The notes beneath the pieces are model-generated. The model was not told the origin of the DNA, did not search any database, and saw nothing but the letters and a program-made list of their open reading frames with translations. From NCBI GenBank assembly GCA_019241535.1, contig JAFAWX010000145.1, forward strand, positions 1-57,731: DNA of 57,731 nucleotides, in the 5' to 3' direction. Source of the stretch: Acidobacteriota bacterium (lineage in GTDB: Bacteria; Acidobacteriota; Terriglobia; Terriglobales; Acidobacteriaceae). The first letter of the stretch is position 1. Each line of letters opens with the position of its first letter. Below, piece after piece: positions 1 through 57,731 of the stretch. Position numbers and translations under genes: made by a program.

Positions 1-305
1 CACGCGACTCCGCACTGGCGATCGTGGAGACCACACCGGGGGTCAAGGAGATCATCGACAACATCAACGTGCTGCCGGTCTCGGCCATGGACGACGACAT
101 CCGCATCGGCGTCGCACGGGCAGTTTACGGCAACAGCGCGCTTTCAAAATATGCTCTGGATCCGCAGAAGCCCATCCGCATCGTGGTGGATAACGGCCAT
201 GTGACCCTGTACGGCGTGGTCGCCAGCCAGATGGACAAGCAGATCGCCGTTACCCAGGCCAGGTCCGTGCCGAAGTCTTCAGTGTTGAAGATAAGCTGGT
301 CGTAG
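1..305 (+). CDS. BON-domain (OsmY-like) protein, 3' portion; the gene begins upstream of the window
   Basis: The frame is open from nt 3, so the track's M at 24 is an internal GTG. There are two BON-like segments: TPGVKEIIDNINV and IRIVVDNGHVTLYGVVASQMDKQIAVTQARSVP. The last ~11 codons look out of frame (see finding). Confidence 0.6.
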   Translation, partial: RDSALAIVETTPGVKEIIDNINVLPVSAMDDDIRIGVARAVYGNSALSKYALDPQKPIRIVVDNGHVTLYGVVASQMDKQIAVTQARSVPKSSVLKISWS

Positions 306-383
306 CTGGTCAAGGGGTAAAGTAACTCTCGGTCTTGGGTCGGATCGAGGCCGCAAGTTCTGGCCTTGCCGTAAAATAGGGCC

Positions 384-1259
384 GTGTTGCTGCTGAAGAG
401 CCTGGGCGCCACTCTCGAGATGATCAAGTGGGAGCACTCGATCTTCGCCCTGCCTTTCGCCTTGTGCGGCGCCATGCTGGCGGCAAGAGGAGTGCCCAGC
501 GCTCATCAGCTGGTTTGGATCGTGATCGCGATGGTGACCGCGCGCTCGGCCGCCATGTCCTTTAACCGCCTGGCGGATGCCGATTTCGATCGCGCCAATC
601 CGCGTACCGCGAGCCGCGCCATTCCCGCGGGCGTGCTCACGCCCGGCTTTGTGGCAGTCTTTGTCGTATTCACCTCCGCCCTATTCCTGATCTCGGCCTG
701 GGAACTGAACCGGCTTGCATTTGTGCTTTCCCCGTTTGCTCTCGGCCTGCTGCTGGTTTACTCCTACACCAAGCGCTGGACCCGCTGGTCGCATCTGGTG
801 CTGGGTTTCGCGTTGGGCATGGCCCCGGCCGCCGCCTGGATTGCGGTACGGGCTTCGCTCGATCCCAGAATCCTGCTGCTCACGGCCGCGGTTACGTTTT
901 GGGTGGCAGGCTTCGATGTGCTTTATGCCTGCCAGGACGTTGACTTTGATCGCCACGCCGGGCTGCACTCGATTCCTCGTCACTCGGGCGTAGCCCGCTC
1001 GCTGTGGGTGGCGCGCGCATTTCACCTCATTATGATTCTCTGTCTCGCCACCCTGCTGCGCGCATTCGCCTTGGGAACCTTCGCTCTCCTGGGGGTCGCG
1101 GCCGTATTGTTGCTGCTCGTCTATGAACACTCGCTGCTGTCGGCAAAAGATTTGAGCAGATTGAACGCCGCTTTTTTTGCCATGAACGGGGTAATCGCGC
1201 TAGTCTTTTTCGTCTTCATCGCTATCGACCTGCTGCTCGGAGCAGCGCGTCTGGTCTGA
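384..1259 (+). CDS. UbiA-family aromatic prenyltransferase (MqnP/UbiA-like, probably menaquinone branch)
   Basis: Polytopic membrane protein with two Asp-rich UbiA motifs: NRLADADFD and YACQDVDFDRHAG. Sits near a futalosine-pathway radical SAM gene. Confidence 0.75.
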   Translation: MLLLKSLGATLEMIKWEHSIFALPFALCGAMLAARGVPSAHQLVWIVIAMVTARSAAMSFNRLADADFDRANPRTASRAIPAGVLTPGFVAVFVVFTSALFLISAWELNRLAFVLSPFALGLLLVYSYTKRWTRWSHLVLGFALGMAPAAAWIAVRASLDPRILLLTAAVTFWVAGFDVLYACQDVDFDRHAGLHSIPRHSGVARSLWVARAFHLIMILCLATLLRAFALGTFALLGVAAVLLLLVYEHSLLSAKDLSRLNAAFFAMNGVIALVFFVFIAIDLLLGAARLV

Positions 1260-1281
1260 TCCGTGCGCAGGTGACGGAGAA

Positions 1282-2415
1282 ATGATGCGAACAATGCTCC
1301 TCTTCAGTTTGTGTGCCTTCGCTTTCCCATTTGCTGCACCTGCGCAGCCTCCGGCCCGCCCGGTTTCACCCGAAATTTCTTCCGACAACCATGTGAGCTT
1401 CCGCTTCCCCGCGCCCAATGCGCTCAAGGTGGAGCTATCAATCGAAGGACAGCCTGTTCCGAGCGCCATGAAAAAAGACGAGCATGGAGTCTGGTCGGCC
1501 ACCATCGGCCCGCTCGCGCCCGATATCTACGGGTATTCCTTCATCGCCGATGGGGTGGCGCTTATAGACCCGGCGAATCCTCTCATGAAGCCCAACCTTC
1601 TGAATACGCAGAGCGCCGTCCACGTGCCCGGGCCGGCCACGCTGCCCTGGGAGGTTAATGATCGGCCGCGCGGGGAAATTCATCATCACTTCTACCACTC
1701 GAAAATCGCCGCTGACGATCACGATTTCTATGTCTACACCCCTCCAGGCTATACGCCCGCGGGAGGCGACGATTACCCGGTGCTTTACCTGCTGCACGGC
1801 TTCAGCGACGATGCCAGCGGCTGGACCGCGGTCGGCCGGGCGCACGTGATCCTCGACAACCTGATTGCCGCAGGAACGGCCAAACCCATGATCGTCGTCA
1901 TGCCGCTCGGCTACGGAGATCTTGACTTGGTGCGGCGCGGCTGGGGTTCGTGGCGGGACAAGGAGCTGGCCTGGCGCAATTTCAGCAATTTCCGGGCTCT
2001 TCTTCTCAGCGAAGTGCTGCCCCGGGTCGAGTCATCCTACCGGGTGAAAAAAGACCGGGGGTCGCGGGCCATAGCCGGACTTTCCATGGGAGGATCGGAA
2101 TCGCTGCTGACCGGCCTCAACCATCTGGAGCAGTTTGCCTGGGTGGGTGCCTTCAGCTCAGGCGGCCTTGATGTGCGGGAATTCGGCGCGGAGTTCCCCG
2201 GACTTGATGAGAAGGCAAACCAGAAATTACGCCTGCTCTGGATTGCCTGCGGCACCGATGACACCCTGATACGCCTGAATCGCCAGTTCAAATCCTGGCT
2301 GAAAGACAAAGGCGTTGCCTACACCGATATAGAAACCCCGGGGGCGCATACTTGGATGGTATGGCGCCGGAACCTGGCTGCACTCGCGCCCTTGTTGTTC
2401 CGCGACAAGCCGTAA
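1282..2415 (+). CDS. Secreted esterase (putative-esterase/enterochelin-esterase-like alpha/beta hydrolase with N-terminal E-set/CBM48-like domain)
   Basis: Signal peptide MMRTMLLFSLCAFAFPFAAPAQ, YLLHG motif, nucleophile elbow GLSMGG, GGAGA Shine-Dalgarno upstream. Confidence 0.7.
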   Translation: MMRTMLLFSLCAFAFPFAAPAQPPARPVSPEISSDNHVSFRFPAPNALKVELSIEGQPVPSAMKKDEHGVWSATIGPLAPDIYGYSFIADGVALIDPANPLMKPNLLNTQSAVHVPGPATLPWEVNDRPRGEIHHHFYHSKIAADDHDFYVYTPPGYTPAGGDDYPVLYLLHGFSDDASGWTAVGRAHVILDNLIAAGTAKPMIVVMPLGYGDLDLVRRGWGSWRDKELAWRNFSNFRALLLSEVLPRVESSYRVKKDRGSRAIAGLSMGGSESLLTGLNHLEQFAWVGAFSSGGLDVREFGAEFPGLDEKANQKLRLLWIACGTDDTLIRLNRQFKSWLKDKGVAYTDIETPGAHTWMVWRRNLAALAPLLFRDKP

Positions 2416-2484
2416 GCTGCTGGACCGCTCAGACGCTTCTTAATGCTCGTCAATCTATGACTCGGCTCGGGGCACTGGGTTATC

Positions 2485-3615
2485 ATGGGCTGGATGCATG
2501 GTTTTCAAAGTGACGATTCCGCGCTTTTGCCGATCCGGGACAGAGTGCTCGCGGGCAGCCGTCTCACGAGCGAGGACGCTCTCGCGCTCTATCGCACCGG
2601 GGACATTCTGGCCGTCGGCTGGCTGGCGAACTGGGTTCGCGAGCGCCTGCACGGCGATGCCACGTACTTCAACGTAAATCGCCATATCAATCCAACCAAC
2701 GTCTGCGTGGCCGCCTGCCGACTTTGCGCCTTCGGACGCAAAAAGGATGCGCCCGGCGCCTACACCATGGCGCTCGAAGAGGCCTTTGAGACCGCACGCT
2801 CGGGATACACGGAGGCGGTTACTGAGTTTCATATTGTCGGCGGCCTTCACCCGGACCTGCCGTTTCAGTATTTCCTCGACTTACTTGCCGGCCTGAAGGA
2901 GCGCTTTCCCCAGGTCCACCTGAAAGCTTTCACCATGGTGGAGGTAGCATACCTTGCCAGGCGGGCCAAGCTTTCGGTTCGCGACACTCTTGGGCAGCTG
3001 AAAGCCGCCGGCCTGGACTCTCTGCCCGGCGGAGGTGCGGAAATTTTTTCTGATCGCGTCCGCCACATCATTTGCGATCACAAGATCGATGGCGACGAGT
3101 GGCTTGAAACCGCGCGCCTGGCGCACAGCATGGGCTTGAGGTCAAACGCTACGATGCTCTACGGTCACGTGGAAAATGACGAGGACCGGGTAGACCATTT
3201 ATTGAAGTTGCGAGCCCTGCAGGATGAAACCGGGGGATTTCAGACTTTTATCCCTCTGGCCTTTCATCCCGACAACACCCAGCTCGAGCACCTGCCGAAA
3301 ACTACGGGCATGCTCGATCTGAAGCAGATCGCCGTCAGCCGCCTGGTTCTTGACAACATTCAGCACATCAAAGCCTACTGGCAGATGCTCACGTCCAAGA
3401 TCGCCCAGATCGCTCTCCGCTTCGGCGCGGACGACCTGGACGGCACCGTGATCGAAGAAAAAATCTATCATGATGCCGGTGCCACCACTCCTCAGGGCAT
3501 GCGCCGCCAGGAACTCGTTCGTCTGATTCGCGAAGCCGGCCGCTGGCCGGTAGAACGCGACACCATGTATCGCCCCGTGGTGCGTACGGAAGCCTCGGTT
3601 ACCGTAGCGGTCTGA
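2485..3615 (+). CDS. mqnE: Radical SAM enzyme of the futalosine menaquinone pathway, aminofutalosine synthase MqnE-like (MqnC not excluded)
   Basis: CxxxCxxC cluster motif in NVCVAACRLCAF, plus NVNRHINPTN, EFHIVGGLHPDLPF, GGGAEIF and NATMLYGHVE...LQDETGGFQTFIPLAFHP. Confidence 0.65.
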   Translation: MGWMHGFQSDDSALLPIRDRVLAGSRLTSEDALALYRTGDILAVGWLANWVRERLHGDATYFNVNRHINPTNVCVAACRLCAFGRKKDAPGAYTMALEEAFETARSGYTEAVTEFHIVGGLHPDLPFQYFLDLLAGLKERFPQVHLKAFTMVEVAYLARRAKLSVRDTLGQLKAAGLDSLPGGGAEIFSDRVRHIICDHKIDGDEWLETARLAHSMGLRSNATMLYGHVENDEDRVDHLLKLRALQDETGGFQTFIPLAFHPDNTQLEHLPKTTGMLDLKQIAVSRLVLDNIQHIKAYWQMLTSKIAQIALRFGADDLDGTVIEEKIYHDAGATTPQGMRRQELVRLIREAGRWPVERDTMYRPVVRTEASVTVAV

Positions 3616-3642
3616 TAGCGATGGTCAGAAACCCGCCAAGAT

Positions 3643-4605
3643 TTAGAAGAACTCAGACATATCGGGGGCGGACGAGGCGGCGCCGGGAAAATCAGAGACC
3701 CCGAGCAGTTGCATGCTGAGCCTCAGCGTGCTCTGGTGCTGATAAAGATTCGTAGACTGATGCCCGGCGAGGACTGTCGGGCCTGCCAGGATAGTGGCCA
3801 CGTGTCCCCCGCCGTTAGTAAGGTCGCTGAAAACTGATTCGTCCCAGGTATAAATCAGGACTGAACTCTGGAAAACCGGGTTGCTGATCAGGGGAGCTAG
3901 GTTGCTTTGAACCCAGTTGTCGACGTTTGCCAGTTTCTGTTGGTCGGTGCAGGAGGACGCCCCGCCGGGACAGTTATGACCGTCGTTGGTGAGATTTGGG
4001 ACGATCATCGAATAATCGGGCAGCGTGCCGTTCTGTAAGTCCAAAGCAAGCTGGGAAATAGGCACGATGTTGGCTGCCTGAGTGGAGCTCGTCAGCACAT
4101 CGGAAAAATAGACAAAGGGATTGTGCTCCCTGGCGTAGGGCACGCTGGTCGGCCCGAGATAACCAATACTAGGAAGGCTTTCCGCGTACATCTTCCACGT
4201 TTTGCCCGCGGTGGTAAGCGCGCGCACCACGTTATCCGAGGTCACCGTGCCCGCGAATGTATCGTCGAGCGCAGTGGGGACACCCACGGTCAGCATGAAA
4301 TAGTTGGGCAGGGACGGATGGGTGTTCGCGTAGTAGCCGCTCGCGAGCGCGTATTTTTGGGCCAGGCTGTTGGTGTAAGGCATCATGGGGTTGCCGATTA
4401 CACTCCCATAGGCGTGGTTCTCAGCTACCAGCACGATCACATGTGAGACCTGCGGAATGGCGCGGCTTGACGACGCTGACGAGGTCGAAGCCGTAGAAAC
4501 CGAACTCCCGCCGCCACCGCATCCACTTGCAAGGGACATGCAGGCGGCCAGCAGCAGGCCTGCCAAACACACGCGGGGTTTGCTGCTCCTGCTCCTTTTG
4601 GACAC
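3643..4605 (-). CDS. Phosphoesterase-family lipoprotein (acid phosphatase / phospholipase C-like, PF04185-type)
   Basis: Lipobox LASGC after the signal peptide; HVIVLVAENHAYGSVIG, HPSLPNYFMLTVG, NDGHN and YTWDES motifs. Confidence 0.7.
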   Translation of the reverse strand: MSKRSRSSKPRVCLAGLLLAACMSLASGCGGGGSSVSTASTSSASSSRAIPQVSHVIVLVAENHAYGSVIGNPMMPYTNSLAQKYALASGYYANTHPSLPNYFMLTVGVPTALDDTFAGTVTSDNVVRALTTAGKTWKMYAESLPSIGYLGPTSVPYAREHNPFVYFSDVLTSSTQAANIVPISQLALDLQNGTLPDYSMIVPNLTNDGHNCPGGASSCTDQQKLANVDNWVQSNLAPLISNPVFQSSVLIYTWDESVFSDLTNGGGHVATILAGPTVLAGHQSTNLYQHQSTLRLSMQLLGVSDFPGAASSAPDMSEFF

Positions 4606-4818
4606 AAAGTTTAGACTTCAACTGCCTGAACCGCAGTTGCTCTCTGGCGCTCAGAAAATCCCTGTAATTCCGTCCAAATTGTTACCAATGTGCGGTGGCA
4701 ACGAACCTTCCGACGGTTGCGGCGAGTGCTCTCGGAATCTTGTTATCCGGCACAGTGCCGGGTGTAAAATCGCGTGGTAGCAAGCTTCACGGGACCTTCT
4801 CCCGCATCCGAGGCAGGC

Positions 4819-5862
4819 ATGAACGTGCACATCAGCTACAAACTCCCGCGTACCCCCGACATCGATAAGGAAATCTTGCATTGGACGGCTAAAGTTGAAA
4901 ACCGCCTGCAGGTGTTCCGTCCTGAATTAATTCATTTGAAGGGTTTGGTGGAGCAGAACTCTGCCCGCGAAGGTACCACCGTATCGCTGAACCTGCGGCT
5001 CCCCTCGGGGCAGATGGCCGCCCAGGAGTCGGCCGCGGTGCCTACGGCAGCGCTCAAGGCAGCCTTTGACGATCTGCTCGGTCAGATCAGCCGGCATAAA
5101 GAGCTGCTGCGCAACTCTCATCGCTGGCGCGGGCGGCGCGCTCAGGAGGGCCGCCGTCCGGCGGAAGTTCCCTTTGAGCAGACCCTGGCCGCGCTTCCGT
5201 CCTCGACCGCCACGGCCGACGATATTCGCTCTTACGTGAACGCGAATTTCCGCCGTCTGCGGCTTTTCGTCGAGCGCGAGCTTTATTTTCGCGAGAGCGC
5301 CGGACAGCTTGCGCCGGACTGTCTCAGCGTCGAAGAAGTCGTAGATGAGGCGGTGGCGCGCGCCCTCGAAGAGAAGGTGGAAAAACCGGAGCGCATCGGC
5401 CTCGAGCCCTGGCTCTATCGGCTGGCGATCGCTGCCCTCGAGGATTTTACCGCCCGCTGGCCGGAGGGCGAATCGGACGTCAACCTGCAGGGCTTGAGAC
5501 GGCGGCGGAACGAGCGGGCAAGCGATGAGCCGCGCATGCAGTTCCACCAGCCCGACGAAGCCATGACCACCGAGAGCGGTATAGCCGACCGGCGGACGGC
5601 GACGCCTGAAGAAATCGCCTATACGGACGAAATTATCACCCTGGTGCAATTCGCCTTGCGTGGGGCCTCGCGCGAGGACCGCGAAGTTTTCATCCTGCAC
5701 GCGCTTGAAGGCTTCTCTCTAGAAGAAATCAGCGTTATCACCGACCGTAATCCCGACGAAGTGCGCCGCGCCATCGCCCGCGCGCGGGAAAAGCTGCGCC
5801 AGAGTCTGCGGGCGACGAACCGGTCGAATCTCAAGCTGCTCGAGGAAACCGGAACTCGTTGA
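4819..5862 (+). CDS. Fusion protein: N-terminal HPF/RaiA-like (ribosome hibernation factor) domain plus ECF-type sigma-70 regions 2 and 4
   Basis: MNVHISYKLP...VSLNLRLPSGQMAAQESAAVPTAALKAAFDDLLGQISRHKELL follows the HPF pattern. EPWLYRLAIAALED is region-2-like. REVFILHALEGFSLEEISVITDRNPDEVRRAIARAREKL is a region 4 HTH. The ATG at 4819 is preferred over the track start at 4774. Confidence 0.7.
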   Translation: MNVHISYKLPRTPDIDKEILHWTAKVENRLQVFRPELIHLKGLVEQNSAREGTTVSLNLRLPSGQMAAQESAAVPTAALKAAFDDLLGQISRHKELLRNSHRWRGRRAQEGRRPAEVPFEQTLAALPSSTATADDIRSYVNANFRRLRLFVERELYFRESAGQLAPDCLSVEEVVDEAVARALEEKVEKPERIGLEPWLYRLAIAALEDFTARWPEGESDVNLQGLRRRRNERASDEPRMQFHQPDEAMTTESGIADRRTATPEEIAYTDEIITLVQFALRGASREDREVFILHALEGFSLEEISVITDRNPDEVRRAIARAREKLRQSLRATNRSNLKLLEETGTR

Positions 5863-5877
5863 CGGTGAGGTGCATTG

Positions 5878-7050
5878 ATGATCACTCGTGAAGAGCTGCG
5901 TCAACTTGCGGATTTTGAATGCCGCCTTCCCGGCGAACTTGCCGTCACCTTCTACTTTCACCCCCCACGGCCCAAGGACAAATCCCATCGCGAAGAAGCC
6001 ATCCAGGCGAAAGAGCTGGTGCGCAAGAAACTCCAGGAACTCGATGCCGCGGCTCGCAATCGCGAGCTGGTTGCCGATCTCGAGCACATTCTGCGGCTCG
6101 CCGAAGGTTTGCACGGCAATCAGGCGCGCGCCAAGGCGGTCTTTGCCTGCCGTGGCCGCAAGCTGTGGCGGGAATTTGACCTGCCGCCGGGATTGTGGGA
6201 CACCACCCTCTCGGTCAATCGGCGCTTTCATCTGAAGCCTCTGGCTCCCATCTTTTCCCAGCATCCCCGCCTGTGGGTGGTCGTTCTCGACCGCCACCAT
6301 GCCCGCTTCCTCGATATAGATTTCGATCGTGTCGTCGAGGTCGGCGCGCTCTCAAATCCGGCTCCGCGGCACGGGCGCAGCGACGGATACGCCGGATATG
6401 ACGGCGGTCACGCCCAGCGCCACTCGGACGATGAAGTGCGGCGGCATTTCCATGCGGTTGCTGAGTTCCTCAAAAACGCCAGTGGACGGCGGCAGTTCGA
6501 AGCCCTGGTGATCGGATGCCATGACGTGAATTGGCCCGAGGTTGAAAAGCAGCTTCACCCCGACATGCAGAAAAAAATTCTCGGGCGCTTCTCCGGCGAG
6601 TTCGCCGCCTTCACCAACGAGCGAGCGGCAAGCGAGGCGGCACGGGTTCTGCGGGACTCTATCGACGAGCACCACCGCTCGCTCTTGTCGGAGACCCTCG
6701 ACCAAGCCCGCAGCAACGGACGCGGTGTGACCGGACTGCGCCGGGTGCTGCGCGCCACCGAACAGGGCGAGGTCGAGACCATCATCATGGCCCAGGAGTT
6801 TTCCGCCCGCGCCGTCGAATGCATGAACTGCCGCCACGTCGATGCCCACCTTGTCCCCTATTGCCCGGTATGCGGACGGGCGACGCGGGAGCTCGACGAT
6901 GTCTGCGAAGCTCTGGTGCCGATAACCGTGCGCAACAATATCGGGCTGGTGCTGGTTGCTCGCGACGAAGTTTTGGATCGCGTGGGGAATATTGCCGCGC
7001 TGCTGCGCTTCCGCGCCGACCAGAACAAGAACCTGCGCGCGGTCTCCTGA
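5878..7050 (+). CDS. Bacterial eRF1/Pelota-like protein (baeRF-type release-factor homologue) with CxxC...CxxC zinc ribbon
   Basis: The loop RHGRSDGYAGYDGGHAQR resembles the eRF1 HGRGGQS loop. C-terminal part reads VLRATEQGEVETIIM...CMNCRHVDAHLVPYCPVCG...NIGLVLV. GGTGAGG Shine-Dalgarno lies 7 nt before the ATG at 5878. Confidence 0.6.
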   Translation: MITREELRQLADFECRLPGELAVTFYFHPPRPKDKSHREEAIQAKELVRKKLQELDAAARNRELVADLEHILRLAEGLHGNQARAKAVFACRGRKLWREFDLPPGLWDTTLSVNRRFHLKPLAPIFSQHPRLWVVVLDRHHARFLDIDFDRVVEVGALSNPAPRHGRSDGYAGYDGGHAQRHSDDEVRRHFHAVAEFLKNASGRRQFEALVIGCHDVNWPEVEKQLHPDMQKKILGRFSGEFAAFTNERAASEAARVLRDSIDEHHRSLLSETLDQARSNGRGVTGLRRVLRATEQGEVETIIMAQEFSARAVECMNCRHVDAHLVPYCPVCGRATRELDDVCEALVPITVRNNIGLVLVARDEVLDRVGNIAALLRFRADQNKNLRAVS

Positions 7051-7116
7051 TGCCGCCGATCGAGCGGCGCCTATCTGGTTGGTGGCCGGGCCCTGATTTC
7101 CGGAGAAAATTCATCC

Positions 7117-8295
7117 ATGACCCTCTCGCGCCGTAACTTTGTCGTCTCCTCGCTGGCCGTCTCTGCCCGGTCACTCCTTCATCCGGGCATGTCCCCGCAA
7201 GCTGTTGCCGGCGGCAAGCTGCCCATCATCGTCTCTGCCGCCAACGGCTATAACTATCTCGACGAAGCGTATTCGTTCCTGTCGGGCGGCGGGGACACTC
7301 TCGATGCCGCGCTCAAAGTGGTTCAGGGCCCGGAAAATGATCCTAATGACCAAAGCGTCGGCCTCGGAGGCCACCCTAACGAAGAAGGCGTGGTTGAACT
7401 CGATGCCTGCTCGATGCATGGTCCGACGCGCACGGCGGGAGCGGTCGGCGGAGTCCGCAACATCAAAAATGTTTCCCTGTTGTCGAATGCCGTTCGCCTG
7501 CACACCGGTCATGTCATGCTTGTGGGCGAGGGCGCGGAGCGCTTCGCCGTGGCCCAGGGATTCCCCCGGGAAAATCTGCTTACGGATAAATCCCGCAAGG
7601 AATGGCTGCTGTGGAAGGCCGCGCATTCTGCATGGTGGGGCCCGGGCATCTCGAGCCCGGAGTGGCGCGCTCCGAATGCCCGTCAGGCGCACGCCGACCG
7701 CTGGGAGAGCGAAATCGGGCGCCTGAACCAGCTCGCCGCCGATATCGGGATCGTGCCCGGCTTGCGTGCCGAAGCCATCCGCAATGTGATCTTTCCGCCC
7801 ACAGGCACAATCCACTGCTCGGCGTTAAACCGCAAAGGCGAGATCTCGGGTTGCACGACGACCAGTGGTCTCGCCTGGAAGATTCCCGGCCGGCTCGGGG
7901 ACTCTCCCATAATCGGCGCCGGCTGCTACACCGATCAGGACATTGGCTCGGCCGGGGCAACCGGCAGCGGGGAAGAAAATATCAAGGTGGCGGGCGCGCA
8001 CACGATCGTTGAAAACTTGCGCCGCGGCATGCCTCCGCGCGAAGCCGGCCTTGAGGCGCTGAGACGCATTGTCCGCAACTACAACGGCGACCGCGACCGG
8101 CTGCAGTTCGTCGATATGGTGTATTACATCCTGCGCAAGGATGGAGCCTACGCCGGGGTCTCGCTCTGGGAGGGCTACGCCGACAATGGCGACAAGCCGC
8201 ATCAGATCGCCGTGCACGATGGCGAGAAGCGCCTGGAAAAAACCGTCAGCGTGTTTGCCGGGCGCTCGCACGAATGGCCCCCGATGCCCCGCTGA
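7117..8295 (+). CDS. Ntn-hydrolase of the asparaginase-2 family (glycosylasparaginase / isoaspartyl peptidase-like), Tat-type signal
   Basis: Twin-arginine SRRNFVV; PPTGTIHCSAL (nucleophile Thr region), GDSPIIGAGCYTD, GATGSGEENIK. Confidence 0.75.
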   Translation: MTLSRRNFVVSSLAVSARSLLHPGMSPQAVAGGKLPIIVSAANGYNYLDEAYSFLSGGGDTLDAALKVVQGPENDPNDQSVGLGGHPNEEGVVELDACSMHGPTRTAGAVGGVRNIKNVSLLSNAVRLHTGHVMLVGEGAERFAVAQGFPRENLLTDKSRKEWLLWKAAHSAWWGPGISSPEWRAPNARQAHADRWESEIGRLNQLAADIGIVPGLRAEAIRNVIFPPTGTIHCSALNRKGEISGCTTTSGLAWKIPGRLGDSPIIGAGCYTDQDIGSAGATGSGEENIKVAGAHTIVENLRRGMPPREAGLEALRRIVRNYNGDRDRLQFVDMVYYILRKDGAYAGVSLWEGYADNGDKPHQIAVHDGEKRLEKTVSVFAGRSHEWPPMPR

Positions 8296-8342
8296 GCCTG
8301 GCCTGGATATCGGTCGCAAAGCGCCGACGAGCAGGCGGGCCG

Positions 8343-9029
8343 TCAGATTCCGGCTGCCAGCTTAGCAACCACGATGAGCCTCTTCGGCGCCGGTCCTATA
8401 GCATTGGCGGGATAGCAGGTGATGAGGGTAATTTCGCTCTCCTTGCTGGCGCGCAACACCGACAGGTCGTACGGGCGCACGACTCTGCGCGAGCGTACCA
8501 CGTAATGGAAACGCTTGCCGCTTCGCAGAATGTATAAATCGTCTCCGTATTTCAAGCGGTGAATGTGGCGGAAAAACGTGTCACGGTGGCCGGCAATGAC
8601 AGCATTGCCGGGATCTCCGGGTAGGGCCGAGCCGGCCAGATGAGCGGGTCCGAGCAGCAGGGAATGCCGCGACGCCCCCTCGAGTACCACGTCCTCGAGG
8701 TGGATCTTCGGTATCGACAGTTTGGTCTGGGTTTGTGCCGAGGCCTGCCCCCTGCTCCAGCGGTCCAGCAGCATTCGCTGTTCCAGGTACATCCAGGCAT
8801 AGGTGGCAGCCACGAAGGTTGACAGAACCGCGCCGGTAAAGATCAATAGGTAAGAGAGAGCCTGCCGCCGACTTCCGAGTTTTTGAACCAGCTGCTCAGC
8901 CCAGGTAAGCTTCTGGCGGGCCCGCGACAGCTCAGATTTCAGGACAATTGAGCAGTTCGGGACCTGTTGGCGAGGCTTCCGAAGAACGCTGGTCCCATGG
9001 ACCTGCATATCAAAATCAGCGCCGTGCAA
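8343..9029 (-). CDS. Sortase-family transpeptidase (Gram-negative dedicated type)
   Basis: N-terminal TM segment ALSYLLIFTGAVLSTFVAATYAW; catalytic His in VIAGHRDTFF; Cys in EITLITCYP; Arg in KRLIVVA. The start may instead be the internal ATG at 9008. Confidence 0.8.
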   Translation of the reverse strand: MHGADFDMQVHGTSVLRKPRQQVPNCSIVLKSELSRARQKLTWAEQLVQKLGSRRQALSYLLIFTGAVLSTFVAATYAWMYLEQRMLLDRWSRGQASAQTQTKLSIPKIHLEDVVLEGASRHSLLLGPAHLAGSALPGDPGNAVIAGHRDTFFRHIHRLKYGDDLYILRSGKRFHYVVRSRRVVRPYDLSVLRASKESEITLITCYPANAIGPAPKRLIVVAKLAAGI

Positions 9030-9345
9030 ATAATCCGGCCACCAGCGACCCCAGTCCGATCAGGCCGAGAAGGGGAAGGATCGTTGAGGTCTGCGGCAGT
9101 GGCGCGCTGTCCTGGCCAAGGTTCTCGTCCACTGCTTCGATGCGTTTCGTGCGATCAGTCGCTCTAGGTACCTGGCTCCCTGCTGACGCCGTACCGGAGC
9201 CCGGGCTCGAGTTGCCGAGAGCGGCCGGCAAAGCCGCCACAATCCCACTAGGTCCGAGTGCGACTGCTCGGGCACTCGCCTGCCGGGCGGGCGCCAGGGA
9301 GACGGCCAGCAATGCCGCCCCTAAAAACACCATCGCTCTTGTCAC
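9016..9345 (-). CDS. Small secreted protein with C-terminal sortase sorting signal (LPQTST + TM + ARR)
   Basis: Signal peptide MTRAMVFLGAALLAVSLAPARQASA; LPQTST encoded at 9082-9099; hydrophobic ILPLLGLIGLGSLVAGLF and basic tail ARR. Lies immediately upstream of, and overlapping, the sortase gene. Confidence 0.6.
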   Translation of the reverse strand: MTRAMVFLGAALLAVSLAPARQASARAVALGPSGIVAALPAALGNSSPGSGTASAGSQVPRATDRTKRIEAVDENLGQDSAPLPQTSTILPLLGLIGLGSLVAGLFARR

Positions 9346-9468
9346 GCACGCCTCCGCTATTACGATTGAATAAAACCTAAGCCGCTCGATTGCCGATATC
9401 TATCAGGTGATCGCCTTAAGAGAACCAGAGACTTCGGGTAAGAGGACTAGGAGTGCTCAAGAAGTTGG

Positions 9469-11631
9469 CTAGAGCGTCGCAACGACCTCTACTTCTCCCT
9501 GCTTTTCAAGCACCTGTACCCGCACGGTGTCAATCTCGCGCTCAAACAGCAGGTCAACCGATGCCTCGCCTACACGCAGTCCGCGGATGGAAAGCTGGGG
9601 AATTCCCTCGGGCAGTAAGGGACGGTTGAAGACCACCCGCCCCTGGCTACCCTCTACGCTGAGCCCAAGACAGGCCTGGACGACCAGAAAGGGGGCGGCC
9701 GAGGCCCAGGCCTGGGGCGAGCAGGCTACTGGATAAAGCGTCGGACCCTCCCCGGGCCGGCGCTCGAGCCCGCAGAAAAGCTCCGGCAGGCGGTGGAGTT
9801 CGAGCGTGTTGCTTGCGTCAACCAGCGCCAGCAGGATCTTGCCCGCCAGGCTTTTTAACCCGTAGCGCGCCAACCCGCTTGCAATTAACGCGTTGTCATG
9901 CGGCCAAATGGAACCGTTGTGGTAGGACAAGGGGTTGTAGCGAACCTCGCCGCTCGCCAGCGTACGGATTCCCCATCCGCTATAGAAATCGGGGGAAAAA
10001 AGCGAGTGGGCGACCGCTTTGCCCCGATCGGCACGGGCAATGCCGGAGTAGAGGCAGTGGCCCGCGTTAGAGGACCGGACCCTGCAGGGGCGCTTCTTGC
10101 CGTCAAGAGCAAGGGCGTAGGTGTTGAGGTCTTTCAACCAGAAGGCCTCCTCGAATTTCTCCTTCAGCGCGGCCGCCTGCTTCTCAAGCGTCGCCGTGGC
10201 GCGCGTGTCTCCGAGATGCGCGCTCAGACGGGCGGCGGCCAGCTTGGCGGCATAAACATAGCCCTGAACCTCGCAGAGCGCGATAGGAGGCTCGGCCAGA
10301 GTGCCGTCGCTGTGGAAAATGGAATCGTTAGAGTCCTTCCATCCCTGCTGTACCAGGCCGCGGTCGCCATGCGAGGCATACTCCACAAAGCCATCGCCGT
10401 CGCGGTCGCCATACTTGTCGATCCAGTCAAGCGCTGCTTGAAGATTTGGCCAGATCTGCTCGATCAGAGCGCGGTCGCCGGTGCGCTCGTAATAGGCTCC
10501 CGCTAGCACGAGAAACAGCGGAGTTGCGTCGACCGTGCCGTAATAGCGGGCGAAGGGAATTTCGTTGAGATTGGCCATCTCGCCATGGCGGAGTTCGTGG
10601 AGAATCTTTCCCGGCTCGGCCTCGCTCGCCGGGTCGACGTCGATGGCCTGGGTGCTCGAGAGAAATTCAAGTACACCCCTGGCAAGTGAAGGCTCTGCCC
10701 AAAGCATTTCGAGTGCGGTGATAATTCCATCGCGGCCAAAGACGGTGCTGAACCAGGGTATGCCGGCGTAGGGATAGTTGGTCTCCGGGTTTCCGACGGT
10801 CATCACCTGCACGTCGGCGCAGGAGCGCTTGATGCAATCGTTGAAGCGTGAATTGGAACTTGAGACCCGGGGCAGAAGCCGGCTGAGGGACTGCATCTCC
10901 GATTCCACCCGTCGCATGGCCTGGGGATGGGCGAGTTCCTGGGGACGCGAGGAGCGATTTTCGCAGACAACGATGAAGGCAAGCGTCATTTCCCCCTTGG
11001 GCTCGAGCTCAATTCGAAACCGCATCTCTTTATCCGAGATCTCGTCCGGCCCGGGAACGGAGCGAATGCGCGTGCGGCGTAGAATCCCGTCCAGCCCGTC
11101 ACAACCTAGTACGACGTAGTCGGCGCCGATTTCCGGCTCGAGCATCCGGCCCGAGCGTTCCCGAACCATGCCTCGCACTTCAAAAATGTCATTGAAGTCC
11201 GCGGCATAAGAAATAGTCATGGGAACAGACAGCGCCTCCATCCCGTAATTGACGAATTTGAATTCCTCGTAGCTCGCTCCCCGCCACAGGAACTTCGAGC
11301 GCAGCAGGTGAAGGCTGCCGCGATGAATGACGACCGTATTTCCCCGGGAAACGTCGAGATTGGCAAGATCCGCGGTAAAGAGAAAATTGCTCGGCTCGAT
11401 GGTTGAGCTCAGCAGCAGGGGGCGCTCGTTCCACAGCCGCACTTCGAGCTCCGACAAATAGCGGGTGCCTTCGGAGAAAATCCCCTGCTCACCCAGACCG
11501 CGCCGGCGGATGTCTCCCAGGCGGTCAAAAACCGCAAACATCGTGCCGTACTTCAGAACACGGGGGCGATCGTCGGCGGGGGCCGACTTGGTGGCTATGT
11601 AGTACTGCTGGGAGACGTTAACTTCATCCAA
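9469..11631 (-). CDS. Amylo-alpha-1,6-glucosidase family protein (glycogen-debranching-enzyme N- and C-domain type)
   Basis: YAGIPWFSTVFGRDGIITALE, VQQGWKDSNDS, YHNGSIWPHDN; about 720 aa. Confidence 0.8.
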   Translation of the reverse strand: MDEVNVSQQYYIATKSAPADDRPRVLKYGTMFAVFDRLGDIRRRGLGEQGIFSEGTRYLSELEVRLWNERPLLLSSTIEPSNFLFTADLANLDVSRGNTVVIHRGSLHLLRSKFLWRGASYEEFKFVNYGMEALSVPMTISYAADFNDIFEVRGMVRERSGRMLEPEIGADYVVLGCDGLDGILRRTRIRSVPGPDEISDKEMRFRIELEPKGEMTLAFIVVCENRSSRPQELAHPQAMRRVESEMQSLSRLLPRVSSSNSRFNDCIKRSCADVQVMTVGNPETNYPYAGIPWFSTVFGRDGIITALEMLWAEPSLARGVLEFLSSTQAIDVDPASEAEPGKILHELRHGEMANLNEIPFARYYGTVDATPLFLVLAGAYYERTGDRALIEQIWPNLQAALDWIDKYGDRDGDGFVEYASHGDRGLVQQGWKDSNDSIFHSDGTLAEPPIALCEVQGYVYAAKLAAARLSAHLGDTRATATLEKQAAALKEKFEEAFWLKDLNTYALALDGKKRPCRVRSSNAGHCLYSGIARADRGKAVAHSLFSPDFYSGWGIRTLASGEVRYNPLSYHNGSIWPHDNALIASGLARYGLKSLAGKILLALVDASNTLELHRLPELFCGLERRPGEGPTLYPVACSPQAWASAAPFLVVQACLGLSVEGSQGRVVFNRPLLPEGIPQLSIRGLRVGEASVDLLFEREIDTVRVQVLEKQGEVEVVATL

Positions 11632-12692
11632 TTCAAAACTCCATCCCGAACGGCAACCGGAGTCTTTTTGCGGGCCAGCATTCGTTCGTAGATCCTGAGA
11701 TAGTCCTGGGTCATGCGACCCACGGTAAAGTGCTGCTCGAAGTATTTCCGGATTCTCTTGCGGTCGAGGCTCCCGAGCTTGGCGATGGCCTCAACCGCAC
11801 TCTCGACGTCAGGGACGATGAAACCAGTAGTGCCGTCCTTCATGACCTCGGGGACCGATCCGAATGGATAGGCGATCACCGGAGTGCCGCAAGCCATGGC
11901 CTCGATCATGACAATTCCGAAGGGCTCCGGCCAGGCAATGGGAAATAGAACCCCAAGGGCTTCGCCCAGAAAGCGGTTCTTCTCCGGATAGCCGATCTCT
12001 CCCAGGAATTCGATGTCAGGCGAATTCAGCAGCGGCTTGATGCAGGCGTCGAAGTATTCCTGATCCACCTTGTCAATTTTGGCCGCAATTTTGAGCGGCA
12101 GGCCAGCCCTTTGGGCAATTTCAATGGCGCGGTCCAGACCCTTCTCGGGCGAGGTACGGCCGAGGAAGGCCAGATACTTTCCTTCGGCGCGGTAAGGTTT
12201 GAAGAGTTCGGGCGGGAGCCCGTGCAGGACGGTTCCCTGCCAGTTCAACTGAGGCAGAGGGTCGCGCTGCGAATCGGAGATCGAGACCACCGGCATTTCC
12301 GAGTACACGTCGTAAAGCGGCACAAGGTCGGGGATGTCCAGGCGGCCGTGCAGGGTGGTCACCGCCGTGCAGTTCTCGCGCGAGCTGATAGGAAAATGCA
12401 AATAGTCGATATGGAAGTGGAGCAGGTCGAAGTCGTCCTTCTCCCGCCAAACCTTCTCGAGCATGACGAAGTGATGAGCCAGATGGTCTATACTGCCGCT
12501 TGCCAGACGCAGCGATTGCGGGCAGCCGGCGACCAACCTCGCCTGTGTCATTGAATCACCGCTGGCAAAAAGCGTCACCTCGTGGCCCTGGCGTACCAGC
12601 TCCTCAGTCAGCCACGACACGACTCGCTCCGTGCCGCCGTAGGTTTTCGGTGGAACACTCTCGAACAGGGGCGCGATTTGTGCAATTCTCAT
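11595..12692 (-). CDS. Glycosyltransferase family 4 (GT-B, group 1)
   Basis: MRIAQIAPLFESVPPKTYGGTERVV at the N-terminus; EPFGIVMIEAMACGTPVIA (E-x7-E); 37-nt overlap with the downstream glucosidase gene. Confidence 0.8.
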   Translation of the reverse strand: MRIAQIAPLFESVPPKTYGGTERVVSWLTEELVRQGHEVTLFASGDSMTQARLVAGCPQSLRLASGSIDHLAHHFVMLEKVWREKDDFDLLHFHIDYLHFPISSRENCTAVTTLHGRLDIPDLVPLYDVYSEMPVVSISDSQRDPLPQLNWQGTVLHGLPPELFKPYRAEGKYLAFLGRTSPEKGLDRAIEIAQRAGLPLKIAAKIDKVDQEYFDACIKPLLNSPDIEFLGEIGYPEKNRFLGEALGVLFPIAWPEPFGIVMIEAMACGTPVIAYPFGSVPEVMKDGTTGFIVPDVESAVEAIAKLGSLDRKRIRKYFEQHFTVGRMTQDYLRIYERMLARKKTPVAVRDGVLNWMKLTSPSSTT

Positions 12693-12927
12693 TTCCCGGA
12701 TCCCACCCGTCGAATAGAGCTAGGTTGTTCGACCACTGGACTGGATCGTCTCCCGTTTGAAATCTTTTAGGACCGTGAAAGGTGGAAGCACTCAGCCGAG
12801 GCGGCGAGCGCAGGTAAATTGCGATACAACAGTAGTTTACAAGTAAATGTCTCGGTTCGCCATCCGGTGGATTCTGTAGCTCGGGCTAGGGCCTTGGTCC
12901 TTGGGGGCGAGCGCCGGGCGGCTTGCT

Positions 12928-14043
12928 TTACCAGACGCCTTTGTCGTTTCCTGTGAGGCGAAAGGCCACTAGGGCGGAGATAGCGAGCGGCGGCAGCAGG
13001 GGAAGTCGGGAGATGGCGCGCACGTCGCGATGGCGGCCGGCACTCAGCAATTGCGAGCCGTAAAGCCCGGCGGCAGGGCCCATGGGCACGCGTAGGAAGT
13101 TGTTGCGAAATTCGACGCGAACGTCGGGCGAGTAGCTGGAATCTGCCACCTCTCGAGGCAAGATCATCGAGCCGCCGTAGTCGTTGATGTATTCCGATAT
13201 GAGCATGAGAAAAGTGGCCGCGCCCGGCCAGATTCCAGCGAGTTCGGCTGCGCGGCGAAGCTCAGTGAAGTTCACGCTTCCGCTTCGCACTAGCGCGGCT
13301 ACATCGGCCATATCGCAAAGCCGAAAATAAAAATGCCGGTACATGCGTTGCAGGGTAGAAATCAGAATTCGCTCTTCCGGCGCGGGCACCGGGAAGCTGC
13401 GGCCGTTCACGGTTTTCATCACCCGCCGCGCCACGACTCGCTCGGCGAGCAGTTTGTGCTCGCCCGTTTGTCCGAGGTAGCGGACGTGAATTTCTACCAG
13501 CTCGGGAAGGCCTGGAACGCGGAAGTTCCATTTGTAGGCCAGCCGGTCCCCCCAGCTGCGGGGCTCAAGCTTCGCACCAAGCTTTTCCTTCATCACCCCG
13601 AGAACCTTCCGGGGAGAGCCGCTGGTATAGAGATCGAGATCGGAACCTAAATCCGGCCAGTGGTCGAGCGATTTGATCACCGCCACCGGACACCCTGACA
13701 TCTCAAGCGCCTGAACGATCGCGTACAGCCACTCGACCGCCTGCCAGATGCGTCGTCTCTCGCTCTCGCGGGCGCGCTTTGCCCGTTCCTGTACATCTCT
13801 GCGACGCGCCGCTTCGGCCAGCTGCTCGATGACGCGCAATGCGCGCACAGATACATGATGCATGTCGGCCAGCTTCAGCAGGGCATCGAATCTTTCCGCG
13901 CTCATGGCGGCTACTTTCTGGAGGTCTCCGCCAAGATGGGAAAGCTCTGCCACAGGTGCGCAAAAATCTGCACTGTAAGCCTGAATTACGAGCCTTGAAA
14001 GTAAACAGATGTCGTTGTCAGCAGTGCCGCGAGATTCGTCCAT
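12928..14043 (-). CDS. Uncharacterised nucleotidyltransferase family protein (PF14907-like)
   Basis: VAVIKSLDHWPDLGSDLDLYTS resembles the pol-beta-fold NTase core of this family. No closer match recognised. Confidence 0.5.
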   Translation of the reverse strand: MDESRGTADNDICLLSRLVIQAYSADFCAPVAELSHLGGDLQKVAAMSAERFDALLKLADMHHVSVRALRVIEQLAEAARRRDVQERAKRARESERRRIWQAVEWLYAIVQALEMSGCPVAVIKSLDHWPDLGSDLDLYTSGSPRKVLGVMKEKLGAKLEPRSWGDRLAYKWNFRVPGLPELVEIHVRYLGQTGEHKLLAERVVARRVMKTVNGRSFPVPAPEERILISTLQRMYRHFYFRLCDMADVAALVRSGSVNFTELRRAAELAGIWPGAATFLMLISEYINDYGGSMILPREVADSSYSPDVRVEFRNNFLRVPMGPAAGLYGSQLLSAGRHRDVRAISRLPLLPPLAISALVAFRLTGNDKGVW

Positions 14044-14499
14044 AATTCAGGAGCTCTACTTCCGTGCACTTCGATGTGAGCACCTCTGGCAAGGTTGGTC
14101 ACCGACCGTGTCTCGCCGCGTTAGCTGAGTGCGACGATGGCAATGGGCATTTTTCGCTTTTGGTCCCCTTCGTGCTCGTCCCCGCTTGCGTGGTAATGAA
14201 AACAAGTTTACGCGTACGGTGTTGATAGCTAATAAAAGAGTTCGACGGTGCGCCATTGCCGCCTTGCCGGACCCTGTCCGGCAGTGCCTGCAGGGGCCTA
14301 CACGCTTCATTCGATTCTCATCCGCGCCCCGCGAACCGAGCCGTATTGATCGCTTGTACGCCGCTTCCGGCGCGGGAATCGGAGGAGGTGTCGATCGCTC
14401 TCGGGAGCAACCCGGGAGTACATTTAGCGAGCTGTTCAGGCTACTCTGCAGCCAACGCCTTGGGGTAGCTTGCCATCCAATGCCGCAGAGGGATAGATA

Positions 14500-15591
14500 G
14501 TGTCGGAGACCGCGATCCTAGTAGTGGGCAGCCAGTCTTTATTTCCTTCGACTTGCGAATCCTTATTCCCGGGAGACTCCCAGCCGGAAGCTCCACTTGC
14601 CTGCCTGGATATTCTGGGCGCAAGCCTCCTCGAGCGCACGGCAGAACGTTTCGAGAGATCCGGCGTGAGCCGTATCCGGGTTGTCGCCGAGAACCGTTTG
14701 GCGCGATTCATTCCCTGGCGGCTCCGCAAGCGCATCTCCTGGCTTGCAAGCCCCGCCGATGAGGCGGAGGCGGTCGACCGGATAAGCCATGAGGAGGCCC
14801 GCAGGGGGATAAAGACCCTGCTGCTGGTCGGGGTGGGCCCCTATGTGGAATTTGAGCTGGCCGAGATCTTGCACTTTCACCATACGCAGCGAGCTGTCTC
14901 GACGGTCGTGTGTGACCGAGAGGGCGCTCTGCCTTTTTGGGTCTTCAGCGCCGGCGATGCCTCTCGCAGCGCGCTTTTTGGCGGCTCAGACAGCGCGGCC
15001 GCCTCCTTTCCGCTGAATGGCTATACCAATCGCCTGGCCGATCCCGCCCAACTTCGACGGCTGATAGCTGATGCCTTTGAAGGACGCTGCGGCTTCGGGC
15101 CGCGCGGCCGGCAAATTCAGTCCGGCATATGGCTCGGCGACGGCGCCCGGATCCATCGCGACGCACAGTTGATAGCTCCGGTCTATATCGGGACCAAGGC
15201 GCGCCTGCACGCATCGGCCGTGGTGGCGCAGTTTTCCCATGTGGAATGCCGCAGCGTCGTCGGCTATGGATCGGTGGTCGAACGCTCTTCGGTTTTCCCC
15301 TACACCCATGTGGGGCGAGGGCTCGAAGTGTTCAACGCCCTCGTAGATGGCGGCAAACTGCTGAGCCTTCATCGCAACGTGGCGGTCGAGGTCAACGATG
15401 CCACCATTCTCTCAAAGATTGAACCGTGGCGCCTGATGCGCTTCTCGCGGAGGCCCGGACGGGGCGCGGCAACGGCTGGAGAAGTTATGGGCCGGCCGAA
15501 TCTCACTCCGGCACCGGTTCCGGTTTACGTTGGTTCTTCAAAGGAGCGGCATGCACAGTGGGAAACCTGCAATCGTGAAGCAGTTACCTGA
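14500..15591 (+). CDS. NDP-sugar pyrophosphorylase-like protein with C-terminal left-handed beta-helix; degenerate nucleotide-binding motif
   Basis: Hexapeptide repeats IWLGDGARIHRDAQLIAPVYIGTKARLHASAVV...VVGYGSVVERSSV. The N-terminal AILVVGSQSLFP sits in place of the canonical GGxGTRLxP. GTG start. Confidence 0.5.
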   Translation: MSETAILVVGSQSLFPSTCESLFPGDSQPEAPLACLDILGASLLERTAERFERSGVSRIRVVAENRLARFIPWRLRKRISWLASPADEAEAVDRISHEEARRGIKTLLLVGVGPYVEFELAEILHFHHTQRAVSTVVCDREGALPFWVFSAGDASRSALFGGSDSAAASFPLNGYTNRLADPAQLRRLIADAFEGRCGFGPRGRQIQSGIWLGDGARIHRDAQLIAPVYIGTKARLHASAVVAQFSHVECRSVVGYGSVVERSSVFPYTHVGRGLEVFNALVDGGKLLSLHRNVAVEVNDATILSKIEPWRLMRFSRRPGRGAATAGEVMGRPNLTPAPVPVYVGSSKERHAQWETCNREAVT

Positions 15592-15958
15592 GCGGTTGGT
15601 GAAGGGTGAACTGGAGCCGTTCTGCCGCGACTTCGCGGCCCTGCTCCGCGCCGAGCGCCCCCGGCTGGTACTGGATTTTTCTCGAGTACAGGAAATTGAC
15701 CGCTTTGGTGCGGAAACCCTTCTCGCCTGGCTGAAACACGCGCTCAAGGCTAATGGAGACATTAAGCTGGCGGCGCTTGCGGGGGCTCCGGAGCTCATTC
15801 TTGAACTGACCGGCGTTGGCCGGGTCTTTGAAGCCTATCCGACCGTCTTTGAAGCCGTGCAAAGCTTTCACGGCTATCCAAACGACGCCCGTCCGGTCGA
15901 TGAATTCTGGCCAGCGGCCGAGGAACATGCGGGTTATGGGCTGCGCATCGCCAACTGA
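15551..15958 (+). CDS. STAS-domain protein (anti-sigma-factor-antagonist-like)
   Basis: LVLDFSRVQEIDRFGAETLLAWLKHALKANGDIKLAALAGAPELILELTGVGRVFEAYPT. AAGGAG Shine-Dalgarno before the ATG at 15551. Overlaps the upstream gene by 41 nt. Confidence 0.65.
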   Translation: MHSGKPAIVKQLPERLVKGELEPFCRDFAALLRAERPRLVLDFSRVQEIDRFGAETLLAWLKHALKANGDIKLAALAGAPELILELTGVGRVFEAYPTVFEAVQSFHGYPNDARPVDEFWPAAEEHAGYGLRIAN

Positions 15959-15985
15959 AATTCGACTTTCACCACCGGAATTCTT

Positions 15986-16474
15986 ATGACCCGCTACACG
16001 GTTAGAAGAACCATCAGCGAGCGGGCCACGGCCATTTGTCTGGCGGCGGCCTTTGCGCTCTCGTCTGTCCCACTTGCAGCCGCGCAGCAAGCCGCGCCGC
16101 CTCCCTCTCAGGCAACTGCACCCGCGCAACAGCCCGAGCCTACGAACTCGAATGCTCAAAGCAACGGATCAAGTGACGCGCTGCCGGAAACGCCTGGGGC
16201 ATCCCGGGCGGTGAGCGACCAAGCGCCGGCGCCTGGGCAGCAGAAAGGCTCCGGGGCCGAGCAGCAGCCGGTAGGGACGGCGGCTGCCGGAATTGGAAAC
16301 ACGGCAGGCGTGGCCGCCTCGAAACCCGCCGGCGTGGCCATTGCGCCCCCAAAACAACGTCGCGTTCGGCTTCTGGTGATCAAGGTCGGCGCCATCTTGG
16401 GCGCCGGAGCAGCGGTGGGCACGGTAGCGGCCTTGTCGAAGGCCAGCCCCAGCCGACCCCCGGGGGCCCACTAA
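15986..16474 (+). CDS. Low-complexity Ala/Pro/Gln-rich secreted protein with C-terminal hydrophobic segment
   Basis: Signal-like AICLAAAFALSSVPLAAAQ, a disordered middle region, and C-terminal LLVIKVGAILGAGAAVGTVAAL. Fits the gap between neighbouring genes. Confidence 0.45.
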   Translation: MTRYTVRRTISERATAICLAAAFALSSVPLAAAQQAAPPPSQATAPAQQPEPTNSNAQSNGSSDALPETPGASRAVSDQAPAPGQQKGSGAEQQPVGTAAAGIGNTAGVAASKPAGVAIAPPKQRRVRLLVIKVGAILGAGAAVGTVAALSKASPSRPPGAH

Positions 16475-16499
16475 ACCATCGCATAATCTTTATTGGCCG

Positions 16500-17225
16500 A
16501 TGAACAGGCTCAACAATCGCTGCCGCCCCGTTTTTGTGAGTTTCTCCGGAATCGATGGGGCGGGTAAGAGCACGCAGATCAAAAATCTCTGTGCCTTCCT
16601 GAACCAGGCCGGCTTGCGCGTGCGTCTGCTGGCGTTCTGGGATCATATTGCCGGCCTTGCTGGGATTCGGGAGTGGATGAGCCTGCATCTGTTCAAAGGA
16701 GATGCAGGAGTAGGCACCCCGGAAAAACCGGTGAACCGCCGCGACAAGAACGTCGAATCGCCTTACCTGAACACCCTGCGTTTTCTGCTCTACTTTGGGG
16801 ACGCGCTCCGGACGAATCTCCTGACTGCGGGCTTGAAAAAAACCGACTGCGATGTCGTCATATTTGATCGCTATCTTTATGACGAGCTTGCCAACCTTCC
16901 TTTAACGCGGAGCGTCGCCCGGGCCTATTCAGCCCTGGTCGGAAAACTCTGTCCTCGCCCGGATGTCGCATTCCTCGTCGATGCTGACCCGGAAAAGGCA
17001 CGCCGCCGCAAGCCCGAATACCCGCTCGAGTTCCTGAAACGCAACCGCGAGGCTTATTTGAGTTTGAGCAGACTGGTCGGCATGGTGGTCATAGCCGAAG
17101 GACCGGAACAGGAAGTGTCAGCCCGGGTTGCTCAGGAATTGGTCGAGAGGACGAAATCGCAGATCGCCTGGGAGCGCTCGCCCGTTGAGGCGCAACCAGA
17201 GGGCTGTGTTCGTCCCCTGTCCTGA
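16500..17225 (+). CDS. Thymidylate-kinase-like P-loop protein
   Basis: Walker A FSGIDGAGKST and DRYLYDE motif; ~240 aa. Confidence 0.65.
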   Translation: MNRLNNRCRPVFVSFSGIDGAGKSTQIKNLCAFLNQAGLRVRLLAFWDHIAGLAGIREWMSLHLFKGDAGVGTPEKPVNRRDKNVESPYLNTLRFLLYFGDALRTNLLTAGLKKTDCDVVIFDRYLYDELANLPLTRSVARAYSALVGKLCPRPDVAFLVDADPEKARRRKPEYPLEFLKRNREAYLSLSRLVGMVVIAEGPEQEVSARVAQELVERTKSQIAWERSPVEAQPEGCVRPLS

Positions 17226-17285
17226 TCCCCTGACCGCTCGAGATTCCCTCGATCTCGATCCCGAAATTTCGCCTTGAGGCGTAAC

Positions 17286-18317
17286 TCAGGAAGCGCGCGA
17301 AGAGATTGATTCCGTCTGTTTACGCTGCCGGAAGGGCTCTCTTGAAAGCACGTTTACTGCCTTGGGTGTCGTGGCACGCGAGCGAGCAAGTTCCGGGTGC
17401 GCGGCGGCAGCCGAGCTCCGGTAAACGCTATTGATCAGCGACAATGGCCGGCGCCGCACTTCGTCGTAGATCCTTCCCAGATACTCGCCGGCAATACCAA
17501 GCGCCAGGAGAATGAAGGCGCCGGTCAGGAAGACGGAGGCCGAGATGGCGTAGCCGAAAGCAGCTCCGTGGTGGAGCATGCCGGCGACTGCAAGCGAGAA
17601 AGAGAGCCCAATCGAGAGCGCCGCTAGAACGAAGCTCAGCCGCAGGGGCTTGTAACTAAAGCTGGTTATGGCATCCATCGCATACTTGATGCGACTTACA
17701 AAACTCAGCTTGCCTTCGCCACCCACTCGATCACGCCGGTCGTAGTAGACAACGGCGGTCCGGTAGCCTACCCAGGCGCGCAAGCCCGGGAGATAGCGGT
17801 TGTACTCCTGCATGCCATTGATCGCATCCACCGCCTTGCGATCGAGCAGGCCGAAGATGCCGGCGTTAAATGGGATCGGATAATCGGAGAGCACACCCAA
17901 AAGCCGGTAGAAGATCGGAAACAGCACGGCCAAGTACTTGCGGCTTTCCTGCCGGCTGCGTCGCACGGCGGTTACCACCTGAGCTCCATTGCGCCAGGCG
18001 GCGATAAATTCCGGAATCACCTCGGGCGGATCCTGGAGGTCGCCGTCCATTAAAACTACGGCATCGCCGGAGGCGGTGCGCAGGCCGGCCGAGATCGCGC
18101 CCATGTGGCCCCAGTTGCGGGAGAGATCGACGACAATCACCCGGGGATCGGTAGCCTGCAGATCACGCAGGAGTTCGAGAGACGAATCCTTCGATCCGTC
18201 GTTCACATAGACGACTTCCCAGTCATCCTCGACCGGTTCCATCGCGATCGAGATGGCCTCGTGCAGCTGGATGATGATTTCTTCTTCGTTGTAAACCGGA
18301 ACCACTAATGAAACCAT
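17286..18317 (-). CDS. GT2 polyprenyl-phosphate glycosyltransferase (GtrB/ArnC/Dpm1-like) with two C-terminal TM helices
   Basis: MVSLVVPVYNEEE, VNDGSKD, MDGDLQDPPE, and C-terminal LALGIAGEYLGRIY. The ATG at 18317 is preceded by a purine-rich Shine-Dalgarno; the track start at 18350 is a TTG. Confidence 0.8.
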   Translation of the reverse strand: MVSLVVPVYNEEEIIIQLHEAISIAMEPVEDDWEVVYVNDGSKDSSLELLRDLQATDPRVIVVDLSRNWGHMGAISAGLRTASGDAVVLMDGDLQDPPEVIPEFIAAWRNGAQVVTAVRRSRQESRKYLAVLFPIFYRLLGVLSDYPIPFNAGIFGLLDRKAVDAINGMQEYNRYLPGLRAWVGYRTAVVYYDRRDRVGGEGKLSFVSRIKYAMDAITSFSYKPLRLSFVLAALSIGLSFSLAVAGMLHHGAAFGYAISASVFLTGAFILLALGIAGEYLGRIYDEVRRRPLSLINSVYRSSAAAAHPELARSRATTPKAVNVLSREPFRQRKQTESISSRAS

Positions 18318-18411
18318 GAAGACTCTCCCCCCCTTAATGCAGGTATTCAAGATGCTCTCCCCGGGCAGAGCGGTTGTTCGGCAGCACTGCCCCGGGCCCT
18401 AACCCTAACGC

Positions 18412-18918
18412 TTATTCAGGTGCAGCCTGAAGAATGCGTACCTTCCAGCGTACCTCGGTGGGTGTCAGCACCGATATGTAGCGGGAATGCACGCGTTCTG
18501 CGCCTCCCAAGCGGCCGTTTTGAAGCACCTGAACTTCGTATTCGACATCATCGACCAACTGAATCGACATCCCTTCGGGCGAATAGAATACCAGTCTGAT
18601 CTTGTGACTCAGGTCGCGGTAAACGCTCTGCAGGCCGATTTTACGCTGTTCCTCGACCGTAGCTGCCAGTTCTTGGCTGGCAAGGCCGACGAAGGACCGA
18701 TCGAGGAGATCGGTTCGGTTAGCAGCGAGGGCGCTCCCTAGCGTCTGCCAGGCTTCGAGGTAATCGCGCACGACGGAGGATCGCGTCTGCTCTTCTAGCG
18801 GTCTGGGGCCCACGGTAGAGGCGTCTACCCGGACGCGCGCCTGCTCCGCCCCCGGAGAGCTTGTCCCCAGCAGAAGAACCGAGAGAAATGTCATTCCCAT
18901 CCCGGCTCGAGTTCTCAT
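18412..18918 (-). CDS. Exported hypothetical protein (possibly NTF2/Tim44-like fold)
   Basis: Signal peptide MTFLSVLLLGTSSPGAEQ; ATGA overlap with the upstream gene; no recognisable family motif. Confidence 0.5.
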   Translation of the reverse strand: MRTRAGMGMTFLSVLLLGTSSPGAEQARVRVDASTVGPRPLEEQTRSSVVRDYLEAWQTLGSALAANRTDLLDRSFVGLASQELAATVEEQRKIGLQSVYRDLSHKIRLVFYSPEGMSIQLVDDVEYEVQVLQNGRLGGAERVHSRYISVLTPTEVRWKVRILQAAPE

Positions 18919-19790
18919 TTGCCGCCTCCCCAGCGGATTTCGTTACCCATGACCACTCCGGAAGCGACCGTAATAAGCGCCCCGGAATGCGCCGGCATCT
19001 CGGTGTGCGCAATATCGCGCTTGATCGGGACGTCGACCGTAGACTCGCGGCCCTCGTAGGCTTCGGTGAAGGTCACAACTGTTCCGTCCGGCACGGGATT
19101 TCCATTGCAATCGCGTACGGGTGCGGTCTCGAGTACGATCTTTGCCCCTGCCGCCCGCGCGCTCATGCGCAAAGCGCACGGATCCCCGGCAAATTGTTGT
19201 ACCACGCGCCTCTCCGAAACCCGGCCGGCGCTCGCCTGAAACTGAGCTATTCCGGCCTGAGGCGAGGAATTCATTCGCACCCAGGCAACTCCATCGCGGG
19301 TGGAGGCGACCTGCTTCTGCGCCGCCCCGCCGCCGGAAAGCTCGAATGAAACCGACAGCGGCTCGAGAATCAGGTTACGGTATCGGTCAAATACGTATAC
19401 GACGCCACTGATCCCGCCGCCCTGGCTAACGGGCAAACGCGAAGGCCGGGCGAGGAAGCTCAGGGTTGCGGGTTCGGATTCGGGCAGCACGTCAAACTGG
19501 GCGCTTCGGGTGGAATCCGCCGCGACCAACACCGCCACATAGTGTCCCGCATTCTGAAGCTCCCCGGCGGCGAAGCTCGCAGCCTCGCCCAGATTCACCG
19601 TGCGGCGGAGCACCTGTCCCGGGCCGACGATGTACAGTTCCGCCTTGCCGCTGCCGCTGGTGGGAAGGGAAAAGGCAGCGCCGGCGTGGAGCGTGGCCGG
19701 GAAGTCCAGGCGGCCGCTCTGCCCCTGTAACATTTCCCCTGAGAGCAGCGCGGCCAGAATGGGCAGACAGCGTTTGAGAGCGCGCCTCAT
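18915..19790 (-). CDS. Exported hypothetical protein, beta-rich (Ig-like?)
   Basis: Signal peptide MRRALKRCLPILAALLSGEMLQGQ starts at the ATG at 19790, which forms an ATGA overlap with the upstream stop. The longer track ORF (to 19931) would overlap the upstream gene. Confidence 0.55.
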   Translation of the reverse strand: MRRALKRCLPILAALLSGEMLQGQSGRLDFPATLHAGAAFSLPTSGSGKAELYIVGPGQVLRRTVNLGEAASFAAGELQNAGHYVAVLVAADSTRSAQFDVLPESEPATLSFLARPSRLPVSQGGGISGVVYVFDRYRNLILEPLSVSFELSGGGAAQKQVASTRDGVAWVRMNSSPQAGIAQFQASAGRVSERRVVQQFAGDPCALRMSARAAGAKIVLETAPVRDCNGNPVPDGTVVTFTEAYEGRESTVDVPIKRDIAHTEMPAHSGALITVASGVVMGNEIRWGGGK

Positions 19791-20914
19791 GGAGTTCGGT
19801 TCCAACTGTAGGTGCTGGCGACCGCCCGGTAGTTGCTGACCTTGGCCGCAATGTCGGGCGGGATCGCGATGGCGAAGGGAACCGGCGCCCCGGGCACGAG
19901 AGCACGGCTGGCATATCCGTCGGAGACCCACACGACCTGCCCGCTCTTGTCGTAAAAGGTGCCAAGAACGTGGGCTACGTTTACCACCTGGCCGCTCTGG
20001 TTGACGAGCATGCCGGTGAGGGCAGCATCCGGGGCCGGTGTCAGGTGCTGATCCTCGATGGCTACGACGGGATCGGCCGACGTCGATATGAGGTTCGCCG
20101 ACGGCTGCATGCGAACACTATCGATCTGAGAAAGCTTGACCCCGCGAAAGTTTATGCGAAACGGAGTTACCTGCTTCGGCAGAAGAACGTGGGAGATCTG
20201 GTCAAAGCTGTCTTCAGCAGCTATTGCCGCACCATCTTTGGCGAGCAGGGTGGCCTTTACTTCGACGAATGCGGGAACAACATCTTCGTTCAGGAGTTCG
20301 CCCAGAATGACCGTGCTTTCGCCGCGGCTTAGGGGATGCATATCGAGAATGCGCACGTGGGGCGAGTCCACATCCTGCATTCCCCAGTCATCGCCCGGCC
20401 CGCGGTAGATGACGTCCCATCGCAGATAATTGACCGGGATCACCTGGGGAGGGACTTTCGATTCGCGGACCAGGGGCCAGGCCACTCGCCAGCCGCCCCC
20501 CTGGTTGCGCACAGCGACCGTGCGCACGTCGTCGAAGCGCCCAACCACGGTCGACCAGTGCAATATGGCCCGGACTTGCGCGTCGTCTGCGGTGGCATGT
20601 AGCGGCTTCACGTCGAAACTTGAAAGCATGGCATAGCTACGCAGGCTCTCGTGGGTACCGTTGAGATCGCCGATGAAATCTTGTTCGCTGAAATCGCCGT
20701 GATTGGCGAGACTCGAGTAGGCTCCTCCCCAGTCATGCCGCCCGACGGCGGCGAGAAGATTTGAGACCGCAGCTTCAGGCGTCGAGGGGCTGCGGAAACG
20801 GGTGGCACGCGTGCCGGAGAGAGCCAGCGCCGCTTCGCTCGGCCACAGCGTCCCCATGGCAATCAGAACGAAAGTTATAACTAGGATCAAAACCGCCAGA
20901 AGTCCACCCTTCAT
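19787..20914 (-). CDS. Membrane-anchored hypothetical protein with repeated beta-sandwich-like domains
   Basis: N-terminal TM segment LLAVLILVITFVLIAMGTL; ATGA overlaps at both ends (20911-20914 and 19787-19790). Confidence 0.55.
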   Translation of the reverse strand: MKGGLLAVLILVITFVLIAMGTLWPSEAALALSGTRATRFRSPSTPEAAVSNLLAAVGRHDWGGAYSSLANHGDFSEQDFIGDLNGTHESLRSYAMLSSFDVKPLHATADDAQVRAILHWSTVVGRFDDVRTVAVRNQGGGWRVAWPLVRESKVPPQVIPVNYLRWDVIYRGPGDDWGMQDVDSPHVRILDMHPLSRGESTVILGELLNEDVVPAFVEVKATLLAKDGAAIAAEDSFDQISHVLLPKQVTPFRINFRGVKLSQIDSVRMQPSANLISTSADPVVAIEDQHLTPAPDAALTGMLVNQSGQVVNVAHVLGTFYDKSGQVVWVSDGYASRALVPGAPVPFAIAIPPDIAAKVSNYRAVASTYSWNRTP

Positions 20915-22662
20915 GACACCAGCCTCCCGGTCACCAGATCCTCATCCGTAGCCCGAGGCTCTGTTGCCGGCTCCGGCGTGTGCCGGCGCTCCGGAATAAA
21001 GAGCAGCAGGATGGCCATAATGCTGCTCAACAGTGGCAAAGTGCCCCACAGGAGCGCCTGCCAGTCCGGCGGGATCTGCGGAGAGGCGAGCGGCGTGGCG
21101 GGCGGGACATCGTCTTTAGCCCAGATGCCGATGGTGCCGTTTTCGAGGCTGTCGACCTTGCGGAACCCGACAAAGGCGAGCAGAGGCTCGTAGTAAGCGT
21201 CACGGCAGAATACCCAGCGCAAACCGTAGCGGTCGGCGTGGCGCAGCATGGCGCGAAGCGATTCGATGCCGCCGTCGCCAAAATATTTGGCGCTGGTCAG
21301 GGCTCCCACTCCGTAACGGGTGAGCTCCGGCAGCATGCGGCCGGAGTTCCACTCGCCGTCAACACTGCCGGCATCGGTCTCAACCGCCAGGCGCGAGATC
21401 TGGTTGCCGAAGCCAAGCGTGAGATAGCGGTAATGATCGTGGCCGTCGCGATTCAGCCAGAGTGCGACTGAGCGAACGTTAAAATTGCCAGCGTCGGCCG
21501 GATGATAGGTCGACCACGACACCGCCATCGCGCAGCTCAGACAGGCGGCAGCCGAGAGGAAGACGGCGCCCGCAAGACGAAAACGAGCGAGCAGTTCCTC
21601 GGCCAGCAGCCCGATGAAAGGCAATGCCAGCAGCGTAGCCCAGTAGCTGAAGCGCTCCATGGTGAGAACTTCGAACGCCCGGCCAAGGACAAAGCGTCCA
21701 GCAAATGTCGTGCCTCCCAGGCCCAGCAGGAAAGCAATCCAGAAGCCCAAAAGAAGCGGCCGCAAACGCGCAACCGACGAGCCGCGAAGCAAAATAAAGG
21801 GAAGCGCCAGGATCAGGGCACCGTAAGGTATGAGGAAATAGTTAACTCCCCACTCCGGATTCAGGATGTAGTTGGCACGGCTGGGATGAGGAATGGGGGT
21901 TTGGGTGACCGGGTAGTGATAGAGCGCAATCCAGAATGGCAGGAGCACGAGGGCAATGCCGCCGCCCACCAGAGCAATGGCGGCTGCAATGCGGGCCACG
22001 GCTCCCGCTGCCGGTGCCGGCGCGCCCTCTGGGCGCCGCATTAGCGCCAATGCAACCACCGGCAGCGCAAACAGGACAGAGCCAAAAAGTAGCGTCGCAT
22101 GGTGCACGGCGGCGGCGGCCACCGTAAGCGCCGAACCCTTCAGAAAGGCTCGCCAGTCGGCGCTGCGGATCCACAGGAAGAAATAAGGCAGCGCGTTCAA
22201 ATAAAGCGGCGCCGCTGTGGTCGTAGATAACTGTCCGGCCGAGTAGACGAGAAACGACTCCGAGCCGAGAAAAACACTCGCCAGAGCGGCAAGCGATGCC
22301 GCCCGCTGATCAACCCACAGTCGCGAGAAGCGATATACGCCCACCGCCAAGAGCAAGATGGCGGCAAGCTGCACGATCATGTATCCGGCATCGAGCCCTA
22401 CGACGCGCGAGACGAGTGCGATCCATTGCTGGGCCAGAGGTGGGTAGGTGGTCTGCGAAAACCCCGCATACCATTTCGCGTTCCACGGATCGAACCAGTG
22501 CTGCGCGTAGTGTGAGGCAAAAAATATATGAAAGTTGGTGTCGTAGGACTTGAGTGGCAGCTTCATCGTCAGCAGCGGAACGTGGACTGCCAGCGCCACC
22601 AGTAGAACCAGGCTGATCGGTAACGGTCGCGACCGCGGCAGGGTCGCGTCGAAGGTTTGCAC
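20911..22662 (-). CDS. Large polytopic membrane protein with GT-C-like glycosyltransferase architecture
   Basis: More than 10 predicted TM helices. First loop KSYDTNFHIFFASHYAQHWFDPWNAKWYAGFSQTTYPPL carries acidic residues. Soluble C-terminal domain. Co-operonic with the GtrB-like GT2. Confidence 0.55.
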   Translation of the reverse strand: MQTFDATLPRSRPLPISLVLLVALAVHVPLLTMKLPLKSYDTNFHIFFASHYAQHWFDPWNAKWYAGFSQTTYPPLAQQWIALVSRVVGLDAGYMIVQLAAILLLAVGVYRFSRLWVDQRAASLAALASVFLGSESFLVYSAGQLSTTTAAPLYLNALPYFFLWIRSADWRAFLKGSALTVAAAAVHHATLLFGSVLFALPVVALALMRRPEGAPAPAAGAVARIAAAIALVGGGIALVLLPFWIALYHYPVTQTPIPHPSRANYILNPEWGVNYFLIPYGALILALPFILLRGSSVARLRPLLLGFWIAFLLGLGGTTFAGRFVLGRAFEVLTMERFSYWATLLALPFIGLLAEELLARFRLAGAVFLSAAACLSCAMAVSWSTYHPADAGNFNVRSVALWLNRDGHDHYRYLTLGFGNQISRLAVETDAGSVDGEWNSGRMLPELTRYGVGALTSAKYFGDGGIESLRAMLRHADRYGLRWVFCRDAYYEPLLAFVGFRKVDSLENGTIGIWAKDDVPPATPLASPQIPPDWQALLWGTLPLLSSIMAILLLFIPERRHTPEPATEPRATDEDLVTGRLVS

Positions 22663-22736
22663 CCTTTCCTCCAGGCTTTGTTTTAGATTCAGTGCGATAG
22701 GGATGGGTTGCCGGTCTGAGTTGCTGGCCTCCGCCC

Positions 22737-22752
22737 TGGCACTTCTCCTGCT
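22737..22752 (+). promoter_or_regulatory. Sigma-54-like -24/-12 element TGGCAC-N5-CTGCT upstream of the TPR/beta-barrel gene
   Basis: TGGCACTTCTCCTGCT matches TGGCAC-N5-TTGCW except at one position, with correct GG-to-GC spacing. Lies in the divergent intergenic region ~290 nt upstream of the proposed start. Confidence 0.3.
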
Positions 22753-23042
22753 CGCACCTGACTTGTATTTTATTTTTTATCGTGGGCCGCTGGGCAAATT
22801 TCGTGTGTTCCATGCTGATACCCGCCGGAGCTGGGAAAATCTTTTCCCTTACTCGAAAATCGTTGCATGGTTCCCGAGCGCGCGGGAAATGGTGTCGGCA
22901 ACATGTGCTCGGAGGGCGCCCAACAAGCAGGAAATACGGCGCCCTGCGCCTCCGGATACAACAGCCAACGGTTTCAGCTGATTGGGAATCGAAGAACTCT
23001 GAAGGTCCGCAGCTCAGCTTCCAAACGGAGAGATTAGATCCT

Positions 23043-26000
23043 TTGCATTTTTCAGCCAAGACATGCCTGTCGTTGCTTGTCCTGGTGTTTGTGCGGCCGA
23101 GTCCGGCGCAGACTTACAAAGTGGGCTCGGATGCACCGGTAGAACATCAGCAGTCTCCGGCCAAGTCAGCCGAAAATCCGCAAAAATCCCTCGGCTGGGG
23201 TTCAAACATCCAGAATGCGCGCCTGGCCCGCTCGGTCGAAGCGGCATTGCGCAATGGCGATTATTCAGGTGCGATTGAGTACGCTCAGCGCGCCGTCAAC
23301 GACGCTCCCAATGACCCGCAGTTGTGGTTTCTGCTGGGATATGCGGCCCGACTGGGCGGCAAGCTGCAGGTTGCAGTGGATGCATACAACAAGGGCCTGC
23401 GGCTGAACCCTTCCTCGGCAGACGGACTTTCCGGCCTGGCGCAAACCTATCGCGTCATGGGCCGCGGCGACGAAGCCGAGAAGATTCTGGCGCAAGTTGT
23501 CTCCGCCGATCCCCGGCGCACCAATGACGCCACCCTGCTCGGAGAAATGCTCTTGCAGTCGGCTCAGTATGACCGCGCGGTAAACATTTTAGGGCGCGCG
23601 GAGCAGGTTCAGCCGAGCGCCCGCGCCGAGCTGCTGATAGCCCTCGCCTACGAGCGCCTGCACGACCGCGTCCGAGCCAACCAGTATCTTGAACTCGCGA
23701 AACGGCGCGCTCCCAACAATTCCGAGGTCGAGCGATCGCTCGCCGGCTTTTACCGCGAGACCGGAAACTATTCGGCCGCAATCGCAGCCCTGCAGTCGAT
23801 TCGCAGCCGCAATGCCGACATCACCGCTGAGCTTGCCTATACCTACCAGCTGAACGGCGAACCGCAGAAGGCGGCAAAATTTTACGGACAAGCGGCCGAT
23901 GCCGCGCCGAAGAAACTTGACCTGCAATTATCCGCGGCCCAGGCGGAGGTCGGCCTGGGAGCTCCGGAAAAAGCCGAAAGCTATCTTGAACGTGCCTCCC
24001 GGCTCGATTCCGATCACTACCGCTTGCACGCCATCCGCGGCGAGATCGCCCGCCTGCAGGATCGAAAGGCCGATGCGGTACGGGATTACACCGCCGCCAT
24101 CGAGCGTTTGCCGCAAGCTCCGCCCGAAGGCCCGCTCTACCCCATTCAGCTCCACATGAATCTCGCCCAGCTCGACCAGGAGCTCGAGGACCGTCCGGCA
24201 GCGGAACAACAGCTGGCTACAGCCAGGGCCGCCATCAACAGCCTGGAGGCGACCGAAGCTCGCCAACCCGAATACTTGCGGCTGCGGGCGATGATCCGGA
24301 TGGCATCGGGCGATTTTTCTGGTGCCGGCAGTGACCTCGAGCAGGCCCTGGCGGCAAATCCTCGGGATCCGCGCACGCTCGAGGTCCAGGCGCAACTGTT
24401 CACCAAGGAAGGCCGTCCCGAGCAGGCGTTGGCGGTTTATACCAACATCCTTTCCTCTGATCCCGGAAATCGGTACGCCCTGGCCTCCGCCGGATACCTG
24501 TCCCGCCAGATGGGCCATGACCGCGAGGCGGAAAAGTATTTTCAGCGCCTGGCCGCCGCTCATCCCGATTTGTATATACCTTATCTGGCTCTCGGCGATC
24601 TCTACACCACCCGCCGCGAGTTCTCGAAAGCTCAGGCTTCTTACGTCAAAGCCAATGAGCTGGCACCCGCCAACAGCTTGGTGATTGCCGGCGCGATGAA
24701 TGCCGCGATCGAAGCCCATACCTATCCGCTCGCCGCGCAGTGGCTGAAGCGCGCAACCCCGGAAATGCAAGACAACCCGTACATCATGCGGGAAACTGAG
24801 CGCTATCTCCTCTGGGTGGGCGACCATCAGAAATCGGCGGCTATCGGTGAGCAGGCCATCAAGAAGCTGCCGAAAGACCGGGATGTCGTGGTTTACCTCG
24901 GCTACGATCTGCTTGATCTTGGAAGGTATGACGAGTTGTTGAATCTGACCTCGCGCTACCACGATGTACTTCCCAAAGAACCGGACCTTCCGCTGCTTGC
25001 CGGATATGCGCACAAGCACGCCGGCGCCCTGGCGGAAGCAGAACAGGACTTTACCGACACTCTGGCGCGAGATCCGAAGATACCCACCGCTTATGTGAAT
25101 CGCGGGTTTGTGCGCAACGACCAGCACAAAGCGGCGGAGGCAAACGCGGATTTTGAAGCCGCCGTCCGCCTCGACCCCAATGACGGCGAGGCTCATCTGG
25201 GATTGGCATTCACCAGCCTCGAGCTGCATCGGCCGCAGATGGCGCTGCGCCAGGTGCAACTCGCGTACGAGCGGCTTGGCGATTCATCGAACGTGCACCT
25301 GATTCGTGCCACCGCCTACGGGCAGGAGGGAATGTTGGTGCGGGCCGCGCAGGAGTATCGGGTCGCGCTCAAGGCTTCTCCTAACGACACATCGCTTCAT
25401 CTCGCGCTGGCCGATGTCCTTGAAGGCCTGCGCCATTATCGCGAGGCCGTTTCTGAGCTTGAGACGGCCGACCGGTTGTCGCCGCACAACAGCCTCACGG
25501 CGGCAAAACTGGCGCGCGCCTATGCCGAGTTCGGCGACCGCAACAACGCCCTGCGTTACGTGCAGATTGCCGAACAGAAGCCGGAGGACGGCGTATGGCT
25601 GGCGACCGGAGAAGCTTTGGATGCGCTTGGCGAACACGACGCGGCCATGCAGAGGTTCGAGCAGGCGCTCTCGGCCCCGAGTAGTGACACGATCGCCGTA
25701 CGGCTGGTGATCGCCCAGCATATGACCGAGGCGGGGGATTGGGACGGGGCGCGGCGGCAGGTCGCGCTGGGTTTTATGGAAGCCCGCGCCGGGAACGCTC
25801 CTCCGCCAACTCCTGACGACGTAATGCATGCAGCCAATATTTTTCTTGCTATTCACGACTTCCAGCTGGCGGAAAGTTACTACCGCCGTGCCCTGGCGGC
25901 GGGCGCATCCGAGACCTCGGCGAGAGTCGGCCTGGCGAACACCTATCTCGCGCTTGGGGACACGGCGCGGGCCCGGGGAGAGATTACCTCGATCAGCAAG

Positions 26001-27218
26001 ATGGCATACATCGAGCCCAGCTACCAATATCTCATGGCCAAGGCCAGCCTGCTGCGGCAGGAGCATCAGAATGCGCAGGCCCTCACGGCCTTTGCCCAGG
26101 CCTCCGAGGCTGCCGGAGAGGACCAGACTGCGGAGCGAGAACTGCTCGAGTTGGGAGGAAACGAAGGCTTTCGCGTCAACCGCAGGCTGAACTTCCTCTC
26201 TGATTTTTCGGTCGCTCCCGTCTTTGAAGATACAACTGTCTATCCCCTGGATGCCAAGCTCGACGTTGCCAATCCCCTGCCCGGGCGCCAGGCGCTGCTA
26301 CCTCTGCCCCGCTCATCTCTTGAAACCCAGTGGACCGGGGCCTATCACCTGCACTTCGGTGGAATGCCTGAAGCGGGCGGGTTCCTGCAAATTCGCAACG
26401 CCCGCGGGCAGATCTCACTGCCGAGCGCAAACTCGATCGTAAATCGCGACACTACCGACTATTCGCTCAATTTCGCGGTCAGCCCGACCGTGCACCTGGG
26501 CAACAATGTCATTACCTTCAGTCCCGGCATTCAGGAGACGGTGCGACGCGACTCGCGGGACCCGACCGCCATGGATCAGAACCTATTCCGCCAGTTTCTG
26601 TATCTGTCGACCAGCTCGTTTTTCAACGTCATTTCCGTACAGGGTTTCGCGATCCACGAAAGTGGCCCGTTTTCCCATCTACACCTGCGCTCCCGCGACC
26701 TGGTCGGGCGGCTGGATTTCCGCATCGGTGCGCCGTGGGGCAGGACGGCGTTCATCACCGGCTACGGGGCCCGCGACCTCCAGTTCTCGCCGGTTATACG
26801 TGAGGTCTATTACACCTCGGCCTATGCCGGAGTAGAGCGTAAAATCAACGACAAGTTCAGCTTTAAAGCGGTGGCTGAGGACCTCCGCAGCTGGCGGGTC
26901 GAGATCAACCGCTTTGCCATCGCACAGGCGCTACGACCGGCCGGCAGCGTTGAATATCGCCCTACCCGTAACTGGAGTGTTCAGGCCACCGCCGCCTATT
27001 CCCGCAACATGGGCTTTCATGCTTACGACGCCCTGCAGAGCGGCTTCGCGGTCTCCTATGCCATGCCATTTCAGCACTCGTTTCGCGAGGCGGATGAAAA
27101 GGTGACGGTTCGTTATCCCTTACGTTTTTCGGCGGGAATACAACAGGAAAGCTTTTTCAACTTTAACGGGGGCAATAACCAGCAGTTCAGGCCCTATGTT
27201 CGCATCAGTATTTTTTGA
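23043..27218 (+). CDS. Giant TPR-repeat protein with C-terminal outer-membrane beta-barrel-like domain (PgaA/BcsC/PelB-like exopolysaccharide export scaffold)
   Basis: Signal peptide (M)HFSAKTCLSLLVLVFVRPSPAQ from an in-frame TTG at 23043 behind GGAGAG. About 1000 aa of TPR repeats. The last ~350 aa have alternating-hydrophobic strands ending ...FRPYVRISIF (terminal Phe). The start is uncertain. Confidence 0.7.
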   Translation: MHFSAKTCLSLLVLVFVRPSPAQTYKVGSDAPVEHQQSPAKSAENPQKSLGWGSNIQNARLARSVEAALRNGDYSGAIEYAQRAVNDAPNDPQLWFLLGYAARLGGKLQVAVDAYNKGLRLNPSSADGLSGLAQTYRVMGRGDEAEKILAQVVSADPRRTNDATLLGEMLLQSAQYDRAVNILGRAEQVQPSARAELLIALAYERLHDRVRANQYLELAKRRAPNNSEVERSLAGFYRETGNYSAAIAALQSIRSRNADITAELAYTYQLNGEPQKAAKFYGQAADAAPKKLDLQLSAAQAEVGLGAPEKAESYLERASRLDSDHYRLHAIRGEIARLQDRKADAVRDYTAAIERLPQAPPEGPLYPIQLHMNLAQLDQELEDRPAAEQQLATARAAINSLEATEARQPEYLRLRAMIRMASGDFSGAGSDLEQALAANPRDPRTLEVQAQLFTKEGRPEQALAVYTNILSSDPGNRYALASAGYLSRQMGHDREAEKYFQRLAAAHPDLYIPYLALGDLYTTRREFSKAQASYVKANELAPANSLVIAGAMNAAIEAHTYPLAAQWLKRATPEMQDNPYIMRETERYLLWVGDHQKSAAIGEQAIKKLPKDRDVVVYLGYDLLDLGRYDELLNLTSRYHDVLPKEPDLPLLAGYAHKHAGALAEAEQDFTDTLARDPKIPTAYVNRGFVRNDQHKAAEANADFEAAVRLDPNDGEAHLGLAFTSLELHRPQMALRQVQLAYERLGDSSNVHLIRATAYGQEGMLVRAAQEYRVALKASPNDTSLHLALADVLEGLRHYREAVSELETADRLSPHNSLTAAKLARAYAEFGDRNNALRYVQIAEQKPEDGVWLATGEALDALGEHDAAMQRFEQALSAPSSDTIAVRLVIAQHMTEAGDWDGARRQVALGFMEARAGNAPPPTPDDVMHAANIFLAIHDFQLAESYYRRALAAGASETSARVGLANTYLALGDTARARGEITSISKMAYIEPSYQYLMAKASLLRQEHQNAQALTAFAQASEAAGEDQTAERELLELGGNEGFRVNRRLNFLSDFSVAPVFEDTTVYPLDAKLDVANPLPGRQALLPLPRSSLETQWTGAYHLHFGGMPEAGGFLQIRNARGQISLPSANSIVNRDTTDYSLNFAVSPTVHLGNNVITFSPGIQETVRRDSRDPTAMDQNLFRQFLYLSTSSFFNVISVQGFAIHESGPFSHLHLRSRDLVGRLDFRIGAPWGRTAFITGYGARDLQFSPVIREVYYTSAYAGVERKINDKFSFKAVAEDLRSWRVEINRFAIAQALRPAGSVEYRPTRNWSVQATAAYSRNMGFHAYDALQSGFAVSYAMPFQHSFREADEKVTVRYPLRFSAGIQQESFFNFNGGNNQQFRPYVRISIF

Positions 27219-27248
27219 ATCGTATGAATCTTGCTCAACCGGGAACCC

Positions 27249-28649
27249 ATGAAAATCTGTTTAGTCTGCACTTTTCCGCCTAGCGGTCGCCAGCTGAATG
27301 AATACGCCTTTCATATTGCGCGGGAGCTGAAGCGCAACCCGATGATTCAGCTCACCATCCTCGCCGATCAGCTGACAAGCTATCAATGGGCGACGGACGA
27401 GAATGGAAAGCCCATAAAAGTCGAAGAGCAGCCGGAGCTTCCGGGCTTCGACGTAATCCGCTGCTGGAATTTCAACGATTTGAAGACTCCCGTACGACTT
27501 TTGAAGGTGCTGCGAAGGCTGCAGCCGGACGTGGTGTGGTTCAATCTTGTCTTTTCCACCTTCGCAACCCAGGAACATCCCGTGGCGGCCTTTGTCGGGC
27601 TATGCACGCCCGCCCTAAGCCGCGCCTGCGGTTTTTACACTCACGTCACCCTGCACCACATTCTCGAGCATGTAGATTTCGCCGGTGCTGGTGTCCGGCA
27701 TGAGCGCGCCCTGCGCCTGGGAAGCGAGCTTGCCACTCGTGCTCTGCTCAAAGCCAATTCGGTTTCGGTTTTGCTCTCCGGCTATCGCCGCACACTGATC
27801 AAAAAGTACGCAGCCGAAAACGTGCTCCTCGGCACCCACGGGATTTTCGAGCAACGGCCTGAGCCCCCGGATTTTTCCAAACGAGGCAATCCCGACGATC
27901 GCATCCTGGCGCTCGGACATTGGGGAACGTACAAGCGCCTGGATACGCTGATTGAAGCTTTCCCGGCCGTCCTTGAACAGGTGCCAACCGCGAAATTGAT
28001 CGTTGCCGGTGCCAACCACCACACCAAGCCGGGATACTGGGAGCGCGTTCGCGAGTCGGTGAGAGACAACCCCCGTATTGAATTTCACGGCTATGTGCCC
28101 GAAGAAGCCATACCCGAGCTTTATCGCACCACCAGCATCGTGGTGATGCCATACGATTCAGCTACCGGCTCAAGCGGGCCGGCGCACCAGGCCTGCGAGT
28201 ACAGTGTGCCCATCGTTTGTGCCGACCTGCCGGATTTCAGGAACATGGCAGACGATGAAGATATGGCCGTCAGCTTTTACGAAAGGGGTAATGCCGCCGA
28301 TCTCGCGGGGAGATTAATCGAGATCCTCAAGTCCCGCGAACAGCAGGAAAGAATGGCCCAGCAGAACTTTGCCGCGGCCCTGCGCATGACTATGCCGAGC
28401 GTTGTACGCCAGTACTTGCGCTGGTTTGAAGTGGTCAGGCGGACTGAGACCTCGGGCTCCGGCCCTTCCTGGCTGCGAGGGCGCAACCGGAGCCGGACCC
28501 ACTCTCGAGCCTGGACGTTACAGGCAAATGGCGACTCTAACCGGCCGGCATCGGCGGATGGAGATCACAACGACGGCGGGAATGGGCATTCCGATATCCA
28601 AATCGTCAGCGGAGGCAAAGACTCTGCGATTTTCAGACGCCGCAAGTGA
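27249..28649 (+). CDS. Glycosyltransferase family 4-like (GT-B) with low-complexity C-terminal tail
   Basis: MKICLVCTFPPSG..., LIVAGANHH, PYDSATGSSGPAHQACEYSVPIVCADLP; about 70 aa of Arg/Ser/Gly-rich tail. Confidence 0.7.
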   Translation: MKICLVCTFPPSGRQLNEYAFHIARELKRNPMIQLTILADQLTSYQWATDENGKPIKVEEQPELPGFDVIRCWNFNDLKTPVRLLKVLRRLQPDVVWFNLVFSTFATQEHPVAAFVGLCTPALSRACGFYTHVTLHHILEHVDFAGAGVRHERALRLGSELATRALLKANSVSVLLSGYRRTLIKKYAAENVLLGTHGIFEQRPEPPDFSKRGNPDDRILALGHWGTYKRLDTLIEAFPAVLEQVPTAKLIVAGANHHTKPGYWERVRESVRDNPRIEFHGYVPEEAIPELYRTTSIVVMPYDSATGSSGPAHQACEYSVPIVCADLPDFRNMADDEDMAVSFYERGNAADLAGRLIEILKSREQQERMAQQNFAAALRMTMPSVVRQYLRWFEVVRRTETSGSGPSWLRGRNRSRTHSRAWTLQANGDSNRPASADGDHNDGGNGHSDIQIVSGGKDSAIFRRRK

Positions 28650-28671
28650 CCAGAGGAGGGAACCGGGTCTC

Positions 28672-29568
28672 TTATTTGCCGGCGGGTAGAAGATCGATCC
28701 CGCTGGCGGCATACTGGGTGCCATCGAAAGTCGTTCTGACGCTGACTTGAACCCCTTCGTGCAGTTCGGGGTGAGCTCGCAGCAGGGAAGGATCGCAGTG
28801 GATGTCGTAGTTGCGCTGATCCCTCGGGTCAACTACGACCAGCAGTCCTCGGCTCAAATCCAGGTGCGCCACCTGGCCCACGAAGAAGAACGTCGATCCC
28901 GGTATGGCAAGAATTGCAATCTGGCGCACCACTATCCGGCCCTGGCCATCGGGCCGGAAATCGGTCGACACCAGAGCCCCGGGGACGAGTTCCTCGGCCG
29001 AAACCTGCCGCCCGTCGCGCTTCACGACACTGGTCGAGTCGAGTGACAGCTTGAGGGGCTCAGGCGACAATGCATCGCGGACGGTTAAGTCGGCCGAACC
29101 GGGCTCGTGCGCGACAATCTGGCCACTGCTCTGCCCCATACTGGTGGCGGTTACAATGCGAATGTTCCGGGCAAACACGTCTTTACCGTCCAGCATGGTA
29201 TCTATGTTGATCCGTTGTCCAGTTTGGAGGTCGTGCAAAGTGGCGGCCACCCCGTTGCGGTACACGTGAGTGCGTGGATCGAACAAGACAACCGCTTTTC
29301 CCCCGCCGACAACCTGGAGAGTGATCTGGTCGCGGACGCGATCGAGAGTCCGAATCGTGCCACCCACGAGAGAAATGCTCCCCTTCGGCATCCCGGGAAC
29401 CTCAGGCATCAGGTCACGGGTGTCGCTAGGTGAGCCGGCAACGATTGCAGCTCCAGGAGACAATGAGGCCGATTGCCGCAAGACGGGGGCGGCGGTCTGG
29501 GCCGTGGCCCATCCGCTAACAACCAAAACGGCTAGCAGGCGAGTCGCAGGAAATTGGTACTTCTTCAC
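28672..29568 (-). CDS. Exported hypothetical protein with repeated small beta-barrel (DUF5666-like?) modules
   Basis: An in-frame GTG at 29568 gives the signal peptide KKYQFPATRLLAVLVVSGWATAQ. The longer track ORF would overlap the divergent gene. Repeats of the type DQITLQVVGG...VLFDPRTHVY and LLVVVDPRDQRNYDIH. Confidence 0.45.
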   Translation of the reverse strand: MKKYQFPATRLLAVLVVSGWATAQTAAPVLRQSASLSPGAAIVAGSPSDTRDLMPEVPGMPKGSISLVGGTIRTLDRVRDQITLQVVGGGKAVVLFDPRTHVYRNGVAATLHDLQTGQRINIDTMLDGKDVFARNIRIVTATSMGQSSGQIVAHEPGSADLTVRDALSPEPLKLSLDSTSVVKRDGRQVSAEELVPGALVSTDFRPDGQGRIVVRQIAILAIPGSTFFFVGQVAHLDLSRGLLVVVDPRDQRNYDIHCDPSLLRAHPELHEGVQVSVRTTFDGTQYAASGIDLLPAGK

Positions 29569-29696
29569 AGGAACTTTGGATGCAGCCGAGTTCCTCCAGG
29601 TGGTCTGGCCGGAGGCCAAGTGAGCCGGCAACTCGTCCGCCCAAGCAGCATCAAAGAACAGAGCACAGTGTAAGGCTTGTCTAGAAGAGGGCTGGA

Positions 29697-30902
29697 ATGG
29701 GAAAAGCAAGTTGTTCGACATGGATCGTTGTAGGTGCAATGATCGGACTGCTGGCGAAGGATGTGCGGGCCGGTGACCTGAAGATCACGCTTCCAAAGCG
29801 AAGTGAATATACGCCCGTACAACGCCTGAACCGCCAGGGCGTGGACGCTGTCCGCAAGCATGAGTACGAGAAGGCGAAGGCTCTTTTTTACAAGGCTTAC
29901 TTATACGATCCGGATGATCCTTTTACCCTGAATAATCTCGGCTACGTCGCCGAACTCGACGGACAACTGGAGCGCGCCCAACGGTTTTACAGCCTCGCCT
30001 CGCAGCAGAATACCGAGGCCATGATCGACGCGGCGAGCACCCGCGAGGCCAGGGGCAAATCCTTCCGCGATGAGATAACCGGGATCCGCGATCTTGCCGT
30101 GCAGGTCAATCGGGCGAACGTGCGCGCGGTCGAGCTTTTGTCAGACGGACGCGCAACCGAGGCCGATCGCATGCTCCAGGGAGCCCTGGCTCTTGATCCC
30201 CGCAATCCATTCACCCTGAATAATATGGGGGTGGCGAAGGAGATGGAGGGCGAACTCATGCAATCGCTCACCTATTACAACAGCGCAGCGGCTTTACACT
30301 CGGAGGAGCCAGTCATGGTCACGCTGAGCAACTCCTGGCGAGGAAAGCCGGTCAGCAGGATGGCGTCAGAAAGCGCCAAAGTAGTTCTTCAGCGGCTGCA
30401 CCATCCAGGCAGCAGCGAGGCAAACGCTGCAGAATACAATCTGCGCGGCGTCTCCGCCATCAACCGCAACGACTGGCGCGATGCCGAGCAGTACTTCCGC
30501 CAGGCCTATTCGCTTGACCCAAGCAACGCATTTTCGCTCAACAATATGGGCTACGTGTCGGAGATGAATGGAGACAGTGAGACCGCGCAGATTTTTTACG
30601 AACGGGCTCGCAGCGCCGCAGGTGCCGGGACGCGGGTTGGCGTGGCTACGGACGCCAGCGCTAAAGGCCTCAGAATATTTCAAGTCTCCGAGGATAACGA
30701 CTCGAAGGTCGACCAAAGACTCGCCCAGCAAGCCGAAATCAAACGCCGCCAAGGCGGTCCGATTCAGCTCAGGCGGCGTGACGGAACGCCAGTAACCGGA
30801 CCAGCCCCTGTCCCCCCTGCCGACTCAGAGCCTGCGGTTCCGCGCCCCCCTGTGCCGCGCCCACCGGGTCAGGTCGATCAAAATAACAATCCCCCGCAGT
30901 AG
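29697..30902 (+). CDS. Secreted TPR-repeat protein with Pro-rich C-terminus
   Basis: Repeated DP(D/R/S)(D/N)(P/A)F(T/S)LNN(L/M)G(Y/V) TPR-like units; C-terminal PAPVPPADSEPAVPRPPVPRPPG. Confidence 0.7.
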   Translation: MGKASCSTWIVVGAMIGLLAKDVRAGDLKITLPKRSEYTPVQRLNRQGVDAVRKHEYEKAKALFYKAYLYDPDDPFTLNNLGYVAELDGQLERAQRFYSLASQQNTEAMIDAASTREARGKSFRDEITGIRDLAVQVNRANVRAVELLSDGRATEADRMLQGALALDPRNPFTLNNMGVAKEMEGELMQSLTYYNSAAALHSEEPVMVTLSNSWRGKPVSRMASESAKVVLQRLHHPGSSEANAAEYNLRGVSAINRNDWRDAEQYFRQAYSLDPSNAFSLNNMGYVSEMNGDSETAQIFYERARSAAGAGTRVGVATDASAKGLRIFQVSEDNDSKVDQRLAQQAEIKRRQGGPIQLRRRDGTPVTGPAPVPPADSEPAVPRPPVPRPPGQVDQNNNPPQ

Positions 30903-30992
30903 GAGACTTGGCCTGTACTGCCCGCAGTCGCCTCAGCGCCGTCCCGGCTCGGGCTTGCACCTATGTTAAGGACAGGTCTGCCTTGCGCATTC

Positions 30993-32729
30993 TTATTTTC
31001 GCGTCTTGCGGACCTGAAGCCTCACGGTTAGATAGGTCGTGGCCTGAAGGGACCCGCTTGTCCCCTTAATCGCCAGGCTGTAACTATTCTGCGGAGCGAC
31101 CGTCGGCACAGACGCGCTCCTCTGAACAGGTTCTGGTCTGCGGCCCGGTGGCAAAGGTGAAATGGCGGTCGTCGAAATTCTCAGGACAGAACCAGCGTTG
31201 CTAGAACCCGGTGTTACCGCCGACGGGGAAAACCGGCATGACATCCAGGCAGGCAAGTTGGCGCAAGACAGAGTGATCGGCTGGTTGTAGGCCCCCGTCT
31301 GAGGGGTTATCAGGATTTGAGAACTCACCGATTGTCCCAGGGCCGTGCTGATCGACCCTGGTGACGCATTCAGAGTGAAGCTTGATTGCGGTGCCCGCGG
31401 ACCTGGAGCTGGACTCGGGGGTGGGCTTGGGGCTGAGCTTGAGCCCCCACAGGCTGCGTTATAGGACACCGGCCCCGAGATGTGATTGGTGAGATTCGGC
31501 CTGCCGACTGCCTGGACAAAGACGGAATATTGCCCCGAACCTAGTCCATAGCCACAGAGGTCGAGAGAGTGGTAACCGGTTGGAAGGTCGGCGAGAGACA
31601 TTAGATTTTGTCCGTCGCTGCTGACATAAACAGTATAGTGATCGACCGTCTGTTCATTACCGGTAACTGTCCATTGCAGGTTCCCGGCGGACTGCGATGC
31701 GTTCAGGTTCACGCAGTTGTCGATGCCGGATTCTATTTCGCTTCCCTCCTCATAGTCGTTCCAGGTGACAAGTTGCAGGATAGGCAGCTGTCTTGAAGGG
31801 CTGTAGAAACTGTTGACCGCTCCAAAGGTTTGCAGCCATGTCTGCCCGCATTGCTGAGGCATAACCCGATTCAAGCTCCAAGAGGCAGACGTGTCATTGA
31901 AACCCTTATAGCTTGCCCCCAGAACTTCCAAATTGGGATGAGCCGCTCCCGTCGAGTAAAAACTGGAGAGGTAATTCAAGCCGAAGTTGGAAGCCGTGGG
32001 CATCACCCACGAGTAGGCACCCCCGCTGAGGACATGAGTAAAGCCACCGTTGTTCTGGAAAATGAAGGTCGGCTGGCTGCTTAGCGCGGAACTGACTGCG
32101 TTCCAGTTGATCTGATAAAACAGGTCAATATCAAAGTTGGTAACGACCGGCTGCCCATTCAGCCGGAGATACGCCGGCGATGAGAAATAGGTCTGCTCGA
32201 GGTACTGCATTTGCGCCGTCAGCGCCTGCTGCGGCGAGCAGCCCGGACACGAGTCCCAGAGAATTGCGCCATGGTCGATCATGATCGCAAAGGTAAACCC
32301 GGGGTGATTTTCGGCTTCTTTCATTACAAGCTGGGCGGCATGGTCAATGAAATTGTTGGGACCGTACCAGACCATGACAATGCCATCGATTCCGCGGCTG
32401 ATCATGTCGTTGACCTGGCGCGCAACTTGAACCGGGTCAACCGAGCTGTAACCCACGTTCATGTGGCTGGATTGCCCGAACCAAAGGACCAGGTGGGCAA
32501 AGACCTTCGTGCTCGCGCCGGAATAAAGCAGCGAATGAACGTTGACCTTGCTGATATTGCTGGCGCCTAAGTTACCATTCGATTGCGTGGGGAAGCTATT
32601 TGCCGCGCTTGTATTGTTCGACATTTGTGCAGCAAGCGTTGTCGTGGGATTGATGGTTATCTGGCCCGCACTTAGATGTGGGGATAAGCAAACGAAACTT
32701 GTAATGAGGGCACAAGCGTATCTGTGCAT
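30993..32729 (-). CDS. Secreted glycoside-hydrolase-like protein (GH99/GH71-like TIM barrel) with C-terminal Ig-like region
   Basis: Signal peptide MHRYACALITSFVCLSPHLSAGQ with GGAGG Shine-Dalgarno before the ATG at 32729. NVGYSSVDPVQVARQVNDMISRGIDGIVMVWYG and LVTWNDYEEGSEIE motifs. Paralogue of 37079-38053. Confidence 0.5.
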   Translation of the reverse strand: MHRYACALITSFVCLSPHLSAGQITINPTTTLAAQMSNNTSAANSFPTQSNGNLGASNISKVNVHSLLYSGASTKVFAHLVLWFGQSSHMNVGYSSVDPVQVARQVNDMISRGIDGIVMVWYGPNNFIDHAAQLVMKEAENHPGFTFAIMIDHGAILWDSCPGCSPQQALTAQMQYLEQTYFSSPAYLRLNGQPVVTNFDIDLFYQINWNAVSSALSSQPTFIFQNNGGFTHVLSGGAYSWVMPTASNFGLNYLSSFYSTGAAHPNLEVLGASYKGFNDTSASWSLNRVMPQQCGQTWLQTFGAVNSFYSPSRQLPILQLVTWNDYEEGSEIESGIDNCVNLNASQSAGNLQWTVTGNEQTVDHYTVYVSSDGQNLMSLADLPTGYHSLDLCGYGLGSGQYSVFVQAVGRPNLTNHISGPVSYNAACGGSSSAPSPPPSPAPGPRAPQSSFTLNASPGSISTALGQSVSSQILITPQTGAYNQPITLSCANLPAWMSCRFSPSAVTPGSSNAGSVLRISTTAISPLPPGRRPEPVQRSASVPTVAPQNSYSLAIKGTSGSLQATTYLTVRLQVRKTRK

Positions 32730-34044
32730 GCCGCCTCCGCGCAGGATCTTGAAACCCATGCCAACGCTCTTTGAGCAGAAGGTGAGTGTGACGGCATCTT
32801 AATTAGAAGGTGCGCGCTGACGCACCGGTACGTAAGTGAATGTACTTTGGCTCATGCCATTTCCTGCGGGCTTTTCGCGAACGCAAGCAAGCAGATGGTT
32901 CGACCTCGCGATCTTTGCATTCAGGAGGCGATAAACTTACTCATGTACCTGTCCGCAGCGCTAGGACCGGAGCTTACCTATCCGAATGTAGATGGTCTTG
33001 CCGAGGATAACTTTGAGCCGTAGCGCTGACGCGTCGAGCCTTTCAAGCAGTCAATGGCGACAAAAGGAGCGGAGTCCTTCAATCATCGCGCAGATACATG
33101 GTCTTGCTCGCAGTCGCAGCAAAGCCTAAGAAAGCCACGCGGGATACCGCTTACTTGACTGTGGTGAAAGGTTCCTGCAGTGCACGAACTGTGGGAGCAG
33201 CTTCCTTTGTGGAATAACAGCCGAGCCGAAACATATAATCTTCAATCGAGCCCAGGCGCAGTTCTTGAAGGCAGAACTAAAGGCCACGCCCTGAGGTGCT
33301 TGTTGAGCCGCCAGATATAAGGGATTCAACGACACCGTCGCAACCTGGGACAAAGGGCGGATAATTGATCAAAACTGCGTGCAAACCTGGCTCGAGCGCC
33401 CGCGAGTTCCCGCCTCAACCTACAGCCATCTGCAAGGATTACGACCATTGAACCCGGGATTAACAATTGTCTTTAGCTAACGGTCTCCCAATCCGGCAGC
33501 GTAGGTAACAGGGCCGTCAACGCCGAGGAAAAACACCATTGACCATTACACCGTCTTCATCAGCACCGATGAGCTGAACCGTTCGCCGGTAACGACGTGG
33601 TGCGCGGAATCTCGCTTTGATTCGGGCAAAATGACGCTATCCCGCCGCCCAAACCTACTTGCTGTACGTGAAAACTGTCGGCGTGCCGGGGGTGGAGAAC
33701 AAAATGGCTCCCCCGACAGCCTAGGTCCTGGTGATCAGCCGCGGGCTATCTCCGTCCGTGGCATCATAAATGTATCGGGTCCCGAGATAAGTTCCTGACT
33801 CCGTCACTCGCCGAGGGCGACCGTGACCGACCAGTTTGGCGTGACCAGCACGGTTTCGACCACGATGGTGACCGCCGCCGGAGGAACTCTCATGTGTTCT
33901 TGGAGCTCTCAGCCACTCCATGCTGCGGGAGCGGGCGACCGATTCCCATTCAGCCCATGCCGCCGCCTCAGCGGTGAAGCAATTGCGTCAGGCGAGCGGT
34001 TTTAAAACTAGCATTCGATCAAGCCACTCGAGAGGGGCGTGTCG

Positions 34045-35571
34045 CTAAGGCAAACTATTCAGGTAGCAAGGCGCGGTTGTGGGTTGGGTCGGCGGACTGG
34101 GCGGAGTTTGCCAGGGGACATTGGCGAAATCGAAAAACTCCGTCATGTCGATCTGTGCCTTGTCCCTTTGGGTGAGATTCGCGACGCCAAAGCGGGTTTC
34201 TACCAGCTTCAACCAGGCCGTGGCATCGGTCATAGAGTGGGAGACGTAATTCTTCTTTGCGTACGGAGAAATCACAATTAGCGGGGTGCGGTAACCGGTA
34301 TAGGTGAAATCGCAGGTGGGACCAGTTGAATAGGTACAGATGTCTCGCAAAGTGGCGTTGAGATCAGAGGGCGGAATTCCATCCGGGCTCACCGTCGGCT
34401 GCGGCGCAACGTGATCGTAAAAGCCCCCGAATTCATCGAACGAGAGGATAAAGACAGAATCCTTCCAGGATGGACTTTGCATAAGGCCGTTAATGAGGGT
34501 CGACACGAATTGCGCGCCCGCCTGGATGTTTTCGGGCGAGGTCGCGGTAAGCGTCGGGTGCTCATCAAGACCGCTGCTGTAGCCAGGGTCTATGTAGGCA
34601 ACCGCGGGCAGGGTTCCATTCTTCACGTCAGTCAAAAATTGAGATACCGGCACGATATTCTGCGGGTATTTCCCCGCGGTCTGGAACATGTTAAGAGCGC
34701 TGTCCTGAACCGGCGGGGTGGCGTAGGTCAAATCCGTCACATAAACCTTCCAGCTCACGCCCGCGGCCTGCAGGGAGTCGAAAATTGTCGGGTTCGAGAG
34801 AGGAACCCCTCCCGATGGCAGAGGATAGACATGCCCGGCGGATGTCGCCGCGAGCGTGTACATGCGGTTTGCCTGCGTGCGTGTCATGACCGGCGAGAAC
34901 CAACGGTCGGAGGTGGCGAAGCTAGATGCCATGAAGTAGTAGTACGGCAGGTCGGTGCCATCGTAATAACCCATAGCCCGCACGCCGTTGGTGTCGTTAA
35001 ACGGTGGCGTCGTCGAGCGGGAATCATGGCCGCCGACCCAGACGAACCCATCGAGCGTCGCCGTGCCGGAGACTGCATTGCTCAAGTTATAGTCCACGTG
35101 CGACTCATTCCAGAACGGGCTCAAATTCTCCACGCACATCGTCTGGAGGTGAAAGGATGCGACCTGCGGACTATTCGCGTCATGAGTGCAGTCATAGGTC
35201 TGCGGCGGGTTGGCGTTCGGATTAAACGGGTAGGCGGGGTCGCAACCGGGATTGGTCGGCGTCGGGCCCTGGAGTGGACTGGCTCCCGCGGCCGGATTGA
35301 ACTGTGGCAGCCCGTCGAATGACTGATCCTGAATCCCGTTCGCCGCCCAGTATTGGCGCATCGCGCCAAAGTAATGATCGAAGCCGCGATTTTCCTGCTC
35401 CATGAAGATTATGTGATTAATGCTCTTGAGCGTGGCGGGAGTGGGAGTCGGGGTAGGTGTAGGGGTAGGAGTCTGGGTTGTTGTCGGAACCAAACCGCGG
35501 CAGCCACTCCCGGCCATAGAAAGACCCACTAGGACGAGGAATAAGCACAGGTTCAGTACTCGGTAGTACAT
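34045..35571 (-). CDS. Phosphoesterase-family lipoprotein (phospholipase C / acid phosphatase AcpA-like)
   Basis: Lipobox MAGSGC, (TP)6 linker, INHIIFMEQENRGFDHYFG, SFDEFGGFYDHV. Confidence 0.8.
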   Translation of the reverse strand: MYYRVLNLCLFLVLVGLSMAGSGCRGLVPTTTQTPTPTPTPTPTPATLKSINHIIFMEQENRGFDHYFGAMRQYWAANGIQDQSFDGLPQFNPAAGASPLQGPTPTNPGCDPAYPFNPNANPPQTYDCTHDANSPQVASFHLQTMCVENLSPFWNESHVDYNLSNAVSGTATLDGFVWVGGHDSRSTTPPFNDTNGVRAMGYYDGTDLPYYYFMASSFATSDRWFSPVMTRTQANRMYTLAATSAGHVYPLPSGGVPLSNPTIFDSLQAAGVSWKVYVTDLTYATPPVQDSALNMFQTAGKYPQNIVPVSQFLTDVKNGTLPAVAYIDPGYSSGLDEHPTLTATSPENIQAGAQFVSTLINGLMQSPSWKDSVFILSFDEFGGFYDHVAPQPTVSPDGIPPSDLNATLRDICTYSTGPTCDFTYTGYRTPLIVISPYAKKNYVSHSMTDATAWLKLVETRFGVANLTQRDKAQIDMTEFFDFANVPWQTPPSPPTQPTTAPCYLNSLP

Positions 35572-35930
35572 GCCAAGAACTCCCGGGACTAAGAATGTGA
35601 GATGAAGAGGCTTATCGCGGTGTTGGCCCGGACCTGTTGATTTGACAGTAATTTGGCCGATTCCTCATTTCAGCTGCAAACCATTTCACTCGAAAGAGCA
35701 TGCACCAAAGTGTAACTGACTAAGGTGTTTTCCCTATTGTTGAGGGTGAGAATGCTGCAATACTAGCGTTCGCTAACGAGAACTGATTAGCTAACCAGAA
35801 TTACTTCTGGCGCGCAGGCAGATAAGTCCCACTCCGATTCGTATTCTGGGGCATGTTTCCTTCGCACGTCGCGGCCGCAAGCGACCAGTCTCGGTAGCTT
35901 GCCCGTAAAAAAACACCCAGGAGAAGTTTA

Positions 35931-36959
35931 ATGAAGAGGTGTGTCTGCTCAGCGATCGTATTTTCGACATTTTTCTCCATCTCCGCGTTCGCCAGCGTCA
36001 GCGTTAGCACCCCCACGAACGGAGCGACAGTTGGTTCTCCCGTGCAGTTCGTCGCGTCGTCTTCGACCAGCACGTGCTCTAAGGGGGTAGCCTCGATGGG
36101 CGTCTACATCGATAACAGTTTGATTCAACAGTCGGTGGTTAGTGGCAGCCATTTGAATACCAGTGTCCCTGTGGCCTCGGGCGCCCACCACGCCGTAGTC
36201 GAAGAATGGGATTACTGCGGCGGTGCAACCTACACGGGGATGACTATTAACGTGAGCGGTGGTAATCCCAGAATCAGCGGTAACTCTCTCACCAACCTGC
36301 AAAAAGCTCCTTGGGTCGGCTGGGGAGAATATCCGCCTGCATACAATATCTGCAGTTCCTGCGGAGGTGGTGTGACCTGGTCGTGGAATTACAACGCCAT
36401 GGGCAGCGCCACCAGATTCAATCTGGGAGGCTCAAAGCCATACTCCGATGTTCTATTTGTCAACCGCGCTATTGGTCAAGGATCGAGTCTGGTTCCCGAC
36501 GGCAACCATACAGTCCTGCCCAATCTTCATAACTTTGTCTACGACGTGTATTTCTTTACCGCCAGCCTCAACGTTGCTGAAGTTCTGGAGTTCGACGTTG
36601 CCATGTATCTGAATGGCAAGAGCTACACTTGGGGCAACCAGTGCCGGCTCATCAACGGACATGCCTGGGATATATGGGACAACGTAAATCACACTTGGGT
36701 TTCTGCCAACGTGCCCTGCTATCCCATTAACAACGGTTGGAACCATCTCACCATCCAGATGCAGCGGACCTCGAGCAACCAGCTGCTCGTGCAGTCGATC
36801 CAACTGAACGGAAACAACGCCACAATCAACCGCTATTTCAATCCGGCAAGTGCACCATCCAGCTGGTACGGTGTTACCCTGAACTTCCAGATGGACGGAG
36901 ACTACCGGCCATCCGCGTATTCGGTTTACCTGGACAAATTGACGCTAAATTACTGGTGA
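35931..36959 (+). CDS. Secreted hypothetical protein: N-terminal Ig-like domain plus C-terminal beta-sandwich (lectin-like?) domain
   Basis: Signal peptide MKRCVCSAIVFSTFFSISAFA; PTNGATVGSPVQFVASSS Ig-like motif. No catalytic motif recognised. Confidence 0.55.
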   Translation: MKRCVCSAIVFSTFFSISAFASVSVSTPTNGATVGSPVQFVASSSTSTCSKGVASMGVYIDNSLIQQSVVSGSHLNTSVPVASGAHHAVVEEWDYCGGATYTGMTINVSGGNPRISGNSLTNLQKAPWVGWGEYPPAYNICSSCGGGVTWSWNYNAMGSATRFNLGGSKPYSDVLFVNRAIGQGSSLVPDGNHTVLPNLHNFVYDVYFFTASLNVAEVLEFDVAMYLNGKSYTWGNQCRLINGHAWDIWDNVNHTWVSANVPCYPINNGWNHLTIQMQRTSSNQLLVQSIQLNGNNATINRYFNPASAPSSWYGVTLNFQMDGDYRPSAYSVYLDKLTLNYW

Positions 36960-37078
36960 TCTCACCCGAGCTCTTAAATTGTCAGCTCGTAGCCAATTTG
37001 AGCAGGCTGCGAGCTGACACCGCAGGGCTATCTGTCCTCTAGTACTCTTCCAAGCGGAGCGACTCAAGGGCTTGCCCT

Positions 37079-38053
37079 TTAGCTGGAGCTCCGCACGGTG
37101 CTGCCGCACTTTGCTAATCCCCGCTCGATGGCCGACCCTTCTTCATAATCATTCCAGGTGGCGATCAGCAGGAAAGGAACGGGGTGTTCGGCGGTGTCAT
37201 ACTCGCGGGAAAGCTGCAGGGTTTGCTTGAAGGTCTCGCCACAGCGCTGCGCTATGTGCCGGTTCAGTCCCCAGGATGCTTTGCTGTCGTCAAATCCCGC
37301 CCATGCGCCCCCGACCGTAATCTTGCCGGAATATTGTGTCTCCATTTTGCGATAGAACTCGCGTAAATAGTCATCGCCCCAGTTGCTGCCGTCCGCTGCC
37401 CATCCTTTATTTCCGGGATTAATCCAGGCGTAAAGTCCATCAAAGGCGCCGCCGAACTCCGCTTGCGGGTATTCGGAAATCAGCACCGGCGTGGGATTCC
37501 AGCTGCTGACCTCGGCGTGCACGCGATTCCAGTCCGTGTGGCCGCCCTTGGGGAAGATAAAAATTACCGGATGACCGTTATAAGTCAAATAAGCGGAGCG
37601 CCCGGGTGAATCTGCCTGCAGATAAGTGCGATGGAACTGCTCGAATTCTACGAGCGTCTGCTCGGTCGCGGGTTCGCCATTTTCTCCGGCGCTTTCGTCG
37701 TACATCATCGCCAGCTGGAAGTCCTTTGCCGCCGAGGTCCTTGCGAGAAGCGCATAATTGCGATCGAGCAGCGGCTCGCGGCTGCCGTACCAGTCGGCGA
37801 CAAATCCTGAGATTCCAAGGGTCTTGGCCTGCTCAATTTGCCGCTCGACAACGGCCGGATCACTCGAGGAGTATCCTACGGAAATATGGCTGGGGTGGCC
37901 GAACCAGGGCTCGTAAACGGCCAGCACCCGGGTCTCATCTTTTATTGCGGTAACGTTCTGGCGTAGGATACGGTCCCTGCTCATATGGGCGCAGCCCTGG
38001 AAGAGCAGGAGAAAAGCTATTACGGCAGGGGTTCTGTAGGGATAGGCTTTCAC
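37079..38053 (-). CDS. Exported glycoside-hydrolase-like protein (GH99/GH71-like), catalytic-domain-only paralogue of 30993-32729
   Basis: ISVGYSSSDPAVVERQIEQAKTLGISGFVADWYG and LIATWNDYEEGSAIE; N-terminal lipobox-like FQGC. Confidence 0.5.
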   Translation of the reverse strand: MKAYPYRTPAVIAFLLLFQGCAHMSRDRILRQNVTAIKDETRVLAVYEPWFGHPSHISVGYSSSDPAVVERQIEQAKTLGISGFVADWYGSREPLLDRNYALLARTSAAKDFQLAMMYDESAGENGEPATEQTLVEFEQFHRTYLQADSPGRSAYLTYNGHPVIFIFPKGGHTDWNRVHAEVSSWNPTPVLISEYPQAEFGGAFDGLYAWINPGNKGWAADGSNWGDDYLREFYRKMETQYSGKITVGGAWAGFDDSKASWGLNRHIAQRCGETFKQTLQLSREYDTAEHPVPFLLIATWNDYEEGSAIERGLAKCGSTVRSSS

Positions 38054-38241
38054 CGAACTGAGTTGATTAGAGGCGAGGTGAGTCTCTGGGGTTGTCGGCC
38101 CACCGGGACGGGTGCCTCGGCCAGGGGCGGACGGCGTCGGGGGCAGGCCAGAGGCAGCGTGAACCGGCAGGTCTGCATCAGAGTTTCTGCCGGCCGGCGG
38201 TCAAGATCCCGGTCCCGGAGTTCTTCGCGTTTATCACACCT

Positions 38242-40212
38242 GTGAATAACGATTCTAGTTCAGAAGCCCAAAGCCCACGCGCACGCCTAATCTCGGGAAG
38301 TTTCGTCCTTTTAAGCGGTTCCGGCCTCGTTACCGCCATCAATTTCGCCTACAACGTGGCCATGGCCCACTTCCTCGGTCCGGCCGGCTTCGGCCACGCC
38401 ACCGCCGTTTACACGCTCTTGATTCTGATGTCGGCTGTAACCCTTTCTTTCCAGATTGTCTCGGCGAAGCTGGTCGCCCAGCAGGAATCCATCGAGGCGC
38501 AGGCCGCGGGCTACAAGAAGATCCACGCTTATGCCTGGGTTTGCGGCATTCTGGTCGGATTGCTTCTCGTCCTGTGCCGCAACATAATCCTGAACTACCT
38601 GAATCTGCCCAGCGCGTTGCTGATCGATCTGCTGGCCGTCGGGATTGTCTTTTATGTTCCGTTGGGCAGCCGCCGCGGGTATATCCAGGGAGCCTGCCGC
38701 TTCTCCCATCTCGCCTTCAATATGATCCTCGAAGGTGCGGTGCGCTTGGGGGGCTCTCTAATTCTCATTCTTCTAGGCTATGGCGTGAGCGGAGTGATCG
38801 CCGCCAATGCGGCGGCTGTCGCGGTAGCCTATTTTTTTGCCGATCCGGGAACTCCCGCCGCTCTGCCTCCCGGACTGGAGATCCGGGTCGCCTTTCGCGA
38901 AGCTCTGCAGGCCATAGTCTTTTTTGCCGGCCAGGTGATCATCAACAACTGCGACATCGTCGTGGTCAAGCACTTCTTCGCCCCCCGAACGGCCGGAATC
39001 TATGCCGCTATCGCCCTGGTGGGCCGCGTGATCTTCGCTTCTTCCTGGGCCGTGGTCAGCACGATGTTCCCGGTCGTTGCCGGCACGCGCGGCCGCCGTC
39101 GGGCCGACGAGGGCGTGCTTCCGCTGTCCATGATGTTGGTGTTTTTGATCGGGGCGATCGTTACGGCCGGCCTGCGGCTTGCGCCGGAAGCAATCTGGAC
39201 CACCGTGTTTGGTTCTCAGTTCATTACTGGTGGCGGATACAGTCTTTCCCATCTGCTGTCGCTGTATGCTGCGGCTACTTCCCTATATTCGTTCAGCGTC
39301 GTTTTCATTGCCTACGAAATGTCGTATAAAATTGCAAATACCGGTTGGGTGCAGCTGGCGTTCGGGGCAGTTCTGATCGCCGGTATTTACCGCTTTCATT
39401 CGTCTCTTCAACAGGTCATCGTCGTGCAAATAGTCATGATGTCAATACTTCTTTTGGCTGTGGCGGCGCCCTTCCTGCGCAAGTTCCGGCGGGCGTCCGG
39501 GGAAGGACAGTTGTTCCAAATGGAAGGGATCCGCCGCCTGCGAAGGGTCACGGAAAATGAAGTCATCGCGGAGTTCCTCAGGAACGACTTTCAAAACCCT
39601 GAATTCCGGAACTATCATCAGCTGCTGCGGGATGAGGTGATGTCGCCCGACGTAACCAGCCCGCTGCAGAATGCCAAGCGCCGGGCCCTGTTCTTCATCC
39701 GTCACGGCTCGCTGTGGCGGGAGTTGCCAGAAGGAACGGAGTGGCACGAAGTGGAGATTCGGCCAGCCGATCTCGAGCGCGTGCGGGTTTTCCCCCGGGC
39801 GCAATGGCGCAAGCTGGCACGCGGCAATTTCGCCGTTCCAGAAGTGGCGCGCTGTCTTGCCCACGGAGACGGGCGCCGAGTAGCAGAGGAGAAATTCATC
39901 GCCAAGATCGACACTCTCCAGCAGGAGATGGAGAAGGGAACGGTGGTCGGCGACGCCGTCCTGCTGATCGGGGTAGATGAGTACGGCCCGCTTACCGTGC
40001 TCGACGGAAATCACCGTCTGATCGCGGCCGTTTTAAGCTCAACTGAAACCATGGCAACCCTGCGTTTCTTCTGCGGGCTGTCTCCGAAGATGACGCAGTG
40101 CTGCTGGTATAAAACCAACCTGGCGACTCTCATTCGCTACGGCAGCAACCGTGTGCGCCACGCTATCCACGATCCCGAAGCGGAGCTTACGCAGCTACTC
40201 CAGAGTTCTTAA
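38242..40212 (+). CDS. MOP-superfamily polysaccharide flippase (Wzx/polysaccharide biosynthesis protein) fused to a ~230-aa C-terminal soluble domain with a ParB/Srx-like DGNHR motif
   Basis: LISGSFVLLSGSGLVTAINFAYNVAMAHFLGPAGFG plus about 12-14 TM helices. C-terminal ...GPLTVLDGNHRLIAAVL. The start (GTG at 38242) is uncertain. Confidence 0.65.
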   Translation: MNNDSSSEAQSPRARLISGSFVLLSGSGLVTAINFAYNVAMAHFLGPAGFGHATAVYTLLILMSAVTLSFQIVSAKLVAQQESIEAQAAGYKKIHAYAWVCGILVGLLLVLCRNIILNYLNLPSALLIDLLAVGIVFYVPLGSRRGYIQGACRFSHLAFNMILEGAVRLGGSLILILLGYGVSGVIAANAAAVAVAYFFADPGTPAALPPGLEIRVAFREALQAIVFFAGQVIINNCDIVVVKHFFAPRTAGIYAAIALVGRVIFASSWAVVSTMFPVVAGTRGRRRADEGVLPLSMMLVFLIGAIVTAGLRLAPEAIWTTVFGSQFITGGGYSLSHLLSLYAAATSLYSFSVVFIAYEMSYKIANTGWVQLAFGAVLIAGIYRFHSSLQQVIVVQIVMMSILLLAVAAPFLRKFRRASGEGQLFQMEGIRRLRRVTENEVIAEFLRNDFQNPEFRNYHQLLRDEVMSPDVTSPLQNAKRRALFFIRHGSLWRELPEGTEWHEVEIRPADLERVRVFPRAQWRKLARGNFAVPEVARCLAHGDGRRVAEEKFIAKIDTLQQEMEKGTVVGDAVLLIGVDEYGPLTVLDGNHRLIAAVLSSTETMATLRFFCGLSPKMTQCCWYKTNLATLIRYGSNRVRHAIHDPEAELTQLLQSS

Positions 40213-40298
40213 GGGAAGTCGGCGTACTCAGCAGAAAAACGGCTGGCTCGAGCACTGATGCTGTGTGCCCGAGCCTTATCTGAGGATGGGGATAGAGG

Positions 40299-41030
40299 TT
40301 AAGCTGCGCTGCCGAAGAGCTCGGAGGCGGCGGCCATGCCGGGCGCGCAGCGGGCGGCAATTTCCGAGCGCCACGAACGCGCGTTGGCCTTGGCATTCCT
40401 CCGCAGTCGAAGGTAAGCCTGAGGACGAAGGGCGGCGGCTTCCGCCTGGCTGTTCTCTCTTCCCAGTAATTCCCGGATACGCAGTTTGGCTTTATGCAGC
40501 TGCGACTTCGAATTTCCCACCGAGCAATCGAGCAGTTCGGCGATTTCCTGATGCTCGTATCCTTCGACTTCGTGCAGCAGGAATATCGTCCGATAGCCGT
40601 CGGGAAGTTCGCGGATCGCGCGCGCCAGGGCAATGCGGTCCACCGAACCCGCAAGCCGGTCGTCGCGGCTGCCGTACTCCCGGCGCACCGTTTTGGCGTC
40701 CTGATTGTAAGGCTCGTCAAGAGAGATCTGCCGCAGCGCTTTCTTGCGAAAGTGCATCAGGACCGTATTCACCGCGATTCGATAGAGCCACGTGGACAAT
40801 GCCGAGTCACCGCGGAATGTCGCGAGCTTACGGAAAACTTGCAGGAATGCATCCTGAGTCAGGTCTTCTGCTTCTGCGGTATTGTTGGTCATGCGCAGGC
40901 AAACCGAATAAATCCGGGCTTTGTGCTGGTGGAATAAAGAAGCGAACGCATCTGCATCCCCCTGCTGCGCTCGCCTTACTAGATCAAGATCGGAATCAAA
41001 CCGTACGGTGGGAACGGTGTCGGTGGTCAC
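40299..41030 (-). CDS. ECF-type RNA polymerase sigma-70 factor with ~55-aa C-terminal extension
   Basis: DLTQDAFLQVFRKL, WLYRIAVNTVLMHFRKK (region 2), GYRTIFLLHEVEGYEHQEIAELLDCSVGNSKSQLHKAKLRIRELL (region 4). Confidence 0.85.
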   Translation of the reverse strand: MTTDTVPTVRFDSDLDLVRRAQQGDADAFASLFHQHKARIYSVCLRMTNNTAEAEDLTQDAFLQVFRKLATFRGDSALSTWLYRIAVNTVLMHFRKKALRQISLDEPYNQDAKTVRREYGSRDDRLAGSVDRIALARAIRELPDGYRTIFLLHEVEGYEHQEIAELLDCSVGNSKSQLHKAKLRIRELLGRENSQAEAAALRPQAYLRLRRNAKANARSWRSEIAARCAPGMAAASELFGSAA

Positions 41031-41890
41031 TAGGCTCTCCTTTCAAAGGTGCGGGTCAGTAGGACATCCAACGAAATGGTTCTTGGTGCGATCACATGTT
41101 GAGCGTAGATTCATTGTCAGAAATGGTCTATCCGGTGAGGTCTGTATGCACCAAGAGACTTTGCTGTACCGTGTTGATGCGCAAAGACCTAGGGGCAAAA
41201 GGGAGATTGCGCACAATGCATAATCTTGCAGTTCAGCTCCTCTAGAGATCAGATCGCTGAAAACCACGACATCTCAGGTTTTTCCCGATGTCCTTCTGTG
41301 TCATGTCCTTCTGAGTCCCCTGGTGGGCCCGTGCGGCGGCCTCGAGTACCATTTTTTGGCTTCGCTGCTCTGTTTATTTTTATGGGGTACATAATTTTTA
41401 TTTATGGGCGCAAGCACCAGGCGGTCGCCCGAGGCGGGGCCGCCATGGAAAGTCCGGGCCGGCTCTGTCGTCCGCACCTAGGAGACAAACAGCAGACACT
41501 GTCGTAACCGAGCGCGGAGTGGCGCTGCACACGTGCAAATCTTTGCACACCTTTCTACCCTTTGTTTTCCGGCGACCGAGCTCAGGGCGGGGAATTTTTC
41601 CGCTACAGAAATTCCGCAGAGAAAGTACAGACTCAGCAGGATTGTTCATCTCCGGCCGACGACCTACTCTCTGCGTCATGCAAGGTTGCCCTCAATTTTC
41701 CCTCCTCTCGAGCAGGGGCCGGCAGCCGTAGGGCGCCGGCACCTGCTTCTCGCCTCTCGCCTGTTCTGGATTCCTGGCAACAGCTGGACAGGATGCACTC
41801 GCGTAATTGAGCTTTCGAAACTGATGCGTGTGCCGCTTCGGCGTGGCATCCAAAGGGGGGAAATTCCAACCCAACTTTTGGGAGGCAGTC

Positions 41891-42466
41891 GTGACAATCA
41901 ATTCGTTACAGGACCTGTACCTCGAACAGCTGCGAGACCTATACGACGCAGAAAACCAGCTCATCAAAGCGCTACCCAAGATGGCCCAGGCAGCGGCTTC
42001 TGAAGAGCTACGCACCGGAATAGAGGAACATCTGGAGCAGACCAAGGAACACGCCGAACGCCTGGAAAAAATCTTCGAGCGCCTGGAGCAGAAGGCCAAG
42101 GGCGAGAAGTGTAAGGGCATGGAGGGCCTGTTAAAGGAAGGAAGCGACATTTTGCAGGAGGATATGCCCGAGACCACCAAGGACGCCGCCATCATTGCAG
42201 CCGCGCAGAAGGTGGAGCACTATGAAATCGCCTCTTACGGGACCGCTCGGACCTACGCCGAACTATTGGGAAATAACGAGGCCGCCGAGCTGCTGGAGCA
42301 GACGCTCGAGGAGGAGAAGGAGACCGACCAGAAACTGACCGGCCTGGCGGAAAACATCAACGTCGAAGCCAGCGAAGAAGGAGAAGGGCAAGAACCAGGT
42401 GAAGGCCAACGGCGAACGGAAACGGCCAAGCCACGCGCGGGCAGCCGCAAACGACCCGCTGCCTAA
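41891..42466 (+). CDS. DUF892 (YciE/YciF-like) ferritin-like stress protein
   Basis: INSLQDLYLEQLRDLYDAENQLIKALPKMA. GGAGG Shine-Dalgarno 5 nt before the GTG at 41891. Acidic/basic C-terminal tail. Confidence 0.8.
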   Translation: MTINSLQDLYLEQLRDLYDAENQLIKALPKMAQAAASEELRTGIEEHLEQTKEHAERLEKIFERLEQKAKGEKCKGMEGLLKEGSDILQEDMPETTKDAAIIAAAQKVEHYEIASYGTARTYAELLGNNEAAELLEQTLEEEKETDQKLTGLAENINVEASEEGEGQEPGEGQRRTETAKPRAGSRKRPAA

Positions 42467-42492
42467 ATCAAGTTTGACGGCGAAATTTCGCA

Positions 42493-42529
42493 CCGGCAGT
42501 TGCCAGCGGCAATTGCCGGTTTTCTATTT
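42493..42529 (+). terminator. Rho-independent terminator after the DUF892 gene (between convergent genes)
   Basis: 12-bp stem CCGGCAGTTGCC/GGCAATTGCCGG (one G-U pair) with 3-nt loop, followed by TTTTCTATTT. Confidence 0.7.
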
Positions 42530-43208
42530 ACTCAATGCCGGCCTGCACCACGTGCACGATGTTGTTGCGAACCGCGTAGAGCACCAGATCGCTGACCGAA
42601 TGCAGTTGCAGCTTGCGCATAATGTTGGAACGGTGGGTCTCGGCCGTTTTTACGCTGAGTCCGAGCGCCACGGCCACTTCCTTCGTGCTCTTTCCCTCGG
42701 CCAGCAACTGCACGATCTCGCGTTCACGGGGGGTGAGGCGATTACGCCCGGAAGCAAGAGCGGCGCCAGGCGTTCCGCCCTTCAGGTAGCCCTCGAGCAC
42801 CATGGCGGCAACCTTCGAAGTGAAATAGGTTTTGTCATGCCGCAGGGCTTCTACCGCCGCAACCAGGTCGCGGGCGGCGTCGGACTTCAACAGGAAACCG
42901 CGAGCTCCGGCATTCAGCACTTCCCGCACCACCTGATCAGAATCGTGCAACGTGAGAATTAACACTCGCGCCTGCGGGTTGGCCTTAAGAATCTGGCGAG
43001 TTGCTTCCAGTCCGTTCAGGCTCGGCATTCCGATGTCGAGAATCACCACGTCTGGTTTAAGCTGCAAAGCCTTTTCCACTGCCTCGCGACCGTCGCCGGC
43101 CTCGCCGCACACTTGCCAATCTGGCTGCGCCTGCAGCAAAGAAACCAGGCCCTTGCGGACCACTTCATGGTCGTCGGCAACCAGAATACGAAACGTCCCC
43201 ATAATCAC
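42528..43208 (-). CDS. Two-component response regulator, NarL/FixJ family (REC + LuxR HTH)
   Basis: ILVADDHEVVRKGL, DVVILDIGMPSLNG, LTPREREIVQLLAEGKSTKEVAVALGLSVKTAETHRSNIMRKL. No adjacent histidine kinase. Confidence 0.85.
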   Translation of the reverse strand: MIMGTFRILVADDHEVVRKGLVSLLQAQPDWQVCGEAGDGREAVEKALQLKPDVVILDIGMPSLNGLEATRQILKANPQARVLILTLHDSDQVVREVLNAGARGFLLKSDAARDLVAAVEALRHDKTYFTSKVAAMVLEGYLKGGTPGAALASGRNRLTPREREIVQLLAEGKSTKEVAVALGLSVKTAETHRSNIMRKLQLHSVSDLVLYAVRNNIVHVVQAGIE

Positions 43209-43700
43209 CTCCCGGTACCCGGATCAATCGATCCCCAAAAAGGTACTAAGTCATGCATTTGCACACTCCATGCCAAAGTGAAACCCAAGTAACTCAACCG
43301 ATCGGCTGCGTATGGGCCCCGGTTATGAGTGTAAATCTTGCAATTCTGGCGCCTGCTACAAGCCCGCTGCCGCTCCGACCGATGGTGCTCAAAGACAGAG
43401 ATGCACACGGCGTTCGTTCCTTTTTGATCAAACAAGGCGGAAGTTCCGTCACCTGTGGCAACTGAACTGAGTTTGATTGAAACGACCTTGCCAATTGTCG
43501 TTGATACTCCCCGCCAGCATTAAAGCGGAACCACTCTACAAGGTAAGTTCTTGACGCTCCATACAGTTCCGACTGTATTTTCCTGTGGTTACCCAAAGCA
43601 AGCGCCAAGGAGCGCCATGATGCTAGGCCGGCACTGGCAATTCGGACGCCGGTAAAAGCAAAATCCATGGACCCGCCGTCATCTGAGGTAATAACGCGCA

Positions 43701-44363
43701 ATGCAGGAAGCAAAGGAAAAGTTCGTCACCGCGGCCGCATTTCTCCCACGCCGGCAAACCCTTGATAGCCTCGGCAAGGCGGCTGCCGGCTGCAAAGGCT
43801 GCGATCTGTGGGTGAAGGCCACCCGGACGGTTTTTGGTGAGGGAGCTCAAAGGGCCGTGGTCATGCTGGTGGGCGAACAGCCGGGAGACAAAGAGGACCT
43901 CGCAGGCCATCCTTTTGTCGGCCCGGCAGGGAAGATTCTGGATGAGTCCCTGGCGGCGGCTGGACTTGAGAAAAGCCAGGTTTATATGACTAACGTGGTC
44001 AAACATTTCAACTGGATGCCGGACGAGCGGGGCAAGCGGCGCATCCACAAGAAACCTCGCTACTCGGAAATTCAAGCCTGCCGCCCGTGGCTGGACGCCG
44101 AAATCTCGGTTACTCGTCCGCGCATTATCGTCTGCCTGGGAGCGACTGCCGCCCAGGCGCTCATAGGCAGAAATTTCAGAGTGACCCGGCGGCGGGGGGA
44201 ATTCGTGGCCTCTGATCTTGCGCCGTATGTCATGGCCACCGTGCATCCGTCGTCGATTTTGCGGGCCCCTGACGACCAGTCCCGGCGGGAGCAGAAGCAA
44301 GCCTTCATCAGAGACCTCGAACGGGTCGCCCGCGAGCTTCGCAAGCACCCGAGCGCTGCCTGA
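43701..44363 (+). CDS. Uracil-DNA glycosylase superfamily protein, UdgX-like (family-4-related, KRRIH loop)
   Basis: Motif A is GEQPG. The KRRIH loop is encoded at 44034-44048. Motif B is HPSSILR. Four Cys (CKGC, ACRPW, VCLG) are consistent with a 4Fe-4S cluster. Confidence 0.75.
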   Translation: MQEAKEKFVTAAAFLPRRQTLDSLGKAAAGCKGCDLWVKATRTVFGEGAQRAVVMLVGEQPGDKEDLAGHPFVGPAGKILDESLAAAGLEKSQVYMTNVVKHFNWMPDERGKRRIHKKPRYSEIQACRPWLDAEISVTRPRIIVCLGATAAQALIGRNFRVTRRRGEFVASDLAPYVMATVHPSSILRAPDDQSRREQKQAFIRDLERVARELRKHPSAA

Positions 44364-44621
44364 TATCGGCATGGGTTTCTTTTACAGTTGTTATTCATAG
44401 CTCTTAGCCGGGTTACAGTCTTTTCGATAAAGCCGTACCCCGCAGTTCCGATAGTTCCAGCCCTGCTATAGAGCTAGTGTCTTAAGAATCTCCGGGACTA
44501 GCTGCAGAAACCCATTTTCCTCCCGGCCGGAGCGCAAATCGGCCCAGCCGCGGACAAATATTTTCCGCCGGAGCCTCCGGCAAACCCCGTCGAGCGCGGC
44601 CGACGAGAAAGTAGAGAAGTC

Positions 44622-45710
44622 ATGGCGAGTCTTCAGAGGACGGTGGCTCGCAGGCTGCTTTTAAGCGGCGCCATCGTCGGGGGCACGGGCCTCGCCCTAG
44701 GTGGGGGAACTGCTCTTGCTCTCGGATTGACCTATTGGGGTATACGGCAAAGCCGGCGTTACCGGCTTTCGGGCCGTGTAGTTTTGATTACCGGCGGTTC
44801 GCGAGGGCTGGGATTCGCGCTCGCCCGCCAGTTTCTCCGTCGCCGGGCAACGGTCGCTCTGCTGGCCCGCGACCCGGAGGCACTCGAGCGCGCCCGCCAG
44901 TTGCTTGCCGGCCAAGGCACGGTTTTTGTCCGCTGTTGCGACCTGCGGGAGGAAAGCAAGGTTCAGGAGGCGATCGCCGATGTGCGCCGCCAATTAGGCG
45001 AGATCGACGTCCTTGTCAATAATGCCGGAACCCTTACCGTCGGTCCCATGGAAACCATGTCTGCGGACGAATATCGCGAGGCCCTGAGTATCTTCTTATG
45101 GGCTCCTTTGTATGCCACCCTGGCCGTGCTCCCGGCCATGCGGCAACGCCGCCAGGGCAGGATCGTTAACATTTCTTCCATCGGCGGCAAAATCGCAGTC
45201 CCGCATCTGCTGCCGTACAGCACCGGCAAATTCGCGCTTTCCGGCTGGTCCGAGGGCTTGCACGCGGAGGTTGCGAAAGACAACGTCAAAGTGACCACCG
45301 TGTATCCCGGACTGATGCGCACCGGCAGCCCGCGAAATGCGGACTTCAAAGGCAAGCATCGCGCCGAGTACACCTGGTTCCTTCTGAGCGATTCAATACC
45401 CGGGCTGTCGATTAACGCGGACCGCGCTGCCCGCCAAATCGTTCGTGCCTGTGAATTCGGCAAATCCGAGCTTATCGTCTCCCTCCCCGCAAAACTGGCC
45501 ATCAAAGCTCACAACCTATTCCCCAGTCTTTCCGCCGCCGCGCTCGAGTTTGCCAACCGCCTACTGCCCGATTCGGAAGGGGCCGATGGAACGAAAAGAA
45601 AGGGTGCGCAGAGCACCACGCCGCTTACCGAGTCCTGGCTCACCACACTCGATCAAGAAGCTGCTAGAAAAAATAACCAGATCCGAAACCCAACAGCGGT
45701 GACTTTATGA
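44622..45710 (+). CDS. Short-chain dehydrogenase/reductase (SDR) with N-terminal membrane anchor
   Basis: ITGGSRGLGFALA (TGxxxGxG), NNAG, YSTGKFAL (YxxxK); N-terminal hydrophobic LLLSGAIVGGTGLALGGGTALALGL. Confidence 0.8.
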   Translation: MASLQRTVARRLLLSGAIVGGTGLALGGGTALALGLTYWGIRQSRRYRLSGRVVLITGGSRGLGFALARQFLRRRATVALLARDPEALERARQLLAGQGTVFVRCCDLREESKVQEAIADVRRQLGEIDVLVNNAGTLTVGPMETMSADEYREALSIFLWAPLYATLAVLPAMRQRRQGRIVNISSIGGKIAVPHLLPYSTGKFALSGWSEGLHAEVAKDNVKVTTVYPGLMRTGSPRNADFKGKHRAEYTWFLLSDSIPGLSINADRAARQIVRACEFGKSELIVSLPAKLAIKAHNLFPSLSAAALEFANRLLPDSEGADGTKRKGAQSTTPLTESWLTTLDQEAARKNNQIRNPTAVTL

Positions 45711-46453
45711 CGATTACTACCAGCATTCCCCGCAAGACGCAGGACGAACCCTCACCAAACCTGGAATCGATTCTCATGCTGGCCTCCGGGGCTGCCCTGG
45801 CAGGTCTCGGTATATGGCGGCGAGGCTGGACGGGTGCGGCCCTGGCCGGCGGCGGAGCCTGCCTGCTGTATGGGGCGGCGACGGGGTTCAGGCGTCCTTA
45901 CCAGGGTCGTGTCCGCGTCGCGGTTACCATCGTGAAGGATAGCGAGGAGATTTATTCCTTCCTGAGCAATCCCGGCAACTGGGCGCCTTTCCTCCATGCC
46001 ATTGAACTCGAGAATCGGGGAGCAGGGCGACTGTCGCTGCGCTTTGGCAACCCCCCAGGCATCGATTTCGAGTCGCAGATTGAAATCACCGATCACAAGC
46101 CGGCTGACTACGTTGCTTGGGCCTCTGACCATGCAATGCTGTCCCACCGCGGAGTTATGCGCTTCAAGAAAGCTCCCGGGGACCGCGGGACCGAGGTCAG
46201 CGTGGCGCTAGAATACAACGCTCCCGCCGGCCCGGTCGCGCATGCTCTCGCCGCGCTCGTAGGATGGCACCCCGAACAGGTAGTGCGCGAGAGCCTGCGC
46301 CATCTCAAGCAGTTGCTCGAGGCAGGAGAGATTCCCACGACCGAAGGGCAGCCGGTCGGCGCCCGCGGAGTCAAAGGTGCGGCTTTGCGCGTGCTCCATC
46401 GCGAGCCCCCCCGCGAAGCAATACCGGCCCCATTACGCGCTACCGGCGATTGA
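45707..46453 (+). CDS. Membrane-anchored SRPBCC (cyclase/dehydrase-like) domain protein
   Basis: ATGA overlap with the SDR stop; N-terminal Gly/Ala-rich TM hairpin; SRPBCC-like core [26 protein letters not shown]. Confidence 0.55.
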
Positions 46454-46464
46454 GAGGAGAAACT

Positions 46465-47655
46465 GTGAAAGCACTGTGTTGGCAGGGAAAAAATCGGGTA
46501 CGGATCGAGCAGGTCGATGATCCGCGCATAATTAATGACCGGGACGCCATCGTACGCGTCACCCGAACCGCGATTTGCGGTTCCGATCTTCACCTCTTCG
46601 ACGGATATATTCCCACAATGGAGCCGGGAGACATTCTGGGCCACGAATTTATGGGCGAAGTGGTAGAAGTCGGGCCGGAGGTGAGGAAACTGAAGCGTGG
46701 GGACCGAGTGGTCATGCCGTTCACGATTGCTTGTGGGCAGTGTTACTACTGCAAGAACGATCTATGGTCGGCTTGTGACAACACCAATCCGAACGCCTGG
46801 ATGATGGAGAAGATGTATGGTTTTTCCGGCTCGGCGCTGTTCGGTTATTCGCACATGATGGGAGGGTACGCAGGCGGGCAGGCGCAATTTGCCCGCGTTC
46901 CCTTTGCTGACGTTGGTCCTATTAAGGTTCCCGAAGGCCTTCCCGACGATCAAGTCCTGTTTCTGTCCGATATTTTTCCCACCGGTTTCATGGCGGCCGA
47001 AAACTGCGACATCAAACCCGGTCAGGTGGTGGCGGTTTGGGGTTGCGGCCCAGTCGGGCAATTCGCGATTCGTAGCGCTTTTCTGCTTGGCGCCGAACGA
47101 GTCATTGCCATCGATCGGTATGCCGAGAGACTGAAGATGGCCAGAGCCGGAGGAGCAGAGATCATCAACTACCAAGAGGTTGATGACCTAGTCGAGGAAT
47201 TGAAATGGGTAACCGGGGGACGCGGGCCCGATGCGGTCATTGATGCTGTGGGACTGGAAGCGCACGGGACCGGTATTATGGCGTTCTACGATTATTCCCG
47301 CCAACGAATGAAAGTCTCCTTCGACCGCCCCATGGTGCTGCGGCAGGCCATTCAAGCATGCGCCAAGGGTGGCGTCGTCTCCATTCCCGGTGTATACGGT
47401 GGAATTCTGGACAAGCTGCCGTTCGGCTCCGCCTTTGGCAAGGGATTGATCTTCAAGATGGGACAGACCCATGTGCACCGTTACCGGCAGACACTCATGG
47501 AGAAGATTCAGGCCGGGGCTATCGACCCCAGTTTCGTGATCACTCATCGCCTGTCTCTCGACGACGCTCCGGAGGCTTATTTCACATTCCGAGACAAGCA
47601 GGATCAGTGCATCAAGGTTGTCCTCGATCCCTGGCAGGAGGCCAGGGCCGCATAA
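46465..47655 (+). CDS. Zinc-dependent alcohol/formaldehyde dehydrogenase family (MDR)
   Basis: [51 protein letters not shown] Shine-Dalgarno before the GTG at 46465. Confidence 0.8.
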
Positions 47656-47727
47656 TAACCGGTCATTCATCTTGGAATCGCAACCCGGGCAAACTCGTCT
47701 GTTATAATGCCTCTGAAGGAGATATTC

Positions 47728-48105
47728 ATGGCTACAACCACCACGCCCGAGATTAAGCCGCAGGAGCCTATCAAGAAGACGCCCATAATGCTGACCCCCA
47801 CCGCCATCGTCAAGGTTAAAGAGATTATGGGACAGCAGAATCCGACGCCGGCAGGTCTGCGCGTGGGAGTAGTCGGCGGGGGCTGCTCGGGCTTTTCCTA
47901 CTCCATGTCGTTTGAGAACAATGCCGGCCTCATGGACAAAGTCTTTGACATGGACGGGCTCAAAGTCTATGTCGACGCAACTTCGCTGACTTACCTGAAC
48001 GGTTGTACCGTCGATTACATTGAGAGTCTCGAAGGAGCGGGCTTTAAGTTCGATAATCCGCAAGTCAAAAGTACGTGCGGGTGCGGTTCGTCATTCAGCG
48101 TCTAG
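47728..48105 (+). CDS. Iron-sulfur cluster insertion/assembly protein, HesB/IscA/ErpA family
   Basis: GGGCSGFSYSM and C-terminal CGCGSSF. GAAGGAG Shine-Dalgarno 6 nt before the ATG at 47728. Confidence 0.85.
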   Translation: MATTTTPEIKPQEPIKKTPIMLTPTAIVKVKEIMGQQNPTPAGLRVGVVGGGCSGFSYSMSFENNAGLMDKVFDMDGLKVYVDATSLTYLNGCTVDYIESLEGAGFKFDNPQVKSTCGCGSSFSV

Positions 48106-48127
48106 TTCTCCAAAGTTTTCTCACAGT

Positions 48128-48152
48128 GGGCCCTCTAGTGAGGGCCCTTGTC
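48128..48152 (+). terminator. Rho-independent terminator after the IscA-family gene
   Basis: Perfect 8-bp GC-rich stem GGGCCCTC/GAGGGCCC (48128-48135 / 48140-48147) with 4-nt loop, followed by a T-containing tail TTGTCATAT. Confidence 0.6.
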
Positions 48153-48314
48153 ATATCCGATTAATAGTCCGAGACAGTCGGAATAACCTCACATAGAAGC
48201 ACCTAGTAAGTAATGGCGTAATGACAGGTACACTATCCTCCTAGGTAGATGGCAAGGATCTTCGCTCAGCTATACAATAGGTCCCGCGTTTCCAGACTGA
48301 GAGGAAAAGAAAAA

Positions 48315-48677
48315 ATGGCTAACCTAAAAAGCGCGCTCAACCAACTTCGAGAAGAGCGAAAGCAGGCGCACTCACAAATAGAAAGGTTGAATTCAGCAAT
48401 TGCCGTACTTGAAGGATTGACCGGACGAAACAGCAGCGGGAATTCCCACTCTGGCCGGCGTGGGCGGACTATTTCGGCTTCTGCGCGGCGCCGCATGGCC
48501 GAGGCGCAGAAGGCGCGATGGGCGAAAGTGCGAGGGCGCTCGCGATCGGCGGGGAAAAAGGGAGTGAAGTCCTCCGGCAAGCGCAGACTGTCGGCGGCGG
48601 CGCGGCGCAAAATCGCCGATGCGCAGCGAGCCCGATGGGCGCGGGTACGCGCCCAGCAAGCCAAGAAAGCGGCGTAA
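48315..48677 (+). CDS. Small basic protein: N-terminal coiled coil plus two copies of an ARRxxAxAQxARWAxVR motif
   Basis: ATG at 48315 behind GAGAGGAAAAG. Internal repeat SASARRRMAEAQKARWAKVRG / SAAARRKIADAQRARWARVRA. Confidence 0.5.
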   Translation: MANLKSALNQLREERKQAHSQIERLNSAIAVLEGLTGRNSSGNSHSGRRGRTISASARRRMAEAQKARWAKVRGRSRSAGKKGVKSSGKRRLSAAARRKIADAQRARWARVRAQQAKKAA

Positions 48678-49100
48678 TCGTATACTGCGTCACCGTGCGA
48701 GGAGAGAGACAAGCGCTTGCCCGTCGTTTGAACCTCCAAAACCACCGCCGGAACCAGACATAATGAAATCGGTGGGACGTGCTCCCCGGCACTGCCGGTC
48801 AGGAATGTTTCGGGCGCTTGGCGCAGCTACTGACCGAACTCCGATCACGTAAACTTCGACAACTTGATTGCGCTTCAAGCTGATCTACGAGGTTGCGGCC
48901 CTTAAGCCTTGAGCTTGTCTCGGCTGTCGTGACCCACAGTCGCTGTCCACCTACCGGCGTCATCTGACTGTCGCTTCCTCAAGCGTGTCTGTTCCTCCCG
49001 ACCGTTTCTTAAGACTTCAGTTGATTTTGCATAAATGGCATGGAGCAGAGGATTGGATTGTCTCCCCGACTGGCAATGCCCTGGACCGGCAACGCTTGCA

Positions 49101-49117
49101 GGAAAATTTCATTTTCC
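49101..49117. promoter_or_regulatory. Perfect 7-3-7 palindrome GGAAAAT-TTC-ATTTTCC in the leader of the DUF4331 gene (possible operator)
   Basis: Read directly from the sequence. Lies ~130 nt upstream of the ATG at 49247 within a ~570-nt non-coding stretch. Confidence 0.25.
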
Positions 49118-49246
49118 GAAATCCAGCGGGAGCGTTCCTGCGTACTTGAGTTCGAGACGGGTTCAATCGTGCCGGGGCGGCCTCACGCCGTCGCCGGGGA
49201 TGTGCGACGGGCGACGTCCACTCATTCCAATCTGAAAGGAAATCCG

Positions 49247-50737
49247 ATGAAGCCACTGATAGCAGGTGCTGCAATCCTCCTGATGCTCATGTTGGCAGCC
49301 GCCAACCTGAGTGCGTCCAGTCATCGCGAGGCACCGATTTCCGCCCTGGATCGCGGCGCGGACGTAACCGACTGGTATGCCTTTGTAAGTTACGATCATC
49401 CTGACCGCGTCACCATGATTCTCAACGTCGACGGATTGCTCGAGCCCGCAAACGGGCCCAACTACTTTCCCTTTGATCCGAACGTTCTCTACGAGATGAA
49501 GGTTGATAACGATCACGACGGAGTCGAGGACATCACCTTCCAATTCCGTTTCCGTACGGAGATTCGCCAACCGGGCGTGTTTACCGGCTTTGTCGGCAGC
49601 ATCGGAGGGTTTCCTCCGATTACGGCTCTTGATGGACCCGGCTCGGAAGGCTTAAGCCTGCGCCAGAGCTATTCGGTGACTATGGTCAGAAAGGGGGTAG
49701 CTTCGGATCTTACGAGCGGCCGAATACTGTTTGCCGTACCTTCAAATGCCGGCCCGCTCACCATGCCTGACTATCAGGAGCTGTTCAAGCAGGGAATTTA
49801 CGAGCTGGGAAACGGTATCCGGGTTTTTGCCGGAACGGTGGATGATCCCTTCTATATCGATCTGGGCGCCGCCTTCGATTCCTTAAACTTCCGCATGGGT
49901 GTAGGCGGCATCTTGACCCCTGCGGTGGATGCAGATGACACCCATAACTACGCGCCAGATGCGGTGGCTGGCTTCAATGTGAACTCTATCGTCCTCGAGG
50001 TGCCGATCAGCATGCTCACCGCCGACGGCCGGATTCATCCGGCCGGCGACAAGAATGCAGTGATCGGGACCTATGGAGCCACGTACCGGCAACGGGTCAC
50101 CGTCCGCCGCGTCGGCGCAAACAGCGACAGAGAAAGCGAGTGGCGCCAGGTGAACCGCGAAGGGAATCCTTTGATCAATGAACTGATTATCGGAACCGGT
50201 TCGAAGGATCGATTCAGCGTAGATGATCCCGCAAACGACGGTCAGTTCGCCAGCTTCTTCCTTGATCCGCTTCTGGCGAAGCTCTACGCCTCCATCTTGG
50301 GGATTCCCGTGCCGCCGGCGCCCCGTACCGACCTGCTTCCCCTCGTCCAGTACGTGGCTCCGATCTGCCCGGGGTGCAGCAGCAAAGACGCCGGCCCCAT
50401 CGCCGACCTGCTGCGACTCAATACCGGTATTGCGCCCACTCCCGTCGGTCAGCAAAAGCGCCTGGGCTTCCTGGCCGGCGATCTTGCCGGATTTCCGCAA
50501 GGACGGCGTCCGCTTGATGACGTGGTGGATATTGCATCGCGGGCTCTGGCCGGCATCCTCGCTGATCCCATCAAATTCGGCGCGCCTATCGGCGATGGCG
50601 TCAACATCAATGAAGATGGTTATGGAACGAGCTTTCCCTACGTACTGCCCGCACACAGTGGTCGCAATAGCCATCATACGGGGCCCGGGCAGGAAGGGTG
50701 CAGTGGTCAGCCGGGTGGAATCTGTCCCGTCAATTAG
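49247..50737 (+). CDS. DUF4331 family secreted protein
   Basis: Signal peptide MKPLIAGAAILLMLMLAAANLSA followed directly by the family hallmark SSHREAP; ~500 aa. Confidence 0.75.
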   Translation: MKPLIAGAAILLMLMLAAANLSASSHREAPISALDRGADVTDWYAFVSYDHPDRVTMILNVDGLLEPANGPNYFPFDPNVLYEMKVDNDHDGVEDITFQFRFRTEIRQPGVFTGFVGSIGGFPPITALDGPGSEGLSLRQSYSVTMVRKGVASDLTSGRILFAVPSNAGPLTMPDYQELFKQGIYELGNGIRVFAGTVDDPFYIDLGAAFDSLNFRMGVGGILTPAVDADDTHNYAPDAVAGFNVNSIVLEVPISMLTADGRIHPAGDKNAVIGTYGATYRQRVTVRRVGANSDRESEWRQVNREGNPLINELIIGTGSKDRFSVDDPANDGQFASFFLDPLLAKLYASILGIPVPPAPRTDLLPLVQYVAPICPGCSSKDAGPIADLLRLNTGIAPTPVGQQKRLGFLAGDLAGFPQGRRPLDDVVDIASRALAGILADPIKFGAPIGDGVNINEDGYGTSFPYVLPAHSGRNSHHTGPGQEGCSGQPGGICPVN

Positions 50738-50796
50738 CTCTGGGCCCGTGACCGCCGTCGGGGCGTCACGGGGTTCGTCATGCTTGGAGAAATATC

Positions 50797-52092
50797 ATGT
50801 TGGTCCCGATGGTTCGACGACTGAGTTCATTTGCCACCGTCTTTCTGGCGCTCGCAGCACTCCGAGCGGTATGGGGCGAGACGAAGTTCTCTCCCGCCGA
50901 GCGAAGTATCACCGCGGCTAACCGGCTGATCGAGAACAACCGCAAAAACTTTGGAGCCTACAATGCCCTGGCGCTTGCCCTTTGTCGGCGCGCCCGGGAG
51001 ACCGCGGATGTGAACTACTACAGTCAGGCGGAGGAGGCTTTAGCAAAATCCCTTGCCATTGCTCCGGGTAATTTCGACGGACGCCGGACCGAGATCTGGG
51101 TGCTGCTTGGAAAACATCAGTTTACCGCTGCCCTGGAGCAGGCCAGGAAGCTGAACCGGGAAATGCCGGACGACGTCATGGTTTATGGCTTTCTTACCGA
51201 TGCCAATGTGGAGTTGGGCAACTACCAGGATGCCGAGAAAGCCGCGCAATGGATGCTGGATCTTCGTCCGGGAAATTTGCCTGGGCTGACCCGTGCCGCC
51301 TACTTGCGCGAGTTGTTTGGCGACCCCGCAGGCGCGCTGGAGCTGATGAATATGGCTCTTGAATCAAGCGCCCCGACCGAGGTCGAAGATGCCGCTTGGA
51401 TACTCACTCAGATGGGGCACCTGCAGTTCGGCGAGGGAAGAACCGAGCAGGCGGAGAGATCTCTCGAGCGCGCCCTGACGCTTTTTCCGAGCTATCAGTA
51501 CGCGTTGGGCAATCTGGCCAAAGTAAGAATGCTCGAAAAACGCTACCCCGAAGCTCTTCGCCTGCTGCGAGAGCGGTACGAATCGGCGCCCCGTGCGGAA
51601 AACCTCTTTGATCTGGCCGAGGCGCTGATGCTTGCCGGACAGCGCGAGGAGGGGGAACGGACCTTTGCCGAGTTCGAGGCCAAGTCTCTTCTTGAAACCT
51701 ATCGTGCGGATAATTCCAATCGCCAGCTGATCCTTTATTACTGCGATCATGCCCATCAGCCACGGAGGGCTTTGGAGGTGGCGGAAAGAGAGTTTGCCAG
51801 TAGGCAGGATGTCTATACGCTTGACTCCTATGCTTGGGCTCTCCACCGAAACGGGCAGAATCAGCCAGCTCGCAGAGAAATCGAAAGGGCGCTCGACGTC
51901 GGGGTTCACGATGCAAGATTGTTCCGTCACGCGGGTGAGATTGCGCTCGCAGGAGGCGACCGGGCCGCCGCCGAGAAATACCTTCTCCGGGCAGCAGAAC
52001 TGAACACATTCGATTCCGAGCCGGCGCGATCGATTCTGGCCAATCTGAGGAAAATTCCGGGCAGATCGTTCTCTCCGGAGATACCACAGTAA
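50797..52092 (+). CDS. Secreted TPR-repeat protein (partner of DUF4331 gene)
   Basis: Signal peptide LSSFATVFLALAALRAVWG; multiple TPR-like units (YSQAEEALAKSLAIAPGN, YQDAEKAAQWMLDLRPGN, etc.). Confidence 0.7.
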   Translation: MLVPMVRRLSSFATVFLALAALRAVWGETKFSPAERSITAANRLIENNRKNFGAYNALALALCRRARETADVNYYSQAEEALAKSLAIAPGNFDGRRTEIWVLLGKHQFTAALEQARKLNREMPDDVMVYGFLTDANVELGNYQDAEKAAQWMLDLRPGNLPGLTRAAYLRELFGDPAGALELMNMALESSAPTEVEDAAWILTQMGHLQFGEGRTEQAERSLERALTLFPSYQYALGNLAKVRMLEKRYPEALRLLRERYESAPRAENLFDLAEALMLAGQREEGERTFAEFEAKSLLETYRADNSNRQLILYYCDHAHQPRRALEVAEREFASRQDVYTLDSYAWALHRNGQNQPARREIERALDVGVHDARLFRHAGEIALAGGDRAAAEKYLLRAAELNTFDSEPARSILANLRKIPGRSFSPEIPQ

Positions 52093-52207
52093 GTACCGCG
52101 GCTTTTGCCACCCGGTCTGAGGCCAATGAGGGCGGCACGTTTCCCGAGGAGACCATTGCGCGGGGAGACCGCGAAGCGTGGGTCCCCAGCCGCTTACGTT
52201 TATGCCC

Positions 52208-53140
52208 TCAAGCGGCAGGTGGTTGAGCGAGTTCAAGGTCAGTACGCGGCCAGTGGGCGAGCCTGGCACCGGCTGCGTACGTGGTTTCAAGAAACCGCAG
52301 CAGCTCTGTCTCCGGCTGCGGAGCCCGGCGTACGGCGTCATAGGGCAGGATGAACTCTTTCATGCTCGGATGATAAGAAGCTGGTCCGGGGCTGACCTTC
52401 TGATCGGCAAGACCCGCCGGTTCGGGAGCGGTGTAGGAATAAAACGCCGGTCCATCCATTCCCGGTCCTCCGGGCCACCACCCGGCGCTGATGACCTCGT
52501 GCGAATACGCTTCCCGGGTGACAAAGTCGGCTTCTGGCCTTTCCGGTGCCCGCCGACCGGAGAACCGCGTAACTGCCAGATCGAAGCTCCCCCAGAAAAA
52601 TTGCACCGGACTGCACTTGCCGAGAAAACGTGCGCGAAACTGCTTGAACACCCTGTCTGAAGACAGCAAAATGCGCCAGCAACGATGCGCGGCCTCGGCA
52701 TTGTAGGCCTGATAAAGGCGGTCTTCGGCAAATGGGATGGGATCGGCTACCTCCACCGGCTTGGGAAAAATTGAGACTTCGATATTCAGCAGACGCAATG
52801 TCGACATGAACTCGTTGTAAAAATCGGCAACCGTGCACGGTTCAAGGCCCAGGATTTTCTGCACTCCATCCGAGCGGTTGATGATCATCTTGTGACTGAT
52901 AAAGTCAAACTCGATCTCGAATGCATTCTGCCCGCAGGGAATTGGCGAAGTTGTAAGGCCCCGGGCGGTTACATACAGGGGCACGTTCCACCAATGATTG
53001 ATTTTGGGGGTGAGTGCAAGCCGGACTTTACCAACCATCTGCATCCACATGTGAAGGTTGTGGTACGTAGGCTTCCATTCCTCGAGCGGAAGCGCCGGCC
53101 AGCTCTCGGCCGCGGCGATCGAAGTTGGTGGTTTGCTCAT
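52208..53140 (-). CDS. DUF5996 family protein
   Basis: From the ATG at 53140: ESWPALPLEEWKPTYHNLHMWMQMVGKVRLALTPKINHWWNVPLYVTARGLTTSPIP, then SPVQFFWGSFDLAVTRFSGRRAP and TREAYSHEVISAGWWPG. Confidence 0.7.
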   Translation of the reverse strand: MSKPPTSIAAAESWPALPLEEWKPTYHNLHMWMQMVGKVRLALTPKINHWWNVPLYVTARGLTTSPIPCGQNAFEIEFDFISHKMIINRSDGVQKILGLEPCTVADFYNEFMSTLRLLNIEVSIFPKPVEVADPIPFAEDRLYQAYNAEAAHRCWRILLSSDRVFKQFRARFLGKCSPVQFFWGSFDLAVTRFSGRRAPERPEADFVTREAYSHEVISAGWWPGGPGMDGPAFYSYTAPEPAGLADQKVSPGPASYHPSMKEFILPYDAVRRAPQPETELLRFLETTYAAGARLAHWPRTDLELAQPPAA

Positions 53141-53250
53141 TAGTCGCACTCGTCTGAAGGATCTGCTCAATCTATCATGTCTGCTCACGAAAGCGGGGCG
53201 CCATGCCTGCCAATGATAACGGTGCGAGCTGCAGATATAATCCGGAACCA

Positions 53251-53445
53251 ATGGGAAAATCGTGCGGCATCGAATTGCTGACCAATCAGCCCGTATTTCC
53301 GCTATTTCCTTCGTTAGTTGACGCGGCTCGGGAGGCGCTCAAAAACCCGCTTTTGAGGGCTGCAACCACCGGCGGGGCCGTAGGGATTGTGCCTCTCTCG
53401 ATTGACACGACGGTTGCGCGATTGAAGAAAGGTCGAGCCATATAA
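53251..53445 (+). CDS. Possible small hypothetical protein (64 aa)
   Basis: The only support is the TAATG stop/start overlap with the next gene and moderate third-position GC. No motif recognised. Confidence 0.2.
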   Translation: MGKSCGIELLTNQPVFPLFPSLVDAAREALKNPLLRAATTGGAVGIVPLSIDTTVARLKKGRAI

Positions 53446-53801
53446 TGAAGCAACAAGAACTTGAAGACCATCTCGCTCGCTACCCTGAAATCAAGCTTTC
53501 GGTTACCGGCAGGAAGTCCGGCAAGACAATCTCAATTCCGGTTTGGTTCGTACTGGAAGGGAAAAAGCTGTACCTGCTGCCGGTGCGCGGGTCAGACACG
53601 CAATGGTACCGGAACGTGCTCACAAAGCCGGAGATTCGGATCGATGCCCGGGGCACCGAAGCGAGCCTCAAAGTAAAACCCATCACCGAATCGAGGGCTG
53701 TAGAATCCATAATAGAAAGATTTCGCCATAAATATGGGGCCGGCGACGTGAAAAAATATTATGGCAAGTTCGACGTAGCGGTCGAGGCTCAAATGGAGTA
53801 G
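53445..53801 (+). CDS. DUF385 / deazaflavin-dependent nitroreductase-like small split-barrel protein
   Basis: TGRKSGKTISIPVWFVLEGKKLYLLPVRGSDTQWYRNVLTKPEIRI. Confidence 0.65.
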   Translation: MKQQELEDHLARYPEIKLSVTGRKSGKTISIPVWFVLEGKKLYLLPVRGSDTQWYRNVLTKPEIRIDARGTEASLKVKPITESRAVESIIERFRHKYGAGDVKKYYGKFDVAVEAQME

Positions 53802-53816
53802 GACAGGGAGCTTCTA

Positions 53817-54167
53817 TTGGTCGATGTGACGGTGGCGGAAGGCAAACTGACGCTGCATGTTCGCGGCGTCGATAAGATCTGGGCTTTCAAGAGCACGGTG
53901 GAAATTCCCTTGGTTCACATCGGGGGGGTTCGCTCGGACCCGGAGGTCGCGCGCAGCTGGTGGCATGGCATGAGGCTGCCCGGAACTAATGTGCCGGGAG
54001 TGATCACTGCAGGCACGTTTTACCAGGACGGCAAACGGATCTTCTGGGATGTTCATCGGCCGGAAAAAACCATAGTCATTGACTTGCATGATGAACGCTT
54101 CAATGCTCTGATAGTTGAAGTCGATGATCCCGAGGCGGCAGTTAAGATGATCAGCAATGCATTGTGA
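53817..54167 (+). CDS. Small hypothetical protein (beta-rich, possibly bacterial PH-like)
   Basis: TTG start 6 nt after AGGGAG; sequence GKLTLHVRGVDKIWAFKSTVEIPLVHIGGV...VITAGTFY. No firm family call. Confidence 0.5.
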   Translation: MVDVTVAEGKLTLHVRGVDKIWAFKSTVEIPLVHIGGVRSDPEVARSWWHGMRLPGTNVPGVITAGTFYQDGKRIFWDVHRPEKTIVIDLHDERFNALIVEVDDPEAAVKMISNAL

Positions 54168-54661
54168 ATACGAGGTATCGATTTAGAGATCTGCCGCCGG
54201 TCTGCAGTCGAACCAGCGGCAGGGGAATAGGTTCGAGATTTTCATAGCGGAATCATCCGTTCGCCATTCCCTGCACTTATTGCCGGCCTCCTGCTGGAAA
54301 GCATCGTGTTCTGGTACTCATTACTGAATGGTGAAAGATTCCCACGGCCGTTCGAGGCAGCGCAGCTGAAGTGTGAGTTGATTGGAGAATGTCGCGAGCA
54401 TTGCCATTGACCATTGCCGCGCGTCCCACCTAACATTCCTCCCTGAAACGCGAAATTAAAGCGTGATCGCTTTTCCAGCATTCTCGAGCCGGTGTCGCGG
54501 CCAAACATCCGGGTCAGCTGAGCCCAGGCGGGAAAATGCCGGGCCTGGCCGCTGTAACTAGCGTTGCTGCTTTATATAGCCTCGGTGCTCCTGCCATAAG
54601 GCAATTCATTGTGGCCAGGCTCTGCGGCCCGGCAGCTGGAAATCATGAAGAGAGGCAGGCA

Positions 54662-55051
54662 ATGAGCCGTCAGGCAGGCGTAATCCGCGAGATCGCCGAA
54701 GACGTTTACAAAACCCTGGGCTCGGGGTTTTCCGAAGAGGTGTACGACCGCGCCATGCAGGTGGGACTTCGTCTTGCAAATATTGGCTACGAAGGGCAGA
54801 AAGTGATCGAGCTGAAGTACAAAGAACACTATGTGGGAGAAGGCTACCCCGATCTGGTGGTGCATTTGGGCGATGAAAAGCTGATCGTGGAACTCAAGGC
54901 GATCAGCGGAGAATTAGGCGCCTCGGAGGAACAGCAACTGCGCAACTACATGACGATTCTGAATGTCCAGCGGGGTATGTTGATAAATTTCCAGCAACCA
55001 GGGCGTAAGCAGGGAAAGACTAAGCTGGACATCCGGGAACTGATATTGTGA
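54662..55051 (+). CDS. GxxExxY protein (PD-(D/E)XK nuclease-fold family)
   Basis: GFSEEVY (G-x-x-E-x-x-Y), YPDLVVHLGDEKLIVELKA, GMLINF. Confidence 0.8.
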   Translation: MSRQAGVIREIAEDVYKTLGSGFSEEVYDRAMQVGLRLANIGYEGQKVIELKYKEHYVGEGYPDLVVHLGDEKLIVELKAISGELGASEEQQLRNYMTILNVQRGMLINFQQPGRKQGKTKLDIRELIL

Positions 55052-55193
55052 ACGTGCCGACAACGATCTGTCCGCCATCTTGTGCGGCTCGTTGTTCTTG
55101 GACACGGGTCGTCTGCTCCGAGGTGGTGGTTGAAAATGCGAAACCCACCTCTGACGGCCGTGAATGTTTCCGCTCGTGTCGTCGCTGTCCTGT

Positions 55194-55736
55194 TCAGCGC
55201 TGCTCTTCAGCCGGTTGTCTTGCGGGTTTCTTTGTGAAGACGTGGTAGGTAACTGCGTCCCAGGCATTATGAATGCCGGTGAAAAGCAGCATCAGCGCCG
55301 CCACCCCGACTGCAAACAGCGCTCCGTCGGCATGCGAGCCAGCCCAACCGGCCGATCCTGCCAGCATTCCGTAGGCGGCGAAGGGGAGCAGAACATGAAA
55401 CAACCAGTCCTCAAACACTGGGGTGTAAAGGGTTTGAATGCGCATTCGGCGAACCACGATGATCTCATATACGACGCCACTCAGCCCTAGTATTCCCCAA
55501 AACATTGCAGCCTGGCGAACACTTCCCCAGGGAGCGCTGAGCATGCCTGCGAGCAGCAGCACGGCAGCGAAGTGAACGATCGTTGGCGTAGCAAAGGCAG
55601 CGCCCGCCTGCGGCTGGCCTCGCACGGCGGGCATAGTGGCAATAAGGGTCATGACCACGAACTGCAATCCGATTAGCGCGCCGGCGGACGAGCCAACAAT
55701 AACGTAGAAATTCTGCCAGGCTGCAAGTGCGGTCAT
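55194..55736 (-). CDS. Integral membrane protein of unknown function (5-6 TM)
   Basis: GGAGG Shine-Dalgarno 8 nt before the ATG at 55736; hydrophobic segments throughout (FYVIVGSSAGALIGLQFVVMTLIA ...). Confidence 0.55.
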   Translation of the reverse strand: MTALAAWQNFYVIVGSSAGALIGLQFVVMTLIATMPAVRGQPQAGAAFATPTIVHFAAVLLLAGMLSAPWGSVRQAAMFWGILGLSGVVYEIIVVRRMRIQTLYTPVFEDWLFHVLLPFAAYGMLAGSAGWAGSHADGALFAVGVAALMLLFTGIHNAWDAVTYHVFTKKPARQPAEEQR

Positions 55737-55986
55737 GCTGGTCACCTCCAAGTCGGTCAAGTTCCGATCGCGAATCCGGATGCGATTGAAGCACTTCCCT
55801 GGCCGACGGAAGATTACTACCCACGGCGCTAGCGGGCCTGTCGCGATTTTAGACTTTATTTCCCTATTGCGATCGGCGATCTGAAACGAGTCTCTGCTCT
55901 TCCGGTACGCCGCCAGATGTTGCTAAGGACTACAGAACAGAGTAGATTTCAGGCGTTCACCAACGGTGGGCTTCCGGGGGGCCGAT

Positions 55987-57731
55987 ATGGGTGCTCTTTC
56001 TGTGCACAGACTGCTCACGCTTGTGCTGATCCTGAATATGGCCGCTCCTTCCACTCTCAGCGCCCAATCATCAGATGTCCCTCCGCTCACCCTTCGGACC
56101 AGCAGCCGCCTGGTAATGGTTGACGTTATCGTGACGGACAAGAAGGGCCAGCCGGTCACAGGATTGAAAGCCGATGACTTCACGGTCGAGGAGAACGGAA
56201 AGAAGCAAAAAATCAGCATGTTCGTTCCGCCTCTATCTCAAAGGCGGGCCCCGACCTCAGCGCCACCCGGCATTCTCTCGAATCATCCCGAGAACGTCGG
56301 TCCGGCGGGTGTTCCCATCGTTCTCGTGCTTGACGCGACGAACTCCCCTTTCAAGGAGCAGGCCTACGGACGGGCGCAGATGCTGAAATATGTGGCAGAA
56401 CAGAGTCAAGCGGGGCGTCCCATGGCCGTGCTGGCATTGACCGATCGCCTGCATGTCCTGCAGCAGTTCTCTAGCGATCCCCAGGTTCTCGCTACCGCAA
56501 TCAAGAATTTCCGGCCGCAAGAGCCTATTCTGCAGGCGAATCTGGCATCGGCGCCGTCGGCAGTGCCCCCGGAAATGGCCGGAGTGGGCCGAGGAGGGTT
56601 GGCGCAAGTCTCGGCGCTACGCGCGGAACAGGCTGCTCTAGCAGACTTCACCGGAGCGCAGGTTGCTTACAATCTCGAACGCCGCACTCTTGTCACCGTC
56701 GCTGCCATGCAGTCTTTATCACGCATGCTCGGAGGCCTCCAAGGCCGCAAGAATGTCGTCTGGTTAACGGCAGAGTTGCCATTCGATCTCATTCCCGAGA
56801 ATCGCAATGTGAGTGATAGCCAGCTACTCGCCGATCTGCCCGTTTCTCAAAGTAAGTCGCTGCAGACGCGCTCTTCCGGTGCCCTCGCGGCGGAGGAGCG
56901 GTCCCTGCATGGCAACGAGATCCGAGCGGCTGAGGCCCAACTCGCCAATGCCAACGTTGCCATCTATCCGGTTGACCTCCATGGACTCGTCAGTGGCATA
57001 GAGGCAGGTTATTCAGGCGCACATGATAATAGCGATATCTATGGACAAGGATTGGCCAATCAGGCCATCTCCCAAGGGGAAACCCTCCGCATAACCCAGG
57101 GCACGATGGAGGAGGTTGCGGCAGAAACCGGCGGCAAAGCTTACATCAACCAAAACGAGATCAGGAATGGCATCGCTCTTGCCGCCGCCGACGATAAAGC
57201 TTCATACGAGATAGGATATTATCCGGAAAACAAGAAATGGGATGGCAAGTATCGCAGCATCAAAATGAAGATTGCCCAAGGCGACATCCAGATCCGTTAC
57301 CGCAAGGGATACTTCGCGGCTGATACAGGCCAAACTAAGAATCAGAATTTCGAGCCCGATGTGGCTAACGCTCTCCAAGTGAATGCGCCTTTCACTCAGA
57401 TTTATTTCATGGCACAAGCCAAGCCGGCTGATGCTGGCAAAGTTCGTGTGCTGTTTCTTGTTGATGCGCACACCCTCTCGGCGGAGGACTCCGGCGGCAA
57501 CAAAAAGATAAATGTCAGTTTCTACGCCACGGTTTTCGGAGAGAATGGCAAAGGGCTGGCAAGCCGCAGCACGAAAGTAGACCGCTCCTTCGATGCGGCG
57601 ACTTATCAGCAGATTCTGGAGAAGGGAATGATGGTTCCGATTGATCTGGAGGCGCCCCCGGGGAGCAATGAACTTCGCCTGGCCGTGCTCGACAATAAGA
57701 CCGGATTCATCGGGACAGTCAGCGGACCTCT
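55987..57731 (+). CDS. VWA-domain protein of the Acidobacteria-specific TIGR03436 type, 3' end beyond the window
   Basis: Open frame from the ATG at 55987 to the window end; absent from the track because it has no stop. Signal peptide LLTLVLILNMAAPSTLSAQ; SSRLVMVDVIVTDKKGQPVTGLKADDFTVEENGKKQKI; NVVWLTAELPF; AIYPVDLHGL; ...LAVLDNKTGFIGTVSGP. Confidence 0.8.
   Translation, partial: MGALSVHRLLTLVLILNMAAPSTLSAQSSDVPPLTLRTSSRLVMVDVIVTDKKGQPVTGLKADDFTVEENGKKQKISMFVPPLSQRRAPTSAPPGILSNHPENVGPAGVPIVLVLDATNSPFKEQAYGRAQMLKYVAEQSQAGRPMAVLALTDRLHVLQQFSSDPQVLATAIKNFRPQEPILQANLASAPSAVPPEMAGVGRGGLAQVSALRAEQAALADFTGAQVAYNLERRTLVTVAAMQSLSRMLGGLQGRKNVVWLTAELPFDLIPENRNVSDSQLLADLPVSQSKSLQTRSSGALAAEERSLHGNEIRAAEAQLANANVAIYPVDLHGLVSGIEAGYSGAHDNSDIYGQGLANQAISQGETLRITQGTMEEVAAETGGKAYINQNEIRNGIALAAADDKASYEIGYYPENKKWDGKYRSIKMKIAQGDIQIRYRKGYFAADTGQTKNQNFEPDVANALQVNAPFTQIYFMAQAKPADAGKVRVLFLVDAHTLSAEDSGGNKKINVSFYATVFGENGKGLASRSTKVDRSFDAATYQQILEKGMMVPIDLEAPPGSNELRLAVLDNKTGFIGTVSGP

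Follow-up and report, generated by a model that had tools for sequence, protein, structure and literature searches.

An HPF–sigma fusion gene paired with a Balon-like gene in Terriglobales: a candidate ribosome hibernation module carrying a tethered sigma factor

We have analysed a gene pair from a soil acidobacterium, which forms a two-gene operon in the window (the whole stretch of 57,731 nt examined here). Gene 1 encodes a fusion of an HPF/RaiA-like domain with an ECF-type sigma factor, and gene 2 encodes a three-domain protein of the aeRF1 superfamily. The features of the locus are as follows.

4734-4742, + strand: GGAATCTTG, the window copy of a semi-conserved AATTT(T)G element, from an anchored alignment of 74 upstream regions
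4760-4771, + strand: GGGTGTAAAATC, a nearly invariant promoter-like box, GGGTG followed by a -10-like TA[G/A]AAT, 58 nt before the ATG
4790-4804, + strand: small hairpin in the 5'-UTR, CGGGA-N5-TCCCG, shortly before the gene 1 Shine-Dalgarno GAGG (4810-4813)
4819-5862, + strand: gene 1, HPF–sigma fusion (ATG 4819, TGA 5860-5862, 347 aa)
4819-5124, + strand: HPF/RaiA-like, predicted ribosome-binding domain, gene 1 residues 1-102 (AlphaFold2, Foldseek, profile search)
5125-5220, + strand: Arg-rich, low-confidence linker, residues 103-134 (WRGRRAQEGRR...VPFEQT; pLDDT <50 at residues 102-118)
5221-5463, + strand: divergent ECF sigma region 2, residues 135-215 (TIGR02937, profile, Foldseek)
5464-5613, + strand: acidic sigma2-sigma4 linker, residues 216-265 (conserved motif, low model confidence)
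5614-5814, + strand: sigma region 4, helix-turn-helix, residues 266-332 (Pfam, PDB profile search)
5864-5870, + strand: Shine-Dalgarno GGTGAGG of gene 2, read from the sequence inside the intergenic gap
5878-7050, + strand: gene 2, Balon-like three-domain aeRF1-superfamily protein of baeRF family 10 (ATG 5878, TGA 7048-7050, 390 aa)
6367-6423, + strand: conserved loop RHGRSDGYAGYDGGHAQRH at the eRF1 GGQ-loop position, without GGQ, gene 2 residues 164-182 (HMMER alignment)
6820-6873, + strand: zinc ribbon CxxC-N10-CxxC in the C-terminal domain, gene 2 residues 315-332 (conserved cysteines)

Both open reading frames have the coordinates given in the preliminary description of this DNA, and the 15-nt gap between the gene 1 stop and the gene 2 start (5863-5877) and the Shine-Dalgarno within it were likewise borne out by the sequence. 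The ATG at 4819 is favoured over an upstream GTG at 4774 as the start of gene 1, because all gene 1 homologs begin with MNVH. A sequence scan found no terminator-like site in the 15-nt gap. Also, no conventional anti-sigma gene adjoins gene 1.

The N-terminal domain of gene 1 was predicted by AlphaFold2 to have a beta-alpha-beta-beta-beta-alpha fold with a pLDDT of about 85-90 (E2-7, H13-29, E39-46, E53-61, E64-72 and H75-102), the same fold as that of the short HPF/RaiA (YfiA)/pY hibernation factors. This domain matched HPF/RaiA/pY structures in Foldseek with a target TM of 0.80-0.86, and its profile matched 23 HPF-family chains in the PDB and nothing else significantly, which confirms the HPF/RaiA-like domain proposed earlier. 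The Ribosomal_S30AE profile match that had been expected along with it was obtained only in part. On the one hand, the window protein scored 21.1 bits against Pfam PF02482 (Ribosomal_S30AE), under the gathering score of 23.7. On the other hand, divergent members of the gene 1 family clear this threshold with 24-39 bits. Because these members pass Pfam and the profile matches the 23 HPF-family chains, the HPF homology of the window protein follows by transitivity. The basic C-terminal helix is kept, in that GQISRHKELLR aligns with RQLTKHKDKLKQ of E. coli HPF, and Q89, H93, K94, L97 and R98 are invariant among close gene 1 homologs. This QLxKHKxxL helix, shared by gene 1 and HPF/RaiA, lies against 16S rRNA in solved complexes. 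Considering the fold, the profile matches, the basic helix and the fact that this is the most conserved part of the gene 1 protein, the HPF domain looks functional as far as sequence and model can tell. Compared with the short factors, it represents a divergent subfamily with an SLNLRLPSGQ signature; a search of 1.84 billion representative proteins at E ≤1e-3 yielded only 247 matching clusters at the 50%-identity level, and standalone proteins of about 117 aa exist in the subfamily. The domain is followed by a sigma factor in gene 1, whereas the known factors continue with a short tail or a dimerisation domain.

Between the HPF domain and the sigma part lies the basic linker, in which close homologs share W103, R106, P118 and E120. 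The sigma part comprises regions 2 and 4 only, joined by the acidic linker. The two ECF regions had been read from the sequence before, and this reading stood in terms of Pfam Sigma70_r4_2 (39.9 bits, E 3e-10, cutoff 25.7), NCBIfam TIGR02937 (sigma70-ECF; 48.7 bits against a cutoff of 42.9, residues 140-330) and structure, but the expected Sigma70_r2 match was absent at E up to 1, while the control, E. coli RpoE, scored 66 bits. Region 2 is recognisable from the AlphaFold2 model and from a profile alignment to sigmaE residues 48-92, and the WLYRLA helix, which is conserved in the family, aligns with WLYRIA of sigmaE. The acidic linker contains the motif ASDEP..[LM]QFHQPDE (Q241-E247 at 5539-5559), and 27 close homologs show no variation in A234-E237 or Q241-E247. 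It is conserved down to 28% overall identity in a 31-member alignment, and even the most distant members, as well as orf11 of the tLST island described below, retain the motif in the form YQPDE or YQHDD. Foldseek and profile searches of the sigma part returned sigmaE, AlgU, SigH and SigL; the best PDB matches of the sigma profile were E. coli sigmaE (E 3.9e-15) and AlgU (E 1.3e-13), with PhyR behind (E 1e-10).

PhyR is the anti-anti-sigma of the alphaproteobacterial general stress response, and region 4 of gene 1 likewise scores on the PhyR_sigma-like model, with 24.7 bits for the window sigma part and up to 42 bits in homologs. A PhyR-type anti-anti-sigma was ruled against by the absence of a receiver domain in gene 1, which ends 15 residues past region 4, and by the true ECF factors outscoring PhyR. 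Because the TIGR02937 cutoff is passed, ECF factors are the top PDB matches, and the WLYRLA helix, the helix-turn-helix and the linker are conserved, the sigma part looks functional. However, it could be a non-transcriptional mimic, because the Sigma70_r2 match is missing and region 4 scores nearly equally on the PhyR sigma-like model. ECF factors with fused extensions resemble gene 1 in combining sigma2-sigma4 with an extra domain and in having no adjacent anti-sigma (PMC7826278); the extension is C-terminal in ECF41 and ECF42 and N-terminal in SigC and BldN. The known N-terminal extensions are short and none has been reported to bind ribosomes, whereas the extension of gene 1 is an HPF-like domain, and the main text of PMC7826278 does not mention a ribosome-related extension.

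Gene 2 had been described as an eRF1-like protein with a zinc ribbon, and this description holds: Pfam PF18854 (baeRF_family10) scored 70.1 bits against a gathering threshold of 27.1 (E 3e-19), and C315, C318, C329 and C332 are invariant in 26 homologs. The neighbours of gene 1 homologs are likewise annotated as baeRF family 10. In the PDB, the best match of the gene 2 profile was Balon Msmeg1130 (E 3.9e-6). The AlphaFold2 model (pLDDT 79, pTM 0.70) matched Balon best in Foldseek (8v9j_z and 8v9l_z; E 1e-20, TM 0.69-0.76) over 390 columns, that is, the full length, followed by 8rd8_B, 8rdv_B and 8v9k_z, whereas its TM against aRF1/eRF1 was only 0.25-0.47. The top NCBIfam models were two Balon-type hibernation-factor families, and gene 2 failed the equivalog cutoffs of both (54.6 against 330 bits for the AOC03_06830 family and 44.6 against 320 for the Rv2629 family). 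By these scores, gene 2 is a distant Balon relative and not an equivalog. It shares the three-domain aeRF1-like architecture of Balon (P. urativorans AOC03_06830, M. smegmatis Msmeg1130 and M. tuberculosis Rv2629), and both lack GGQ and NIKS strings, but the sequence identity is only about 18% and the Pfam class of gene 2 is baeRF family 10.

HMMER aligned D169-G170-Y171 of gene 2 to G-G-Q of eRF1, in a loop whose residues 164-174 have a pLDDT <50, and residue 171 is Y, F or H across the 26 homologs. Q180 sits 9 residues past the GGQ-equivalent position, and 9 of 26 close homologs have Glu there; the well-conserved catalytic-loop glutamine reported for baeRF family 10 (PMC6514570) is not kept in gene 2. 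The Cys4 zinc ribbon fills the C-terminal insertion site where Balon has a beta-hairpin, and the conserved KSHRE loop and the RHGRSDGYAGYD loop of gene 2 occupy places where the HP motif and the lasso loop of Balon might lie. Like many Balon genes, gene 2 adjoins an HPF-family gene and a sigma factor (PMC10901736), but in this locus, compared with the Balon/RaiA system, a single polypeptide combines the HPF partner with the sigma factor. The rescue option in the preliminary description was not upheld for gene 2, with Balon as the best match in sequence and structure and D-G-Y/F/H at the GGQ position. On sequence and model, the description that suits gene 2 best is that of a hibernation factor of the Balon type, not of a rescue or release factor.

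A neighbourhood census, proposed together with the first reading of the locus, found the pair conserved and adjacent in related Acidobacteriota: of 79 informative loci from Terriglobales, 74 have gene 1 and gene 2 as same-strand neighbours separated by 14-102 nt, and adjacency is lost in five Terriglobales genomes. A more distant subclade (36-45% identity) keeps the pair with different flanking genes. Many loci also have a wider neighbourhood in common, with a CofH-like radical SAM gene upstream and an Asparaginase_2 gene downstream. The conservation that holds in Terriglobales does not extend to one fusion subclade and the proteobacterial plasmid relatives, which have no baeRF/Balon-like neighbour, and the pairing is lineage-specific. 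Because of these unpaired relatives and the five losses, the two proteins are not obligate partners. The fusion family itself covers at least 573 species-level genomes in one scan.

The fusion family extends to orf11 of the transmissible heat- and chlorine-resistance island (tLST) of E. coli, Klebsiella and Enterobacter. Aligned with the family by hhalign, orf11 of the E. coli heat-resistance island gave a probability of 98.9% (E 1.6e-17, 325 columns), and the homology is full-length and collinear through the HPF-like domain, sigma2, the YQ(P/H)D(E/D) linker motif and sigma4. A Brucella anthropi relative clears the Pfam thresholds of both Ribosomal_S30AE and Sigma70_r4, relatives from Burkholderia and Sphingobium have sub-threshold matches to S30AE and sigma region 4, and E. 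coli orf11 itself is too diverged for any Pfam match. Its identity to the window gene 1 protein is <30%, and its setting differs: it lies in stress islands with HdeD, Trx, YfdX, ClpK, FtsH, Hsp20 and chaperonins as neighbours and no baeRF. The tLST literature lists orf11 without a known function (PMC8290217).

Earlier publications already cover Balon, RaiA, the binding of both to one ribosome, the linkage of their genes and the existence of HPF–SigE chimeras beside Balon genes. The linkage of baeRF and HPF genes has been published (PMC6514570). Balon is non-catalytic, its genes most often adjoin raiA and also adjoin alternative sigma factors, and Balon and RaiA occupy the same ribosome simultaneously (PMC10901736); the baeRF/Balon–HPF linkage recurs in unrelated phyla (PMC6514570; PMC10901736). 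A recent preprint (bioRxiv 10.1101/2025.11.04.686544) describes HPF–SigE chimeras that frequently adjoin Balon genes, with plasmid pEc78 as an example, and reads HPF–SigE, HPF–Csp and HPF–CBS chimeras as substitutes for a lost long-HPF C-terminal domain. These chimeras consist of an HPF N-terminal domain and a SigE-like part, a description that window gene 1 fits. The main text of the preprint mentions no Acidobacteria and contains no chimera experiment, and it views the fusion as mending a truncated HPF rather than as a means of coupling sigma. The earlier statement that no characterised system has this composition is still correct in terms of experimental characterisation, but the composition itself is on record in these three sources. 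It is real and conserved, and its computational record dates from 2025.

Beyond the observed folds, homologies, operon layout and conservation of the pair, we infer that both proteins bind ribosomes, that the sigma part binds RNA polymerase and that the two activities may be coupled in the direction described below. Our leading reading, to which we give a little less than an even chance, is that this is a stress operon encoding a two-factor ribosome hibernation module of the RaiA plus Balon type, whose ribosome-binding domain has a sigma factor attached. [quoted passage not shown] The HPF domain of gene 1 would bind the 30S decoding region and the mRNA-tRNA channel, the place that RaiA takes up when it shares Psychrobacter ribosomes with Balon. 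In this case, a putatively complete ECF-type sigma (regions 2 and 4 and the acidic linker) would be covalently tethered to the HPF domain, and the number of vacant ribosomes would therefore govern how much sigma RNA polymerase can draw on. The ribosome would be, in effect, a sequestering anti-sigma that stores sigma during dormancy, and sigma would be freed upon ribosome reactivation or once there is more of it than there are vacant ribosomes. We regard this specific form, in which the ribosome itself is the anti-sigma and keeps the ECF sigma inactive through the HPF domain, beside the Balon-like protein, until reactivation or excess frees it, as rather doubtful. In an extreme variant, the Balon-like protein may alternate between binding the sigma part and occupying the ribosomal A site; anti-sigma genes usually lie immediately downstream of the sigma gene, which is the position of gene 2. 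If true, the system would be a direct protein switch that signals translation-machinery status to transcription. With an active sigma part, one polypeptide would link ribosome occupancy to promoter selection, which would be a new bacterial way to couple dormancy and wake-up to gene expression.

The sigma fold could also have no role in transcription and replace the long-HPF dimerisation domain as a protein-protein or ribosome-contact module, so that gene 1 would be a non-canonical HPF working with the Balon-like factor. We consider this somewhat unlikely. The view of the chimeras put forward in the preprint (bioRxiv 10.1101/2025.11.04.686544), the absent Sigma70_r2 match, the PhyR sigma-like scores near the threshold and above it in some homologs, and the decay of the sigma signatures of tLST orf11 below Pfam detection are consistent with it. 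However, both sigma regions and the linker between them are complete and constrained, true ECF factors are the best profile matches (E 4e-15) with PhyR behind (E 1e-10), the WLYRLA helix matches that of sigmaE, and the TIGR02937 cutoff is passed. Conversely, the HPF-like domain might act off ribosomes as a fused anti-sigma-like N-terminal extension, with gene 2 either independent or, because it stands immediately downstream in the usual place of an anti-sigma gene, the regulatory partner of sigma. This is quite unlikely in our judgement: no other part of the protein is conserved as strongly as this domain, which retains the basic helix motif at its C-terminal end, the same HPF subfamily includes the standalone proteins of about 117 aa, and gene 2 has a full Balon-like three-domain shape suiting the A site and no anti-sigma fold, although the subfamily is divergent, with its 247 clusters only, and there are known ECF factors that carry a fused regulatory extension and have no anti-sigma (PMC7826278).

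An active rescue module, in which gene 2 would be a catalytic alternative release or rescue factor freeing stalled ribosomes and gene 1 would report or regulate this, appears highly improbable. Burroughs and Aravind single out family 10, with a conserved glutamine possibly supporting peptidyl hydrolase activity (PMC6514570), and Q180 lies close to the position in question, but the eRF1 GGQ aligns to D-G-Y/F/H, Glu replaces Q180 in 9 of 26 close homologs, NIKS is absent, and the best structural match is the non-catalytic Balon (PMC10901736). It is very unlikely, too, that the pair is mere inherited synteny in one bacterial order with the two genes acting independently. The CofH-like radical SAM/Asparaginase_2 neighbourhood is also common to many loci and other branches of the fusion family are without the pairing, but the genes keep a short same-strand gap with a Shine-Dalgarno and no terminator, the pair survives changes in its flanking genes, and the linkage of baeRF/Balon with HPF recurs in unrelated phyla (PMC6514570; PMC10901736).

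Upstream of gene 1, the 5'-UTR hairpin keeps its position across loci, and both sides of a pair have changed in some species; the evidence for it is weak, because RNAalifold backs 3 pairs only. The AATTT(T)G element lies about 20 nt upstream of the -10-like box, a spacing at odds with both the canonical sigma-70 rule and that for ECF factors, and a standard promoter scan finds nothing here. GGTGTA is present in 74 of 78 upstream regions, and the exact GGGTGTA[GA]AAT occurs 60 times in 880 kb against 0.8 expected, every copy being upstream of gene 1. This sole conserved upstream box is not ECF-like, and because it differs from a typical ECF promoter, autoregulation of gene 1 is not supported. 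For the hibernation module with a tethered sigma, the Terriglobales pair offers a compact test setting of two genes and one conserved promoter box, and the homology of orf11 offers a genetically tractable host in which the same idea can be tested.

The pair is real, and the preliminary description had it right at the domain level: gene 1 fuses an HPF/RaiA-like domain to ECF sigma regions 2 and 4, and gene 2 directly behind it encodes an eRF1-like protein. Both reading frames lie where that description had placed them, and the gap between them, with its GGTGAGG, was verified in the sequence.

Features of the operon
4760-4771, + strand: nearly invariant box GGGTGTA[GA]AAT(C), 54-71 nt before the gene 1 ATG in 74 of 78 loci
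4790-4804, + strand: 5'-UTR hairpin CGGGA-N5-TCCCG just before the gene 1 Shine-Dalgarno sequence, its position conserved across loci
4819-5862, + strand: gene 1 (347 aa), ATG 4819 to TGA 5860-5862
5539-5559, + strand: invariant QFHQPDE linker motif (gene 1 residues 241-247), with ASDEP before it
5864-5870, + strand: GGTGAGG, Shine-Dalgarno sequence of gene 2, inside the 15-nt intergenic gap
5878-7050, + strand: gene 2 (390 aa), from ATG 5878

A Shine-Dalgarno GAGG precedes the gene 1 ATG by 6 nt. Because the gene 1 homologs all start with MNVH, we favoured ATG 4819 over the in-frame GTG at 4774. No terminator-like site was found in the gap between the two genes, and no conventional anti-sigma gene lies near gene 1.

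The recurrent neighbourhood of baeRF and HPF genes was described by Burroughs and Aravind (2019; PMC6514570), who proposed non-catalytic A-site blockers working with HPF. Helena-Bueno et al. (2024; PMC10901736) found the hibernation factor Balon and RaiA on the same ribosome and translation inhibited by mycobacterial Balon homologs; raiA was the commonest neighbour of Balon genes, and alternative sigma-70 factors were also neighbours. A November 2025 preprint (10.1101/2025.11.04.686544) describes HPF isoforms in which the fusion partner is a Csp, SigE or CBS domain; they are reported to coexist with canonical HPF and often to adjoin Balon genes. Its examples include a SigE–HPF fusion from plasmid pEc78. 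As far as its main text goes, the ECF reclassification paper mentions no HPF-type extension or architecture. In our literature search, no experiments on the fusion family, that is, the HPF–sigma chimeras homologous to gene 1, came to light for any of its members, in agreement with the earlier remark that no experimentally characterised system of such composition was known. The pair is a conserved member of a class noted earlier by comparative genomics. New here are the Balon-like assignment of gene 2 with its lost catalytic motif, the restriction of the pairing to certain lineages, a conserved linker motif and promoter box, and the homology of the fusion family to orf11 of the transmissible heat- and chlorine-resistance island (tLST/LHR).

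The Pfam model Ribosomal_S30AE scored gene 1 at 21.1 bits, under its gathering score of 23.7, and therefore the HPF call would be unsafe on Pfam alone; four other results settle the identity and bear out the domain named in the preliminary description. An AlphaFold2 model built on an alignment of 27 homologs gave a confident beta-alpha-beta-beta-beta-alpha domain at residues 1-102 (pLDDT about 85-90). When this domain was compared with the PDB by Foldseek, it matched E. coli and Vibrio HPF, T. thermophilus protein Y and the Psychrobacter RaiA of the Balon complex, with target-normalised TM-scores of 0.80-0.86. A profile of the domain alone matched 23 HPF/RaiA/pY chains (E 2e-6 to about 0.1) and nothing significant outside them, with QIsRHKeLLR of gene 1 aligned to QLTKHKDKLKQ of E. 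coli HPF. Finally, divergent members of the fusion family score above the Pfam S30AE threshold (24-39 bits) over the whole model. Among 1.84 billion representative proteins, 247 clusters at the 50%-identity level match the domain at E 1e-3 or better; they are mostly fusions of 328-387 aa, and some standalone proteins of about 117-155 aa appear at the weak end. Standalone HPF-like proteins of about 117 aa, carrying the LNLxLPTG and QLxKHK signatures of the fusion domain, are encoded at metagenome loci L098-L125, where no sigma or baeRF gene adjoins them. These may represent an unfused ancestor or a paralog of the fusion domain. A split version of the fusion, with the HPF-like gene beside a separate sigma gene, was sought near them and not found.

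The remainder of gene 1 is, as judged from its sequence, a divergent but complete ECF sigma module. Residues 140-330 pass the cutoff of TIGR02937, the NCBIfam model of the ECF superfamily, and Pfam Sigma70_r4_2 matches clearly (E 3e-10). A profile of this part matched E. coli sigmaE first (E 3.9e-15), together with AlgU and mycobacterial SigH and SigE, and aligned region 2 to sigmaE residues 48-92 (WLYRLA against WLYRIA). Accordingly, region 4 was found as the preliminary description had expected and region 2 was recovered by profile alignment, but Pfam Sigma70_r2 gave no match in gene 1 (control: E. coli RpoE, 66 bits). A PhyR-like mimic, considered on account of PF22233 matches, was rejected: a receiver domain is absent, and true ECF sigma factors outscore PhyR, which came further down in the profile search (E 1e-10). 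The same profile matched a second ORF in the window, at 40299-41042 on the minus strand (E 3e-11), which is probably an ordinary ECF sigma factor.

Gene 2 scored 70 bits against Pfam baeRF family 10 and has an invariant Cys4 zinc ribbon, so that the eRF1-like protein with a zinc ribbon anticipated from the sequence stands. Its best NCBIfam models are two Balon-type hibernation-factor families, with scores far under the equivalog cutoffs. In a profile search of the PDB with 26 homologs, the best sequence was M. smegmatis Balon (E 3.9e-6, residues 6-304), with Pelota and eRF1 ranked behind it. The AlphaFold2 model (pLDDT 79, pTM 0.70) matched the whole of Msmeg1130, the M. smegmatis Balon, in its ribosome-bound form when the two were superposed end to end (E 1e-20, TM 0.69-0.76) and reached TM 0.61-0.67 with P. 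urativorans Balon and Rv2629, against only 0.25-0.47 with aRF1/eRF1. Unlike gene 2, Balon lacks such a zinc ribbon. A strongly conserved loop of low model confidence, RHGRSDGYAGYDxGHx[Q/E]RH (residues 164-182, window 6367-6423), sits where eRF1 has its GGQ loop and may correspond to the lasso loop of Balon.

Conservation of the pair was followed through a fusion scan with one genome per species, in which at least 573 genomes carried the fusion; the best 80 of these are all Terriglobales or Acidobacteriota MAGs.

Relatives of gene 1 and their neighbours
Terriglobales, best 80 loci of at least 573 genomes: 56-81% identity to gene 1; Balon-like neighbour in 74 loci, same strand, gaps of 14-102 nt
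Second subclade, four proteins looked up: 36-45% identity; Balon-like gene directly downstream in 4/4, with different flanks
Third subclade (subclade B), high-GC metagenome loci L081-L096: 30-36% identity; no baeRF within 4 kb
Proteobacterial plasmid relatives: below 30% identity; no annotated Balon-like neighbour

The other six Terriglobales loci comprise five real exceptions and one locus that ends too early to judge. In two of the five (L060:5001-7394 and L061:5001-7416), the asparaginase-like gene that follows gene 2 in the window has shifted up directly against gene 1. It looks as if the Balon-like gene had been cleanly lost or moved elsewhere while the synteny around it was preserved. 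Universal co-conservation was rejected, since the gene after the third-subclade fusion encodes a secreted SLT–LysM lytic transglycosylase, and HdeD or chaperone genes come after the plasmid relatives. Thus the adjacency that the preliminary description wanted checked in related genomes holds for Terriglobales and the second subclade but not for the third subclade or the plasmid relatives, and the link between gene 1 and the Balon-like gene is strong but lineage-specific.

The homologies, folds, operon layout and conservation of the pair are observed, whereas the binding events proposed here and the direction of any coupling between ribosomes and transcription are inferred. The best-supported reading, which we hold tentatively and at slightly less than even confidence, is that the pair forms a hibernation module of two factors, on the pattern of RaiA and Balon. 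In it, the decoding channel of the 30S subunit would be taken by the HPF domain of gene 1 and the A site by the Balon-like protein. With the sigma factor tethered to the HPF domain, the sigma pool would depend on vacant ribosomes, and the ribosome would therefore serve as a sequestering anti-sigma. It is less likely, though still a serious contender, that the sigma fold is merely a structural stand-in for the C-terminal domain of long HPF. The Pfam region 2 miss and the fairly good score of the PhyR sigma-like model for region 4 weaken the ECF assignment. On the other side stands the 50-residue sigma2–sigma4 linker (216-265), which reads RRRRNERASDEP..QFHQPDE and is conserved to a degree unusual for an ECF linker; its core persists, as YQPDE or YQHDD, down to members with as little as 28% identity and also in tLST orf11 of E. 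coli. The sigma2–sigma4 linker runs through the cleft of the polymerase in the solved structures of ECF holoenzymes, and therefore its conservation is compatible with polymerase binding by the sigma part.

That the HPF fold is instead an exapted regulatory extension seems improbable. Although the HPF subfamily from which the domain comes is small and divergent, the domain is the best-conserved part of the protein in close and in distant comparisons alike. We consider it slightly less probable again that the two genes adjoin through synteny only. Second-subclade loci keep the pair between upstream flanks of CofH-like radical SAM or AIRC and downstream flanks of HAD hydrolase, OMP beta-barrel, peptidase S9 or asparaginase, which argues for operon-level coupling over inherited synteny. 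Least probable of all is a catalytic rescue factor. Burroughs and Aravind (PMC6514570) thought peptidyl-hydrolase activity possible for baeRF family 10. In gene 2, the NIKS and GGQ motifs are absent; HMMER aligned the eRF1 GGQ to D169-G170-Y171, where residue 171 is Y, F or H among homologs, and Glu stands in place of the nearby Q180 in 9 of 26 homologs. These replacements argue against such activity, and with Balon as best match in both sequence and structure we dropped the catalytic release-factor reading as the main one.

Returning to the hibernation module and its upstream region, the promoter-like box of the operon itself reads GGGTGTAGAAT. Exact copies of GGGTGTA[GA]AAT number 60 in the 880 kb of window and loci (0.8 expected), all upstream of gene 1; being confined there, the box allows no regulon to be derived. 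About 20 nt 5' of it there is a semi-conserved AATTT(T)G; this spacing agrees with the promoter rules of neither canonical sigma-70 nor ECF factors, and a standard simple promoter scan of this region found no promoter. An autoregulated ECF promoter was rejected: a GGAAC-N16-CGT-type motif was sought 5' of gene 1, and the invariant box was found instead. The second subclade retains the element as AGGTGTAAAAT, and the third has an ordinary-looking TTGC(T/G)T-N17-ATACTA in its place. Across loci the hairpin shows some two-sided pair changes (e.g., CGAGA/TCTCG, GGGGA/TCCCC), with RNAalifold support for only 3 pairs; a structured RNA leader was rejected on this and on the absence of an Rfam match.

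Beyond these subclades, tblastn of gene 1 against plasmids gave no match, and P0388, the most divergent family member found, alone bridged to proteobacterial plasmid relatives. Full-length fusion relatives occur on Brucella anthropi pOANT01 and in Burkholderia, Sphingobium, Methylorubrum and others, near genes for FtsH, a ClpK-like AAA ATPase, HdeD, YfdX1/2, Hsp20s, GroES/EL and DnaK. The Brucella anthropi relative scores above the Pfam thresholds for Ribosomal_S30AE and Sigma70_r4, and for those of Burkholderia and Sphingobium the matches to the S30AE and sigma region 4 models stay under threshold. On the Burkholderia, Sphingobium and Brucella anthropi plasmids (L130, L131 and L132), the homologs lie in chaperone/protease islands with three Hsp20 genes, and several carry sigma-28 or FliA annotations.

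The E. coli, Klebsiella and Enterobacter homolog is orf11 (381 aa), encoded in the heat-resistance island between hdeD-GI and trx-GI; on E. coli plasmid NZ_CP010179.1 it lies at L133:6575-7720. Papers on tLST enter orf11 as a gene of unknown function, and they name a sigma-24-like regulator among the hallmarks of an archetypal island (PMC8290217). Published orf11 deletions were followed for oxidation phenotypes only, and one oxidation assay saw no change on deletion (PMC8407380). No Pfam model matched orf11. Profile–profile alignment by hhalign with the fusion family gave a probability of 98.9% (E 1.6e-17) over 325 collinear columns, and this full-length remote homology suggests a ribosome- or transcription-related role for orf11.
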